64,000 bases of DNA from Desulfobacterales bacterium (GTDB taxonomy: Bacteria; Desulfobacterota; Desulfobacteria; Desulfobacterales; UBA5852). Under the pieces are notes generated by a model. It was not told the DNA's origin. It saw nothing but the letters and a program-made list of their open reading frames with translations, and did not search any database. Shown here piece by piece: positions 1 through 64,000 of this stretch; the stretch's first letter is position 1, and each line of letters begins with the position of its first letter. The translations under genes and the position numbers were made by a program. The stretch spans positions 2,208,001 through 2,272,000 of the forward strand of contig CAXXVS010000002.1 in NCBI GenBank assembly GCA_963674755.2. Direction: 5' to 3'.

Positions 1-917
1 GCCTTGAGATCCTCGTAGCGTCCGTTGGTGCATGAGCCGATAAACGCGGAATCGATCTTCGTACCTGCCAAAGCCTTGACCTCTACGACATCTTCCGGAT
101 GACCGGGACGCGAGACCATAGGCCCAACTCCGTCCACATTTATCTCGATGGTTCTATCGTATGCCGCGTTATCATCGGCCAGCACGGATACTACTTTTTG
201 ACCGCTGACCTTGGATGCGTATGCTACCACTTCCTGACTGGGTGGAAACAGGGCGATAATGCCCGCCATCTCCGTGGCCATGGATGCCATGGTGATCCTT
301 CCGTCCAGGCTGAGCGTTTCCACGACATCCCCGTAAAACTCAGCCGAATAGCCGAGCAATGTGTTGGCGCCAAGCTGCCTGAGCACTGTCAGAACCAGGT
401 CTTTGGACGTGGCCGACGGCGACGGCTTCCCCGTGAGGATAATTCTAGCCGACGGCGGCACCTTGAACCAGACATGACCGTATGCCCAGGCGTGAGCAAC
501 ATCGACATCACCCATACCCTGCCCGAACGCGCCGATGGCACCAACGATGTTGGCGTGGGAGTCGGTGGAAACGAAAGCAGAGCCGGGCACCACCATCCTG
601 GCGTCGATGGCCACATGGGTCCCGATCCCTTTGTCGACATCGAATACCGTTATGTTATGCTCGCGGGCGAAAATGCGGCAAATCTGCTGATTTGTGGCAT
701 ACTTTGGATCCGAACCACCGGGATTGCAGTCAAATGTAAAGTAGGTCTTGCTCGCATCGTCGACGCCGAGCCCGCTGTCCTGAAGATTCTTGACCACGTT
801 GGCGCCACCGAAATCGCGGGCCGCTCTGATGTCGATAGTAATGTCCACGATTTCGCCCGGGCAGACGTCACGCCCGCAATGTGCGCCGAGGATTTTCTCG
901 ATTATTGTCTTACCCAT
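1..917 (-). CDS. Aconitase / 3-isopropylmalate dehydratase large-subunit family protein, 5' part (runs off the window edge)
   Basis: Not in the ORF track because it is truncated. Manual translation from ATG 917 gives MGKTIIEKILGAH...STDSHANIVGAIGAFGQGMG...TMASMATEMAG...DSAFIGSCTNGRYEDLK, containing the DSH and GSCTNGR motifs of LeuC/HacA/aconitase. Confidence 0.9.
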   Translation of the reverse strand, partial: MGKTIIEKILGAHCGRDVCPGEIVDITIDIRAARDFGGANVVKNLQDSGLGVDDASKTYFTFDCNPGGSDPKYATNQQICRIFAREHNITVFDVDKGIGTHVAIDARMVVPGSAFVSTDSHANIVGAIGAFGQGMGDVDVAHAWAYGHVWFKVPPSARIILTGKPSPSATSKDLVLTVLRQLGANTLLGYSAEFYGDVVETLSLDGRITMASMATEMAGIIALFPPSQEVVAYASKVSGQKVVSVLADDNAAYDRTIEINVDGVGPMVSRPGHPEDVVEVKALAGTKIDSAFIGSCTNGRYEDLK

Positions 918-932
918 TTTGATTTCTCCGCT

Positions 933-1508
933 TTACTCGATAAGCTTGCCGTTGTTCTTCATGACGATCGGGTTAAAGGCCGCGAAGTCGGCCTGGTGGA
1001 TGAGCACAGTTTCGATGATCTGCGGACTTCCGTCGCCCTCCTTGGCGTGGCAGGCGATCATGTTGAGTGTTTTGTCGTCTATACCGACCCTGGCAGCCAG
1101 GACCGTTCCATAAATCGGGTGCCGCAAACACCTGCCAGCGATGCTTTTGGTGAAACCGCCCTTACCGTCCTTGATCGTCTCCACGAGCTTGCCGACATCG
1201 TGTAGAATGCCTCCCGCGACCAGTCGGTCATAATCGATCTTCAACGGCATTTTCCTGTAGGCTGCCTCCTGGGCCTTTCCCAAGGCATAAGCACCTTCGG
1301 TAACGGCGATGGTGTGCTCAATGATATTCACGCCGTGTGTGTCGGTCAGCGCGGTGAACGGCATGGTCTCAATCTCTTCGATGCTGTTCCAACCGCCCTG
1401 TTCGCAGGCCGCTTGCCATGTGGCGATGACCTTATCACGAAGCTCTTGGCAGCTGATTTTTTCGAGCTGTTTTTCGAATCGTTTCTCAATATCCGTTTTA
1501 CTGATCAT
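933..1508 (-). CDS. HD-domain (HDIG-type) metal-dependent phosphohydrolase
   Basis: Motifs IIEHT, ILHDVGK, RHPIYG, ACH and HQAD; ends 15 bp upstream of the aconitase-like gene. Confidence 0.85.
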   Translation of the reverse strand: MISKTDIEKRFEKQLEKISCQELRDKVIATWQAACEQGGWNSIEEIETMPFTALTDTHGVNIIEHTIAVTEGAYALGKAQEAAYRKMPLKIDYDRLVAGGILHDVGKLVETIKDGKGGFTKSIAGRCLRHPIYGTVLAARVGIDDKTLNMIACHAKEGDGSPQIIETVLIHQADFAAFNPIVMKNNGKLIE

Positions 1509-1631
1509 ATAGCTGATTCCTTCCTAGTTTGGCCGCGATCAAGGCGCGTGAAAAATTGAACCGCAGGCATATAGTTGATATTCCGAAGATTAAATATTTC
1601 GCACAACGGCGATATCGGGCAAATTGGCCAT

Positions 1632-2603
1632 TTATGGATGGGCACGTGTTAGCAGCCTGATCGGCCGACCATCCAACCAGGCCAGTAAATCTTCCACTGC
1701 GTCCTGGTAGTAAACCTGGAAATTTTCCTCGGTCGCATAGCCCAGATGCGGTGTCAGGCTCACGTTATCCAGACTCACAAGGGGTTCGTCTTCACCGGCC
1801 GGTTCCCTGCTGTAAACATCGATACCCGCACCGGCGATGCGCCTGTTTTTAAGCGCCGCCAACAGCGCCTCCTGGTCGACCAGCCCAGCCCTGGCGGTGT
1901 TGATTAAATATGCGCCGGGTCGCATAAGACCCAGCTCCGACGGCCCCACCATGTTTCGGGTGCGCTCGCTGAGCACCATGTGCAGGCTGACAAAATCGGC
2001 CCGGGCAAAAAGCTGCTGTTTGCTTACCGGCTGAACACCGAGATCCAGCGCTTTTTGCCGGTCGAGGTTCTGGCTCCAGGCCAGGACCCGCATGCCAAAG
2101 GCCCGGCCGATGCTGGCCATTTGGCTGCCCAGCTTGCCCAGCCCCACCAAGCCAAGAGTTTTGCCGCTGACGGTGCCAGCCAGGGCCGTCTGCCAGCGCC
2201 CGGCGCGCAGGTCTCGATCGGCACCAACCAATCCCTTGCTGAGGGTCAGGATGTGGGTCCAGGCCAGTTCCACGGTGGACGCCACCGGCCGCTTCGCCGA
2301 TCGCGTACCGCACACCATGATGTCGCGCTGTTCGCAGAATTTCAGGTCGATGGCCAGGTTGCGCATGCCGGTGGTGATGATCAGCCGCAGGCCGCTCAGA
2401 GCGGCCAGCAGCCCGGCCTCGAGCCGGGTACGCTCACGCATGGCCACAATGACCTCGAAACCGGCTAATTGTTGGGCCGCCTGAGTCTGATCGGCAAAGG
2501 GGCGATCAAATAGCCGGACACCAACCGCTGACAGCAACCGGGACCAATCTGCGCAATCCATGGCGTTGTGTAAATAATCATCCAGTATGGCCACTTGGGG
2601 CAC
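1632..2603 (-). CDS. D-isomer-specific 2-hydroxyacid dehydrogenase
   Basis: GLVGLGKLG Rossmann motif, INTARAGLVD, GIDVY..EP and TPHLGY. Likely GTG start at 2603 with AGGAG upstream (the track extends to 2687). Confidence 0.9.
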   Translation of the reverse strand: MPQVAILDDYLHNAMDCADWSRLLSAVGVRLFDRPFADQTQAAQQLAGFEVIVAMRERTRLEAGLLAALSGLRLIITTGMRNLAIDLKFCEQRDIMVCGTRSAKRPVASTVELAWTHILTLSKGLVGADRDLRAGRWQTALAGTVSGKTLGLVGLGKLGSQMASIGRAFGMRVLAWSQNLDRQKALDLGVQPVSKQQLFARADFVSLHMVLSERTRNMVGPSELGLMRPGAYLINTARAGLVDQEALLAALKNRRIAGAGIDVYSREPAGEDEPLVSLDNVSLTPHLGYATEENFQVYYQDAVEDLLAWLDGRPIRLLTRAHP

Positions 2604-2774
2604 TGTAAAACTCCTAGTTGAATAATTCCCGAGAAAGACGCATTCGCGCGCTCTAGGCGGCAACTTCACTTCTGGCAGATTGTCCAATAATGGTCTGGGG
2701 AATGAGAACCGCGAACAACATCGACGTGCATTTCTTGATAGACTCCCTCCTTCATGGTTGTGGTATCCAGTGCA

Positions 2775-4133
2775 TTACGAATCCATTTGATTTTTCCATA
2801 GCCTGACAAGCTCCGTTGCATCGTGGCTGTCCACAGTCCTCGAGACACAGGCCATGATTTTCTCCATATGCGCTGGCGAGTAAATCTTCTTGCATGAATT
2901 GATAAATTTGCCTTTCACCTCTTCTGGATCGCCTGACATCCCTGATAGCCGGTCAATGGTCTGCGTGTGGATTCTTCCATCGCGCATGTTTATGATGATC
3001 TCGGCGCCGCGAATATCCGGATAGACTGCATTCCAATGGTCGGTGGAATAGGCCTTGACCTTTCTGGCGGTTGCTCGGATATCACTGCGGTCAATGGCCT
3101 TGTTGGTGAAGTCGTCCAGCCCCACGAAACCCGTATGCAGCGCCACGGCCAAGAGATAGTTCATGCTGAATCGGGCTTCCTGGGGGCTGTTGGGGTTTTG
3201 ATTTGAGGCGGTGGCGTCGATGGCGATATCAAAGGTGTTGACGATGATTTCGTTTATGTCTTCCAGATTCGATATGGATTTTCTTAGATGAAAGGATGCT
3301 TCGATAGCGGCGTGGGTATACCGGCAACAGGGGAACAGCTTGGTGTAGGTGTCATTGATCAAGGGTTTTGCGCCTAAATCGGCAAGACAATCGTTTACGA
3401 TTTGCTGGATCGGCAGATCGGACAAAATTTGGAACAAGCCCTTATCGCCTTCGAATATTTGCAGGGGCGCTTCCAGGTTTTGTTTTGCCAGTAGTGCGGC
3501 CGAGATCCCTCTCTCCGCCGCATAACCGACTTGCACCGGTTTGGCCATTTGTCCTTCGATCAGGGGCTGGCGGTATCCCGAGACGGCCAGGCCGGCCAGA
3601 CCCATGGCATAGGCCAACTGTCTTTCGGTCAAGCCGATCAGCTTGCCGGCCGTTACGGCGGCCCCGATCACTCCGCAGGTGCAGCTGCCATGAAATCCCT
3701 TTTGGATATGGGATTTCCCCAGGGCTTTTCCCAGCCGGTATTCCACATCATACCCGGCGATGATCGCTTCAAAGAATAAACTACCGTTGACGTTGTATTT
3801 GGGAGCTATGGCAAAAGCGGTTCCGATGACCGGCCCGGCGGCATGAATCCCTGCCCAGAGATGTCCATCGTCAAAATCGAGACAATGGGCAAGCGCTCCA
3901 TTCAAAAATCCCGCGATATTTTGGGAATACGCCTTGTCGCCGGCGCTACCACCAGACGATAGGGCATTGGCATAGTTGATCAGCCGCTGCGGAATATCGG
4001 AGTAATGAGTCGCCGCGGCAGATACGGTGATATAGTCTAAAATGCGCGACTTGACCGTTTCAACGGTATCCTGGTCGATTTCCGATAGTTTCAGATTGAA
4101 GACATAGTGGGACAGCGTTTCCGATAAAGTCAT
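2775..4133 (-). CDS. MmgE/PrpD family protein (2-methylcitrate dehydratase-like)
   Basis: AFLNGALAHCLDFDDGH, GIH, GFHGS, KLFPCCRYTH and ARFS motifs; ATG 4133 preceded by GAGGAAGG. Confidence 0.9.
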   Translation of the reverse strand: MTLSETLSHYVFNLKLSEIDQDTVETVKSRILDYITVSAAATHYSDIPQRLINYANALSSGGSAGDKAYSQNIAGFLNGALAHCLDFDDGHLWAGIHAAGPVIGTAFAIAPKYNVNGSLFFEAIIAGYDVEYRLGKALGKSHIQKGFHGSCTCGVIGAAVTAGKLIGLTERQLAYAMGLAGLAVSGYRQPLIEGQMAKPVQVGYAAERGISAALLAKQNLEAPLQIFEGDKGLFQILSDLPIQQIVNDCLADLGAKPLINDTYTKLFPCCRYTHAAIEASFHLRKSISNLEDINEIIVNTFDIAIDATASNQNPNSPQEARFSMNYLLAVALHTGFVGLDDFTNKAIDRSDIRATARKVKAYSTDHWNAVYPDIRGAEIIINMRDGRIHTQTIDRLSGMSGDPEEVKGKFINSCKKIYSPAHMEKIMACVSRTVDSHDATELVRLWKNQMDS

Positions 4134-4278
4134 GGCAGGACCTTCCTCAAGCATTGGGGGCAAGCTATAATGTTAAGACAATGTTCTTGGCTAGACCAGA
4201 GGGAGGAAGCTGTATAACCAATTCCGCTTTCGACCGATAACGCAGCCCCAAAACATTATCTTGAATACGGTTTATCAA

Positions 4279-4295
4279 ATCAATTATCGTGCCAA
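4279..4295 (-). promoter_or_regulatory. Putative sigma54 (-24/-12) promoter for the MmgE/PrpD operon
   Basis: Minus strand reads TTGGCACGATAATTGAT: consensus -24 box, GG-N10-GA instead of GG-N10-GC. Confidence 0.5.
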
Positions 4296-4450
4296 CTCGC
4301 TGGCCGATCTTACTTGGTAGATTTTTTCAACGACTGATATTTTAAATGAACAACGTTAAGTGTTAACAATTTGAAAAATACTTATAATTTTGCGTTTACG
4401 GGATGGAATGCTGTAGACATCGAGAATCGGCAAACGCCCCTTTTTTATCT

Positions 4451-4482
4451 TGAAACAAGTGTCTGTTTCAGTTGTGTTTCAA
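4451..4482. promoter_or_regulatory. Candidate enhancer (UAS) for a PrpR-type activator
   Basis: Inverted repeat TGAAACA-N6-TGTTTCA plus a third TGTTTCA half-site, about 160 bp upstream of the sigma54-like box. Similar half-sites occur at 18350-18379. Confidence 0.35.
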
Positions 4483-4565
4483 TTGGTGAAAAAAAACGCA
4501 ACATAATGGCTACGCCTTGAAAACGTCTGGGTACTGAAATTATACTTACTGGTCGCGATCTTATC

Positions 4566-4973
4566 ATGTTTAGCCATGATCCCGATGAGGTGCGGTTGAG
4601 TGATTTTCAGTTCAGGATCAACGAGTGGTTTCTATGCGAATACGATTTCACCGACCAATGGCGGCATCAGATTCGGATCGAAAATATCATGGAATATGAT
4701 CCTCCCAAGGATTATCCTCTGTGTATCGGCGGCCGTCGGTCGTGTCCGCCCGAGGACTGCGGCGGTCCATGGCGGTTCATGGCTCTGCGACAGCACTACT
4801 CTCTGATTCAAATAATGGACCGGTTACTCGAGATCATCGAGGCCGAAGATCCTGAAGACAATGTGGAGGAACTATATACACTGCGCTACTGGTTAAACGT
4901 GGACCGCTTTGATCGAAAAGCTGTGAACAAGAAGCTTCATGATCACGCCCGCGGGGAAAACGTGTTCATGTAG
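4566..4973 (+). pseudogene. 5'-truncated plasmid pRiA4b ORF3-family passenger gene
   Basis: EYDFTDQWRHQI, YPLCIGGRRSCPPEDCGG and DRFD motifs; the N-terminal part of the family is missing; lies directly upstream of the transposase. Confidence 0.75.
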
Positions 4974-4993
4974 GCATAACCGGGAGGTGCGCG

Positions 4994-6388
4994 ATGAAAA
5001 TCAGGGTGCATGTCCTTATCGAATCAGAGACAGGGAATACCGATGCGGCTGAAAACATAGTTTGCCTGGAACGAGAGGATCTACGACTCGAAAACTTGGG
5101 TCTGGCCCTTGCCGAAGCCAAATCGATCCTCGCTGGTGTTCAGCAATCCATGGTTGACCGGCAAATCGAGGAATATATAGATCAAGAAGCCTGCTGCTCT
5201 CTGTGGGAAGGCACTGCGCCACAAAGCGCACCAGCCCATTACGTATCGTACGCTGTTTGGTAAATTGCGATTGCGCAGCATGCGCTTCTATCATTGTGAG
5301 TGCCAACCACAAACGACGAAGACTTTCAGCCCATTAACACACTTGCCCCCGGAGCACACGGCTCCAGAGTTGCTCTATCTGGAATCAAAGTTTGCATCCT
5401 TGATGTCCTATGGGTTGTCGATGCAGATGTTAAAGGAGGTACTGCCAATCGGGCAAGCGATCAATGCGGCTAGCATCAGAAATCATGTACAGTCCGTTGC
5501 CCGGTGAATCGGTGCTGAACTTGGAGACGAACAGATGTTTCTTATCGATGGTTGTGAATGGGATTGGGAAGACCTACCCCAGTCGGATATGCCGCTAACG
5601 GTAGGCCTTGACGGTGGGTATGTCCTCTCATGCGCTAAGAAAATCCGCAAACATGGATGTTTTGAGGTCATTGCGGGCACAAGCGTCGCCAATGATGGCG
5701 CTTGCAAGCGGTTCGCCTTCGTCCACAACTACGACGAAAAACCCAAACGGCGGGTGTTTGAAGTGCTCAGATCCCAAGGCATGCAGATGAATCAGCTGGT
5801 CACCTTCCTGTCCGATGGCGCCGATACCGTAAGAGATCTGCAGTTATACCTGAACCCCAACGCGGAGTACATCATAGACTGGTTCCACATCACAATGCGA
5901 ATCACCGTAATGTGTCAGATGGCAAAGGACTGGGTCCACCGGGGTCTAAACTCAGAGAATCGATACTGAAGGAATTGGAGCGGGTCAAGTGGTATCTATA
6001 GGATGGGAACGCGTTTATGGCGATAGAAACCGTGAGCTGGCTTCCTGATGATATTTTTGTTGAGGATCACACTGAGAACCACAAAAAACTGATCCGGAAG
6101 CTGGAAGAGTTCGAGACCTATATTCGTAACAACGCAGCATTCATCCCCAATTACGGCGAGCGCTATCGGTATGGAGAGACCATCTCCACCGCTTTTGCCG
6201 AATCGACCATCAACCAGGTCGTGAGCAAGCGGATGGTTAAGAAACAACAGATGCTCTGGAGTCAGAAAGGCGCCCACCTCCTGCTGCAGGTCCGTATCCG
6301 GGTCCTAAATGGTGAGCTTCGGGACGAGTTCCGGAAATGGTACCCAAGGTTTGATCGAAGCGGTGAGGTGCTGCCGTTGGCAGCGTAG
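4994..6388 (+). pseudogene. ISKra4-family transposase, fragmented
   Basis: Pieces 4994-5263, 5265-5507, 5535-5969 and 6017-6388 join into one transposase (LGLALAEAK, RTLFGK, VGLDGGYV, FLSDG, DWFHITMR, NYGERYR.GETISTAFAESTINQVVSKRMVKKQQM.W). It has frameshifts and an in-frame TGA at 5505. Confidence 0.9.
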
Positions 6389-6411
6389 CTCCCCCGGTTT
6401 TTTCCGGTTTC

Positions 6412-6624
6412 CAATATCCGCTAACTTCAAAACATTATCGAAAAGGTGGGCATCCTATCGGAGGGAGAATCTAAGCCACTGTTTTCGATGACATTTATCA
6501 AGAGTTGAAGTGCTATTCGGTTTGCGAAGGCCAGGAAGATGATAAGCCGATTCCCATGACGCCTGAAACAGTCGTCAACAAAATAATTGAAGATGAAGCA
6601 AAAGTTATTTTAGATGCAATTGGA
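6412..6624 (+). pseudogene. 3' remnant of a second PrpR-like sigma54 activator gene
   Basis: Aligns by eye to 20005-20217 (e.g. the shared run CTATTCGGTTTGCGAAGGCCAGGAAGATGATAA; YSVCEGQEDDK in both). Confidence 0.9.
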
Positions 6625-6717
6625 TGTGCAAACAACGCCTCGATTGATCTTATTATTTGTTTTTGTCACAGGCTTCCTTTGGGTTCGGTAATTTTGCGCA
6701 AATTTTTCAGCAACAAA

Positions 6718-6744
6718 AACTCCCCCATTGTCAGTGGGGGAGTT
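6718..6744. terminator. Intrinsic terminator-like hairpin downstream of the lactonase gene
   Basis: AACTCCCCCA-N7-TGGGGGAGTT, followed by T residues on the minus strand. Confidence 0.6.
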
Positions 6745-6799
6745 AAAAATTATCATATTTTTTGGGTTATGCTGAGGATATTAGCATTCTATACTCATT

Positions 6800-7846
6800 T
6801 TATTCTTGATAGAAACCGCGATGCAAGGTCTTGATTCGCAATAATTTCCATGGCATCCCCAAACCGGTTGTAATGTACAGCGAGTTTGCGTCGTCACCAC
6901 GCCCAAAGCCCACATTACTTGGCCTGGTTCCCTCTGGCGGGATTAGCTTTGCTATCACTTTTTCCTTGATGGGATTCAGGACAATGATTTCACCTGGTAC
7001 TGGGGGCGTTTTACCATTGTGTATCGCGAGGTAGAGATTGCCATCAGTATCCATGGCCATCCCGTCGACATTGTAATGTTCGTGCTTGAAAATAGCATGG
7101 CCATTAGAAATCTTTCCATTTTCATCAAGGTCGTAAGCAACGACCCCTCCATGCTCGATATTGAACTTATCCTTTAGAGGGCCCAGAGGATTGGCAAGCA
7201 GCCGTTTTTCATTAGCAGCTGCCACGTAAAGATGTTTACCATCAGGTGAGACTTCTATGCCGTTGGGACGGAAGATATCGGTTGAAATTTGCGTAACCGT
7301 ACCGTCTGTATCAATCCGGTAGACCGCATTAGGCAGTTCCCAGGGTAGCGTTTTGCCTCCATAGCGTGCATCGGTAAAATAGATCCTACCCTTCGCATCA
7401 CTGGTGACATCATTTGGTGCTACATAGTGTTTGCCTTTATATTTGTCTGTGATAACTTCTGTTTCCCCGGTTGTTAAATTGTGTCGACGGATTCCCTGCG
7501 GGCCGCCACGAGTATCTGATGAAGCAATAATGAGATCATTGTTTTTATCAATATGTAACCCTAAAGCTGAACCGGACGGCTTCATATACTCAGAGGTTTT
7601 CCCAGTGACAGGATCGAAACAGTAGATCACTCCATTTTTTATCGATTCGTTAAGCCAGGTTACACCAAGGGTGTAGATCTTACCGTCTTTTGCAGCGACA
7701 ACGCCTTCATTAAATCCTATGCCATCTCTGGAGACGATTTCTAGCTGAGCACCGTCAGCAAAAATACGAGTTTCTTGATTGGCCAGCGAACTAGACACCG
7801 ACAGAAAGAGGATAGCCAACAGTAGTCCCATGATTTTTCTTTTCAT
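6800..7846 (-). CDS. Exported SMP-30/gluconolactonase/LRE family beta-propeller
   Basis: Signal peptide; metal-site motifs NEG, PNDV...GRIYFTD, PNGI..SPDG..LYV, DGM.MD.DGNLY and SNVGFG. Confidence 0.9.
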   Translation of the reverse strand: MKRKIMGLLLAILFLSVSSSLANQETRIFADGAQLEIVSRDGIGFNEGVVAAKDGKIYTLGVTWLNESIKNGVIYCFDPVTGKTSEYMKPSGSALGLHIDKNNDLIIASSDTRGGPQGIRRHNLTTGETEVITDKYKGKHYVAPNDVTSDAKGRIYFTDARYGGKTLPWELPNAVYRIDTDGTVTQISTDIFRPNGIEVSPDGKHLYVAAANEKRLLANPLGPLKDKFNIEHGGVVAYDLDENGKISNGHAIFKHEHYNVDGMAMDTDGNLYLAIHNGKTPPVPGEIIVLNPIKEKVIAKLIPPEGTRPSNVGFGRGDDANSLYITTGLGMPWKLLRIKTLHRGFYQE

Positions 7847-8121
7847 TGTAATTATTCTCCTTTTTTGATTATTGAAAATAAAAGATAAACAATGATATTA
7901 TACTATGCCTTGATCCTATCAATGAATAGGAGCTTACCTTTCAGAGAACTATCATAACCGATAAGACAATTTTCCGTTTTATGGTCATGTAGATCCCATA
8001 ACATCTCCGCCGATTATCATCTCAGACCCGTATTTTCGACATCTTCCCTTCTGCCCTTATAGAACTCAATTTACGTGTCAACTTGCAGACAGAACTGAGA
8101 ATGACGAGCGTCGTTAAGGAT

Positions 8122-8524
8122 TCAAAATCGGAATAACATATCAATCGTCTCGGTTTTCTCAAGGCTCTTGAGAAGATTGAATCTTTCATCTTTGGTTTTT
8201 TCACAGGGCGTTCCGGCAACCATATTGTCGAATTTCGATTTCGGCATATCCAAGCCAAGTGGCGTCTCCACACCCGCCATCACCGGAATGTCGACTGCCT
8301 GGATAACATTCCAGGTCGCGGACATGCATGATATCCTGCATTTGCATGATCCCCACATCGGGCTTGCCAAGCCAGGATCCAGCCAAGCCGAAGCCACTGA
8401 TCTGAACGGCCTCGAATCTAGCCGCTTCGATGATCATGGCGCTGAGCGCATCATGGCAACCCGGAACCACCAAGGCGCTTTTTTCGTTTATCTTCGATCG
8501 CAATATTTTGCTCTTGCTGGCCAT
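8122..8524 (-). pseudogene. Isocitrate lyase/PEP mutase family (PrpB-like) pseudogene
   Basis: LVVPGCHDALSAMIIEAARFEAVQISGFGLAGSWLGKPDVG, then a frameshift into WNVIQAVDIPVMA. Similarity is lost before the catalytic K(K/R)CGH loop. Confidence 0.8.
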
Positions 8525-8598
8525 GTGCTGCTCTTCATTCGACAATTTTTACGATCAGATAAGGTAGGGGTGATCGGCCGCTTACCCCTACGGCAGGG

Positions 8599-9138
8599 TC
8601 AGGCGTTTCTTCCCAATTCCAGCCCCAGTTCCAGGGCCTTCTGGTTCATGTCGATAAACCCGGACGGAATGCGTTCTTTGAGGACGGCCATGATGGATGC
8701 CGGCTGCACCAGCTCGGTCAGGGCCACCACCGCCCCCAGCATGCAGATGTTGAACACAATCGGTTTGCCGATCTCGTCCAACACCGTCTGGTACATGGGC
8801 AGTTCCACCTGCCAGGCGTCCACCTTGCGCTCCTGCTTGACGAAACGGCTGTCCGTCAAGAGCAGCCCCCCCGGTCGAATGATCGGGGCATACGACGTGT
8901 AGGCCTCCTGCGTCAGGCACACCAGCATGTTGGGCTGAACCACCTTGGGGAAGTTGATCTCTTCTTCAGATATAATGATGTCGGAACGGGTCGCCCCCCC
9001 CCGGGCCGCCGCGCCGTAGGCCTGGGACTGGGTGGCATTGAGCCCTTCGTAAATAACGGCCGCTTCGGCGAATATGATGGCTGCGGTTATGACACCCTGG
9101 CCGCCGGAACCGGTAAAGACCATCCGCATTCTTTCCAT
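8599..9138 (-). CDS. korC: 2-oxoacid:ferredoxin oxidoreductase gamma subunit
   Basis: GSGGQGVI, QAYGAAARGG and NICMLGA motifs. Confidence 0.9.
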   Translation of the reverse strand: MERMRMVFTGSGGQGVITAAIIFAEAAVIYEGLNATQSQAYGAAARGGATRSDIIISEEEINFPKVVQPNMLVCLTQEAYTSYAPIIRPGGLLLTDSRFVKQERKVDAWQVELPMYQTVLDEIGKPIVFNICMLGAVVALTELVQPASIMAVLKERIPSGFIDMNQKALELGLELGRNA

Positions 9139-9143
9139 GGAAA

Positions 9144-9944
9144 CTAACCTTTCATCGCCTGTTCTATGATTTTGTCGTATTCACGGCAGTATTCCGGCGC
9201 TTCCTTCTGGACGAAGATGCCCCGTTCGATCAAATCCGGATTGTCTTTTTTCTTCTGGGATCCGATGGGCACCGTAATGTCCTTGTAGTGCTGCATCATG
9301 TCCGCGGCCGCACCCAGCTTGTTCTTGCGCCCGAAGTGCGTCGGGCATTGGGAGAAAATCTCCACCACGCTGAAACCCTCGTGCAGGATCGCCTGTTTGA
9401 TCAGGTCGGTGGCTTGCTGGGCATGAAAAGTTGTGCTGCGCGCCACAAAGGTGGCCCCGGCGGCCGTAGCCATCTCCACCACATCAAAATCCCGGTCGAT
9501 GTTGTGGAAGGGAGCGGTGGTGGCGTTGATCCCCACCCCGCTCATGGGCGAAAACTGACCGCCCGTCATCCCGTAAATGCGGTTGTTCATGACAATGGCC
9601 GTGATGTCGATATTGCGCCGGCAGGCGTGAATAAAATGGTTCCCGCCAATGGCCAGGGCGTCGCCGTCCCCCATGGGGACAATCACGTTTAACTCCGGTT
9701 TGGAAAGCTTGACCCCGGTGGCAAACGCCAGGGCCCGGCCGTGCAGCGTGTGCAGGGTGTGAAAATCCACATACCCGGAGATGCGCGACGAACATCCAAT
9801 ACCCGAGGCCACCACGATTTCGTTCTTGGAGAGCCCCAACTGCTCCACGGCCCGCAGCAGACTGTTCAAGACGGTGCCGTGGCCGCAACCCGGACACCAC
9901 ATGTGCGGGAAAAAGCGCTGGCGCAGATAATCATGAATGGCCAT
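9144..9944 (-). CDS. korB: 2-oxoacid:ferredoxin oxidoreductase beta subunit (TPP-binding)
   Basis: WCPGCG, SGIGCS, HTLHGR, GDGD, NN.IYGMTGGQ.SP and QCPT motifs; start ATG 9944 (the track over-extends to 10271). Confidence 0.92.
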   Translation of the reverse strand: MAIHDYLRQRFFPHMWCPGCGHGTVLNSLLRAVEQLGLSKNEIVVASGIGCSSRISGYVDFHTLHTLHGRALAFATGVKLSKPELNVIVPMGDGDALAIGGNHFIHACRRNIDITAIVMNNRIYGMTGGQFSPMSGVGINATTAPFHNIDRDFDVVEMATAAGATFVARSTTFHAQQATDLIKQAILHEGFSVVEIFSQCPTHFGRKNKLGAAADMMQHYKDITVPIGSQKKKDNPDLIERGIFVQKEAPEYCREYDKIIEQAMKG

Positions 9945-9945
9945 T

Positions 9946-11094
9946 TTATACCCCCTTTCCCTGGATGAGCCGCAGCAGTTTACGAATATCCATCGGGGTG
10001 ATGAACACACCGTCGATGCGGTTGGCCAGGAAGACCCGCTCCGGAAAATCCACCGCTTTCTTAACTTCCTGCATGACCTGTCCCATGTTCTGCTCCACCA
10101 CGACGACCGCCTCGGCCTGCGCGCATTTTTCACGCACGATGTCCCTGGGAAACGGCCACAGGGTCTGCAATTCCAGCAGCCCCAGACGTTCGCCCCGTAT
10201 GCGCCGATCCTTGACCACGTGCAGGGCCGAGCGGGCCGACGCACCGTAGGACACCAGAACAATCTCCGCATCTTCGAGAGAATGTTCTTTGTAGCGCGCC
10301 AATAGACTGGCGCGATTTTCGATCTTGTCCACCAGGTGGCGGATCAGGCCGTGCACGACGTCCGGGTCCGCCGACGGAAACCCCCACATGTCGTGGTAGA
10401 GACCGGTGACGTTGTAGCGGTGTACGTCACCGAAGTCGCTCATGGGCAGCCGGCCGTCTTCCCGGGGCAGATAGGGATGGTAGTTGACCCCACCCTTGAC
10501 CGAGGTCCGCAGCCGTTCCACCAGGGGAATTTCTCCGGGTTCGGGTATCTCCAGTTTCTCCCGCATGTGGCCCACGATCTCGTCGAACAACAGGATCACC
10601 GGCGTACGGTAGGTCTCGGCCATGTTATACGCCTCGATCGTCATGGCAAAGACATCCTGATGATTGGAAGCGGTCAGCGCAATAATCGCATGGTCCCCAT
10701 GGGTTCCCCAGCGGGCCTGCATCACATCCCCCTGACTGCCGTGGGTGGGAATGCCCGTGGAAGGCCCCCCGCGCTGGACATTGGTGATGACACAAGGAAT
10801 CTCGGCCATGACGGCATAGCCCAGGGCCTCCTGCATGAGCGAAAAGCCCGGGCCGCTGGTGGCCGTCATCACCTTGTGACCGGTCAGCGAGGCCCCGATG
10901 ATCGCAGCTATCGACGCAATTTCATCTTCCATCTGGATGAATTTGCCCCCCGCGGTCGGCAACCGTCGGGCCAGTAATTCCGCAATTTCCGATGACGGGG
11001 TGATGGGGTACCCGGCAAAAAAATCCAGACCGGCATACAGGGCCCCTTCCACACACGCCTCGTTGCCCTGAACGAATTTAACCTGAGTGCTCAT
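9946..11094 (-). CDS. korA: 2-oxoacid:ferredoxin oxidoreductase alpha subunit
   Basis: GNEA, AGYPITPSSE, QMEDE, TATSGPG.SLM.E and QRGGPSTG.PT motifs. Confidence 0.93.
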   Translation of the reverse strand: MSTQVKFVQGNEACVEGALYAGLDFFAGYPITPSSEIAELLARRLPTAGGKFIQMEDEIASIAAIIGASLTGHKVMTATSGPGFSLMQEALGYAVMAEIPCVITNVQRGGPSTGIPTHGSQGDVMQARWGTHGDHAIIALTASNHQDVFAMTIEAYNMAETYRTPVILLFDEIVGHMREKLEIPEPGEIPLVERLRTSVKGGVNYHPYLPREDGRLPMSDFGDVHRYNVTGLYHDMWGFPSADPDVVHGLIRHLVDKIENRASLLARYKEHSLEDAEIVLVSYGASARSALHVVKDRRIRGERLGLLELQTLWPFPRDIVREKCAQAEAVVVVEQNMGQVMQEVKKAVDFPERVFLANRIDGVFITPMDIRKLLRLIQGKGV

Positions 11095-11309
11095 GATCCG
11101 CCCTCTTCGGTTTCGATTTCGATGGCAAGATCCGGGCAGCGGATCTCACAAAGTTTGCAGGCGATGCAATCTTCCATTCGGACCACTTCCGATTTCTCCT
11201 GCTGGTTCAGCTCAAGCACATGCTTGGGGCAAAAGGCCACACAAATGCCGCACCCCTTGCACCATTCGGCGTTGATTCTTATCTCGCTGACGTTCGTTTT
11301 GTTAACCAT
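11091..11309 (-). CDS. korD: 2[4Fe-4S] ferredoxin, delta subunit of the oxidoreductase
   Basis: CKGCGICVAFCP and CIACKLCEIRCP; overlaps the korA start. Confidence 0.9.
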   Translation of the reverse strand: MVNKTNVSEIRINAEWCKGCGICVAFCPKHVLELNQQEKSEVVRMEDCIACKLCEIRCPDLAIEIETEEGGS

Positions 11310-11393
11310 TTAGGATACGATCCTTTATCCTGCTTCCATGAGTGGTTCGACTCCATCAGATGCGCCTATTAGGGAATGAACCGCGCAAACTCC

Positions 11394-12953
11394 TCATGGG
11401 ACGACTTTGCGGACGGCATCTATCACCGTACCATCAACCCATTTCACAATGGCGACGATCTCCTCATCGAGTTTCGGTTTTTCAGGCTTGCCGCAAATTT
11501 GTTCCGCCATGGCCTTGAGTTCTTCAATGGGTTTGATCGGCAAGGAAGATCCCTTGACGGCATCCATCAGATCTTGTCGCTTGGGATTTATAGCGATGCC
11601 GCGTTCGGTGACGATGACATCGATCATTTCACCAGGGCCGCAGAGGGTTGTTACCTCATCGAGAATCACCGGGATGCGCCCTCTGAAGAGCGGGAGAGGG
11701 AAGATAACGCATTTTGCTGCCAGGCAGTTCTGCCACCCGCCGATGCCGTGCAATAGATATCCGTCGGAATGGGTCACCACATTGCCGTTGAAATTCAAAT
11801 CCACCTCGGTGGCACCCAATATGACGACATCCAGCATGGAAGCAAAGTTGCCTTTGCCATGATAATTATAGCTGGTGAAAGGGCTGGTATCGACGTGGTT
11901 TGTGTTCTCGCGCATGGACCGGACGCCGTCGAGGTCGAAGGTTTGTCCATCCAGGATATACTTGGTCAGGTTACTCTCCAGCATTTCCACCAGGTACTTA
12001 TTGCTGCCGCCCCGAGCAAATGCGCAGGCGAGTCCCTTGCGTTTCAGAATTTCTCCGAAATAGATGCCGATGGACAAGGCGGTTCCGCCGGCGCCGGCTT
12101 GAAAGGAAAAGTGGTCATGAAACAATCCGGCGGCCTCACAGAACTGGGCCGTCATCTCCGCCAGAAGCAGGCGGTCCGGACTTTTCGTGACCTGGGTAGT
12201 GCCGGAAATGATTTTTTCAGGAATTCCAACCTTGTCCACCTTTACGGTATAATCTACGTAGTTTCCTTGAATCTGCCAGGGAATACAGGGAAAGGGAACA
12301 AGGTTGTCTGTCACCACGATAGTTTTATCGGCGTACTGCGCGTCCGCTAATGCGAAGCCCAGAAGGCCGCAGGCCGTCGGCCCGTAAAGCCCGTTGGCAT
12401 TCCCAAAACTATCCGCTGCCGGTGCGGCGATCACCGCGATATCAATATGCAAATCGCCGTCCTGGATCGCCTGGTACCGTCCGCCGTGTGATCTAAGCAC
12501 ACCGGTGCCGCGCATGTGACCCTGAGAGCAAAAACGGCCGAGGTCCCCGTTCATACTGCCTTCGATGTGATGAATAACGCCGCTTTTTAAATGGTCTATG
12601 ATGGGGTTATGGCAGGGAAACGAAGCTGACGGCGCCCAAACCAAATCTTTGAGGCCCAACTGCGCAGCGATCTCAAACACCTGGTTTGCAATGAGATCAC
12701 CATTGCGAAAATGATGATGGGTCGAAATGGTCATTCCATCTTTCAATCCCGCCTTGATCAAGGCCGATTTTAAATCCGGCTGCAATTTGTTTCCATCAGC
12801 CGGATAGTCGGCGCAGGTGGCGATGGGAGGGCCGTATTTGCGCCCCGACGGCCTGTATTTCCCAACTCCTCTGAATGGTTCCAGCGCTTTACCGTTCGCT
12901 ATAACAGGAACCATCCGACCTGCCGTGTTTTGAACACAATTCATATTACTCAT
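11394..12953 (-). CDS. citF: Citrate lyase alpha subunit (CoA/ACP transferase)
   Basis: GLKDGMTISTHHHFRNGD, RSHGGR, ACG.LG, FSFQAGAGG, LGATEVD.NFN.NV and DVIVTERGIAINP motifs; start ATG 12953 overlaps the citE stop. Confidence 0.92.
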   Translation of the reverse strand: MSNMNCVQNTAGRMVPVIANGKALEPFRGVGKYRPSGRKYGPPIATCADYPADGNKLQPDLKSALIKAGLKDGMTISTHHHFRNGDLIANQVFEIAAQLGLKDLVWAPSASFPCHNPIIDHLKSGVIHHIEGSMNGDLGRFCSQGHMRGTGVLRSHGGRYQAIQDGDLHIDIAVIAAPAADSFGNANGLYGPTACGLLGFALADAQYADKTIVVTDNLVPFPCIPWQIQGNYVDYTVKVDKVGIPEKIISGTTQVTKSPDRLLLAEMTAQFCEAAGLFHDHFSFQAGAGGTALSIGIYFGEILKRKGLACAFARGGSNKYLVEMLESNLTKYILDGQTFDLDGVRSMRENTNHVDTSPFTSYNYHGKGNFASMLDVVILGATEVDLNFNGNVVTHSDGYLLHGIGGWQNCLAAKCVIFPLPLFRGRIPVILDEVTTLCGPGEMIDVIVTERGIAINPKRQDLMDAVKGSSLPIKPIEELKAMAEQICGKPEKPKLDEEIVAIVKWVDGTVIDAVRKVVP

Positions 12954-14160
12954 GACTTCCTCTCCAATCCTCCGACAGTTTACCCAGTTGAATTGCTGCC
13001 ATAATGGTTCGCTGGGCTTTCTCCACAACGGGCGCATCGATCATTTTGGTGCCGACTGAAACAACCCCTTTACCTTCTCCAAGGGCTTTCTCGAATGCCT
13101 TGGCGATGGTCTTGGACTTCAGGATCTCCTCCTCGTCCGGAGAATACCCATCATGGATGATCCTGATTTGCCGCGGGTGAATACAGCCCATGCCTTCGAA
13201 GCCTAATGTTTTTGAACGCTGAACCGTCTGCTTCAGACCTTCGGTGTCACCCACGTCGGAAAAAACGGAATCGATGGCCTGGAGGTCGTACGCTTTGCAC
13301 ACATTGACCAGATGGCTGCGTGCATAGAGCGATTCAATGGCCTCGGTGGACCGTCTGACGCCAAGATCGGCCGTGTAGTCCTCCAGTCCGATGGCTAAGG
13401 CGACGATATTCTTCCCGGCCGCGGCAATTTTTTCGGCGTTAAGAACCCCTTTGGCGCTCTCGATGATCGGCATGAGGAAAACTTCCTGCTCCGATTTCTC
13501 ACCTGACTTGATCGCCTCGATGCGGTCATTGACTTGTTCGATTTCTGCGCCGGATTCGCATTTGGGAATGAGAATGACGTGCACGTTGTGGGGCACCACC
13601 TGATCGAGGTCCGTCAGCCCCCGTGGAATCTGGTTGATACGCACCATTCGCTCGGCACCGTAAAAGTCGACCTGCCGCAGTGCATTGCGAACCAACAGGC
13701 GGGCTTCATCCTTTTTATCCACCGCCACGGCATCCTCCAGATCCAGAATTACGGCGTGGGGGTGATGAATACCCGCGTTGATCATCATTTTGGGGGTATT
13801 CCCCGGAAGATAAAGACGCGACTGGCGCAACTGCTTGCGGGCCGATCCATACTGGTTGGCCGGCAGTATATCCGGCAAGAAATTGTGCTCAACCGGGAAT
13901 GCCTTCTTGATGCAGGCTTCAATCCTGGCGGCCAGGACAAAATCCAGCGCGCCTGCGTCTTCGATATGGACATCGCCTTTCTCGATACTGAAAAAGTCAA
14001 AGACCTTTCTGGCCGTTGCGGCAATGGCCTTGCCAAAGAGAATATCGACCCGGCTTTCCACGCGGATAGCGAGGTCTTTGTCCGCCTCCGGGTCGAAGGT
14101 TATCAGACAATCACCGCGTACCTTGGTTCCTTTGTTGCCTGCTGTAACCGGATATTTCAA
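12946..14160 (-). CDS. citE: Fusion of citrate-lyase acyl-carrier (CitD-like) domain and citryl-CoA lyase (CitE)
   Basis: N-terminal ~90 aa is CitD-like (AG...DC, ES.V...FG..I, D.GALDFV..ARIE). The remainder is CitE (RSRLYLPGN-like, LDLEDAV, VRIN, PK.E, IESA.G, G.EDY, CIHPRQ). Confidence 0.88.
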   Translation of the reverse strand: MKYPVTAGNKGTKVRGDCLITFDPEADKDLAIRVESRVDILFGKAIAATARKVFDFFSIEKGDVHIEDAGALDFVLAARIEACIKKAFPVEHNFLPDILPANQYGSARKQLRQSRLYLPGNTPKMMINAGIHHPHAVILDLEDAVAVDKKDEARLLVRNALRQVDFYGAERMVRINQIPRGLTDLDQVVPHNVHVILIPKCESGAEIEQVNDRIEAIKSGEKSEQEVFLMPIIESAKGVLNAEKIAAAGKNIVALAIGLEDYTADLGVRRSTEAIESLYARSHLVNVCKAYDLQAIDSVFSDVGDTEGLKQTVQRSKTLGFEGMGCIHPRQIRIIHDGYSPDEEEILKSKTIAKAFEKALGEGKGVVSVGTKMIDAPVVEKAQRTIMAAIQLGKLSEDWRGSHE

Positions 14161-14162
14161 TT

Positions 14163-15137
14163 TTAGGCTCCTTTGTTCAATACTGATGCGGTGTGTGAAA
14201 ACACCGCGTCGGGTCGCTGGACGACGGTGATACCGGCATCCTCCAGGACGTTTCGTTTATACGCATAGGATTCTTCTTCATTGCGGATCATGGCTCCCGC
14301 ATGGCTCTGGGCCACGCCGGCTTTCGAGAACTTACCCCCCAGGAACAGCACAATGGGTTTGGTGATCGCCCCGGTCCTCACGGCTGCCGCCAGATCATTT
14401 TCCTGGGTGGTGCCGGTTTCGCCGTAAACGGCCATTACCTTGGTGCGGGGGTCTTTTTGAAAAGCACGTGCGGCATCGAGGAGGGTGACGCCGGGAATGG
14501 GATCCCCGCCGATGCACAGGACGGCACTGACGCCTGGATAGGTCTCGTCCCACAGGGGACCAAAAGATCCATCAGGACGCGGCCCGGATAGATGAGGGCG
14601 GCAATGAAACGCGCCGAAGAGTTGGGACAACCCGCCGGAGCGGGAGATGATGCCGACACAGCCGGGCAGATAGTTTTTCCTGGCCCACTCCGCATTGCCG
14701 CCGATCAGCCCGAACAGATAACCGGTTGTGTCCAGCATGCCCACCGTATTGGGCCCCAGGTAGAGGCTTCCTTTTGCCCGGGCGTATTCCTTGACGACGA
14801 TCTGGTCGTGGATCGGTACGCCGTCGGCCGTGAACACCAGGAATCTAATCCCGGCCTCCATGGCGTCCATGGCCGCCGCCTTAACGGCACCGGCCGGGAC
14901 GTAGGTGACTGCGCAGTTGATCTCGGGAATGGCTGCCACGGCCTCGGCGGCGGAATTGAAAACCGGTACGCCGTCGACCGACTGCCCGCCCTTTCCCGGG
15001 GTACAGCCGGCGAGAATCGGCGTTCCCACCGCTTTCATCGTTCGGCTGGCATTTCTGCCCATCTTGCCGGTGATGCCGAAAACCAGAACGTTTGGGGTTT
15101 CAATATCAGCCAGATGTTTTAGAATTCCGTCCATCAA
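14163..15137 (-). CDS. Acyl-CoA synthetase (NDP-forming) alpha subunit, SucD-like
   Basis: GITGKMG, TPGKGG, GPNTVG, ISRSGGL, IGGD and phospho-His motif SHAGA. Confidence 0.85.
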   Translation of the reverse strand: MMDGILKHLADIETPNVLVFGITGKMGRNASRTMKAVGTPILAGCTPGKGGQSVDGVPVFNSAAEAVAAIPEINCAVTYVPAGAVKAAAMDAMEAGIRFLVFTADGVPIHDQIVVKEYARAKGSLYLGPNTVGMLDTTGYLFGLIGGNAEWARKNYLPGCVGIISRSGGLSQLFGAFHCRPHLSGPRPDGSFGPLWDETYPGVSAVLCIGGDPIPGVTLLDAARAFQKDPRTKVMAVYGETGTTQENDLAAAVRTGAITKPIVLFLGGKFSKAGVAQSHAGAMIRNEEESYAYKRNVLEDAGITVVQRPDAVFSHTASVLNKGA

Positions 15138-16621
15138 TTCATCTCCGGAATATCGAGCTTTATGCGCAGCTCCCCATTGCCCTCGAGCAGGGATACGGTC
15201 TCACACAAGAGGCAGCCGATGCATCGGGCGTCTTGCGCCGGTTCCACCCATCGTCTATCCGGATTCCACTTCAGGAACTGCGTCGGACAAATCGTGACGC
15301 ATGGGGGTGGGGTCGGCTGCGTCCATTTCTGCGGATCGAAATAAAATTCACCCGGTGGGAGATCGACGCGGAAAGCGGGTTCTCCGCCGGGTTGATCTTC
15401 CGGCACGACGGTCATCCGTTTTTCCGATGCCATCTGCGCAATATGGTCGATCATGGCACTGGGGAACAGGTGGGCCGGAAAGGTTTTCACCTTAACCGGC
15501 AGACTCGGCATGACCCTTTCCATCAGGGCCTGGGCTTTGTCCTCCTCGGTACCCCCGAACCGCAACAGGGAGGGCAAGGGGGTCGGGCTTTCACGCAGCG
15601 CTTTCCAGACCGCCGCAGCCAGGTGATATTGATTTTGAAACGCCATGCCCGATCCGGTGAGCAGCAGGACTTGAGGGGTATCGAGCGCCAGAATGGCCCG
15701 CAGCAATCGATAACTCTTAAAGGCCGAGAGTCCGCCTGACGTATCGGATTCGTTCGCACTGTAAATATCCTTTCGTCCGCCCACGGCCATCTCCCATAGC
15801 ATCTTGCCGCCGCCCCCGCACAGATTGGTGGCCACGCGGTATGCACCGGCAGGGACCGGCGCGCGATTTTCACGGATGAAACCGGTTCCGGCCGGTTCAA
15901 GGGCGTTGATTTTTTCGACGATGCGCTCGATACGGGTCTGCTCCTCACGACCGGCGTCATGGATAGTGAACAATGGCTTATCGGCTTTGGCGATGGCATG
16001 CCTTTCGAATTCGGCACGGCAATCGATCACCAGCAAGGATCCGTCTTCCCGCACGCCCACGGGGTTGACTTCCAGTACGGTGAGTTTGTAGCGAATAAAG
16101 GTATTGATGATGCCTTCGAGAAAGGTGGCCAGGGCCTCGGGATGATCCAGTTCGGCGAAATGACCGGTGAGCATGTCTGCCGTGGGCGGACGAAGCAGGG
16201 AGAAAGATATTTTCTTCAGGCTTCCGGACCGCTCTTCAACCCCGGATCCGCCCTGGGACGAAAACATGAGGATGCCGCCGGGAAGTTTGTTGGCGCTGCC
16301 AAAGTCCAATATGCAGCCCACATAATACTCGTGACAAAGTTTGGCTGCGGATGTCACCAGCAAGCCTTCAACAGGCCCTTGCGCCTTTGCGGCGAACATC
16401 TCCTCGATATCCGATGCCATTTGAAGGGGATCTTCCACCCGCCGGACGAGTCCCTGGGCGGCCCGGCTGGTCGCACCCGTAATTTGGGCCTTCAGGTAAA
16501 CCGGGGGGGGGAGCCGATCGCGGCCTGGATCGTTTTGCGTATTGAGAAACACGCCGTCCACCAAAGGGACGCCTTGGTTGGCGAGCAGGCGGCGCGTCTT
16601 GTATTCCGGTAGCGCGGTCAT
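15134..16621 (-). CDS. Divergent SucC-like ATP-grasp beta subunit with C-terminal ferredoxin-like domain
   Basis: EYK...L...GVP, KAQI, EYYVG, S.QGG..VE, EVNP, GGGG and RFGGT motifs; tail contains CVTICP and CIGCLLC. Confidence 0.8.
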   Translation of the reverse strand: MTALPEYKTRRLLANQGVPLVDGVFLNTQNDPGRDRLPPPVYLKAQITGATSRAAQGLVRRVEDPLQMASDIEEMFAAKAQGPVEGLLVTSAAKLCHEYYVGCILDFGSANKLPGGILMFSSQGGSGVEERSGSLKKISFSLLRPPTADMLTGHFAELDHPEALATFLEGIINTFIRYKLTVLEVNPVGVREDGSLLVIDCRAEFERHAIAKADKPLFTIHDAGREEQTRIERIVEKINALEPAGTGFIRENRAPVPAGAYRVATNLCGGGGKMLWEMAVGGRKDIYSANESDTSGGLSAFKSYRLLRAILALDTPQVLLLTGSGMAFQNQYHLAAAVWKALRESPTPLPSLLRFGGTEEDKAQALMERVMPSLPVKVKTFPAHLFPSAMIDHIAQMASEKRMTVVPEDQPGGEPAFRVDLPPGEFYFDPQKWTQPTPPPCVTICPTQFLKWNPDRRWVEPAQDARCIGCLLCETVSLLEGNGELRIKLDIPEMN

Positions 16622-16638
16622 GGTCTGTTCCTTGTGAC

Positions 16639-17778
16639 TTATCTGATGAACGCATTCCCGCTCATGAGCAGGCGAGCTGTCCGGCTAAGTAGAATTTTTT
16701 GAACCACGCCCTCACTGGATATCAAAGTCTCCAAACTCATCGTCCCGCTGGGATGGCCGATCCTGATCTGATAGGTTTCGCCGAGACCGGCGTTTTCGGA
16801 AGTCATGAATTCCGAGGCGATCGTGCCGGGCAGGCAGCACGCCGCCGCGGTAGCGACCGAGCCGGTACCGGGGTAGGCCTTGGAAAACAGTCCTCTGGTG
16901 ATGCTTCTGGAAAACAGGTCGTAACCGTCGGCAGGGATATCGTCTCCATTCAACGTTGCGTAATCACGCGGCGCACCGACGATAAACAGCAACGGATTCA
17001 TCTTGATTCTGAACTCGTCGGAATCCAGAGTGGCATCGATATAGCCCAGGGAGATGGCAATCGAGGCCCGAATCGTCTCCAGTTTTTTTACCAGGGTCCG
17101 GTTTTCCTGAAGCGTGACAATATCCGTCGAATCGTCCATGCCCACATCGGACGCGCGAATAAAGATGCAAAGGTTGGCCAGATCGACGACCGACGCGTCT
17201 ATCTTACCAAGATTGGGCACGTCATAGGTGTCGCATGGGGAGCCGGTCGGCAGAATGCCCCGGCCGAGGATACAGCCGGAGAAATCGCTGAAATCCAGGT
17301 CCAGACGCGCCGCCGTACCCGGGACCCCGCCGATTGAATAGCCGCCATCGATCTTGGGCTGAGAATTCTCCACCGGCACGGTAGCAATCAGGGTCCTGCC
17401 GGTATTCACCTGGTGGATTCTGACCTTGGCGGCTTCGCCTTCGGTGGCGACGTATTTTTTATGCACGGCGTAAAGCGCCGCTCCGGCCGAGATATTGCCG
17501 CAGTTGCTCTTCCAGTCGATAAAGGGCAGGGTGATGTTGACCTGACCGAACAGGTAATCGATATCACAATCGTCCTTTGTCGGCGCGCCCATCACGGCAA
17601 CCTTACTGGTCAATTTGTCGGCCCCGCCGAGACCGTCGATTTGCCTTGCATCCGGGCTGCCAAACAAGGATAGAATTTCACGGTCGAATCGATCTTTTTC
17701 GCTTGGCAACGCTTTTCTATCGATGAAAATACCTTTGCTGGTGCCGCCCCTGATAATATCGCACGGTATCTGCTTCAT
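16639..17778 (-). CDS. prpF: PrpF family isomerase (methylaconitate/aconitate/methylitaconate isomerase-like)
   Basis: RGGTSKG, GSPDARQIDGLGG..LTSKVA, DY.FGQV, NCGNISAG, GHPSG and RTAR.LM.G motifs. Confidence 0.9.
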   Translation of the reverse strand: MKQIPCDIIRGGTSKGIFIDRKALPSEKDRFDREILSLFGSPDARQIDGLGGADKLTSKVAVMGAPTKDDCDIDYLFGQVNITLPFIDWKSNCGNISAGAALYAVHKKYVATEGEAAKVRIHQVNTGRTLIATVPVENSQPKIDGGYSIGGVPGTAARLDLDFSDFSGCILGRGILPTGSPCDTYDVPNLGKIDASVVDLANLCIFIRASDVGMDDSTDIVTLQENRTLVKKLETIRASIAISLGYIDATLDSDEFRIKMNPLLFIVGAPRDYATLNGDDIPADGYDLFSRSITRGLFSKAYPGTGSVATAAACCLPGTIASEFMTSENAGLGETYQIRIGHPSGTMSLETLISSEGVVQKILLSRTARLLMSGNAFIR

Positions 17779-18152
17779 TTTTTTCTCCTTTAATTGATAG
17801 TGTTATTTTCAGATGTCCCACTCGAACATTGCAGAAAAAACTTCCCCGTACTCATTAGGCGACCTTGAAACGGGTGTTGAATGGGATAGTGTGGATCATC
17901 CGGTCGGTAATCCGCTTGAGTTGGCTGAAGTCGGCTAACCCCAGACAGGTATGGTAAAGCCAGTGGTAGTACCAGCTCGGCAGGACAGCCGCCGGACCGA
18001 TAGCAGAATGGCTTTCTTTATTCTCTTCATTTGCCTGTCCTCGAACATCACCTTTCACGGATAACCGGATAAATACTTTTTCTTTGGCCTTTTTCGCACC
18101 GCTTGAGGCGTCCGGCCGTATCTATGGTAATTTTGGCTTTTAGCCCTCCTAA

Positions 18153-18169
18153 TTAAAATATCGTGCCAA
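18153..18169 (-). promoter_or_regulatory. Possible sigma54 -24 box upstream of prpF
   Basis: Minus strand reads TTGGCACGATATTTTAA; the first 11 nt are identical to 4285-4295, but the -12 element is non-consensus. Confidence 0.35.
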
Positions 18170-18391
18170 TTTGCAAACAAATTCTAAATTGTCCATTTTC
18201 TTGATTCCCGATGTTTCGTAATTTGCCTCATATTGCATATCTATTCGAAATAAAGGAGATTTTAGACTTATGAGGAGGAGCCTGACGCGATGAGCAAAGG
18301 CGCATGTTCATCCCTTGATTTGCATTGACACGAAATATAGTTGCATGTATGTTCCACATAATGAAATATATTTGAAACACAGGGGTTGCAC

Positions 18392-20314
18392 ATGCAAAAC
18401 GACATCGTCATTGGAATCATTTCCGCTACCCGGGAATTCATCGAATGTGCATCTTACGTCGCGGATCAAAAGAAAATTAAAATCTTGATTTCGGAAGCCG
18501 GTCTCGAAGCCAGTGTTGAACACGGGCAAAGGATGGAAAAGGAGGGCGTCGATGTGGTCATCGCCTGGCGGGCGGGAGCGGAAATTTTGCGCAAAACACT
18601 CAACATCCCCGTCTTGACCGTTCAATTTACCGCCTATGATTTGATCGCTCACATCAAAGACGCCAAAACGTTGGGCAATAAAATCCTAGTGACCGCCTAT
18701 CGCTCCAAGCCACCGCACCTGGATCTGCTGAGCCAAATATTTGATGTCAAGATCACCGCCTGTATTTACAACAACTCCAAAGAACTCGAAAATTTGATCA
18801 AGCAGGCGAAAACAAACGAATACGATGTGATCATTGGCGGCGGGATTACCCTGAGATTGGCCAATATATATGGACTGAAAAGCGTCGCCTACCGTCCGGC
18901 GGTTGAAAGCATGGAATCCGCTTTCGACGATGCCATCGCGATTGCACGCATCGCCCGGCAAAAGCACCAATGCGAATCCGACTACTCGTCCATCATCGAC
19001 GCATTCAACGAGGGGGTCGTTTCAATCAACGATAACGGTGTGGTGTCTTCCATCAATCAATTCGCCCTCAAAGCGCTGAACCTGGAAGTCGGCGATGTCG
19101 TTGGCAAAAATTTCCGGTCGATTTTCCAAAGTTCATCCATTGACACAGTCCTTGCCACCGGCAACGCATTGTGGGGAACCATCGAGGTGATCAACAACAA
19201 CAAATTCATTACGAATTATGTGCCGTTGATCAACCAGCAACAACCCATTGGCGTTGTTTTGATGTTCAAGGACATTTCCACCCTGATTAAAGAGGAAAAC
19301 CAAGTCAGACGCTCGCTGATCCGCAAGCACCGGGCCAAATACAAGATCGCGGATTTCATCCATAAATGCGATCTCATGAAGCGCATGATAAAAAAAGTCA
19401 AAACGTTTTCGAAAACCGATGCCACCGTTTTAATCAGTGGAGAAACCGGAACCGGAAAGGAAATCATCGCACATTCGATCCATCAACTCAGCAACCGTAA
19501 AAAAGGATCCTTTATTTCCATTAATTGTGCTGCCATTCCGGACAATCTGTTGGAGAGCGAATTGTTCGGGCACGAGCAGGGCGCGTTCACTGGATCCAAA
19601 AAAGGGGGGAAAATCGGATTGTTCGAATTGGCCCACAATGGGACCATCTTCCTGGATGAAATTGGATCGATGCCGGTCGGTTTGCAGAGCAGTCTGCTCA
19701 GGGTGTTGCAGGAGAGGGAAGTGATGCGCATCGGCGGAGAGCGGCTGATTCCCATCGATGTGCGTGTTATCGCCGCGGCCAACCAAAATATTCCCAAGGC
19801 GGTCAAAGAGGGTGCCTTCAGGGAAGACCTTTATTTCAGGCTCAGCGTACTGACGGTTTTTATTCCACCGCTTAGGGAGCGATTGGCGGACCTGGATTTA
19901 ATCGTCGACTTTTTAATTGAAAAATATTCCAGACAATTTAGGACATCGCCATTCAAGGTGCCGGTACTTTTCATTGAGCGCCTCAAACGAATGCAATGGC
20001 CGGGCAATATCCGCCAACTTCAAAATTTCATCGAAAAGATGGTTATCCTATCGGAGGGGAATTTCTCATCCGATGTGTTCGATGACATTTACCAGGAGTT
20101 GGAGTACTATTCGGTTTGCGAAGGCCAGGAAGATGATAAACTGATTTCAGTGACGCCTGACACAGTCGCCAACAAAATAATAGACGATGAAGCCAGAACC
20201 ATTTTGGATGCCTTGGAGAAATCCAAACTGAACAAGAAAAAGGCCGCCGATTACCTCGGCATCAGCAGGACCACACTCTGGCGTAAGATGCGGACTCTGA
20301 AAATAAAAATCTAA
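18392..20314 (+). CDS. PrpR-like sigma54-dependent transcriptional activator (PrpR_N, PAS, AAA+, Fis-type HTH)
   Basis: GETGTGKE, ESELFG...GAFTG, FLDEIG, FREDLYFRL, WPGNIRQL and LGISRTTLWRK motifs; divergent from prpF. Confidence 0.92.
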   Translation: MQNDIVIGIISATREFIECASYVADQKKIKILISEAGLEASVEHGQRMEKEGVDVVIAWRAGAEILRKTLNIPVLTVQFTAYDLIAHIKDAKTLGNKILVTAYRSKPPHLDLLSQIFDVKITACIYNNSKELENLIKQAKTNEYDVIIGGGITLRLANIYGLKSVAYRPAVESMESAFDDAIAIARIARQKHQCESDYSSIIDAFNEGVVSINDNGVVSSINQFALKALNLEVGDVVGKNFRSIFQSSSIDTVLATGNALWGTIEVINNNKFITNYVPLINQQQPIGVVLMFKDISTLIKEENQVRRSLIRKHRAKYKIADFIHKCDLMKRMIKKVKTFSKTDATVLISGETGTGKEIIAHSIHQLSNRKKGSFISINCAAIPDNLLESELFGHEQGAFTGSKKGGKIGLFELAHNGTIFLDEIGSMPVGLQSSLLRVLQEREVMRIGGERLIPIDVRVIAAANQNIPKAVKEGAFREDLYFRLSVLTVFIPPLRERLADLDLIVDFLIEKYSRQFRTSPFKVPVLFIERLKRMQWPGNIRQLQNFIEKMVILSEGNFSSDVFDDIYQELEYYSVCEGQEDDKLISVTPDTVANKIIDDEARTILDALEKSKLNKKKAADYLGISRTTLWRKMRTLKIKI

Positions 20315-20460
20315 TCGGCGTCCATCAGGAAGCTTAACTTATTGGTAATTTTGATATTCTGTCAATGTGCCATCAACGTCTGATAAAATATCTTTCGTCG
20401 TGTAAAGGGTACAAACAGAAAGCTTCGGCAATGAAGGCCATCGAATCTATCAAAAATTTG

Positions 20461-21159
20461 TCAGGCGGAAAGCTGGATGTGGGCGGAGATGCGTCGCTCG
20501 ATTCGACGGAAGACGAACAGCACGCCGTAGACCATCACCAGATAAATCAGCGCGGCGGCAATGAACATCTCGTAAAAGGCGAAGCTGCGGGCCGCGATAA
20601 CCCGCGTCACGCCGGTCAGGTCCATGACGGTAATGATCGAGACCAGTGAAGTGGCCTGCAATAGAAAAACCACCTCGTTGGTGTAGGCTGGCCATGCCAG
20701 CCGGAAGGCTTTGGGCAGGATGATCCGGCGGAACATCACGCGGGTGTTCATACCGCAGGCCCTGGCCGCCTCAATCTCGCCCCAGGGAACGGCTTCGATG
20801 GCGCCACGCAGGATTTCAGCAGTATAGGCGGCCGTGTTCAGGGTCAGCGTCAGCACGGCGCAGAAATAGGCCTGTTTGAAAAACGGCCACAGACCGATGG
20901 TTTCGAGGAAATCGACGAACTGACCGCTGCCGTAATAGACAAGAAAGATCTGCACCAGGAGCGGCGTCCCCCGGAAGTAAAAACAGAAGGCATAGCTGGG
21001 GATCGACAGCAAACGGTTGCGGGCCACACGCATCAGGGCCACCGGGACGGCCAGGCACAGGCCGATGACCACCGCCAGGGCCGTGATCTGTACGGTCACC
21101 CAGGTGCCGCTCATCAGCCGCGGCAGACTGTCGACGACGATGTCAGGGATCAGGGGCAT
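20461..21159 (-). CDS. Polar amino-acid ABC transporter permease (HisM/OccM-like)
   Basis: FRGTPLLVQ, AYTAEILRG, EAA loop and TSLVS motifs. Confidence 0.9.
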   Translation of the reverse strand: MPLIPDIVVDSLPRLMSGTWVTVQITALAVVIGLCLAVPVALMRVARNRLLSIPSYAFCFYFRGTPLLVQIFLVYYGSGQFVDFLETIGLWPFFKQAYFCAVLTLTLNTAAYTAEILRGAIEAVPWGEIEAARACGMNTRVMFRRIILPKAFRLAWPAYTNEVVFLLQATSLVSIITVMDLTGVTRVIAARSFAFYEMFIAAALIYLVMVYGVLFVFRRIERRISAHIQLSA

Positions 21160-21163
21160 GCCA

Positions 21164-21862
21164 TCAGGCCTTTCTGACGCCTTTGCTGGCCCATTTTTCA
21201 AGTTGCCTTTGCCCGACCAGGGAAACGACGGTGATCGCGAGGTAAAAGAGCGAGGCCAGAAAGTAGCAGGTGAAGGGCAAGCGGGTGGCCCGCGCGGCGA
21301 TGTCCGAATTGCGCATCAACTCGGGCAACTGAATGACCGATATCAGGGCGGTGGCCTTGATGAGGACCATCCATACGTTTCCCAGACCCGGCAGGGCGAA
21401 CCGCCACATCTGAGGCAGCAGAATGCGGCGGAAACACAGCACGCGTCCCATGCCCACCGAGCGGGCGGCTTCCACCTGTCCCCTGTCGACCGCCAGGAAA
21501 GCGCCCCGGAAGACTTCGGTCGAAAAAGCACCGTAGATGAAACCGATGGTGCACATGCCGGCGACCAGGGGATTGAGGTCGATGAAGAGTTCCACATCCA
21601 GGGAAGCGGCGATGTCCTGAATCAGAGTGGGGGCGCCATAGTACACCAGCAGGATCAAAACGAGTTCGGGTACGCCGCGCACGATGGTGGTGTAGGTCCC
21701 GGCGGCGGCATTGGCCAGGGGCGAGCGTGCCAGCTTGCCCCAGGCCCCCACCAGTCCGAGCAGAATCGCAATCCCCAAGGAACAAACGCCCACCAGCACC
21801 GTCAGCTTGGCGCCGTCCACAAGCAGCGATCCGTATCCCTGCAGGTTCAGAAAATCAGGCAT
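21164..21862 (-). CDS. Polar amino-acid ABC transporter permease (HisQ/OccQ-like)
   Basis: RGVPELV, GAF.TEVFRGA, GQVEAA and ALPGLGNVW..LIKATAL motifs. Confidence 0.9.
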   Translation of the reverse strand: MPDFLNLQGYGSLLVDGAKLTVLVGVCSLGIAILLGLVGAWGKLARSPLANAAAGTYTTIVRGVPELVLILLVYYGAPTLIQDIAASLDVELFIDLNPLVAGMCTIGFIYGAFSTEVFRGAFLAVDRGQVEAARSVGMGRVLCFRRILLPQMWRFALPGLGNVWMVLIKATALISVIQLPELMRNSDIAARATRLPFTCYFLASLFYLAITVVSLVGQRQLEKWASKGVRKA

Positions 21863-21894
21863 GGAACTCCTGTTTCAGTCAGTGCTTCCCGGCG

Positions 21895-22680
21895 TTAGTC
21901 GCCGTAAAGATCGAAATCGAAGTACTTGGCGTTGATCTTCTGGTATTCGCCGTTTTTACGGATTTCCTTGATGGCTTTGTTGAACATCGCTTTCAGGTCG
22001 CCGTCCCCTTTGCGCACGGCGATGCCGATCCCCTCGCCGAACCATTTCTCGGCCGTAAAGGACGGTCCGATGAAGGCATAACCCTGGCCTGCCTCGGTAT
22101 CCAGAAATCCGCCCTGCAACACGGTCGCATCCGCGATGACCAGATCGACCCGGCCGGCGGTGAGGTCCATGTTGGCTTCGTCCTGGGTGGCATAGGATTT
22201 GATCTGGACGCTGTCGCCGAAATTGTCGCGGACAAAGTTTTCGTGAATGGTCGCGCGCTGGACGCCCACCACCTTGCCCTTCAGCCCCTCTTTGCTGACA
22301 TCGATGTCGGCGCCCTTTTTCGCCACGAAACGGGCCGGCGAGACATAGTATTTATCGGTGAAATCGACTTTTTGCTTGCGCTCTTCGGTTATGGACATGG
22401 AGGCCACGATGGCATCGTACTTTTTGGCCATCAGGCCGGGAATCAGTCCGTCCCAGTCCTGAATCACCATCGTGCACTCGACGCCCATCTGCTTGCACAG
22501 CGCCTTGGTGATATCCACATCGAAGCCCTGCAGCTCACCGTTGCTGTCCACCAAATTGAACGGAGGGTAGGCACCTTCGGTAGCGATCCGTATGGTTTTC
22601 CAATCCCCCGCGGGGGCCGGCGAAACCAGCATCATCGTAATGGCAAAGGCGGCCAGTAACGCGCTCAGTCGTATTCTCAT
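21895..22680 (-). CDS. Basic amino-acid ABC transporter substrate-binding protein (ArgT/HisJ-like)
   Basis: Signal peptide; TEGAYPPFN, GFDVDI, WDGLIPGL and SMSITEER motifs. Confidence 0.9.
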   Translation of the reverse strand: MRIRLSALLAAFAITMMLVSPAPAGDWKTIRIATEGAYPPFNLVDSNGELQGFDVDITKALCKQMGVECTMVIQDWDGLIPGLMAKKYDAIVASMSITEERKQKVDFTDKYYVSPARFVAKKGADIDVSKEGLKGKVVGVQRATIHENFVRDNFGDSVQIKSYATQDEANMDLTAGRVDLVIADATVLQGGFLDTEAGQGYAFIGPSFTAEKWFGEGIGIAVRKGDGDLKAMFNKAIKEIRKNGEYQKINAKYFDFDLYGD

Positions 22681-22700
22681 CTTTTCTCCTCCTGCTCGTT

Positions 22701-23525
22701 TTAGGTGGTGGGAACATCGTCGGTCCGATCCTGCCACAGGAAACGGGACAGGAACTGACGACAGCGAATCGAATCGGGGGCGTTGAAAACTTTTTCCGGG
22801 GGGCCCTGCTCTTCCACACGGCCTTCGTCCAGAAAGATGACCTGGCTGGAAACGTCACGGCAGAAGTCCATTTCATGGGTCGCGACGAGCATGGTGCGCC
22901 CCTCTTCGGCCAGCTGCCGCATGACCGCCAGCACATCGCCGACCAGTTCGGGATCCAAGGCGGATGTGGGCTCGTCAAGCAGCATGACGGTCGGCTCCAT
23001 GGCCAGGGCACGCGCGATGGCGGCCCGCTGCTGCTGACCGCCGGAAATCTGCGCCGGATAGCTTTTCGCCTTATCCGCGATGCCGACCTTTTCCAACAGC
23101 GCCATGGCCGTTTCTTTGGCCTCTTTTTTAGGCTTACCGAGAACGTGGACCGGCGCCTCGATGACGTTTTCCATAACGGTCATGTGGGTCCACAGGTTGA
23201 ACTGCTGGAACACCATGCCCAGCTTCGTCCGGATGCGATCCACCTGTTTACTGGATTTTGGAATGGTGTCGCCCTTGCGGTTGGCGGTCATCTCGATGAG
23301 TTCGCCGTTGACCCAGACGTGGCCGGAGTTGGGAATCTCCAGGAGGTTGATACAGCGCAGCAGGGTGCTCTTGCCGGATCCGGAGGAACCGATGAGGGAA
23401 ATGACATCCCCCTGGTTGGCCGTGAGGGAAATGCCTTTGAGAACCTCTAACGCGTCGAAACTTTTGTGCAGATCCTCGACCTTCAGCGCCGGCGGTTGTT
23501 GGCTTGCAGTCGTGTCCTTGTGCAT
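22701..23525 (-). CDS. Polar amino-acid ABC transporter ATP-binding protein (HisP-like)
   Basis: Walker A GSSGSGKST, signature ISGGQQQR and LLDEPTSALDPE; start uncertain (23525 or 23585). Confidence 0.92.
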   Translation of the reverse strand: MHKDTTASQQPPALKVEDLHKSFDALEVLKGISLTANQGDVISLIGSSGSGKSTLLRCINLLEIPNSGHVWVNGELIEMTANRKGDTIPKSSKQVDRIRTKLGMVFQQFNLWTHMTVMENVIEAPVHVLGKPKKEAKETAMALLEKVGIADKAKSYPAQISGGQQQRAAIARALAMEPTVMLLDEPTSALDPELVGDVLAVMRQLAEEGRTMLVATHEMDFCRDVSSQVIFLDEGRVEEQGPPEKVFNAPDSIRCRQFLSRFLWQDRTDDVPTT

Positions 23526-23732
23526 GACCCCCCATTTTGGCCGTAATGGAATGAATCGCCAATCAGCTTGGGGCTCGCGCAACAATAAATTCGCAGATGG
23601 TCAGTGCTCAAGCGCTCGCTCAGCAAGGCGTGAAAATTAAGGAATATCATGTCTATTCCGAATTTTCGCAACGCTCCTGAGTGAGATAATTGGGCTCTGA
23701 GAATGTGAAGTTATTTTTGCGCGCGCCCTTAA

Positions 23733-23891
23733 TGGTCCTGTTCGTAAATACGGTGACGTAATGAAGTCGTCAAGTCGCCTGGCGGACAAGGCGCGCAAAC
23801 TAAGGCCTATTCGGAATAGGCTGTGTTTGCGCAACACCGTACGACAGGATGAATTGGCGGCTGAATGCCAGCGTATTTGTGAATAGGGCCA
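23733..23891 (+). repeat. Palindromic MITE/REP-like element (type D)
   Basis: 20-nt terminal inverted repeat TGGTCCTGTTCGTAAATACG / CGTATTTGTGAATAGGGCCA, with inner hairpins GCGCAAAC..GTTTGCGC and GCCTATT-CGG-AATAGGC. Confidence 0.7.
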
Positions 23892-24108
23892 CTTAGTCCG
23901 TTCAAAGCCCATTGACCGTTGCCGTGCGACTGTAGCGTTGTAAGGTTCAAAATGCAATCTCAAATTCCCCCGCCGTCGCGGCCTCGCCAAACCCCCGAAA
24001 CCGTAGAAGGTGGGACGCCGGCCCCCTGGCCCAACGGTTCAGGCGCCGAATTCCCGCGATCCGAACCGCAGGCGTTGGCAGTGCCATCTCCAAAGCGATT
24101 TGGATTTT

Positions 24109-24963
24109 TCAGCGTTCGGGGAGGGCGGAGGGGGACAGGGATTTGTACCAGATGTTCATGCTCTGCACCCGACCGGAAATGTTGGTGTTGTTGACCAGGG
24201 TTCCGCCGAACGTGTAGCCGGCCCGGGCGAACAGGATGTTGATGCCGTAGGACACGGCGCGGGCAATGGTGAAGGCCGTTTTCACACCGTCCTGCCAGGC
24301 GTTGGCCTCCATGGCGGCCAGCAGGTGAGCGCCGAAGCTGGCGCGCCGATGTGCGGGGTCTGTTGCAAAATCGGTCATCTCCACCCCGCTCCCGGTTCGT
24401 TCGGCCGATGCCAAGGCGATCAGGGTTGCCTCGTAAAGGATGCCGACATAGCTGAAATTCTCATCCATGGAGCGGCGGATGTAAGCCGGATCGAAAATCG
24501 GGAAGGGATAGCTGTCGAACACCCGGCGGTACAGGGCGGCCATCTGGGGGGCGCGATCCGCGTGCATGACGGCCAGGTCGCAGCCGGCCGGCAACGGACG
24601 GCGAATGCCGGCCCCGGCCTTCCGCGAGGCGACCGCCAGCACCTTTTGGATGCGCTCGGCATCGCTCGGCCGGCGCCGACTTTCACATTGGAAGCGGGCC
24701 ACGAAAAGGGCCGCGTCCCCCCCGGCGTAAAAATCGGGAATCCGGGCTTCGATTTCGAATCCAGCATCCAGGAATACAGGGGCACTTTGGGAGGGAATTT
24801 TGGCGAAGAGCTTGGTGTAGCCCTCGGCCTGCGCCATTTTCCGCATCTCGGCGATGACCGTCTCAGCCTCGCCGGGGGCCAGTTGCATGAGGTAGACCCT
24901 GTCGGACAAAAGACCGTACTGAATCCGGGACTGGCCAATGGTTTTGATGCTGTCTGGGGTCAC
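24109..24963 (-). CDS. ablB: Putative beta-lysine N-acetyltransferase
   Basis: DRVYLM, GYTKLFAKIP, EARIP.FY, VFDSYPFPIFDP.Y, EMTDFAT, FTIARA.SYG.N and GTLVNNTNISG motifs; likely GTG start at 24963. Confidence 0.85.
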   Translation of the reverse strand: MTPDSIKTIGQSRIQYGLLSDRVYLMQLAPGEAETVIAEMRKMAQAEGYTKLFAKIPSQSAPVFLDAGFEIEARIPDFYAGGDAALFVARFQCESRRRPSDAERIQKVLAVASRKAGAGIRRPLPAGCDLAVMHADRAPQMAALYRRVFDSYPFPIFDPAYIRRSMDENFSYVGILYEATLIALASAERTGSGVEMTDFATDPAHRRASFGAHLLAAMEANAWQDGVKTAFTIARAVSYGINILFARAGYTFGGTLVNNTNISGRVQSMNIWYKSLSPSALPER

Positions 24964-25363
24964 GGTACACCCATTGGAGGAACGTTGTTGCCCGACAAAA
25001 CCGGGTAGGTCCAAGGGGTCATTAAACAAGGTTGAAACGGGGTGTCCATCTTTTTAATGCCAATCACGACAGTTAAAATTGTCCTCAGGGGATTAGATAC
25101 GCCCTTTCCGGTACATTGCGATGGCTCCCATACCACGGACAGCCCGCAATGTTAAGGACCTGGAGATTGCTTAGCTTTAAAATATCGTCCCTTGTGCCGG
25201 CGCCTGCTTTAGCATTTCATCCAAAGTTCAGTGCCAAACATGCCCCTACATGCCCCATGCCCTTTCCAAGTTGGAAAAATAACTGACACCAAAAACGACA
25301 GCGCTTTTGCGCCGCAAACCCAAATCATCTATAAAATCATATCCATATGGACGTCTTGATCTC

Positions 25364-25379
25364 CGGCATATTTATTGCT
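25364..25379 (+). promoter_or_regulatory. Putative sigma54 promoter upstream of the PilZ gene
   Basis: CGGCATATTTATTGCT with exact GG-N10-GC spacing. Confidence 0.55.
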
Positions 25380-25557
25380 GAACAAATGGCGAAAAAGACC
25401 ACAAATCTCCGAAGCCACGAAGATCTAAAACAGGTCTGATCACGCCCGATTCATGCTGTCGTTTCCTTTATGCCGCACGCTCTTGCATTGCTTTCCACAA
25501 GGGATGTGCGCCCCCTCTCATCTGAGCAATAACCCGTTGACGCCAAAGGGGATCGCC

Positions 25558-25902
25558 ATGAATGCCATGCCAGCGAATATCCATCATGATTCGAGAACCG
25601 ATGAACGGTTTGCCACCGAGGTGGAAATTATCTGCCAGCCCTATGGCAGCACCCGAACGATGCGTTCGGTCCAAGGGGTTATTCGTAATTTTTCAAGAGG
25701 GGGATTGTACATCGAAATCGATCATGCCTTCAAAGCCGGTACGATTTTGATGGTGCGCATGGTTGGCTGCCCATCGTCGCCCTCAACGACCGGATGCCGT
25801 GATAAACCGCGGTCCAACTGTCTGGGGGAAATCAAATGGCGGCAGGATCTGGGCTCTGAGGAAGCGCCGCACTACGGGATGGGATTGCGCTATCTCGACT
25901 AA
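25558..25902 (+). CDS. Stand-alone PilZ-domain protein
   Basis: RxxxR (RTDER) and NxSxGG (NFSRGG) c-di-GMP-binding motifs; ends with GEIKW...YGMGLRY. Confidence 0.85.
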   Translation: MNAMPANIHHDSRTDERFATEVEIICQPYGSTRTMRSVQGVIRNFSRGGLYIEIDHAFKAGTILMVRMVGCPSSPSTTGCRDKPRSNCLGEIKWRQDLGSEEAPHYGMGLRYLD

Positions 25903-26113
25903 GTCATTCATTCAGGTGGACAAAAGCGGTTGGGATGTATGACCAAGCCAAGTCCCTTCGCATATTGGCGGATACACCGGAAGTGACCTTCGTTCCACGC
26001 GGCATGGGCTCGGGGGCAGGGACAATTTCCGCGAAGGCCTGAGGATTGAGGGATATCTGTACGGCGTACCGGAAATTGAAGATTTCCGATTTGAAGAATA
26101 CCCTTGGGTTCTC

Positions 26114-26701
26114 TCACAATCGCGCATCCCTCACCATAAACCGATTTGGAATTTGGAGAATGACTTTTTCGAGAATAAAGTTAAATCCGAATTTTTCATA
26201 AAAGCGCACGTTTTCATCCAGATCCGTTTCCAAAAAAGCCTTTGCCGCGCAACGATCCACTTCCTTGCAAAAACGCTCCATCAGTTTGGATCCAATGCCC
26301 TTCCCCCGGTAGGCGGGCAGAACGCCGATCGGGCCAAGATGCCAATGCTGTTCTTGCGGGTCCTGGTTTGACCACTCCCGGTGCCAGATGGCTTTCCGGG
26401 AGCTGATGTCATTCCCGTCCTTCGGCTTTTGCGCTTCATCCGTGGTTTTCCCACCAACACATGACTTCATCCGCATAACACCAATGATGTTGTCATTCGC
26501 TTTCGCAAGGAATACGATACCGGGCACTGTGCTGAAAAGATCCAAAAACATCTTCTCGATTTCCAGGCGCTCATCCTCGCCATTGCCCTGGAAAACGGCC
26601 ATATGCATGGGATTGTTCAGCATGGCGATGCTGAGGACCTTTGCTGATTCCGGAATGTCGCCAAGTTCCATAAAAGAAATATTGAAGTTGCCCACCTTCA
26701 T
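26114..26701 (-). CDS. GNAT family N-acetyltransferase
   Basis: HWHLGPIGVLPAYRGKGIGSKL, AFLET and NVRFYEKFGF motifs. Confidence 0.9.
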   Translation of the reverse strand: MKVGNFNISFMELGDIPESAKVLSIAMLNNPMHMAVFQGNGEDERLEIEKMFLDLFSTVPGIVFLAKANDNIIGVMRMKSCVGGKTTDEAQKPKDGNDISSRKAIWHREWSNQDPQEQHWHLGPIGVLPAYRGKGIGSKLMERFCKEVDRCAAKAFLETDLDENVRFYEKFGFNFILEKVILQIPNRFMVRDARL

Positions 26702-26885
26702 TCCTTTCCCGCCAGGAAGGTTTTAAGAACAGGCATATCAATGCCGCCCTAATCCCGTAGTTCGTCTCCGCCGCTTTGACCGAGAGCCGGCATCCCTGCT
26801 TCACGAAGCGCCTGTGCCTGGTTTTCAGTCTCAGGCCGGGTACCGTTCCCGTCAAAGGGTATGCCAAGAAAACCGATTTTCATTA

Positions 26886-27362
26886 CTATTTCTTACAGGT
26901 GATGTTGCCGCTTTCAGGCGAAGAGACCGATTCTGGAGCGGTAGCTGGTTGGCGCAGCGCATATTTTCTGTAACTCGATAGCCTTTCTGATAACGTTCCT
27001 GTATGCAACTCAAATAAATGGTTGTCAAAATCGTAAAAATAGACAGAACGACCTTCTCCCGCAATGCGACTTCGGTCTTCAACGATATCCAATCCAAATT
27101 CTCGGATCTTTTCGATATATTCCCTTAAATCAGATTCTGAAACCTTGAAGGCCACATGGTTATAGGATCTCTCTGAAGTAGGGTCACCTTCGATAATCGC
27201 AACCCATGTTCCGCCAATTAAGAGAAATTTTTCGTATGCTACGGAAAAATTCTTTTGGGCGCTATCATATACTTCTTGAGCGCCGAAAATCGAGCAGTAC
27301 AAATTGGCGCTTCGCCCGACATCCTTCACAATGAAAGTTATATGGCTTATTGACCCTATCAT
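26886..27362 (-). CDS. fosX: Fosfomycin resistance hydrolase FosX family (VOC fold)
   Basis: SHITFIVKD, EVYDS...FS..EKF, YNHVAFK and R..GEGRS.YFYD.DNHLFELHTGTL.ERL motifs; the C-terminus appears ~20 aa longer than typical FosX. Confidence 0.9.
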   Translation of the reverse strand: MIGSISHITFIVKDVGRSANLYCSIFGAQEVYDSAQKNFSVAYEKFLLIGGTWVAIIEGDPTSERSYNHVAFKVSESDLREYIEKIREFGLDIVEDRSRIAGEGRSVYFYDFDNHLFELHTGTLSERLSSYRKYALRQPATAPESVSSPESGNITCKK

Positions 27363-27368
27363 TGTACG

Positions 27369-27430
27369 GTTTAACGCCGGGCATCAGCGGGCGCCCGCGT
27401 TTTGCGCTCCCCTGGATGCCCTTGCTCGGC
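27369..27430 (-). mobile_element. attC-like integron cassette recombination site
   Basis: Minus strand reads GCCGAGC-AA-GGGCATCCAG...CTGATGCCC-GGC-GTTAAAC. It is a 62-bp imperfect palindrome with one unpaired base in the L-box pair and a GTTRRRY core 6 nt before the fosX ATG. Confidence 0.65.
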
Positions 27431-27751
27431 GCAGTCAGAGATATGAAATGAATAAAAAAGGTTTAGGAATGAAAAACTGCCCCTCTCTGTTTTTCCATCT
27501 CAGCACTGACGAACGCACCACCACTGTTTTTTGAGCCAGACGTATCCACCCTCCGCGATTTCTTTGCAGCAAAAGCTACATTGCATGGACGTCTCCTAAG
27601 CCTGGCTATCGATTAACAGGAATTTTTTCCGAACAAATGAACCATTTAGCATCCAAGTCTCACTAATGCAGCAAGAGACCAAGGGCAAGGAGCAAGGAAC
27701 GGAAATGTTTAATAGCTTTTTCGCTAACGGTTTGCATAGGGAGGACACGTA

Positions 27752-28624
27752 ATGAAAAGATCAATGATTTTAGCATGTGCTTTGGCTGTCGGGCTAATGT
27801 TATCCGTGAATTTGAACACCAGCATAGCATCTTCCGATTCAATCATTCCAACCAAACGGAAGGCTGCTTCAATGCCCGCGCAACGCGTTGCCCCTGTGGG
27901 TAAAACATCAACATCAACCCTTAAGGCGGTTATCATTAAAGCTGCGATAACAGATTTGCAAATCGGCACCGGTCCAACCGGGGGATGGTTCTGGCAGGCA
28001 ACGGTTAAAAATACCGGTAATACATCGATCAACGGCAGAGATTTTACGGTGCAGGGCTTGAAAAAATCATTTCCAGCGCCGCAAAACAACTGGACGCCTG
28101 CATCCGGATCGATCATCAGCACAACCGTTATTGCACCCAACCAATCGGTGGTCGTTAAACGAAATTGGACCCGTTGCTGTCAAACTGATCAACTCAAGGT
28201 CGACTTGCGAAGAGCGTCCAATAATACGGTCATGGACACCAAGCTGCTGACCAACCTGCTAAAGAACCCCGCCCAGAATATTCCCGTAGACGTTCGGGTG
28301 AAAAGAATTGATTGGGACAGCAACACCAAAAAGTGGCGGGCCACCTTAAAAAATCTTTCTCCGTACACGGTGAAGATTACCGTCCAGGGTGTCCTTTGGC
28401 CCCAAGGCGCCACCAGTCCATTGCCGGCAGGCGGCCATATGATTACCGTGGGAGCGAACGCCGAAGCCACCACCATGTGGTTGTCCGGCGGCACCAATGC
28501 GCAGAATGGGGATATGCTTCAAGTCCATAAAAAGTTCATCATGGGATCATGCAATGAAAGCAATGAGGATTGCGGTTATAAAGGTTCCAACAATATCACG
28601 ATCCCCAACAGTCGAAGCTTTTAG
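27752..28624 (+). CDS. Secreted beta-rich protein with two Ig/CARDB-like repeats
   Basis: Signal peptide, GGAGG RBS, and an internal duplication WQATVKNTG...PASG / WRATLKNLS...PAGG. Confidence 0.7.
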   Translation: MKRSMILACALAVGLMLSVNLNTSIASSDSIIPTKRKAASMPAQRVAPVGKTSTSTLKAVIIKAAITDLQIGTGPTGGWFWQATVKNTGNTSINGRDFTVQGLKKSFPAPQNNWTPASGSIISTTVIAPNQSVVVKRNWTRCCQTDQLKVDLRRASNNTVMDTKLLTNLLKNPAQNIPVDVRVKRIDWDSNTKKWRATLKNLSPYTVKITVQGVLWPQGATSPLPAGGHMITVGANAEATTMWLSGGTNAQNGDMLQVHKKFIMGSCNESNEDCGYKGSNNITIPNSRSF

Positions 28625-28794
28625 CCATAGGGATGGTCGCGGCAGCCTGCGCCAGATACCTCCGGCTTTGCCGGAGGTATCTGGCGAATAGTCCTGCCAA
28701 AGATGGAATAAACCCCTTCCTTGCAATCTTGAATGAATACCATTTTCAAAGCTTATCGGATTCATCTGCGGTCTGTTTTAGTCGATTAAATTTG

Positions 28795-28818
28795 AAGTTT
28801 ATAAGTTCAGGGCGTCCC
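28795..28818 (+). repeat. 24-nt direct repeat, copy 1
   Basis: AAGTTTATAAGTTCAGGGCGTCCC, 21/24 identical to 29227-29250. Confidence 0.7.
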
Positions 28819-29167
28819 GTTGATGGCCCTGGTTTGACCACTCCCTGTGCCAGATGGCTTTCCGGGAGCTGATATCGTTCCCATCCTCCGGTTTTGGCGC
28901 GTCATCCGTGGGTTTTCCACCGACGCATGATTTCATCCGCATGACGCCAACGATTTTACTCCCCTCCTTTGCCAGGAAAACGATGCCGGGAAGTGTGGTG
29001 AAGAGGCCCAAAAACATCTTTTCGATTTCCAATCGTTCTTTTTCACCGTTGCCCTGCAACACGGCCATATGCATGGGATTGTTCAGCATGGCAATGCTGA
29101 GCACATTTACCGATTTCTGAATGTCGCCAATTTCCATAAGAGAAATATTAATGTTGCCCACATTCAT
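28799..29167 (-). pseudogene. 3'-truncated paralog of the GNAT at 26114-26701
   Basis: Near-identical N-terminal ~113 aa up to HREWSNQ; it then diverges and stops, losing the acetyl-CoA-binding motif. Confidence 0.85.
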
Positions 29168-29226
29168 TCCTTTCGGGGTAGAAAGCTTTTCGAAAAGGCA
29201 TGGGTGAATTATTTTTAGGGTTTTTA

Positions 29227-29250
29227 AAGTTTATAAGTCCAGGACGTCAC
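29227..29250 (+). repeat. 24-nt direct repeat, copy 2
   Basis: AAGTTTATAAGTCCAGGACGTCAC. Confidence 0.7.
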
Positions 29251-29273
29251 CAAACTGCTACTGATTGAAAGCT

Positions 29274-30680
29274 TCATTTTTCGATTTTATCGATTAACAT
29301 TTCCAAGATAGATTTAGGCAAACTGACGTCTTTCTTTGATAATTTTGCTGCCTCAGTCTTTTCAGATATTGGGTTCTCAAAAATTTGTCCGATTGTTTTT
29401 ACGACAAAATTTCTATAGTCAGAACTTTCTGGTGTATTCTCAATATCATTTACAAGATCCAAATAAGGCGACAATGAATACGAAAGAACCGATTTAAACC
29501 CATATAGTTCTTCAAATTCTCTTTCTCGTGCGTACTGATGAATAGCATAACCGATAAAAAAAATAATAGGAATGCTTGCTGTTATTCTCAGAAGGAAGGA
29601 TGGACTAAGAAAATATGAAGTTGCACTATCCAGCTTATCTATGATTTCAGGGGCAGATTTTGCTACCCATATAAAAATTATGACCTGTGCCGTAATCGCT
29701 GCAGCTGTTAGTCCTGCCCAAACCCATTTGGATTTGGAGATTCTATTTTTGCGCGATTCAAAAGCACTAAATAGAGAAGCACCAACGGCTTTTAATAAGT
29801 GTTCTTTAATTTGATCCTGTAAATCCCTATTTTCATCAATAATTGTTCCTATCTCATTTTTTGATATTTCTACTGTAGTTTTGGCAAGTTGATGCGCTTC
29901 ATCTATGGATTTTGAATAGTTATCAATACTATTGAAAAATTCACGTATTTTTGACTCTATTGCACCAACCTCGTCACTTGCCCCTTTTGATTGCTGTTGA
30001 TAAGATTTGACCTCATCTTTAAGGCTTTTCACTCGTGTGGCATTTTCAGCTATACTCTCAAATGTTGATTGGGCTTGATCATTAACTGATTTGACTGATT
30101 TATTTATTTCTTCTATTTCGATCAATATTTCTTTTATTTTCTCTCTATTTTTTTCTGCAAATGTTCCCGCATTTTCCACACTTGCAGTTAAGTTGAGAAG
30201 CCTTTCCCCCTCTTGAATTGCCTCTCTTGCAGACTTTGTTAATGATGATAAGTATGATGCTTGCAGGTCTACATCTGACTCCGTTGGCCCTGAAATTCTT
30301 GGGAAATATGATTTAATAAGTGAAACTAGGTTCTCTGCCGATTTTGAATCCCCTCCTTTGATTGTAACGGTAATTTTGCCGTCCACCAAATCCGAGAGCA
30401 TATTTAACTCTAGATTTTTCTCATCATGGAAAGTCGCCGTAATTCTGATTGACATAAACTCTTTATTTTTTAATTCCTCATACTCTCTGGAGACCGAACT
30501 AATTTCCCCTGTTATTGTTATTGCATCCAAAGAACCTCTTAAGTCTATTTCAACAGTATGTTGAGAACCGAACTGTATTTCCTTTTGCAAATCCATTGCA
30601 AATGCCAAAAAAACATCTGCATTTTTATATTTATCGCCAAACAACCATGCCAATTGTCTTTGGGCGACTTCTTTTAACAT
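29274..30680 (-). CDS. AT-rich hypothetical protein: long coiled coil plus two C-terminal transmembrane helices
   Basis: 468-aa ORF with GGAGG RBS, heptad-rich centre and hydrophobic segments WVWAGLTAAAITAQVIIFIWV and FLLRITASIPIIFFIGYAI. Confidence 0.8.
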   Translation of the reverse strand: MLKEVAQRQLAWLFGDKYKNADVFLAFAMDLQKEIQFGSQHTVEIDLRGSLDAITITGEISSVSREYEELKNKEFMSIRITATFHDEKNLELNMLSDLVDGKITVTIKGGDSKSAENLVSLIKSYFPRISGPTESDVDLQASYLSSLTKSAREAIQEGERLLNLTASVENAGTFAEKNREKIKEILIEIEEINKSVKSVNDQAQSTFESIAENATRVKSLKDEVKSYQQQSKGASDEVGAIESKIREFFNSIDNYSKSIDEAHQLAKTTVEISKNEIGTIIDENRDLQDQIKEHLLKAVGASLFSAFESRKNRISKSKWVWAGLTAAAITAQVIIFIWVAKSAPEIIDKLDSATSYFLSPSFLLRITASIPIIFFIGYAIHQYAREREFEELYGFKSVLSYSLSPYLDLVNDIENTPESSDYRNFVVKTIGQIFENPISEKTEAAKLSKKDVSLPKSILEMLIDKIEK

Positions 30681-30865
30681 GAGCAGCCTCCTATATTTGT
30701 TCGAGCAGGTCTTTTGGGGACTCCCTTCATATTTCTATATTGAAATTACCTTTTGGTCTTTTTGGTAACATTCTATGCCCTTAACTTATAAACTTCCCAT
30801 AAAAGTTGACTTCATTGTCAAACGTCCCCTACCAACTAAACCTCATACAACATCGCCCCCACCAT

Positions 30866-31549
30866 TTAATTCCCGCCAACAGCAACCTGCATCTGCTCCC
30901 GAACATCCAACGGCATCCCCCAGGAATACCTTGCCAAAATCTCCTTATAAGTCGTTTTCCACCCGGCCGCATCGCGCTTTTGCAACTCATCCTGCCGCTG
31001 CACCAGCAGCGACCTTAATTCAGACACGTTGTGATAGTCAGGATAAATTTTCTGGGCCTCGGAAAAGGCGTCGGCGGCGGCCTGAACGTTCCTGGCGATG
31101 AGATACTCGAAGCCGAGGCGTTCCCAGCCCCTCGCCGTGGTGGGATTCTCCCGCGTCCCCGATAGCGGGGCAGTTTTGGCCGGTTCGGCCGGGAGCTGCT
31201 GTTCCGGGAGGGTTTCCCGGATGTTCCGGATCTCCTTGCGGACCCCCTCCTGGGCGTTTTGGATAGCATCCCTCGCCTGGGTGGCATAGCTTTCCACCTG
31301 GCCGGCATCCGCCGGGTTCTTCAGGATTTTGTCGAGATACTCCTGCTGCACCAGGAGCTCTTCCTTGAGGGTCGCCTCCAGGTTCGAGACGCGGTCACCC
31401 ACCTCGATGATCCCGATCTTCCAGGTGCGGCTTTTCAGGATCTCCTTTATATCGGGCCCCAACCACAGGACAGCGATGACGGCGAGGGTCGGCCAGATGA
31501 AAATCTTCACAAACTCCAGGATGATTTCCGGTTTGCTTTTTTCAGCCAT
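30866..31549 (-). CDS. Hypothetical membrane-anchored protein with a C-terminal TPR-like helix pair
   Basis: N-terminal TM segment (IFIWPTLAVIAVLWL), AGGAG RBS, and WERLGF...AADAFSEA...YP.YHN. Confidence 0.7.
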   Translation of the reverse strand: MAEKSKPEIILEFVKIFIWPTLAVIAVLWLGPDIKEILKSRTWKIGIIEVGDRVSNLEATLKEELLVQQEYLDKILKNPADAGQVESYATQARDAIQNAQEGVRKEIRNIRETLPEQQLPAEPAKTAPLSGTRENPTTARGWERLGFEYLIARNVQAAADAFSEAQKIYPDYHNVSELRSLLVQRQDELQKRDAAGWKTTYKEILARYSWGMPLDVREQMQVAVGGN

Positions 31550-31966
31550 GGCCTAAGCTCCTTTTTTAATTCAGGGCCTGTTGAGACGGCCTTGATCAGG
31601 TGAAGTTACCGGAGCGAATAGTGCGGAGAAAAGCACCACAAGCAGTGCTGAGTTCTGTCGGATCGATTTGTGACGGTACTCTTCGCAGCGCACGGCATGG
31701 CATCCCCGCGGGTATCTGTTTGGGAATTTAAATTTGCCGGCTAATGAGGAGGGGTAAAGGCGACAGCCAGTTTTGAAATCCTGAAACTGACTTGCTGGAA
31801 TATGGACATACGCCAATCAGCGCAAAATATCAACCATAACAATCAGATGGATCTCTAAATGGATCGGGATGAGATGAGGGGATACCAGCTCCGGGATTTC
31901 CGGATAACGAAAATTCCGATTTGATTATGGTGCGTTTGCCGATGCTGCCCACCTCTTCCGCGAGAT

Positions 31967-34168
31967 TTATTTCGACAAACCCAATACCGCGTCATAGCCA
32001 TCACAGGTGATGGTGACGGCATCCGCTTTGATCGCCTTGACGGTCCACTGCCCAATCTGATCGCCCACACGGACCATCTTGCCGCCGATCATGGCCCGGC
32101 CGCGCTCGCCGGGGAGGATCATGGTAACCTCGAAATCGATGGATGGCGGCGTCGCCGGGGCCGGCGCTGTTTCCACATCCACGGCTCCGGCATCAGCGGG
32201 CCGATCCGGGCCCTGGATTGCCGCTGAGGCCGGGGCAAGGACCCAATCCGGTGTATAGCCCTCTTCGGCGACTCCTTGTCCATCAGTATGAAGCTGGCCT
32301 TCTTCCATCCAGGCCACGGCCATCCGGATGTCGCTTGCCAGACCGGGATCGGCGGCATCTAAGGTCTGGATCCGGGCAAGATCTTCGGGCGCGGCCATGA
32401 TGCCCAGGGCGATCACTCCGGCCCGACGTTTGTCTACCGAGGGATCCTGCAGCAATATCAGCGCCCGCTCCCGGACCTCCGCCACCGTGGTCGACCGATA
32501 GCGGTGCATCTCGTCGAACATGGCCGCACTGTCCGCCAGCAACAGCCGGTCCGGGTCGCGCGACCCGATTTCCGTCATCTTCCCCAGGGCCCAGTTGAGC
32601 CATTTTTCGGGTTCCTGCACATACAGCGGGCTCGCCAGGGACGACAAAGCCTGGCAAAAGGACAGGCCGGGATTTTCCGGATCATGGACGCTGGTGGGTG
32701 TGGGTTCGCAGTAAAGCGCCCGCAAAAGCGGGATAAAGGCCTGCCGGGTGCCGACCTGGGCCAGGGCCTGTCCGGCCGCATAGCGCACCTCCGGCGCCGG
32801 ATCGTTCAGGGCCGACAACAGCGCATCCTCGATGGCGGGATCTTCCGGTCCATTGGCCAGCACCAGGGCCACGTTTTTGCGAACACGGGCTTGGGGGTGC
32901 CCCAGCATCCCCAGCAACGCTTGGGCAGGGGCGGCCTCGCGGCGGGTCCTGAGGGCATTTTCCGCCATGCGGGCCATCTTTTCGTCTTCGTTGGCGGTCG
33001 CCAAGAGCAGCGCCTGGAGGGCTTCCGGTCCCGGCGTCGTCTTCAGGTCATTCATGGCCTGCCAGCGCATCTCGGCATCAGGATCATTCAGCCGGGCATA
33101 GAGCAGGGGAACCACCCGGGGATCCTTCAGCTTTCCCAGGGCGGCGGCCGCCGCCCGGCGTACAACAGAATCGTTATCATCGAGCAAGGCCGTCAACCCG
33201 TTCCGGGCCGCCGGGTCGTCGATGGCGGCAATGGCCTTGGCGGCCCGCTCGTTGTGGGGCTTCAGGCGTGACAAGGCCACCAGGCGCGGCAGGGCTTCGG
33301 CCGGCAACGATAACACCGCCAGGGCGGTGAGCGAATGGGCGACCACCATCTCGTCCTGGTCGTCCAACAGCTTTACCAATTGAGGGGCGGCGCTTTGGAT
33401 ACGGCAATTGTGGACCAGGGTAATGGCGCCCTGGCGCACGTCGGATTCGGAAAGCATGGCCCCGATATGGGGCGCAATCAGCGGGCCGGCCTGGGCCGCA
33501 TCCAGGGAGGCCAGTCCCTGGGCGGCGATCAGACGGGTCTTGCCGGTGTCGTTGTCGAGAATTGCGGCAAGAGAGGCCCAGGCCGCTTCGCCGCCGATCT
33601 TGGCAACCGCCCGTATGGCCACATGACGAAAAGGCCGCCCCTGGCCTAGTATATAAGGTTGCAGCACGTCCAGGGCCCGCGGGTCGCCGATATCACCGAG
33701 GGCTTCGATGGCCATTTGGTCTCCCACACGCCCGCTGCCCGGTAAAATGGCGTCAACGCGCCGGATGAGGGGGGCGACCGCCGGCTTCCCGATGGCCACC
33801 AGGGCGCTCCGGGCGGCTTCATGGACATAGTCGCCGGAAATGCTGCCGAACGAATAAACGACACGCACCTTCCGCCCATCGTCCAAATGGTCCATCAACA
33901 AGGGTATGGCCGCATCGCAGGCCTGGCCCTGGTGCGCCAGCTTCCCGATTTCACGGGCCGCCTTGAACGCTTCGACAGGCCCTCCGCCAGCGAGTTTCCG
34001 CATGTTGTCCTGGAGCGCCTCTTCCGGGGACTGGGCGAGCGCAACGCTCGCCCACAGCCCGTAGAGAAGCACCACAGAGAAGAGCATCCGGCAACGGAAG
34101 ATTCGGTTGAGAGGTCGATGGGCAGCGCCATCCGACAGCCGGGGTCGGGCAGTTCGCATCAGTGGCAT
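31967..34168 (-). CDS. Exported HEAT/PBS-lyase repeat protein with a small C-terminal beta domain
   Basis: Many repeats of the L..LL.D.D..VR..AA.ALG type; signal-like MLFSVVLLYGLWASVALAQ; start uncertain (34087-34228). Confidence 0.8.
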   Translation of the reverse strand: MPLMRTARPRLSDGAAHRPLNRIFRCRMLFSVVLLYGLWASVALAQSPEEALQDNMRKLAGGGPVEAFKAAREIGKLAHQGQACDAAIPLLMDHLDDGRKVRVVYSFGSISGDYVHEAARSALVAIGKPAVAPLIRRVDAILPGSGRVGDQMAIEALGDIGDPRALDVLQPYILGQGRPFRHVAIRAVAKIGGEAAWASLAAILDNDTGKTRLIAAQGLASLDAAQAGPLIAPHIGAMLSESDVRQGAITLVHNCRIQSAAPQLVKLLDDQDEMVVAHSLTALAVLSLPAEALPRLVALSRLKPHNERAAKAIAAIDDPAARNGLTALLDDNDSVVRRAAAAALGKLKDPRVVPLLYARLNDPDAEMRWQAMNDLKTTPGPEALQALLLATANEDEKMARMAENALRTRREAAPAQALLGMLGHPQARVRKNVALVLANGPEDPAIEDALLSALNDPAPEVRYAAGQALAQVGTRQAFIPLLRALYCEPTPTSVHDPENPGLSFCQALSSLASPLYVQEPEKWLNWALGKMTEIGSRDPDRLLLADSAAMFDEMHRYRSTTVAEVRERALILLQDPSVDKRRAGVIALGIMAAPEDLARIQTLDAADPGLASDIRMAVAWMEEGQLHTDGQGVAEEGYTPDWVLAPASAAIQGPDRPADAGAVDVETAPAPATPPSIDFEVTMILPGERGRAMIGGKMVRVGDQIGQWTVKAIKADAVTITCDGYDAVLGLSK

Positions 34169-34304
34169 GGCATGGTCCTGTTCGTCTGGTTGAGTAGTCC
34201 TGATCAGTATCGGCAAAGTCCGGCTCAAAACTGGACAGAAAAAGTCTGAAGCAGCAAAAATGCCGGTGCACGCCAGCCGCTGTCATACGACAATACCTGC
34301 CGTT

Positions 34305-35594
34305 TCACCGCATTTCAACACGGTTTCTTCCGGATCGCTTGGCTTCGTACAGGGCTTCATCCGCTCTTTTGACAAGCGTTTCCGCTGTGTCCTCGGCAAT
34401 GCTCTCGGTCACGCCGAAACTCGCGGTAATCGCACCGACATCCGTAAAGGGGCAGTCCGCTAGTGTGGCCCGTAATTTTTCGGCCACCCGGCCGGCGGTA
34501 ATTTTGTCCTGCCGGGGCAGAAGAATCAGAAATTCCTCGCCGCCCCATCGGCCCACCGTATCCGTCCCACGCAGGTTTTCTTCAAGCAGCTCCGCCACCC
34601 TATGTAAAACAGCGTCCCCTGCCAGATGCCCGTAGCAATCGTTGACGCCTTTAAAGTTGTCGATATCCAGCATGATAATCGAAAAGCGGCTTCCATATCT
34701 TTTAGCCCGGTTGGCTTCCCCTTCCAGGGCTTCATCCAGCTTCAGCCGGTTGTGCAACCCGGTAAGTCTGTCGGTGCGTATCCCGGTATACGCAGTTTTA
34801 AGCGCGAACAGCATCTGGCGGAAAGAATTGGCCAGGGACGCGATTTCATCATGTGCCCCGGGCGACAGGGCCGCATCGTCGGGAAAATCGTCAATGGCCA
34901 GGATCATCTTGTCCAGGGTCTGATGTTGGATCGTCCGGCCGGTCAGTGGATCCACCTCATGGTCACTGCCCTGGATGTGCTGCATGGCATTGCGCAGCCG
35001 GTAGACCGGTTTGAGCACAAACCGCACCAGAATACTGTTCAGAAACAAACCGATGAGAAGGGCCGCGGAAAAGATCAGGGCAATAAAAATCGCGATAATT
35101 TCCAAGGTCTGGCGTTCAAGCGCCGCCAGCGCGTAGTTGATCTGCCAGAAACCGACCTGCTCGCCGAAAGCCACGATCGGACTGGTATACGTCAGGACGG
35201 ATCGGCCCTCCCATTGGCGCAGAACGGAATCCGGCCGTGAGGCGAGCCGCGCCACCAATTCCGGCGGCAGGTCGTCGGGGACGGCGATGTTGACGGCGGC
35301 CAGCGCAGCCCCGGATTCATCGTAGGCCGAAATGGCGAGCACGTTTTTGCGCTTCATGACTTCGGCCAGGGTGGCCTGTACGGCGATGCTCTGGGAGGCG
35401 AAGATCTCATTGCCCAACTGCTCACGGTACTGCAGGGTCAGATCGTTCAGCGAAAGCTCGATCTGCTCGATGGCCGACTGGCGCCGCTGGGTCTCGAAGA
35501 CCGTGAGCGCCATTCCGAACACCACGGCCACCGCCAGCATGGTCAATGTTACGGAAAGGTAAATCTTATAGCGAAGACTTTGCCTGTTGCGCAT
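34305..35594 (-). CDS. Membrane diguanylate cyclase (2 TM, periplasmic domain, HAMP, GGDEF)
   Basis: TDRLTGLHNR, DIDNFKGVND.YGH.AGD, I-site RGTD and RWGGEEF. Confidence 0.92.
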   Translation of the reverse strand: MRNRQSLRYKIYLSVTLTMLAVAVVFGMALTVFETQRRQSAIEQIELSLNDLTLQYREQLGNEIFASQSIAVQATLAEVMKRKNVLAISAYDESGAALAAVNIAVPDDLPPELVARLASRPDSVLRQWEGRSVLTYTSPIVAFGEQVGFWQINYALAALERQTLEIIAIFIALIFSAALLIGLFLNSILVRFVLKPVYRLRNAMQHIQGSDHEVDPLTGRTIQHQTLDKMILAIDDFPDDAALSPGAHDEIASLANSFRQMLFALKTAYTGIRTDRLTGLHNRLKLDEALEGEANRAKRYGSRFSIIMLDIDNFKGVNDCYGHLAGDAVLHRVAELLEENLRGTDTVGRWGGEEFLILLPRQDKITAGRVAEKLRATLADCPFTDVGAITASFGVTESIAEDTAETLVKRADEALYEAKRSGRNRVEMR

Positions 35595-35616
35595 GGTTTC
35601 AACCGATCGGCGGCCT

Positions 35617-36738
35617 TCAATCCGGCGGCATGGTCATCAGCAGGGCGGGACGCCCGTTCGTGATTTTCATGACGACCACCTGTTTTTGCGGATCACCGTT
35701 TTCATCAAACGTGATGTTGCCCGTCACACCAGGATAGTCCCGGGTGGCGGCCAGGGCGTCGCGAATGGCCGAGCGGTCGAGGGCGACGGCGCGTTGCATG
35801 GCATCGAACAGCAGCATGGCGGCATCGTAGGTAATGGCGGCGAAATCCGTTACTTCATAGGTATTTTTATACCGGGCGATGAAGGCTTTGGTTTCGGCCG
35901 TATCCAGCGCCTTGCTCCAATGGGCGGTATAATAGCCTTCCTTCAAATCCTGGCCGCCGTTGGCGTAGAATTGGCGATAAGGCCAGCCATCTCCGCCGAG
36001 CAGCTTCGCCTGAATGCCCATATTCTGAGCTTCGCGGACGATGTAGCCGCTTTCCGCGTGACCGGGGATGAAAAGAATATCCGGATTCAATCGTTTGGCC
36101 GCTTCCAGGAGGTCCCGGAACGCGGTCTGCCGGAACTTGTAATCCAGAACGGCCAGCACCTGCCCGCCTTCCGCCGTAAAACGGCGCTCGAATTCCTCTG
36201 ACAAGCCAAGGCTGTAGTCGCTGGTAATGTTGCGGACGATCACGGCCGTCGCGGCTTTGAGTTCCTTGCGGGCGAACTTGGCCAGGGCCCGGCCTTGAAA
36301 GGCGTCGATAAAACAGGCCCGAAAAATGTAATCCCCTGTTGTGGTGACATCCGGATGGGTCGAATCCGGGCTGATCATGGGGACTTTCATTTTTTGCAGA
36401 TAAGGGGCCATTGCCAGGGAGTGGGAACTCCAGGAAGCTCCGATGACGGCGACGGCCCCGTCCTTGACCGCCTTTTTGGCGGCCAGCCGGCTCTGGATCG
36501 GGGTGCTGTGATTGTCGTACTCCAGCAGCTTGATCATTTTGCCATGCACCCCGCCCGCGGCATTGACCTCGTCGGCGGCAAACCGGATGGCCTCGAACAG
36601 TTCCAGATTGTCTTCCGCCGCTTCACCGGTTTTGGCAAAAATGGCGGCCACTTTGACCCTATCAGCGGCCCTTGACAACGCGACTCCCGGACCCACCATG
36701 GATATAACTAAACCCACTGTAATCAAAACCTTATTCAT
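35617..36738 (-). CDS. LivK-like periplasmic substrate-binding protein
   Basis: Signal peptide; N..GGV.G, IG...SS, ST.P.VT..GDYIFR.CF.D.FQG and GVTG.ITFDENGD motifs. Confidence 0.9.
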   Translation of the reverse strand: MNKVLITVGLVISMVGPGVALSRAADRVKVAAIFAKTGEAAEDNLELFEAIRFAADEVNAAGGVHGKMIKLLEYDNHSTPIQSRLAAKKAVKDGAVAVIGASWSSHSLAMAPYLQKMKVPMISPDSTHPDVTTTGDYIFRACFIDAFQGRALAKFARKELKAATAVIVRNITSDYSLGLSEEFERRFTAEGGQVLAVLDYKFRQTAFRDLLEAAKRLNPDILFIPGHAESGYIVREAQNMGIQAKLLGGDGWPYRQFYANGGQDLKEGYYTAHWSKALDTAETKAFIARYKNTYEVTDFAAITYDAAMLLFDAMQRAVALDRSAIRDALAATRDYPGVTGNITFDENGDPQKQVVVMKITNGRPALLMTMPPD

Positions 36739-37267
36739 GCTATCTCACTTTCCGTCTCCGCCCTTGTCCCCGGGGGGGCCGGTACAACGTCTCCCGGTCA
36801 GGCGTCGCGGTATTGCACCGCGCTGTTGTCGCCGGGACATCCCCGGCAAAGGCCCGGGTTTGCACCAACAAAGGCTATCATCGGCAATCTCATGAATTTC
36901 TTAATGATTTCCCGGCAGGGCGTTGGTTGTCTCTGCACAGCGGAGGAGGCCTGGTTTCAGCGACTTCGGCCCCCCCTATTCTATAGCGTCCAGGCCGTCA
37001 GGTTGTGGCGTGGGAGGCCGTCCGCGGAATGCATCGGTCAGGCAGGAGAATCCCGCCCCTTGGGCGACCTAAGGTTTAAGGCACGGCCGGCTCGGTGCCG
37101 ATGACATTGGGCTTGGAGCCGCCTTTCGATACGGCTATACTTTTTTCGACACCGGATGCAGGGTTCTGTTTCGGTAAAACAGAAGCGATCTAAGCCCCCG
37201 CATGCCGGCCGGCCGATATCCCCATCAGCAACTTCGACACCATCGCTGAAAAGAAGGGAATCCGATC

Positions 37268-37831
37268 ATGGGTGAAAATGACCGCAAACTATTCCGGCAA
37301 TTGATGCAAAAAGGTTTCAGCACCCTCACCCAGAGTGAGAAGCGGGTCCTTAAAACCATTACCGAGGGTCTGCACATCAGCAGGAATGTGATCAAGGATT
37401 ATGAACAGCACTATACCTTCGGACAGCGGTTGGCGGATAAGGTGGCCGCTTTCGGCGGGTCATGGACCTTCATCATCCTCTTCCTCGCAATCCTGCTGAT
37501 ATGGATCGCAGTGAATACTTTCGCTTTCTTCCATTTCGTCAAAAGGTTCGATCCCTACCCCTACATCCTGCTGAACCTGGTGCTGTCGATGCTGGCTGCG
37601 TTTCAAGCCCCGATCATTATGATGTCCCAGAACAGGCAGGCCGCCAAGGACCGTGCGGATGCGGAGCATGATTACGAGGTCAATCTGAAGGCCGAGCTGG
37701 AAATCATGGCATTGCATGAAAAGATGGATACCATGCGGGAAAAGCAACTGGAAAAAATGCTGGTGTTGCAGCAGCAGCAAATTGACATGATCGCTAATTT
37801 CCTTCAGGATGCCGGCCCGAAACCGTCCTGA
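37268..37831 (+). CDS. DUF1003 family membrane protein
   Basis: GQRLADKVAAFGGSWTFI, FDPYPYILLNL.LS..AAFQAPIIMMSQNRQ and DYEVNLKAE motifs. Confidence 0.9.
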   Translation: MGENDRKLFRQLMQKGFSTLTQSEKRVLKTITEGLHISRNVIKDYEQHYTFGQRLADKVAAFGGSWTFIILFLAILLIWIAVNTFAFFHFVKRFDPYPYILLNLVLSMLAAFQAPIIMMSQNRQAAKDRADAEHDYEVNLKAELEIMALHEKMDTMREKQLEKMLVLQQQQIDMIANFLQDAGPKPS

Positions 37832-37979
37832 CCGCCTGCCTATCTGCCGGATGCATAGCATCGATTGGTTGGATGGCCGGCCGGTTAGCACAAAAGGGGG
37901 AAATGGTCATCGAAGCGATAGCTGGCCTGCCGTTCTGGTTGTCAGGGCCGCCCGGCGGCCCTCCCAGGGAGAAGGCGTA

Positions 37980-38759
37980 ATGCCCGACTCTAAAAATCTC
38001 ATATCCAGCGAAAGACTGCTCCGGCTTCTGCGACGGGCGACCTCACGGACCGCCCTTCTTTATCTGGCCTTGGGGGCATTACTGCTCGTCGCTGTAATTG
38101 TGGCGGGCCGCGAAATCGAGCAGCACATCAATACGATCGAATCCTGGCTGGCCGGCATCGGCCCGTGGGGCATTATGGCCTTCATCGGCCTGTTCGTTGT
38201 GACGACGTCGTTTCTGGTGCCGGACACCGTGCTGTGCCTCGTCGCGGGCGCCCTTTTCGGGTTGTACGGGGGTATAGCGGCGGTGCTGGTGGGCAACGTG
38301 CTGGCGGCGCCGCTGCAATTCGCCCTCGCGCACAAGCTCATGCGGGCACCCATCCAGCGCATGCTGGCCAAGCGGCCCTCCCTGGCCGCCATCCAGGACG
38401 CTGTCGTTCGGGACGCCTTTCGCCTGCAGGTGCTGCTGCGCCTGACGCCCTTGAACCCCGCCACCATCAGCTACCTTCTCGGGGCCGCCGGCGTCCGGTT
38501 TGCCGGGTTCATCGTGGCCTGCCTGGCGTCATCCCCCAACCTGATGATCGAAGTCTATTTCGGGTACGCCGGCAAGCAGGCCGCCATGCTGGCCGGCGGT
38601 AGAGCAAAAGCCACCCAGCTGCACGACCTGGCCATCATCGGCGGATTCGTGGCGTGCGTGGTCGTCATGATTGTCCTGTCGCGCATGGCCCGCAAAGCCG
38701 TTATGCAGGCGGTGGCGAAAAGCGATAACGGCGAAGCGCGCCCGGCACCGCAGGAGTAA
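37980..38759 (+). CDS. TVP38/TMEM64 (VTT/DedA) family membrane protein
   Basis: Motifs VP...L...AGALFG and LLRLTP.P...SY..G; multiple TM segments; ATG 37980. Confidence 0.85.
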   Translation: MPDSKNLISSERLLRLLRRATSRTALLYLALGALLLVAVIVAGREIEQHINTIESWLAGIGPWGIMAFIGLFVVTTSFLVPDTVLCLVAGALFGLYGGIAAVLVGNVLAAPLQFALAHKLMRAPIQRMLAKRPSLAAIQDAVVRDAFRLQVLLRLTPLNPATISYLLGAAGVRFAGFIVACLASSPNLMIEVYFGYAGKQAAMLAGGRAKATQLHDLAIIGGFVACVVVMIVLSRMARKAVMQAVAKSDNGEARPAPQE

Positions 38760-39202
38760 CACGATTATACCTGGAGCCATGGACCATATCGGGAACATAG
38801 ATCCGCGGCGGGCTGGTGCATCAGTTGCACGCACCAGGTAAAGCGTTGGTGCCCCAAGGTGAATGATCAATTGATTCGGAAAGCCTTTTTCTTCCCATTT
38901 TGCACCTCAGGAATGTCTGCCTAAAAAAGCATCGTTAACATTGGGAATTTCATCGTAAGCCTATCGTTTCCTGATCTATCAGAACGGCGAGGCCTGCATC
39001 TCCTGCCCCCTGATCGGTAGAACCGCGCCACATCCTCCACCAGATGTGGCGGGTTAGGATCAAAACCAATACCTGTGCCGCGCTTTAGCAAATATCAAGC
39101 CGGGGCAAAAACGGCGCCGTCATGCCCACCGGAAGCATGAACGGCGCTATTGATTTGGACGGTCCTGAATGTGGGCGTGAACCGCAGGTTTTATACGGTG
39201 CG

Positions 39203-40045
39203 TTAGGGTGCCACGGTGATCGTGAATTTGATCGAATTGTTGTGCTCGTTGTGCTCCTGGACATCATCCTGGGTATCCACGAAAAACGCCACCACGTACT
39301 TGCCGGGCCGGGTCGTGTTCCACATCCGGGCCACCACATATTGCTGGCTCTGGGGGGTGGTCACATCCAGGTGGCCCACAGAGGCCGCATCCTTGGGCTG
39401 GCTTTCGCCCCCGATCCGCACCCCGGTCCGGAAGGCGCCGGAAGGGATATCCCCGATGTTGTTGATGGTGGCCGTGAGAAAAATCTGATCGTTCACGGTG
39501 GGGTTGGCCGGCTTTACCCGGGGATTGACGAGCGTGAGGTCCGGCAGAATGTCTTTGACCCTGAAATCCTTGAACGTAGAATTGTTGTTTTCCTTGCTTT
39601 CGGCCACCGATCCGTTGGCATCGGCGATGAAGGCCGCCCGAAAATTGCCGGCGGTGGACATCACCTGATAGCGCGTGATGGTATGGACCGCGTTGGGGGC
39701 CAGGACAGGCACGGGATAGGTTTGAGGCTTAGACTCCCCGCCCACGCGGATGCCACCCTGGGACGCCGCGGCGGACGCCAGCCCTTTGTTCACAATCCGG
39801 GCGGTGAACCGGACCGTGTCCCCCTTCTTCGGATTGGACGGATAAATCTGCATCATCATAATCTGCAGATCCGGTTTGGGCCGGGCAATATGACCCGTGT
39901 CCACCTGTTGGGGCGTTCGCACGGCCTTGGGCGCCTTTTGCAGCACGGCGGGATTGAGTTTGCGGACCTCGGCACTGTGCACCGGCATCGCCAGACCGGC
40001 CACGAAAACCGCCGCTGACATGGTGAGGATGAGTCGCTTTAGCAT
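39203..40045 (-). CDS. Secreted protein with two CARDB domains
   Basis: Signal peptide; two repeats of PDL...P.NP...D...TA.I.N.G...D....V.E..E.NN. Confidence 0.85.
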   Translation of the reverse strand: MLKRLILTMSAAVFVAGLAMPVHSAEVRKLNPAVLQKAPKAVRTPQQVDTGHIARPKPDLQIMMMQIYPSNPKKGDTVRFTARIVNKGLASAAASQGGIRVGGESKPQTYPVPVLAPNAVHTITRYQVMSTAGNFRAAFIADANGSVAESKENNNSTFKDFRVKDILPDLTLVNPRVKPANPTVNDQIFLTATINNIGDIPSGAFRTGVRIGGESQPKDAASVGHLDVTTPQSQQYVVARMWNTTRPGKYVVAFFVDTQDDVQEHNEHNNSIKFTITVAP

Positions 40046-40467
40046 GGGATGATATCCTTTCGCTGAGAATTGCATCTTGGGGTTGCCCATCGCGTTTATG
40101 AAGGCCATCGGCATCCACTTTCCTGCAGGTTCAACCATGGGTGCCGCCCATGCTCCGAAAGGTTCAAAATCAGGTTTTAGTCCTGGACCGGCCCGGCAAA
40201 TGCGGCGTTTGCGATGGATGAAGCGCAGAGGGCGGCCATTGGCCCCTGGCGGTCCAATCCCTGTGGCTCCAACCAGCCGCTGCCGGACACCGCCTCCCTC
40301 CCCCGAACTTCTTGTTTTTTCATCGCAATCTGATATTGATACGATCTTGTCGTGCGGTCGATCCGATCAGGATAAGATACCTGCCCTTCGGCGGTGGCCG
40401 TCGTCGCGGACCAGGCCAGGCGCTGTTGGCATGCCCCTATTTTCAGACGGAATTGGATTGTTATTTA

Positions 40468-42384
40468 ATGGAAAAACCCACGTATGAAGCACTGCTGAAA
40501 AAAATCAGCGATCTCGAAGAGAAAGTCGAAATCTACCAGACGCTGGTGGAAAACAGCCCGGACCTGCTCTACCGGACGGATCTCCAGGGACGGATCACGT
40601 TCATATCGTCGTCCGTTTACAGGCTCTCAGGGTATACGGTGGAAGAGGCCGTGGGGATGAAGATCGCGGAAGAGATCTACCTTTTCCCCGAAATGAGGGA
40701 AACGTTCCTGGAAAAATTAAACCAAACCGGGCAGGTCACCAATTTTGAAGCCCAGCTGAAACGTAAAGACGGCTCCACATGGTGGGCGGCATCCAATGCT
40801 CATTTATACCGGAACGAATCCGGGGAAGTCGTCGGCGTAGAGGGTATTACGCGCGATATAAGCGCGATCAAATCCGCCGAAAGGGCCCTGCGCGAGAGTG
40901 AAGAACGGTTTCGACTGACCTTTCACACCAGTCGCGATTCCATCATTTTGACCCGGTCCGCCGACGGGATGATCATTGATATCAACGAAGGATTTACCAA
41001 ATCGCTGGGGTTTACACGCGAGGATGTGGCTGGTGAATCGTCTATTTCCTTGCAAATTTGGAAAAATCCCGCGGACCGGCAGCGTATGATCGAGGGTCTG
41101 GCTCAGAACGGTTTTATTGAAAACCTGGAAGCGGAATTTTCCTGCAAAGATGGGAAGATCCGAATCGGTCTGATGACGGCCTGCATGTTGGAAATCAATG
41201 ACGAAAAGGTGATTTTAGCCATCACCAGAGATATCACCGACAAGAAAAGAATGGAGCGCCAGCTCCAGCAGACCCAAAAGTTCGAGGCGATCGCAACCCT
41301 GGCAGGCGGGGTGGCCCATGACTTCAACAACCTCCTGATGGGCATCCAGGGCCGGATATCGCTAGTGGCGGCGGACCTCGAACCGTTCCATCCCCATTCG
41401 GAACATTTAAGCGCCGTCGAGGAGTATATTCGAACGGCCACCGATCTGACCAAACAGCTCCTGGGATTTGCCCGCGGCGGTCAATATGAAATCAACCCAA
41501 CGGATTTAAACGAATTTTTGATGAACAGCGCCACGATGTTCGGTCGGACCAAAAAGGAAATTCAGATCCACTCCAAGCTGCGGGAACCCTCGCCCGTGGT
41601 GGACATCGACCGATCTCAGATTGATCAGGTGTTACTGAACCTGTTTGTCAACGCATGGCAGGCGATGCCCAAGGGCGGCGATATTTATCTGGAATCTCAG
41701 GTCGTCAGCCTCGATGAGAATTATTGCAAACCCCACCATATCCAACCGGGCCGTTATGCTAAATTTTCGGTCACCGATACCGGCATCGGCATGGATGAAG
41801 CGACCCGCGGCAAGATTTTCGACCCCTTTTTCACCACCAAGGGGAAAAGTCGCGGAACAGGGCTGGGGCTGGCTTCGGCCTACGGCATTATCAAAAATCA
41901 CCACGGCATCATAACGGTCTACAGTGAACCGGGCCAGGGGACGACGTTCACCATCCATCTGCCTCTTTCGGATAAGGCGGCCTTCCAGGAGGACCTTGAA
42001 CAAAAGGGCCTCGTCAAAGGTTCGGGAACCATTCTTCTGGTAGACGATGAGGAAATGATCCTGGGGGTCGGGCGGGCGATGCTGGAAAAACTGGGCTACC
42101 GCGTGATCGTTGCCGGCGGCGGCGAAGAGGCGCTCCATATTGTAGGACGCCAGGAAGAAGACATCGATCTGGTTGTTCTGGACCTCATCATGCCGGGTAT
42201 GCCCGGCGGCCAGGTATTTGACGCCATCCGGGAAATCCGCCCGGATATGCCCATCCTTCTATCGAGCGGCTACTCGATCAACGGCCAGGCCAAAGACATC
42301 ATGGCAAGAGGCTGCAACGGATTTCTCCAGAAACCCTTCAACCTCTCCGAGCTCTCCCAAAAAATTGACCAAGTACTGCATTAG
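40468..42384 (+). CDS. PAS-PAS hybrid sensor histidine kinase / receiver
   Basis: Two PAS/PAC domains, H-box AHDFNN, N-box NLFVNA, DTGIGM, FFTTK, GTGLGL and a C-terminal REC domain. Confidence 0.93.
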   Translation: MEKPTYEALLKKISDLEEKVEIYQTLVENSPDLLYRTDLQGRITFISSSVYRLSGYTVEEAVGMKIAEEIYLFPEMRETFLEKLNQTGQVTNFEAQLKRKDGSTWWAASNAHLYRNESGEVVGVEGITRDISAIKSAERALRESEERFRLTFHTSRDSIILTRSADGMIIDINEGFTKSLGFTREDVAGESSISLQIWKNPADRQRMIEGLAQNGFIENLEAEFSCKDGKIRIGLMTACMLEINDEKVILAITRDITDKKRMERQLQQTQKFEAIATLAGGVAHDFNNLLMGIQGRISLVAADLEPFHPHSEHLSAVEEYIRTATDLTKQLLGFARGGQYEINPTDLNEFLMNSATMFGRTKKEIQIHSKLREPSPVVDIDRSQIDQVLLNLFVNAWQAMPKGGDIYLESQVVSLDENYCKPHHIQPGRYAKFSVTDTGIGMDEATRGKIFDPFFTTKGKSRGTGLGLASAYGIIKNHHGIITVYSEPGQGTTFTIHLPLSDKAAFQEDLEQKGLVKGSGTILLVDDEEMILGVGRAMLEKLGYRVIVAGGGEEALHIVGRQEEDIDLVVLDLIMPGMPGGQVFDAIREIRPDMPILLSSGYSINGQAKDIMARGCNGFLQKPFNLSELSQKIDQVLH

Positions 42385-42506
42385 CGTCCTGTTCATTGCC
42401 AACCGGGAGCGCTTCTTGGGCAACCTTTCATGGAAAAGCGGCCTGTCCCCTCTCCGTTAGTGACCCGGGAAACACCCACATCGAACCCCATGCAACGGGC
42501 CCATCT

Positions 42507-42782
42507 TCAGGACATCGGCCGGATGCGCACCTCGATCCCTTCCCGGTCTTCGAGCAGTTCCGTGAGCCGGGCCGGGTCCGTCTCGCCGAAATGATAGGGG
42601 TAAAGAATTTTGGGCTGAAAGGGTCGACTGGATGACCCGGCCCTCGAATATCAGATAAAGGGAACCGTGGCCGATGAAGGTGATCGCCAGGTCACCCGCA
42701 GTGGTCGGAAAGACATCCTTTTCAAAAGCCCCGCGGTCCCGACGGGCACGGCACACAGGACGGCGGCCGTCATCAGGCGCAT
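42507..42782 (-). pseudogene. MBL-fold metallo-hydrolase pseudogene with a large internal deletion
   Basis: The N-terminus FEKDVFPTTAGDLAITFIGHGSL is joined directly to the C-terminus FQPKILYPYHFGETD...IEVRIRPMS*; no HxHxDH core; additional frameshifts. Confidence 0.7.
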
Positions 42783-42977
42783 GAATGGATTAAGACGTTC
42801 TTCTTTGCTTTAACCGATAAAATCGCTTTCGCTTGTCTGGAAACGTCGAAAAGCTTCCCGAAAGGGTATAGAAACAATGATTGAAGGTTAGCAAACAGAT
42901 TTTTTCAACAGGTCGTTAGGTGGCAGGATTGCTGATCCTCCCCGGATGAGGCCTATAGGGAGTCCGCCTGAGGCGGT

Positions 42978-43880
42978 CTACTCTTCCGGTCCATCCATAT
43001 CGGGATAAATTCTCCTAAAGCATTCCGGGCAGATGCCATGGCTGAAGGCCGCATCGGAATGCTCCTCAATGTAGGCCTCTATCTGGTTCCAGTAGCCCTT
43101 GTCGTCGCGGATCTTCTTGCAGGCGGAACAGATGGGCAGCAGCCCGCTCAGCGTCCGGACCTTGGCGATCGCCGCCTGCAATTCCGTGATGAGCTGTTTG
43201 CGTTCTTCGATTTCACGCCGCAGTTGCCCGTTGGTCGCCTCCAGCTCGGCCGTGCGTTCTTCCAGCCGATCGGCAAAGGCTTCCTTCAAGGCGATGAGTT
43301 CTTTATTCGCGGCGTTGATGCGCCTGGCCGTGGTGTAGGTCAAAATGCCAAAGAGGGTCGTCATGGCGCCCATGCCCATGTGAAGCGTGTCGCCGATCGC
43401 AAAGAAGCGAATGGCGATGGGGACCAGGGCCGGGATGCTGAAGGACAGGAAGACCGGCAAAAGCGGGGAAAAAACGCCCACCGCGCCTGCCACCATGCCC
43501 GCCAGAACGAAGGCGATGAAGACCTGGTGGGCGACCGAGTACAGCGGAAAAAGGAAAAGGCCGCTCGCCCCCCACAGCATACCGGCGATACCCAATCCCA
43601 GGATGAGAAGTTGCCCCCACCCCCGTATGGCTTCCTTGGTGTCAGGCGCTGTCAGGAATCGGCGGTTCAGCAGGAAGCGGATGAAGGATACCAGCAGGAG
43701 GGCCGTCAACCATACGATCAGTCGCCGGTGCGAAATTTGCTCCCACAGGACAGCGACAAAGATGGCCGCATTCACGATCGTGGCAACGATCCCGATGTTC
43801 GCGCGGGCGTAGATCTGGCCGACCAGAACAGGATAGATCCGCTCATCGAACGCGCGGAGGGTTTCTTGGCGGCGGTTCAT
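42978..43880 (-). CDS. Multi-TM sensor-like protein with coiled coil and a C-terminal Cys/His (CxxC...HGICPxC) domain
   Basis: About 5-6 TM segments followed by LSGLLPICSACKKIRDDKGYW...FSHGICPEC. Confidence 0.8.
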   Translation of the reverse strand: MNRRQETLRAFDERIYPVLVGQIYARANIGIVATIVNAAIFVAVLWEQISHRRLIVWLTALLLVSFIRFLLNRRFLTAPDTKEAIRGWGQLLILGLGIAGMLWGASGLFLFPLYSVAHQVFIAFVLAGMVAGAVGVFSPLLPVFLSFSIPALVPIAIRFFAIGDTLHMGMGAMTTLFGILTYTTARRINAANKELIALKEAFADRLEERTAELEATNGQLRREIEERKQLITELQAAIAKVRTLSGLLPICSACKKIRDDKGYWNQIEAYIEEHSDAAFSHGICPECFRRIYPDMDGPEE

Positions 43881-44055
43881 AAGGACATCATAATCAATCC
43901 GGCAGCCGCTGTCACGAAGGTTGTAAAAAGGGGGTACCGATTGTCGAGGCCGTCAGGCTTCGATCTCCAGAGCGACTTTTTCCACCTTGGCCAGATCACG
44001 GCGGTAAAAGGCAGCCCCGGCAAATTCCAACCGGCGGATATCCGCCTCCCCCATA

Positions 44056-44088
44056 AAAGAAAGGGAGGCGCGTGACCTCCCTTTCTTT
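44056..44088 (-). terminator. Intrinsic terminator closing the cytochrome-rhodanese unit
   Basis: Perfect 13-bp stem AAAGAAAGGGAGG-N7-CCTCCCTTTCTTT, 24 bp after the rhodanese stop. Confidence 0.8.
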
Positions 44089-44112
44089 GCGATGAACCGA
44101 CTTTTCGTAGAC

Positions 44113-44739
44113 TTACTTGCTGGCCACCTTGAGCTGGTCATCTTTTTCAGCGGCCGCCATCTTGTCCACGTCCGGCTTGTACATGAGGGCCGTGTCCATG
44201 CTGTAGGTCCAGGGCAGGCCCTCCCGCTGCCAGCCGCCGTCCCAGCGCTGGCCATAGAAGATGCTGGCCTTGTTTTTGTTCTTGCCGCCTTCGAAGCCGC
44301 CCATCAGGTTGAAAACCTTGTCTTCGGGCCAGCCGGCTTTGATGGCCTCGTTGCATCCCGCGCAGCTGCGGTTGCCGCTGCGGCAGAGGATGATCAGGGT
44401 GTCGGTCTGCGGGTTGAAACGCGCCAGCAGGTCCTTGCCGAAATCGGGGTTGTCCACCTCGACATAGCCCTTCTTGCCGACCTTGCTGGAGAGGAAACGG
44501 ATGGGGACGTTGTAGGCTCCCTCGGGGTGGCCCACGAACTGGTACTCCGCCCTGGTCCGGCAGTCCACCAGGAAGGTGTGCTCCGGGTTCTTCTTCAGCA
44601 TCTCAAAAGCATCGAGCGGGGTGACATCGCCGCCCAGGTGGGGTTTGTTGGCCTCGTAAGCAAAACCGGCCAGGGTCGGGGCGGCCACCATAACCAGCAT
44701 GGCCGCGACAAACGCTGTCAACCAAAATGCTTTTTTCAT
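44113..44739 (-). CDS. Exported rhodanese-domain sulfurtransferase
   Basis: Signal peptide; LVDCRT.AEY..VGH, active-site loop CRSGNR, NLMGGFEG and GW...GLPW; AAGGAG RBS. Confidence 0.9.
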   Translation of the reverse strand: MKKAFWLTAFVAAMLVMVAAPTLAGFAYEANKPHLGGDVTPLDAFEMLKKNPEHTFLVDCRTRAEYQFVGHPEGAYNVPIRFLSSKVGKKGYVEVDNPDFGKDLLARFNPQTDTLIILCRSGNRSCAGCNEAIKAGWPEDKVFNLMGGFEGGKNKNKASIFYGQRWDGGWQREGLPWTYSMDTALMYKPDVDKMAAAEKDDQLKVASK

Positions 44740-44789
44740 AACGTATCTCCTTTCCCCTTTTTTAATGGATAGGGCCGGAAAACCGGCAG

Positions 44790-46139
44790 TTAGTCCGGGG
44801 GCCCTGTGTCGTTCGCCTGGATCGGCGGTATCATTTCGTCCGGAACCACCACGTCGGCGTTGGCCGCAACCTCCCGCTCATCCAAATCACGGATCCCCAG
44901 GAAAAGCGCGCGCCGGCCGTGGCAATTGTTGCAGGACTTGTTCTGGGGTGTGATGCGCCGGATGGAATGGGGCGCCGCGTCCGTCCAGGTGGGGTATTGC
45001 GCAAATTCTTTGAGGGCGCCCGGGCTGTAAAAGTCGAAGGTTCCCGGGACCACGGGCGGATGATGTTTGACCGTAAAGGTATAAGGACGCTCCGGTGTGG
45101 GATGAGGATTGCGGCCGATCTTGAAATCCAGCTCGGTTTTTTGGCACTTGAAATAGGCCATGCCTTTGGCATCGGCGCCCACATGACAGCTGTAGCACTG
45201 CTTGATGGGCTGGGCATGGCAGACCTGGCAGGCGGTTTTGCCGCGATGGATCCGGTGGGAAGGTATGGGCGCGTCTTCCGCGGCCGCCTCCGGATGGCAA
45301 GCCTCGCAGCGGGGTCGGGTGGCCGACGTGTGCCGGGTGGCGTCCTCACCGGCCGGCGCATGCATCTGGCCGGCTTGGTGGCAATCCATGCAGGTCATAT
45401 CCTCGTCCGCGAAATGGGTATCGGCAGCAAGATCCTTATTGAGTCCGGTGAATTCACCGAAAATGCGCCCGCCGTGGCAGCTGGCGCAGGTGGTCTCCAT
45501 GGGCGGTGTCTTGCGGAACTGGTGCTGCGCCAGAAAGCCGCCGTTCACGTAGTTCGGCCGGCTCACATGGCACTGGCCGCAGCTGGCGTGGCATTGGCTG
45601 CAGTGTCGCTCCCGGGCGGTTTCCATGGCGGCCTGCACCTTCTGGTCGGCCGGTCCCATGCGGCGGGCAATGGCGTTTCCGATGGGGGCAATCGTATAGT
45701 GGAGGCTTGCGGGGGCGGCGGCGCTGATGTCGGGATGACATTCACCGCAGGCGCCTTCCGGATCGGGAAAGGTGGGATCTTTGATCAGGCCCCGGTGGGC
45801 GGTCTGCCAATTCGGGTCTTGCGGGTTGCCGCCATGGCAGTCCACGCACGCAATCTGGCCGTGATCGCTATCGAGAAAGGCTTTGGCTACGTAAATCTTT
45901 TCGTAAGGCTCCAACGGAGCCAGAGGCCCCCCTCAGCCCTCGCCTTCGTTTTCAGCGGACACCTCGGGTTTCCCGCGGACCTTTTCCACCTCCCAGCCCA
46001 AACGGATGAGCTTCTTGACATCGGTATGGCACTGCACGCAGGTGCTGGCCGGCAACGGCTGACCGGCTGGCAGACATGGAAGGCCAAAAACACCCAGGGC
46101 GATGACGAACGCCCCCCTCAGATATCCGGCATGTTTCAT
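44790..46139 (-). CDS. Putative selenocysteine-containing multiheme cytochrome c (449 aa, 11 CxxCH, Sec at codon 69)
   Basis: ORFs 45933-46169 and 44790-45914 are in the same frame, separated only by TGA at 45933-45935 (..ENEGEG-U-GGPLAPLEPYEK..). The RBS, signal peptide and first CxxCH lie upstream of the TGA and ten CxxCH lie downstream. A SECIS-like hairpin follows the TGA. Confidence 0.85.
45907..45921 (-). promoter_or_regulatory. Candidate bacterial SECIS element
   Basis: mRNA reads UGA-GGGGGGCCUCU-GGCUCC-GUU-GGAGCC: a perfect 6-bp stem starting after an 11-nt spacer, with an apical loop beginning GU. Confidence 0.75.
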
Positions 46140-46402
46140 AGCGGCTCCTTGGCAATCGATTGGAAACAACGATACCAGATCAGGTCCGAATTTCCCGCTG
46201 AAGAAGAAGTAAATGCCGAAATGGGCAATATCCCATATATCAGGCCGATGTCAATGGGATAGTGCTCATATCAATTCCCTCTGGCGCAACCCACCGTTCA
46301 CGCCCCCCTGCCGGGCGAGACGTTGTCGATCCAACCACATGGAAAACGCACCGGAAGCCGACCAAAAGGCCGTCCGGTTTGTCACCGTCTACCCAACACG
46401 AT

Positions 46403-46666
46403 TCAATCCGAATCCATATAGCGCTCGCCCACCGGGACAGGCTCACCCGGACGCCAGGTCGAAAAATCCTTGGGCGCCACCAGGTCCTTGGCCCGGACAT
46501 GCTTGTCGATCCAGACGATGCGGGCATGGCATTCCCAAACCCGTTTGCCAAGTTGTCTCATCCGTTTGTTGAGCGCCTTTTCGGCCGCAAGCCGGCTTTT
46601 GTGGACGGAAAGGACTTCCTTCAAAGGGCGTTTGGAATCATTTTCATCATAGATCAACGCATACAT
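46403..46666 (-). CDS. Small hypothetical protein (87 aa)
   Basis: ATG 46666 with a strong AGGAGG RBS; plausible composition (MYALIYDE...WECHARIVW...TWRPGE). Confidence 0.7.
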   Translation of the reverse strand: MYALIYDENDSKRPLKEVLSVHKSRLAAEKALNKRMRQLGKRVWECHARIVWIDKHVRAKDLVAPKDFSTWRPGEPVPVGERYMDSD

Positions 46667-47105
46667 GGTGGACCTCCTATGGCTTGCAGGTAGACCCTTC
46701 AAGGCTGCCGGGACCGGCAACCCAGAGAGAAAGCACAGTTTGGAGGCAGAGCGGTATTCGCAGGCATCCGGAGGCGGGAAGATGTTGGACGCGGTTCCGT
46801 TGAAATCGGCTAGGGCAGGTAGGCGAAAGGCTGCTTCAGGGAGGTGTCAATTTGTGTTCGACGCCCGATCCTGTTGCTCGTAATAGATAATATTACCTGT
46901 AGGTTCTGTGTCAATGGCGGCTGGCCCGGCCGCAAAAAGAAGGCTGGCGTCGATAGGGCGGCCGCCACCGGCCAGCCTGGCATGACTTCCGACGAGCTTT
47001 TTCCCCATCGAGGACGGCGGTTTCATCCTGTAGGCGCGAAGGAAGACAAAAGTTCAAACGAGGGGATAGCGCGGTCGGCGGATAGCCCCTTCGGTGGGAA
47101 GCGAT

Positions 47106-48014
47106 CTATTCCGAAAACAGGGCGGTCACCCGGTTGCGACCGTCCTCCTTGGATTGGTACATGGCCGTATCGGCCCGTTTGACGAAAACCGTGATATCTT
47201 CGGTGGGGCGGTACTGAGTCACGCCGATGCTGACCGTTACCGTGACGTCGCCCTCGGCCTGGGGATGGAATTTTTCCACCTGCACAGCGCTTTTAATACG
47301 GTGGGCCACCGTTTCCGCTTCCTCGCCGGTGGTCTCGGGCAGGATCACGGTAAACTCTTCCCCGCCGTAACGATAGGCCGTATCCAGCTTCCGCAGGCAG
47401 CTTTCGATGAGCTGGGCCAGACGAACGAGTACTTTGTCGCCCTCGAGATGGCCGAAGCTGTCGTTGTACTCCTTGAAGTGGTCGATATCCAGCAGGAGCA
47501 ATGAGAGCGGCGGATTGTAGCGAATCGAGCGGTCGACTTCCAGGGTCAGCTGGTTGTAGAAATGCCGCGAGTTGAAGAGCTTCGTCAGACCGTCGGTGGT
47601 GGCCAGGGTCTGGAGCTGCTCCAGCATCTTGACGCGTTCCTGGGTCAGATGTCGTTCTTTCAGAACGCGTTTCAAGCGCAGCAGCAGTTCCGCAAAACGC
47701 ACCGGTTTGAAAAGAAAATCACTGGCGCCTTTGCTGATGGCTTCCTCGTAGGAGTAATCGGCGCTGTAACCGGTGATGACGATGACATCGGCATCGAAAT
47801 TCTTCTTGATGCGGTCCGTCAGCTCGAGGCCGTCCATCCCCGGCAGCGAAATATCGGAGATCACCACGTCCACGCGATTGGCGTCCAGGATGTCCAGGGC
47901 TTCTTCGGCACTGCCCGCAGCAAGCGCTTCATAACCCGACATGCCGATGAATTCATGCATCGTATCGCGAATACCGGCGTCATCATCCACAATCAGAATG
48001 CAGGTATCTTCCAT
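47106..48014 (-). CDS. Response-regulator diguanylate cyclase (REC-GGDEF)
   Basis: ILIVDDD, DI..PGMDG and KP motifs; TDGLT, DIDHFK.YND..GH..GD, RKLD I-site and YGGEEF. Confidence 0.93.
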   Translation of the reverse strand: MEDTCILIVDDDAGIRDTMHEFIGMSGYEALAAGSAEEALDILDANRVDVVISDISLPGMDGLELTDRIKKNFDADVIVITGYSADYSYEEAISKGASDFLFKPVRFAELLLRLKRVLKERHLTQERVKMLEQLQTLATTDGLTKLFNSRHFYNQLTLEVDRSIRYNPPLSLLLLDIDHFKEYNDSFGHLEGDKVLVRLAQLIESCLRKLDTAYRYGGEEFTVILPETTGEEAETVAHRIKSAVQVEKFHPQAEGDVTVTVSIGVTQYRPTEDITVFVKRADTAMYQSKEDGRNRVTALFSE

Positions 48015-48378
48015 TCCACAAGGCTTCCCATGTATCGGCTGGTATGGGTTTACTTAGCAGCCCGCGCATGCGGGTTGACAGGATAAAAAGTGATCTGGTA
48101 TTAGGAGCATTCTCTTTTGTTTATAAGGTGTTATCTATAATATGGAAAGGATCAGCGTGTCAACTGGCATTTAGGCCCTTCCTGCCGAAGAAGCAGCGCG
48201 CCCAAAGCCGCCGCAAGCTTCCGTTCCGGGAGTGGCTGCTTCATTTTCCGGACTGAATTTCCTCTGCATTCATACGCCTGATATTATAGATAAAATATAT
48301 TTAAGCCGCCGACCGCCACAGGGGCTGTCGCCGTCAGACGCCCCTGGTGGGGGCATAATCCGAATTCAATAGACGACA

Positions 48379-50181
48379 TTGCAAATGGACCTTATTCGCA
48401 ACTTCAGCATCATCGCCCACATCGATCACGGGAAATCGACCCTCTCGGACCGCCTGATCCAGACCACGGACATCGTATCGGCCCGGGACTTCAAGGATCA
48501 GATCCTGGACACCATGGATATTGAGCGTGAGCGCGGCATCACTATCAAGAGCCAGACGATCTGCCTGCCCTACCAGGCCAAGGATGGCCGGCGCTACAGC
48601 CTGAATCTGATCGACACGCCGGGGCACGTGGATTTTACCTACGAGGTCTCCCGCGCCCTGGCCTCCTGCGAAGGGGCCCTGCTGCTCGTGGACGCCAGCC
48701 AGGGGGTCGAAGCCCAGACCCTGGCCAACCTCTATCTGGCCATGGAACACAACCTGGACATCATCCCGGTGATCAACAAGATCGATCTGCCCTCGGCGGA
48801 GATCGACCGCGTCAAGGATGAGATCGAGGAGGATCTCGGCTTGGACCCGGAAACCGCCCTTTTGGTTTCCGCCAAGGAAGGCATCGGCATCGAGGCGATC
48901 CTGGAGGGTATCGTCACCCGCCTGAAGCCTCCTGCGGGAGACCCCGAGGCCCCGCTGGAGGCCCTGATCTTCGACTCCCACTACGATGCCTATCGGGGCA
49001 CCGTCGTACACTTCCGGGTGTTCGAGGGGCGCATCCGGCCCGGCGACACGATCCAATTCATGTCCAACAAGGCCACCTACAAGGTGGAGGAAGTAGGCGT
49101 CTTCCAGATCGTGCGCAAGCCTCGCAAGGAATTGTCGGCCGGCGAAGTGGGCTACCTCATCGCCGGCATCAAGACCGTCAGCGATACCCGCTGCGGGGAC
49201 ACCGTCACACACAAAGAGCGACCCTGTGCTCGGCCGCGGCCGGGGTTCAAGGAAACCAAGCCGGTGGTCTTCTCCTCCATCTACCCCGTGGCCTCGGACG
49301 GCTACGAAGACCTGGCCGCCGGCCTGGAAAAGCTCAAGCTCAACGACGCCTCGCTGATCTATGAAAAAGACGCCTCCGCCGCCCTGGGCTTCGGTTTCCG
49401 TTGCGGCTTCCTGGGTCTGCTGCACCTGGAGGTGGTCCAGGAGCGCCTGGAGCGGGAATTCGACCTGTCCCTGATCCTGACGGCGCCCTCGGTGAGCTAC
49501 GAGCTGGTCATGAACGATGGCAGCACCCAGGTGATCGACAACCCGGCCCTCTATCCCGACCCGACCCTGATCGAGTACGCCAAGGAGCCCTTCATCCGGG
49601 CCGCCATCATGGTGCCGGACCGCTACATGGGAGCCGTGATGAAACTCTGCCTCGACCGCCGGGGCATCAACAAAAACTACCAGTACCTGACCAGCAACCG
49701 CCTGGAAATGATTTTCGAGTTGCCCCTGGCCGAAGTGGTCTACGATTTCTACGACAAGCTCAAATCGGTGACCCAGGGCTATGGCTCCTTCGATTACGAT
49801 CTACTGGAATACCGGCGGACCGATCTCGTCAAGGTGGACATTCTGATCAACGGCGAACGCGTGGACGCCTTGAGCCAGCTGGTGCACCGCGAGCGGGCCG
49901 TGGCCCGGGCGCGGGCGGCCTGTGAGCGGCTGAAGGACGAAATTCCCCGCCAGATGTTCAAGATTGCCATCCAGGGGGCCATCGGCGGCACCATCATTTC
50001 CCGCGAGACCGTTTCGGCCTTCCGCAAGGACGTGACCGCCAAATGTTACGGCGGGGATATCACCCGCAAACGCAAGCTGCTCGAAAAACAGAAAAAGGGT
50101 AAAAAACGCATGAAAATGGTCGGCCAGGTGGAGATCCCCCAGGCAGCCTTTCTGTCCGTTCTCAAATCCGACAGCGACTGA
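48379..50181 (+). CDS. lepA: Elongation factor 4
   Basis: [39 protein letters not shown] and [18 protein letters not shown] motifs. Confidence 0.98.
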
Positions 50182-50224
50182 AGCTGCATCGATCCGAACA
50201 TCCAGCGCCGCAAAGGGAAGCATT

Positions 50225-51526
50225 ATGGGACGTACCATCGTTGAAAAGATATTTGACCGCCACCGCGTGGACACCCCCTATGAGGGCGTGCATGTGATCC
50301 GTCTGGATGTGGTGGCCTGCCACGAGATCACCACCCCCATCGCCATCAACGACCTGGCCGCCCGGGACAAGGACCGCGTCTTCGATCCCGCGCGCATCAA
50401 GGCCGTCATCGACCACGTGACCCCGGCCAAGGATTCCAAGACCGCCACCCAGGGCAAGATCCTGCGGGATTGGGCCCGACGCCACGGCATCCGGGATTTC
50501 TTCGATATCGGCCGCAACGGGGTCTGCCATGCCCTGTTCCCGGAAAAGGGTTTCATCCGCCCCGGCTACACCGTTATTATGGGCGACTCCCACACCTGCA
50601 CCTACGGGGCCTTTGGCGCCTTTGCGGCCGGGGTGGGCACCACCGACCTGGAGGTGGGCATTCTCAAGGGGGTCTGCGCCTTCCGCCAACCCGAAACGCT
50701 GCTTGTCCGCATCAGCGGAACGCCGGCCGCCGGGGTCTACGCCAAGGATATCGTCCTCTCGGTCATCGCCCGGCTGGGCGTCAACGGCGCCACCGACAAG
50801 GTGATCGAGTTCAGCGGCCCGGTGGTGGCGGCGATGTCCATGGAAGAGCGCATGACGCTTTGCAACATGGCCGTCGAAGCCGGCGGCACCTGCGGCATCT
50901 GCGCCCCGGATGAGACCACGCTGGACTACCTCTGGGAGTTCATTCAAGCAGATTTCCGGGACAAGGATGACGCCCTGGCGGCGTTTACCGAATTGCAGCC
51001 CGATCCCGACGCCTGCTATGCTTTGGTACTTGACCATGACGTGAGCGACCTGGAGCCCCTGGCGACCTTCGGCCACAAACCCGATCAGGTCAAACCGGTG
51101 AGCGCCATGACGCGCCAGAAGATCGATCAGGTCTACATTGGCTCCTGCACCAACGGCCGGATCGAGGACCTGCGGGCGGCCGTGCGTGAGCTGCGCGGCC
51201 GGCGCATCGCCCCCACCGTGCGGGGGATCGTCTCGCCGGCCACTCCCAGGATCTACCGTCAGGCCTTGGCGGAAGGTCTGATCGCAGCCTTCCTGGAGGC
51301 CGGTTTCTGCGTCACCAACCCCACCTGCGGCGCCTGCCTGGGCATGAGCAACGGGGTTCTGGCCGAAGGGGAAGTCTGTGCGGCCACCACCAACCGCAAC
51401 TTCAACGGGCGCATGGGCATCGGCGGCATGGTCCATCTGGTCAGTCCGGCCACCGCCGCGGCCAGCGCCGTGGCCGGCCACCTGGCGCCCCCCTCGAACA
51501 GCCGGAAAGCGGAGGGTCTCTCATGA
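50225..51526 (+). CDS. leuC: 3-isopropylmalate dehydratase large subunit
   Basis: HEITT, DSHTCT.GAFG, GSCTNGR, CGACLG and NRNF.GRMG motifs. Confidence 0.9.
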   Translation: MGRTIVEKIFDRHRVDTPYEGVHVIRLDVVACHEITTPIAINDLAARDKDRVFDPARIKAVIDHVTPAKDSKTATQGKILRDWARRHGIRDFFDIGRNGVCHALFPEKGFIRPGYTVIMGDSHTCTYGAFGAFAAGVGTTDLEVGILKGVCAFRQPETLLVRISGTPAAGVYAKDIVLSVIARLGVNGATDKVIEFSGPVVAAMSMEERMTLCNMAVEAGGTCGICAPDETTLDYLWEFIQADFRDKDDALAAFTELQPDPDACYALVLDHDVSDLEPLATFGHKPDQVKPVSAMTRQKIDQVYIGSCTNGRIEDLRAAVRELRGRRIAPTVRGIVSPATPRIYRQALAEGLIAAFLEAGFCVTNPTCGACLGMSNGVLAEGEVCAATTNRNFNGRMGIGGMVHLVSPATAAASAVAGHLAPPSNSRKAEGLS

Positions 51527-52047
51527 AAAACTTCAGCGGCAATGTCCTGTTTCTGGACCGCTCCGACATCAACACCGACGAAATCATCCCGGCCAAATAC
51601 CTGACCGAGATCACCAAGGACGCCTTGCGACCTCACCTGCTGGAAGATCTGTGCCTGGAGGGGTTCGTTCCGGGAAAAAGTACGCTGGACAAGCAGGTCG
51701 TGGTCACCCGGGCCAATTTCGGTTGCGGTTCCTCCCGCGAACATGCGCCCTGGGCTTTCGAGGTCAACGGGATCCATGCGGTCATCGCCGAAAGCTTTGC
51801 CCGCATTTTCCGCCAGAACATGTTCAATGGCGGCATGATGGCGGTGGCGCTGCCGGAAGCGACCATCGCCGACCTGTTTGCCCGTTTCGCCGGCCGGGAC
51901 ACGCGCCTGGCCACGGATTTCGCCGGAGGCACTTTCACCTTTACGGCGGACAGGGATTCGCTCAGCCTCCCCTTCCAGCTGGCCCCGTTTGACCGGGCGC
52001 TGGTGGAGGCCGGGGGATGGCTGGAATACGCCGACACCCACTATTGA
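51523..52047 (+). CDS. leuD: 3-isopropylmalate dehydratase small subunit
   Basis: INTDEIIPAKYL, NFGCGSSREHAPWA and SFARIF motifs; overlaps the leuC stop. Confidence 0.92.
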   Translation: MKNFSGNVLFLDRSDINTDEIIPAKYLTEITKDALRPHLLEDLCLEGFVPGKSTLDKQVVVTRANFGCGSSREHAPWAFEVNGIHAVIAESFARIFRQNMFNGGMMAVALPEATIADLFARFAGRDTRLATDFAGGTFTFTADRDSLSLPFQLAPFDRALVEAGGWLEYADTHY

Positions 52048-52518
52048 CGGCCCGCGGAACGCCATCCCGAAGCGGTATTGCCAGGTGGTTTGCTGCTGGT
52101 GGTTTAGCGGGTCATATACCAGAGGAAACGCCGTTCCTTCCAGCTGCGCCGCTCTTTGCCGCCGTTTAGAAAGTAGTCCCGCCGGCCGGTTTTGCGTCGA
52201 TCCCTGTAAGAACGCCGATCTTTGGTGCTGTAAAGCGGCGGATCTTTGATCTTCAATTCAAAGACCTGTCTTACCATCGCTTACCCCCCCCCCGAAAACA
52301 ATGGAAGCCGGCGCCCCTGCTGTTAACGGCCGGGGCCTATCGAGACCCGTTGAAGCTGTGGATTTTTTGCGAGGCGGCGGAAGACGAAGATAAGGCGTCC
52401 AGCAGGCGGAGATGCAACGGCAGGCATTCCAAAGCGATCGTTCAGGGCAGTCCCGGGCGGCGCCTCGTGAGCCATATGAGCATCCTCAATCTGGTTTTGC
52501 AAGCCTAAACTTGATCGC

Positions 52519-52923
52519 TCAGGCAAGCGCCAGGGACCGTTGGACCGCGTTTTTAAGCGTATTCGCGACGATGCAGCCCCGCTCGGCGATCGTGGCGAGT
52601 TTCTCCATTTCGGCGCGGTCGGCGTATGTGCGGAAATCGTCATCCGGATGGCCGCAAAACGGGCCGGCGCTTCCGCCAGGGTGCCCCGCCACATCGATGG
52701 CCAGGCCGGATACCTGGGCCGCGTGAGCCCGGACAGCCGCCAGAAGGTTGCTCATGAAGCACCCACCCAGCCCCATCAGGAGCATTTCGCCCCCCATGGG
52801 ACCCCGGTCCGCACCGCCTTTGGCCTCGGGGCGGTCGCTGAGAATTTTTTGGTGACGGGCCGTGCACGCCGATGTGAAGGCCGAGATTTGCTTGACGCTG
52901 ACGCCGATAGACGACTCAGGGAT
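52519..52923 (-). pseudogene. OsmC/Ohr family gene, probably degraded
   Basis: DRP..KGG.D.GP..GE.LL..LGGC and AE.GCIV.NTL motifs; no canonical start codon (ATC at 52923); the central segment is more family-like in an alternative frame. Confidence 0.65.
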
Positions 52924-53037
52924 AGCCCGGCGCGTCCCGCAGACGCTTGCACGGCCGGTCGCCCTGGCCCCGCAATTCCTCAGGGCGGCACGGGTTTGCT
53001 TGCATCCTGTGGCCCAGGTGATTAATATGTCAGCACT

Positions 53038-54798
53038 ATGAAAACAATTGATGAAAAAATTCCCAACCCCGCGGAAATCGAAAAAGAGATCAGTGAATTC
53101 CTCTCCAAGCGCTTCGGCAGCCATGTCAAAATTGTCAGCCCCATGATGGTGACCGACCCGGATGACGTGGACCGGGCGGGCAAAAAGGTCCATGGTACGG
53201 CCGGCATCAATTTCGACCTCAAGCCCGAGGATCTGATCGCCTATCTGGATCGCTACATCGTTCGTCAGGACACGGCCAAGGCCATCCTGGCCACCAAGAT
53301 CTGCACCCATTTCAATCGCATCAAACGCCAGCGCCAGAGCGGCGCGCCCGCCCGGGACATGGTGGGCCGCATTAAAAACAACGTGCTGCTGATCGGCCCC
53401 ACCGGCGTCGGCAAAACCTATATCGTGAAGCTGATCGCCCAGCACATCGGGGTGCCCTTCGTCAAGGGGGATGCCACCAAGTTCAGTGAAACCGGCTACG
53501 TGGGCGGCGATGTGGAAGATCTCGTGCGCGATCTGGTGCGCGAAGCCGGCGACGATATCGAGCTGGCCCAGCACGGCATCATCTATATCGATGAAATCGA
53601 CAAGATCGCCGGCTCCCGCAACATGATCGGCGCGGATGTCTCACGGTCCGGGGTCCAGCGGGCCCTGCTCAAACCCATGGAAGAAACCGAGGTGGACCTC
53701 AAGGTGCCCCACGACCCGGTCTCCATGATCCAGGAGATCGAAAACTTCCGCAAGACCGGCCAGAAGGAAAAACGCACCGTCAACACGGGCAACATCCTGT
53801 TCATCATGAGTGGCGCCTTCAACGAGCTGGACGCCATCATCCGCAACCGCGTTGCCAAGCAGGGCATCGGATTCGGAGCCCCTCTCAAAAAGGGTGGTCC
53901 CGAGCCGGCCATGCTCCAGCAGGTCAAATCGGAAGACCTGATCGCCTTCGGCTTCGAATCCGAATTCGTGGGCCGTCTGCCGGTGCGGGCCGTTTTGGAG
54001 CCCCTGGACGAAAACGATCTCTACGAAATCCTCAAAAACCCCAGCAACCCTATCATCCTCGGCAAAAAATTTGATTTCGACGCCTACGGCATCGACATCA
54101 AATTCGACGATCAGGCCCTGCGGCTGCTGGCCCGGGCGGCCAGTGCCGAAAATACCGGGGCCCGGGGCTTGGTGAGCGCCATCGAAGGGGCGCTCCTGCT
54201 CTACGAAACCCGCCTGCCGTCCACCAACCTGCGCCGCTTCCCGGTCACGGCGGAGGTCATCAGCGATCCTCGGATCTCCCTGAACGCCATGCTGACAGCG
54301 GACCGGGCTGAAATCGAGCATACTTTCAGGCGCCTGTCAGAACAGGAAAAAGAAAGCATCAAGACCTATATCCGCAACAACCGCCACATCCTGGCGGACC
54401 GCTACAACCTGACCTTGACCCCCTCGCGGCTGGATACCCTGGCCCGTTTCTACGTCAACCATATCCTCGACATCGGCCAGGTCTTCCAACAGATACGCGC
54501 CCGCTATGACGACATCAAAGACATCGAGCTGGCCTTCTACAAGCGCAACGACATCAACATCGTGCTCGAGGAGGACGCTATTGACTTCATCATGGAGCAA
54601 ATTGTAGATAAGGCGGTCACGCTCGATGAAATCGCCCGGCAGCTGAATGAAAGCTTTGAGCTGGGGTTGAAGCTGGTGCTGGAGAAAACCGGCAAAAACC
54701 GCTTTTTCGTCAACCGGGAGGCCCTGGAAAACCCGGAATCCTACATCAGCGGCCTGATCCGTAACGGCCTGAAAACCCCGTCGCTGCCATCCAAATGA
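53038..54798 (+). CDS. ClpX-like AAA+ ATPase without the N-terminal zinc finger and with a C-terminal extension
   Basis: GPTGVGKT, DATKFSETGYVGGDVE, YIDEIDKI, DVSRSGVQ..LLK, IGF loop, EFVGRLPV and TGARGL motifs. Confidence 0.88.
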   Translation: MKTIDEKIPNPAEIEKEISEFLSKRFGSHVKIVSPMMVTDPDDVDRAGKKVHGTAGINFDLKPEDLIAYLDRYIVRQDTAKAILATKICTHFNRIKRQRQSGAPARDMVGRIKNNVLLIGPTGVGKTYIVKLIAQHIGVPFVKGDATKFSETGYVGGDVEDLVRDLVREAGDDIELAQHGIIYIDEIDKIAGSRNMIGADVSRSGVQRALLKPMEETEVDLKVPHDPVSMIQEIENFRKTGQKEKRTVNTGNILFIMSGAFNELDAIIRNRVAKQGIGFGAPLKKGGPEPAMLQQVKSEDLIAFGFESEFVGRLPVRAVLEPLDENDLYEILKNPSNPIILGKKFDFDAYGIDIKFDDQALRLLARAASAENTGARGLVSAIEGALLLYETRLPSTNLRRFPVTAEVISDPRISLNAMLTADRAEIEHTFRRLSEQEKESIKTYIRNNRHILADRYNLTLTPSRLDTLARFYVNHILDIGQVFQQIRARYDDIKDIELAFYKRNDINIVLEEDAIDFIMEQIVDKAVTLDEIARQLNESFELGLKLVLEKTGKNRFFVNREALENPESYISGLIRNGLKTPSLPSK

Positions 54799-54825
54799 CC
54801 GTCCAATCGAAAGGTTTGTCGTTTA

Positions 54826-56013
54826 ATGATCGGTATTTCCAAACTCTATTGCGGCACTGTTGAGCCCTCCGATGCCCTGCGCTACGGGCGGCACTCGGGC
54901 CAATTGCCCTCGCATCTTCTGCAATTCTCGAAGGATAAAAAACCCGTGGTGGTCTGGAACATCACCCGCCGCTGCAACCTCAAATGCGTGCACTGCTATG
55001 CCCAGGCCAAAAACCAGGCCTTTGACAACGAACTGACCACCGAGGAGGGCAAAACCCTGATCGATGACCTGGCGGCCTTCGGCTCGCCGGTCATGCTGTT
55101 TTCGGGCGGCGAACCCCTGATGCGGCCGGATCTGCCCGAATTGGCGGAATACGCCGTCAGCAAAGGCATGCGGGCGGTCATTTCCACCAACGGCACCCTG
55201 ATTACGCCCGAGATGGCCCGCACCCTCAAGGCGATCGGCCTGTCCTATGTGGGCATCAGCCTGGATGGCATGGAGACGATCCACGACCGCTTCCGGGCGG
55301 TCAAGGGTTGCTTCCAGGACGCCCTGGAGGGCATCCGCAATACCCAGGCGGCCGGCATCAAGGTGGGTCTGCGCTTCACCATCAACAAGTTCAACGTGGA
55401 TGAAATTCCGGCCATCTTCGATTTGCTCGAGGAAATGGACATCCCCCGGGTGTGCTTCTACCACCTGGTCTATGCCGGGCGGGGCTCCAAACTGGTGGAA
55501 GACGACCTCTCCCACGAGGAAACCCGCCGGGTGGTGGACCTGATCATCGACCGCACCAAGGATCTCCACGACCGCGGCAAACCCAAGGAAGTCCTGACGG
55601 TGGACAACCATGCCGACGGCCCCTACCTCTACCTGCGGATGCAGCGGGAAGACCCGGAACGGGCCAGGGAAGTCCTCGAGTTGCTCCAGATGAACGAGGG
55701 CAACAACTCGGGACGCGGCATCGGCTGCGTGAGCTGGGACGGCGAAGTCTATGCCGATCAGTTCTGGCGGCATTACAGTTTCGGCAACGTCAAGGAGCGG
55801 CCCTTCTCGCAGATCTGGACCGATATGTCCGATCCCCTGATGAAAAAGCTCAAAGACAAGAAGCAATACGTCACCGGCCGCTGCGCATCCTGCAACTGGC
55901 TGGATGTCTGCGGCGGCAATTTCCGGGTGCGGGCCGAGGCCACCACCGACGATGTCTGGGCCCCGGATCCGGCCTGCTACCTGACGGACGAAGAGATCAG
56001 CCAGACGCTGTAG
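54826..56013 (+). CDS. ahbC: Radical SAM 12,18-didecarboxysiroheme deacetylase (Fe-coproporphyrin III synthase)
   Basis: MIGISKLYCG..., PVVVWN.T..CNLKCVHCY, LTVDNHADG and a SPASM domain; adjacent to hemB. Confidence 0.92.
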   Translation: MIGISKLYCGTVEPSDALRYGRHSGQLPSHLLQFSKDKKPVVVWNITRRCNLKCVHCYAQAKNQAFDNELTTEEGKTLIDDLAAFGSPVMLFSGGEPLMRPDLPELAEYAVSKGMRAVISTNGTLITPEMARTLKAIGLSYVGISLDGMETIHDRFRAVKGCFQDALEGIRNTQAAGIKVGLRFTINKFNVDEIPAIFDLLEEMDIPRVCFYHLVYAGRGSKLVEDDLSHEETRRVVDLIIDRTKDLHDRGKPKEVLTVDNHADGPYLYLRMQREDPERAREVLELLQMNEGNNSGRGIGCVSWDGEVYADQFWRHYSFGNVKERPFSQIWTDMSDPLMKKLKDKKQYVTGRCASCNWLDVCGGNFRVRAEATTDDVWAPDPACYLTDEEISQTL

Positions 56014-56105
56014 GAATTGTGTGCGTTATCGTTCACGTATCACAAACGCACTTGGAAGCAAATTCAGAAAGCTGAAGTGCCGTTTTGTTTTCCGGTGTTG
56101 ATCCC

Positions 56106-56290
56106 CTTTGTCCCGCGCCGAGCATCGGCGCGGCGGACGGATTAAAGCGCGCGGACTGTCTGAGTCCCGCCGTAGCTTTAGCGTAGGCGGGGCGAGTTTC
56201 CGCGTGCTCCGGCCGACGCGACGACGCGCAGGATTAAGCGGGATACGGGCGTCTTCTTTTGGTTCGTTTTCTTCCACGCGGAAGAAAATG
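56106..56290 (+). repeat. Structured intergenic repeat type A, copy 1
   Basis: Shares blocks CTTTGTCCCGCGCCGAGCATCGGCG, AGCGCGCGGACT, GGCGGGCGAGTTTCCGCGTGCTCCGG and TTCTTTTGGTTCGTTTTCTT..AAGAAAATG with 57696-57889. Confidence 0.9.
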
Positions 56291-56369
56291 AACAAATAAA
56301 ATATCGTAAGATCTTTTGAAAACGACCTGCGAGGCCTTGTTCTTATAATTTTCGATCAAAATAGTTTTG

Positions 56370-56539
56370 AGTGTCTTTCCAGAAGTGGTAGATTTTGGTT
56401 CAAGCCAAGGCCGCAACAAATTGGGTACCGACGGCGTAGCCGTATGAGCGATAGCGTTGATTAGAAAGGCTACAGCGAGGATTCCCAAGAAGCGAGAACG
56501 CCGGCCGGGGCTGGAAGATGCTATTTCTGGACGAACACT
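56370..56539 (+). repeat. Palindromic MITE/REP-like element type B, copy 1
   Basis: Imperfect ~28-nt terminal inverted repeats; shares GTGGTAGATTTTGGTT, CAAGGCCGCA, GGCGTAGCC..GGCTAC and GCGAGAACGCCG with 63530-63672. Confidence 0.85.
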
Positions 56540-56581
56540 ATTCAACTTGTTCGCGCCTCATCACCCCAAGGGAGCCTGACC

Positions 56582-57556
56582 ATGCTATTCCCCGAATACC
56601 GCCCGCGCCGCATGCGCCGCAACGAAGCCCTGCGCCGCATGATCCGCGAAACCGAACTGTCCCCCAGCGATTTTATCCTGCCCCTGTTCGCCGTGGAGGG
56701 CAAAGATGTCCGCAACCCGATCCCCTCCATGCCCGGGCACTATCAGCAGTCCCTCGACCACCTGGTTAAAAGCGTGCAGGAAGCGGCCGCCCAGCATATC
56801 CCGGCCGTCATCCTCTTCGGACTGCCGGACCGCAAAGATCCCCTCGGCACCCGGGCCTATGCCAAGGACGGCATCGTGCAGAAGGCGGTGCGCGCCGTCA
56901 AGGAGCGCGTGCCCGAGATGATCGTGATCACCGACGTGTGCCTGTGCCAGTACACCGACCACGGCCACTGCGGCATGCTGGACGGTGGCGAGATCGACAA
57001 CGACGCCTCCCTGGACCTGCTGGCCCGCACGGCCTTGTCCCACGCCCAGGCCGGGGCCGACATGGTGGCGCCCTCGGACATGATGGACGGCCGGGTGGCC
57101 GAAATCCGCGCCCTGTTGGACGACAACAGCTTCAGCCAGATCCCCATCATGGCCTACTCCGCCAAATACTGTTCCTCCTTCTATGGCCCTTTCCGTGAGG
57201 CGGCCGACTCGGCCCCCCAGTTCGGCGACCGGCGCAGCTACCAGATGGACCCGGCCAACGCCCAAGAGGCCATTCGGGAGGCCACCATGGACGTGGAGGA
57301 AGGTGCCGACATCATCATGGTCAAACCGGCCCTGCCCTATCTGGATGTCATCTGCCGCCTGCGGGACGAACTCGACCTGCCCATCGCCGCCTACAGCGTC
57401 AGCGGCGAGTTCTCCATGATCAAGGCCGCCGCCCAGGCCGGTTGGATCGACGAAGAAAAAGTGATGATGGAAACCCTGACGGCCATCAAACGGGCCGGCG
57501 CCGGCATGATCCTGACCTATTTTGCGGTGAAGGCGGCCAAGCTGCTGAATCGGTAA
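56582..57556 (+). CDS. hemB: Porphobilinogen synthase
   Basis: RPRRMR, DVCLCQYTDHGHCG, APSDMMDGRV, FYGPFREA and MVKP motifs. Confidence 0.97.
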   Translation: MLFPEYRPRRMRRNEALRRMIRETELSPSDFILPLFAVEGKDVRNPIPSMPGHYQQSLDHLVKSVQEAAAQHIPAVILFGLPDRKDPLGTRAYAKDGIVQKAVRAVKERVPEMIVITDVCLCQYTDHGHCGMLDGGEIDNDASLDLLARTALSHAQAGADMVAPSDMMDGRVAEIRALLDDNSFSQIPIMAYSAKYCSSFYGPFREAADSAPQFGDRRSYQMDPANAQEAIREATMDVEEGADIIMVKPALPYLDVICRLRDELDLPIAAYSVSGEFSMIKAAAQAGWIDEEKVMMETLTAIKRAGAGMILTYFAVKAAKLLNR

Positions 57557-57695
57557 GACTGAGAAGGATCCAGGGTGTCCTGGGGTCAAGGATTCAAGTG
57601 GCGCGATGAGCACCTCTCCTCTTGTAGAATTGCCCCTTAGGGGCCAATACAATCGTAGAGATTAAAACCGCGTTCTGTATTTTTGGTTTGAATCT

Positions 57696-57889
57696 CTTTG
57701 TCCCGCGCCGAGCATCGGCGGTGTGACCGGAAAATAGCGCGCGGACTTGTTTGAGTCTGACGTAGCCTTGGCGCAGGCGGGCGAGTTTCCGCGTGCTCCG
57801 GTCACAGTGACAACGCGCAGGGGAGCGCGCCGCGCCGCAGGGCACGGGCGTTTTCTTTTGGTTCGTTTTCTTTCACGTGAAAGAAAATG
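57696..57889 (+). repeat. Structured intergenic repeat type A, copy 2
   Basis: Direct-orientation copy of 56106-56290 on the other side of hemB. Confidence 0.9.
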
Positions 57890-57985
57890 GATTAAAATTA
57901 CGGGATGTTACGATGCAACAACACCTTTTCCAACTTACCATCACAGGTGAACGATAGTCGATCAGATATCAAAGGGAAAACCATT

Positions 57986-59113
57986 ATGACGCATGCACAC
58001 GCCGGCGGGCATCCGGGGGGCCACCCCCACGGGGCGCCGTCCGACCTTAAAAAAGATCCCCGGGAATTCCCCCTGCGGCTGGTGGCCTGGGAAACCACCC
58101 GGGCCTGCAACCTGGCCTGTCAGCACTGCCGGGCCGCTGCCGCCGACCAAGTTTACGAAGGCGAACTCGACACCGCGGCCGCCTTCCGGCTCCTGGATCA
58201 AATCGCCGAGGTGGGGCAACCCATCGTCATCCTCACGGGCGGCGAGCCCCTTTTGCGGAAAGATATTTTCGACATCGCCCGCTACGGCACGGACAAGGGC
58301 CTGCGCATGGTGATGGCGCCCAACGGTACCCTCATCACGCCGGAGTATGCCCGGCGCATGGTGGATTCCGGCATCCAGCGCATCAGCGTCAGCCTGGACG
58401 GCGCCACCCGGGAAAAGCACGACAGCTTCCGCGGGGTTCCGGGAGCGTTCGACGGCGCCCTGCGGGGCATCGAATACGCGAAATCCGTAGGGCTGGAATT
58501 CCAGATCAATACCACCATCTCCAAACTCAATCTGGATCAGATCCCCAAGATCCAGGCGTTGGCCGTGGAACTGGGGGCCGTAGCCCACCACATTTTCCTG
58601 CTGGTGCCCACCGGACGGGGCAAATACATCATCGACCAGGAGATATCGGCGCGGGAATACGAGGAAACCCTCAACTGGTTCTACGACCAGCGCGGCAAGA
58701 CGCCCCTGCAGCTCAAGGCCACCTGTGCCCCCCACTACTACCGCATCCTGCGCCAGCGGGCCCGGGAGGAAGGCCAGTCCGTGACCTTCGACTCCCATGG
58801 GCTGGACGCGGTGACCCGGGGCTGCCTGGGCGGCACCGGCTTCTGCTTCATTTCCCACCGGGGGGTGGTGCAGCCCTGCGGATTCCTCCAGGTGGACAGC
58901 GGCAATGTCACCGAAACCTCCTTCGCCGAGATCTGGCGCGGCTCCAAGGTTTTTCTTGCACTCCGCAATTATGATGATTTAAAAGGAAAGTGCGGCGAGT
59001 GTGAATACAAGCGGGTTTGCGGCGGCTGCCGGGCCCGGGCTTTCGAGGCCAGCGGCGATTTTATGGCCGAAGAGCCGCTGTGCAGCTACCAGCCAGCGCC
59101 CCGACGCAAATAG
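57986..59113 (+). CDS. ahbD: Radical SAM heme b synthase
   Basis: His-rich N-terminus, LVAWETTRACNLACQHCRA, KATCAPHYYR and a SPASM CxxC...CGGCRARA. Confidence 0.92.
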   Translation: MTHAHAGGHPGGHPHGAPSDLKKDPREFPLRLVAWETTRACNLACQHCRAAAADQVYEGELDTAAAFRLLDQIAEVGQPIVILTGGEPLLRKDIFDIARYGTDKGLRMVMAPNGTLITPEYARRMVDSGIQRISVSLDGATREKHDSFRGVPGAFDGALRGIEYAKSVGLEFQINTTISKLNLDQIPKIQALAVELGAVAHHIFLLVPTGRGKYIIDQEISAREYEETLNWFYDQRGKTPLQLKATCAPHYYRILRQRAREEGQSVTFDSHGLDAVTRGCLGGTGFCFISHRGVVQPCGFLQVDSGNVTETSFAEIWRGSKVFLALRNYDDLKGKCGECEYKRVCGGCRARAFEASGDFMAEEPLCSYQPAPRRK

Positions 59114-59210
59114 CCCGACGGGGCGCCCCTCCTGAGATACCGGGTTGGCGGTAAGCAGCCTTTGCGCCACCGCCGCCAATCAACCCCCATCCAACCGGTC
59201 GAGGTGTATC

Positions 59211-59816
59211 ATGAAAATCGAAGAGCTCATGATCAGGGACCCGATTACCATTTCAGAAAACACCACCATCAGCGAGGCCATTGCCTGCATGAAGACCAAC
59301 TCCATCCGGCATCTGCCGGTGGTGGCCGAAGACGATACCCTGCGGGGCTTCGTCACCCTGGCCGATCTGAAGCAGGGGCTCATCCCCTCCATGGTGGGCG
59401 ATCTGTCCCTGAAGGACCTCATGATCAAAAAGCCCATCACCGTGGCCGCCGACCGTGACATCGAAATTGCCGCCCAGTTGATCTACAAGCACAAGATCGG
59501 CGGGCTGCCCGTGGTGGCGGACGGCAAGCTGGTGGGCATCATCACGGTGACGGATCTCCTGGGGGCCTTCATCAACATGATGGGCCTGTTGTCGGCCAGT
59601 TCGCGGGTGGATGTGGCTCTGGAAGACGGCCCCAAGGAACTCAAACGGGCCATCCAGGTGGTCAACGACGCCGGAGGAGATATCATCAACATCGCCATGA
59701 CGGCCCAGACGCCGGCCCAGCGGGTCTACTATTTCCGGCTGGCGGTCTGCGATACCCGCATCATCCGCCGGGCCTTGGAAAAGGCGGGTTTCCAGGTACT
59801 GGCCACCATGGACTAG
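59211..59816 (+). CDS. CBS-pair plus ACT-domain protein (AcuB-like)
   Basis: Two CBS repeats (IRHLPVV, IGGLPVV..GKLVGIIT) and a C-terminal ACT-like region; GAGGTG RBS. Confidence 0.85.
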   Translation: MKIEELMIRDPITISENTTISEAIACMKTNSIRHLPVVAEDDTLRGFVTLADLKQGLIPSMVGDLSLKDLMIKKPITVAADRDIEIAAQLIYKHKIGGLPVVADGKLVGIITVTDLLGAFINMMGLLSASSRVDVALEDGPKELKRAIQVVNDAGGDIINIAMTAQTPAQRVYYFRLAVCDTRIIRRALEKAGFQVLATMD

Positions 59817-59969
59817 AAGCAAGCTCAAAAACACGAAGAATTGCCGATCCAAATGAAGTGAATCCCCTCGTGTTCTTCGTGACCTTCGTGGTGCGTGCTG
59901 TTAGATTGGAAGCAACTTCAACTTTCCAGACCGCCGCACGCTCTAATGGCGGTTATGCGCTGAAACAGG

Positions 59970-60992
59970 CTACCCCCCGTAATACTCCCGATACCATTCG
60001 ATAAACCGGCCGATACCCGTCTCGATGGACGTGCTGGGCTGGAAGCCGGCATCCCGCACGAGGTCGTCCACATCGGCATAGGTGGCGGGCACGTCGCCCT
60101 GCTGCAAGGGCAGCATGGTCTTCCGGGCTTCCTTCCCCAGGGCCGCTTCGATGGCACCGATAAAGTCCATCAGCTGCACCGGGTTGTTGTTGCCGATGTT
60201 GTAGATCCGGTAGGGGGCGTAGGACGTCCCGGGATCGGGACGGTCCCCGCGCCAGGCCTCGTTGGGCACTGCCGGCCGGGCCATGACGCGCACCACCCCT
60301 TCCACGATATCGTCGATATAGGTAAAATCCCGCTGCATCTGACCGTGGTTGAAGACCTGGATGGGGCGGTCCTCCAGAATGGCCTTGGTGAACAGGAAAA
60401 GGGCCATGTCCGGACGTCCCCAGGGACCGTAGACCGTAAAAAAGCGCAGCCCCGTGCAGGGCAGGCCGAAGAGGTGGCTGTAGGTGTGGGCCATGAGTTC
60501 GTTGGCCTTTTTGGAGGCCGCGTACAGGGACACCGGGTGATCCACGTTGTCATGCACGGAGAAGGGCAATTTGGTGTTGGCCCCGTAGACCGAGCTGGAG
60601 GAGGCGAACACCAGGTGGCCCGTGGCATGATGACGGCAGCATTCCAGAAGATTGACGAAGCCCACGATGTTGGCGTCCACATAGGCGTGGGGATTTTTAA
60701 GGGAATAGCGCACGCCGGCCTGGGCCGCCAGGTTGACCACCACGTCAAAGGGTTTGCGGCTAAAAAGGTTGTCCATCGCGGCACGGTCGGCCAGATCGAT
60801 TTGCGCAAAGGTAAACCCCTCCCGGGCTTCCAGCTGTTTCAGGCGGTCGCGCTTCAGGTTGACGTCGTAGTAGTCGTTGAGGTTGTCCAGTCCCACCACC
60901 TGGACGCCGTTATCCAGCAGGCGCCGGGACAGGTGAAACCCGATGAAGCCGGCCGCTCCCGTAACGAGGACATGGTTGAAGGAATCGGTCAT
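59970..60992 (-). CDS. NAD-dependent epimerase, UDP-glucuronate 4-epimerase type
   Basis: [24 protein letters not shown] and [15 protein letters not shown] motifs. Confidence 0.93.
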
Positions 60993-61024
60993 GAAGATCT
61001 CCTGTTGATGATCGTGGTTAGGGC

Positions 61025-61969
61025 CTATCGGCCCAGATACCAGTCATAGGTGCGCGCCAAACCCTCTTCGAAGCCCACTTCCGGGGCAAAACCCAGGTGC
61101 TGGCGGGCGGCCTCGATGGCGGCCACGGAATGCAAGATATCGCCCTCACGGGCCGCCTGGTATTCGGGTGCCAGGGCGATGCCGGCCAGCGCCGCCACGC
61201 TCTGCCACAGGCGGTTGACCGTGATCGTATGGCCCGTGCCGATGTTGAAGACCTGCCCCGCCGCATCCGTTTCCGTGGCCGCTTTCAAATTGGCGGCAAC
61301 GACATCCTGGACGTAGACGAAATCACGGGTCTGCTCGCCATCGCCGTAGATGGACGGTGCCCGGCCGGCCACGGCCCGGTCCATGAAAATGGAGATCACC
61401 CCCGAGTAGGGCGAGGAAGGATCCTGGCGCGGCCCGAAGACGTTGAAATAGCGCAAACAAACTGTTTCCAGCCCGTAAAGGGCGCCATAGAGGCCGGCAT
61501 AATATTCGCCGACCATTTTCTGGATGGCGTAAGGGCTAAGCGGCCGCAGCGTCATCTCTTCGCGCTTGGGCAGTTGCGGGTCGTCGCCGTAGACCGCGCT
61601 GGAACTGGCCAGCACCACCCGCCGGCAGCCGGCCTGCCGGGCGGTCTCCAGCACCGCCAGGGTGCCCATCTCGTTGACCTCGGCCGACGCCAGGGGCTGG
61701 GCCACGGAAAGGGGCACCGACACCACGGCGGCCTGGTGGAAGACCACCTCCACCCCGCCCATCAATTTCTTCAGCAAGTCACGGTCCCGGATATCGCCCT
61801 CATGGAAATCGAGTCCGGGACCAGTCCCTTGCAGATTTTCCCTGCGGCCGGTGGACAGGTTGTCGATCACGGTCACCCGGGCCCCCTGGCCGATAAGAGC
61901 CTCCACCAGATGGGAGCCGATGAATCCGGCTCCTCCGGTCACCAGGGCATGCGTAATGGGTTTTGTCAT
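61025..61969 (-). CDS. NAD-dependent epimerase/dehydratase (UDP-Glc/GlcNAc 4-epimerase-like SDR)
   Basis: [21 protein letters not shown] and [19 protein letters not shown] motifs. Confidence 0.92.
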
Positions 61970-62263
61970 GGATGTTCTCACTGAATGGCGTTAGGTTCAG
62001 AAACCATAGAAGCGTATCGGGTAGCACGATTACGCCCAATTGGCAACTCAGGGATTCCGCCGCAGCGGCCGCCGGAGGACCGTCTCGTGATGGATTGACA
62101 CGGATCGGTTAGCGGCCTGTTAATCATCATCCCGCCCACCCTCCTGCGAGCCGTCTTGGGCTTGACTTTCGTTGCGAGTATTCCTACGCTTCTTGAGGAG
62201 TGAACGGTACCCGTTTTCATTCGTGCAAACCCTCGGACCGTTATCAACAGAGAATTCCAAGTT

Positions 62264-62497
62264 ATGGCATTCCACATTACGATCAAGCTGTTCGCCACCC
62301 TGCGGCCCTACGCGCCGGCCGACGCGGATCACTATGCCGTGGCGCCCGGCACCACCGTGGCCGATGTGGTGCGGAAGCTCGATATCCCGGTCAAAGATGC
62401 CAAGCTGATTTTTATCAATAACATCCGCCGGGAACTGGACACCCCCCTCCAGGACGGCGACCGGCTTGGCATCTTCCCCCCCGTAGGGGGCGGCTGA
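62264..62497 (+). CDS. MoaD/ThiS family sulfur-carrier protein
   Basis: Beta-grasp pattern KLFATLR...L.DGD...IFPPVGGG with a C-terminal di-glycine. Confidence 0.9.
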   Translation: MAFHITIKLFATLRPYAPADADHYAVAPGTTVADVVRKLDIPVKDAKLIFINNIRRELDTPLQDGDRLGIFPPVGGG

Positions 62498-62502
62498 CCG
62501 CC

Positions 62503-63360
62503 ATGCCGGATCTGCGCGCACACCTCGCCCGGGAAGCCACAGACCGCCGCCGACCGGACGGCACGATCTATCGCAGCCTGTCCACCGCAGCCGCGGGCCG
62601 GCTGGCCGGCGAGCTGAAGGCCGCCCTGCGTCACATCGAACGGACGGCCCTTGGAATGGGCATCCTTCCCGAGCGCTATGCCCGCAACATGACCACTTTA
62701 AGTCTGGAAGATCAGCAGCGCCTGCTGGGCTGTACAGCCTGCATCGTGGGCGTCGGCGGATTGGGCGGGCATGTCGCCGAAATCCTGGCCCGGCTCGGTG
62801 TGGGGCGGCTGCGGCTGGTGGACGGCGACCGCTTCGAAGACAGCAACCTCAACCGCCAGCGCTTTGCCGATATGGCAAGCCTGGGACAATCCAAGGTGGC
62901 CGCCGCCCGGGAACAAATCGCCGCCATCAACCCGGCGCTGGAGGTGGTCACGCTGGCCGAACGCCTTACGACCGACAACTGGCCGGCCCTCCTGGGAGAT
63001 GCGGATATCGCCCTGGATTGTCTCGACACCCTGCAGGCCCGCCGCGACTTGCAGGCCGCCTGCCGGAAGGCGAAGATCCCCATGGTGTCTGCGGCCGTGG
63101 CCGGCGTGAGTGGCCAGATCGCCGTAATCCATCCGCAGGACCAGGGACTGGCCGCGCTCTACGGCGATCTCGCCGCCGCACCCGACCGTGGTGCGGAAAC
63201 GACCCTCGGCAACCTGCCCTACGCCGTCACCATGTTGGCCAGCCTGGAATGCAGCGAGGCGGTAAAAACCCTTCTGGGAAGAGATTCCACCCTGCACGGC
63301 GGCCTGCTGATCTTCGATCTGGAGGATTTATCTTTCGAGGTCATCCGGTTGGAAGGATAA
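62503..63360 (+). CDS. HesA/MoeB/ThiF family adenylyltransferase with N-terminal extension
   Basis: ERYARN, VGVGGLG, D.D.FE.SNLNRQ and DCLD motifs; 5 bp downstream of the ThiS gene. Confidence 0.9.
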   Translation: MPDLRAHLAREATDRRRPDGTIYRSLSTAAAGRLAGELKAALRHIERTALGMGILPERYARNMTTLSLEDQQRLLGCTACIVGVGGLGGHVAEILARLGVGRLRLVDGDRFEDSNLNRQRFADMASLGQSKVAAAREQIAAINPALEVVTLAERLTTDNWPALLGDADIALDCLDTLQARRDLQAACRKAKIPMVSAAVAGVSGQIAVIHPQDQGLAALYGDLAAAPDRGAETTLGNLPYAVTMLASLECSEAVKTLLGRDSTLHGGLLIFDLEDLSFEVIRLEG

Positions 63361-63365
63361 GTCAA

Positions 63366-63508
63366 CGGTTTCGTAAAACGTTCGATATCGGCGTTACGCA
63401 TTCCCCACCTCACTGCGCCGAATAATTAGATACGCACCCTTCAGGTTTCTCATTAGCGGGCATTTCTCAGGAATTGCAAACCTTGATCTCGAACGTTTTA
63501 CGAAACCG
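63366..63508 (-). repeat. Palindromic MITE/REP-like element type C
   Basis: Perfect 20-bp terminal inverted repeat CGGTTTCGTAAAACGTTCGA / TCGAACGTTTTACGAAACCG. Confidence 0.85.
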
Positions 63509-63529
63509 CCTAATTTGAGATAAGTTATC

Positions 63530-63672
63530 GTGTCCGTCCAGAGGTGGTAGATTTTGGTTTCTGGCAAGGCCGCAGCCGACGGGCGCCCACAGGCGTAGCC
63601 CGGCTACGCCGAGGACCGACAGGAGGCGAGAACGCCGCCAGGGGCCAAAAGATGCCACCTCTGGGCGGACAC
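63530..63672 (+). repeat. Palindromic MITE/REP-like element type B, copy 2
   Basis: Arms GTGTCCGTCCAGAGGTGGTAGATTTTGG / CCAAAAGATGCCACCTCTGGGCGGACAC; abuts the TAG stop of the next gene. Confidence 0.85.
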
Positions 63673-64000
63673 TAGGATAGGTTGGCGGCCATGCAGGCCG
63701 CGCCGAGGGCGCCGTTCTCCTGGGCATAGGCCGACACCTCGATGGGGTAGCCCAGTTTGGCTTCCAGGGCCCTGACCACGCCGATATTGTGCGCCACCCC
63801 ACCGGTCATCATGACCGGTTCCGTCACCCCCACCCGGTTGGCCATGGCCGCCACCCGGGCGGCCACCGACTCATGGATGCCGGCGATGATGTCGGCCCGG
63901 CGGGCCCCCTTGGAGATCAGGGAAATCACTTCGGATTCGGCGAACACGGTGCACAGGCTGCTGATGCGGGCCGGATTTTCGGCGGTCAGCGACATGGCCC
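63672..64000 (-). CDS. 2-hydroxyacyl-CoA dehydratase activase (BadF/BadG/BcrA/BcrD ATPase family), 3' part
   Basis: ISSLCTVFAESEVISL, AGIH.SVA, TGGVA.N.G and Q..GALGAA motifs; runs off the window. Confidence 0.88.
   Translation of the reverse strand, partial: AMSLTAENPARISSLCTVFAESEVISLISKGARRADIIAGIHESVAARVAAMANRVGVTEPVMMTGGVAHNIGVVRALEAKLGYPIEVSAYAQENGALGAACMAANLS

Follow-up and report, generated by a model that had tools for sequence, protein, structure and literature searches.

The window, a stretch of 64,000 nucleotides from a Desulfobacterales genome, holds on its minus strand a gene (44790..46139) that is best described as a single CDS for an exported cytochrome c of 449 amino acids with 11 hemes and a selenocysteine predicted at position 69 (Sec69), as judged from the reading frame, the motifs, the family alignment, and an AlphaFold2 model. 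The frame running from 46139 to 44790 comprises 449 residues and is interrupted only by a TGA stop at codon 69 (45933..45935, minus strand; read 45935-45933), which is found in the context ENEGEG-stop-GGPLAPLE and would place the predicted selenocysteine in a G-U-G loop. CxxCH motifs occur at residues 34, 98, 131, 180, 187, 218, 250, 278, 304, 315, and 403, that is, one before the TGA and ten after it. The first one, the heme 1 motif CVQCH (46026..46040, minus strand), lies upstream of the TGA, and its Cys34 and Cys37 are invariant in 80/80 aligned homologues.

The start codon, ATG 46139, is preceded by the Shine-Dalgarno sequence AAGGAG (46145..46150, minus strand), which is seen directly in the sequence. 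Residues 1 to approximately 31 (46047..46139, minus strand) form a likely Sec signal peptide, recognized by eye from its basic n-region and hydrophobic core, and a similar leader is also present on the homologues in the alignment. The elements that an earlier note on this DNA had listed (ATG with AAGGAG, a signal-like leader, CVQCH, and ten more CxxCH motifs past the TGA) can thus all be read in the sequence. Further upstream, a sigma-70-like promoter match (TTGACA, a 16-nt spacer, and an extended -10; 10/12 consensus positions) is located at 46227..46254 on the minus strand, although three such sites were found where 0.9 are expected in shuffles, which provides no evidence of function.

When an ORF finder is applied, the gene comes out as two pieces, a front one of 68 residues and one of 374 aa that starts at TTG 45914. 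The latter has no signal peptide by eye, which bears out the statement of the earlier note that the downstream ORF alone lacks one. The genome contains no paralogue of the 449-aa cytochrome detectable by tblastn. In contigs assembled from four runs, the TGA is unaltered in the 40 differences listed, with 187 more rows beyond them, and this was not counted as evidence. The gene is flanked upstream by a 105-aa ORF (window 46403-46720, minus strand) and downstream by a gene for a 300-aa membrane protein (window 42978-43880, minus strand); neither matches a Pfam family at E 1e-5 nor recurs beside the homologues examined.

The codon-69 column was compared in 82 genome loci, this one included, after removing three duplicates (L001, L062, and L063) and a truncated locus (L081). 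It is occupied by TGA in 77 loci, by TGC in three, and by TGT in two, so that the homologues, for which the earlier note had proposed a check for TGA or Cys at this position, carry 77 TGA and 5 Cys codons. The 80 loci that could be fully aligned share 33-74% identity with this protein, and in them Gly68 is invariant and column 69 holds 75 TGA and 5 Cys. A class-level search retrieved 61 places in 56/401 genomes, with the TGA inside the match in 55 of them; five of the six remaining places are continuous Cys orthologues, and the sixth is locus L043. At the phylum level, 46 places were found in 44/401 genomes, 30 of which were fetched; ten class places and 16 phylum places lie outside the 82-locus set. 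A metagenome scan that used the single protein as query yielded 16 fetched loci, of which 13 reach the column, all with TGA (13/13). As far as can be judged from these alignments, the TGA at the codon-69 column is conserved far beyond chance, and codon 69 is almost certainly decoded as selenocysteine.

Locus L043 (4146-5687, genome G223) represents a fused cytochrome-rhodanese copy that keeps the TGA and in which most hemes are not in frame, owing to either a deletion or an assembly artefact.

The TGA might instead be a real stop, either because the locus encodes a one-heme peptide and a separate ten-heme protein translated from TTG 45914, or because of a nonsense mutation or a sequencing error. 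Gene callers do make this same split, and a G-rich stretch lies ahead of TTG 45914. Nevertheless, in 77 loci, with identities as low as 33%, TGA is the only stop codon at this position (TAA and TAG do not occur), continuous Cys orthologues exist, and the ten-heme piece would have no export signal. This explanation is considered extremely improbable.

The selenocysteine reading is further backed by a predicted bacterial SECIS hairpin (45907..45921, minus strand), with a 6-bp stem and a GUU loop situated 17 nt after the UGA, which is assigned on the basis of model fit, covariation, and frozen codons. With an energy of -9.1 kcal/mol, it fits the bacterial SECIS model, which, according to PMC13188914, consists of a 3-9 nt loop with a G and a 4-16 bp stem, located 16-37 nt from the UGA and with an energy of -7.5 kcal/mol or lower. 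Using a scoring test of our own (stem of at least 5 pairs and hairpin energy of -5 or lower), a hairpin within 21 nt was detected in 65/77 TGA loci, in 0/5 Cys loci, and in 26/1130 true TGA stops of this genome. Widening the range to the full 16-37 nt gives 67/77 TGA loci versus 113/1130 control stops.

In an alignment of the hairpin from 46 TGA loci, which leaves out the Cys forms and three loci of other spacing, the share of paired cells is 93.2%; shuffles reach 81.1%, and slid controls no more than 47%. A total of 29 cells change on both sides, but they come from two pairs and mostly reflect one arm swap, which also alters the protein (APLE to EPLA); the covariation read from this alignment is therefore made up of few independent events. 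Two synonymous codons within the hairpin are frozen (Pro75 as CCG in 43/43 and Leu76 as TTG in 44/44 loci), while at the other 48 conserved degenerate sites one codon accounts for at most 0.84 (45 loci). These frozen sites also speak against a real stop. On the other side, single-sequence folding of the stretch gives a hairpin no stabler than shuffles (z -0.04 to -0.91), as a real stop would allow, so the SECIS case draws its weight from the comparison between loci. In the subgroup formed by L054 and L075, an extra codon moves the hairpin further from the UGA, to a spacing of 19-20 nt.

The genome encodes the machinery needed to read this signal: selA, two selB genes over the cut-off, two selD genes (each with a TGA), and two tRNAs with a UCA anticodon, a canonical tRNA-Sec being present. 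All four components (selA, selB, selC, and selD) for which the earlier note had suggested a search are hence accounted for. The co-occurrence of selA with the family was discarded as a line of evidence, as it is uninformative (54/55 carriers versus 392/401 genomes of the class).

Besides this machinery, a selC*-type tRNA(UCA) with A1:U72 and U73 is encoded immediately ahead of the second selB and of a cysS copy (G000 C1 787858-791365, which corresponds to L060 15859-19366, minus strand). The same gene arrangement has been described in Desulfobacterales, where the selC* tRNA is able to decode UGA as cysteine (PMC5389517). With this set in the genome, cysteine may take the place of Sec69 when selenium is short, and the question arises whether UGA is read as cysteine here, at least in that situation, by the selC* tRNA, the second SelB, and the second CysRS. 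However, since canonical tRNA-Sec, selA, selB, and selD are also present, such a pathway would be a backup and not a replacement. Moreover, the CysRS* described in PMC5389517 lacks the anticodon domain, whereas the cysS copy of this genome spans the whole TIGR00435 model. Cysteine decoding is thus regarded as very unlikely, and insertion of selenocysteine is the reading adopted below.

Two further observations concern these genes. At G000 C1 774-781 kb (L060 2186-9266), the second selD (with its TGA) clusters with genes for a putative selenium transporter of the YedE family and a double-cubane reductase, as well as with a gene that by eye resembles SirA/YedF; the selC*/selB* set is some 10 kb away. 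A third cysS-like match (G000 C3 2619062-2620426) scores 338.6 bits, just below the cut-off, and is located inside a 764-aa frame.

In protein databases, 1024 proteins match the cytochrome at E 1e-10 or better. None of the best 120 covers more than 84% of the query, and the signal peptide, heme 1, and the Sec are missing from every one of them; where names are given among the matches, they are 'hypothetical protein' or a sulfurtransferase label. The proposal of the earlier note that this is an annotation-split family of periplasmic seleno-cytochromes is upheld by the conserved TGA/Cys pair, the SECIS element, the Sec machinery, and these homologues without heme 1. It would be a large selenoprotein family cut short by gene callers, which reaches annotation users as a ten-heme 'hypothetical' protein devoid of a signal peptide.

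The family appears to have escaped previous inventories. NCBIfam 20.0 has no model over its cut-off for this protein, and the best E among 112 family members is 8e-14. 'Hypothetical protein DG' (GUxG motif, NF049953) was considered as the same family and discarded, as there is no NCBIfam match. The 2026 selenoprotein catalogue (Table 1 of PMC13188914, 119 families), through which the families of Haft and Tolstoy 2025 were covered, lists three heme/CXXCH selenoproteins, namely ExtKL, GSU2204, and an OTR-type octaheme protein, and the 11-heme family is absent from it. The accessible text of PMC12013277 (deep-Sep) mentions neither cytochrome nor heme. No description of the family was found in the literature on Sec, multiheme cytochromes, and rhodanese, a scope that does not extend to the candidate list of Deng et al. 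2026. The 11-heme cytochromes constitute a real, widespread, and apparently uncatalogued selenoprotein family.

The closest known design is that of MccSep/ExtKL from Geobacter sulfurreducens (GSU2937-2936, NF040886), which likewise is a multiheme cytochrome c of the periplasm, has one Sec encoded by UGA and followed by a SECIS, is annotated as two genes, has Cys variants, and occurs in Desulfobacterota. MccSep, as described in PMC13510729, holds five hemes, a C-terminal Sec325, and an essential heme-ligating Cys239, and it reduces polysulfide with the Sec at a heme, as well as selenite. The differences are clear. Sec325 is located in a C-terminal Ig-like domain, while the protein studied here has eleven hemes and a Sec69 between hemes 1 and 2; in addition, MccSep needs the conserved Cys239, in contrast to the 11-heme family, which has no conserved second Cys. 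Searches with NF040886 (cut-off 250 bits) gave no match in the read-through protein at E 0.01, in the 112 members at E 1e-4, or in the genome. The view of the earlier note that this cytochrome is distinct from MccSep is in agreement with its 11 CxxCH motifs, its N-terminal Sec, the lack of a second conserved Cys, and the lack of an NF040886 match. The MccSep structures (9WT8 and others) are not among the listed fold matches, from a library that may not contain them. By its sequence, the 11-heme cytochrome lies outside the MccSep family, although its way of working may be similar.

TsdA and SoxAX, named as mechanistic relatives of MccSep in PMC13510729, offer a further comparison. Their hemes are His/Cys-ligated, and the sulfur adduct is borne by one chalcogen residue at a c-type heme; neither protein is among the sequence or fold matches listed, and the likeness is a mechanistic analogy only.

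The rhodanese gene found next to the cytochrome (44113..44739, minus strand) begins 50 nt downstream of it, and the two genes likely share an operon. It encodes an exported single-domain protein of 208 aa with the loop CRSGNRS and Cys119 (Pfam PF00581, E 3e-13; PDB 2fsx, E 5.8e-15). A same-strand rhodanese is adjacent or fused to the cytochrome in 76/82 loci: downstream in 65, upstream in two, and scored as fused in nine, among which L082 may be an overlapping frame instead. Two of the six loci without a rhodanese stop at a contig edge. These counts rest on a profile built from these same neighbours, and the rhodanese call is independently backed for six of them by Pfam, NCBIfam, or PDB searches. 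The partner rhodaneses belong to several unrelated types, in-frame fusions included, which differ between subgroups and suggest that it is the function, and not one particular gene, that has been selected.

Rhodanese is also the sole recurring partner among the neighbours scanned. No conserved third partner gene was detected among 36 neighbour proteins (a subset of the 97 extracted), nor did a membrane anchor or a quinol oxidase recur among the neighbours scanned. A sigma-54 regulator and small NifB/X-like genes are found beside a few homologous loci, and locus L020 adjoins a gene for a Phs/Dms-like molybdoenzyme. The partner rhodaneses match the polysulfide-sulfur transferase Sud and single-domain rhodaneses (PDB 1qxn and 2fsx). 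Sud reportedly delivers polysulfide to Psr; its acceptor is thus a molybdoenzyme, while here the acceptor would be a seleno-cytochrome.

The fold of the cytochrome was predicted with AlphaFold2 from 112 sequences (pTM 0.84; pLDDT 88.5, falling to 81-84 in the blocks near residue 69), and the model shows little regular secondary structure. In a wide structure search, octaheme tetrathionate reductase (OTR, 1sp3) ranked first, with Z 8.9 and rmsd 4.4 over 260 aligned residues, followed by a next match of Z 4.2, and a model of a natural Cys form matched 1sp3 again (Z 8.8). A best Z of 7-8 is common in this search, so the OTR match is a moderate one. Foldseek found no match at E 0.001, and a second look with VIA gave Z 3.3. 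At the sequence level, a PDB search with the single protein retrieved no match, while the sequence profile matched 1sp3 with E 2.9e-8, and a profile alignment (hhalign) with the OTR of this genome reached 96.6% and was colinear from heme 3 to heme 9. The OTR model TIGR04315 (cut-off 375 bits) does not match this protein at E 0.01, and 28/112 family members match it weakly (best E 1.4e-8).

These alignments and the model support that hemes 3-9 and 11 form an OTR-like core, to which hemes 1, 2, and 10 would be additions. Both families share the colinear heme order and the SLH/IHW, DxH, and C-terminal heme motifs, and they differ in the three extra hemes and the rhodanese partner of the 11-heme family. 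Heme 4 (motif Cys180-His184, 45588..45602, minus strand) aligns with OTR heme II in the profile alignments and is the candidate active-site heme; one alternative HMMER segment pairs heme 4 with heme III. OTR heme II corresponds to C74-H78 and is Lys-ligated (PMC3769277), and the Lys-ligated heme is the catalytic one, according to PMC13562315.

The cysteine of the NNFC motif of OTR is located just before heme II, where the 11-heme family has a variable, Cys-free helix. In OTR, this cysteine lines the active site. Sec69 is situated about 100 residues further upstream, and it would bring a chalcogen to the OTR-like pocket from another part of the chain. The combination of a lone Sec with an OTR-like heme core and a rhodanese partner that is nearly always present would be a design unlike that of MccSep.

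Residue conservation in the 80 aligned loci defines the possible surroundings of Sec69. Nine non-motif His residues are near-invariant (93, 115, 147, 206, 242, 260, 295, 298, and 391), while His360 is kept in 66/80 and His179 in 60/80. With nine near-invariant His and one at 66/80 for 11 hemes, at least one heme must do without a conserved distal His. No invariant Lys is found between His147 and heme 4, and heme 4 probably has no second histidine. Arg225 and Asp240 are invariant, Arg269 is nearly so, and Arg160 appears in 76/80. Apart from position 69, no non-motif column holds Cys in more than 30% of the sequences. The earlier note had pointed to the Cys of YFKC, Cys332, as a partner of Sec69. 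This residue is indeed present here, but it is Cys in just 15/80 aligned homologues, which rules it out as a conserved partner.

More distant relatives were read, as proteins only, from the 209 cluster representatives at E 1e-30, of which the best 150 were used. These 150 include 53 split-type forms, 15 full-length proteins with Cys, and 34 full-length proteins with neither, and the other 48 were set aside because they were fragmentary, misaligned, or unclear. In 34 of the 49 full-length representatives, column 69 thus holds Trp, Arg, Tyr, Ala, or a gap. Trp or Arg at this column, which the earlier note had named as a sign of a simple nonsense mutation and which would favour a real stop, does occur in these distant relatives, while the closer 82 loci are all TGA or Cys. 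In a FastTree tree of 116 sequences (heme 2 onward, midpoint root, poor deep supports), many of the non-Cys forms branch off singly next to split forms, and ten of them group in one clade. This distribution suggests repeated losses plus one divergent, non-catalytic subfamily, and the Trp/Arg relatives look like no sign of a nonsense mutation in this gene.

The loss of residue 69 is accompanied by changes at two arginines. Arg225 is kept in 51/52 split-type forms, 11/15 Cys forms, and 9/25 non-Cys forms, and Arg269 in 47/49, 9/14, and 11/30, respectively, which fits an anion-binding site tied to residue 69. The association of Arg225 with residue 69 (Fisher p 0.048, uncorrected and among related sequences) gives a weak hint that both may belong to one site.

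Some of these data are also compatible with a true selenoprotein that acts mainly as an electron carrier or store, in which Sec69 would either tune the potential as a heme ligand or serve as a redox switch that the rhodanese modifies. The mature chain amounts to 4.1 kDa per heme, within the range given for electron-transfer cytochromes in PMC7096707; the value for OTR is 6.1. In addition, many distant relatives have the same core without Cys or Sec, and the model is poor in regular secondary structure. However, Sec or Cys is kept in 82/82 closer loci, with a costly SECIS, and both the rhodanese linkage, fusions included, and the tracking of residue 69 by Arg225 count against such a role. We consider this role unlikely.

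The reading that we prefer, by a narrow preference over doubt, is that Sec69, acting alone at an OTR-like heme, cleaves a persulfide bound to the rhodanese. Rhodanese carries sulfane sulfur on its Cys. One gene would be translated with SelB reading the hairpin and inserting selenocysteine at codon 69, and the 449-aa chain would be exported and gain its 11 c-type hemes, as expected from the signal peptide and from known cytochrome c maturation. The partner rhodanese, judging from its family, would load sulfane sulfur from polysulfide or thiosulfate onto its cysteine, forming a persulfide that Sec69, on its glycine-rich loop, would then attack. The resulting Se-S adduct would be reduced at heme 4 by electrons from the heme chain, with release of HS-. 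Unlike in MccSep, Sec69 would act alone at or on the heme, because there is no conserved partner cysteine. In a sulfate reducer (the host genome carries dsrA), the pathway would pass periplasmic electrons to zero-valent sulfur, although the opposite direction is possible. The points counted against this mechanism are the 4.1 kDa per heme, the 34/49 distant proteins without Cys or Sec, the moderate Z, the null Foldseek result, and the lack of an NNFC counterpart. Should it hold, the family would be a direct candidate for periplasmic zero-valent sulfur handling in sulfate reducers and relatives.

A different substrate for a Sec enzyme has also been weighed: thiosulfate/tetrathionate interconversion as in TsdA or OTR, oxidation of sulfide to sulfane sulfur, or reduction of selenite. 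The OTR-like core, the Phs/Dms-like molybdoenzyme gene beside L020, and the selenite reduction by MccSep (PMC13510729) are in line with it. Nevertheless, two genes of the OTR family that score over the cut-off, one of them with a TGA of its own, are already present in this genome, and the rhodanese partner points toward sulfane-sulfur transfer. A different substrate is considered unlikely.

The earlier note had viewed Sec69 as catalytic or heme-ligating, a role that this residue may have. A more specific version, in which Sec69 would be the direct axial ligand (His/Sec) of the heme 4 iron, with sulfur loaded by the rhodanese, is put forward only tentatively. To our knowledge, no natural selenolate-ligated heme enzyme has been described. 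If true, the family would provide one, together with an unrecognised periplasmic sulfur-respiration route in about one seventh of the genomes of the class (56/401), and it represents a testable case of selenium bound at a heme.

Two other TGA-containing cytochrome genes of the same genome deserve mention. The OTR-family gene with its own TGA (G000 C3 1218865, plus strand; frame ~1217623-1220184) is a 13-heme form over the TIGR04315 cut-off, with the TGA exactly at the NNFC cysteine plus a hairpin, and it is probably of the GenBank-annotated Sec-OTR type listed in Table 1 of PMC13188914. A third TGA-split multiheme cytochrome (G000 C3 1258248, plus strand; frame ~1257792-1260323), with 1 + 7 CxxCH motifs around MGKQ-TGA-PPSFR, matches OTR weakly and has a hydrophobic region at its C-terminus; a SECIS-like hairpin lies 16 nt past the TGA. 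This gene is a candidate for a further selenoprotein family.
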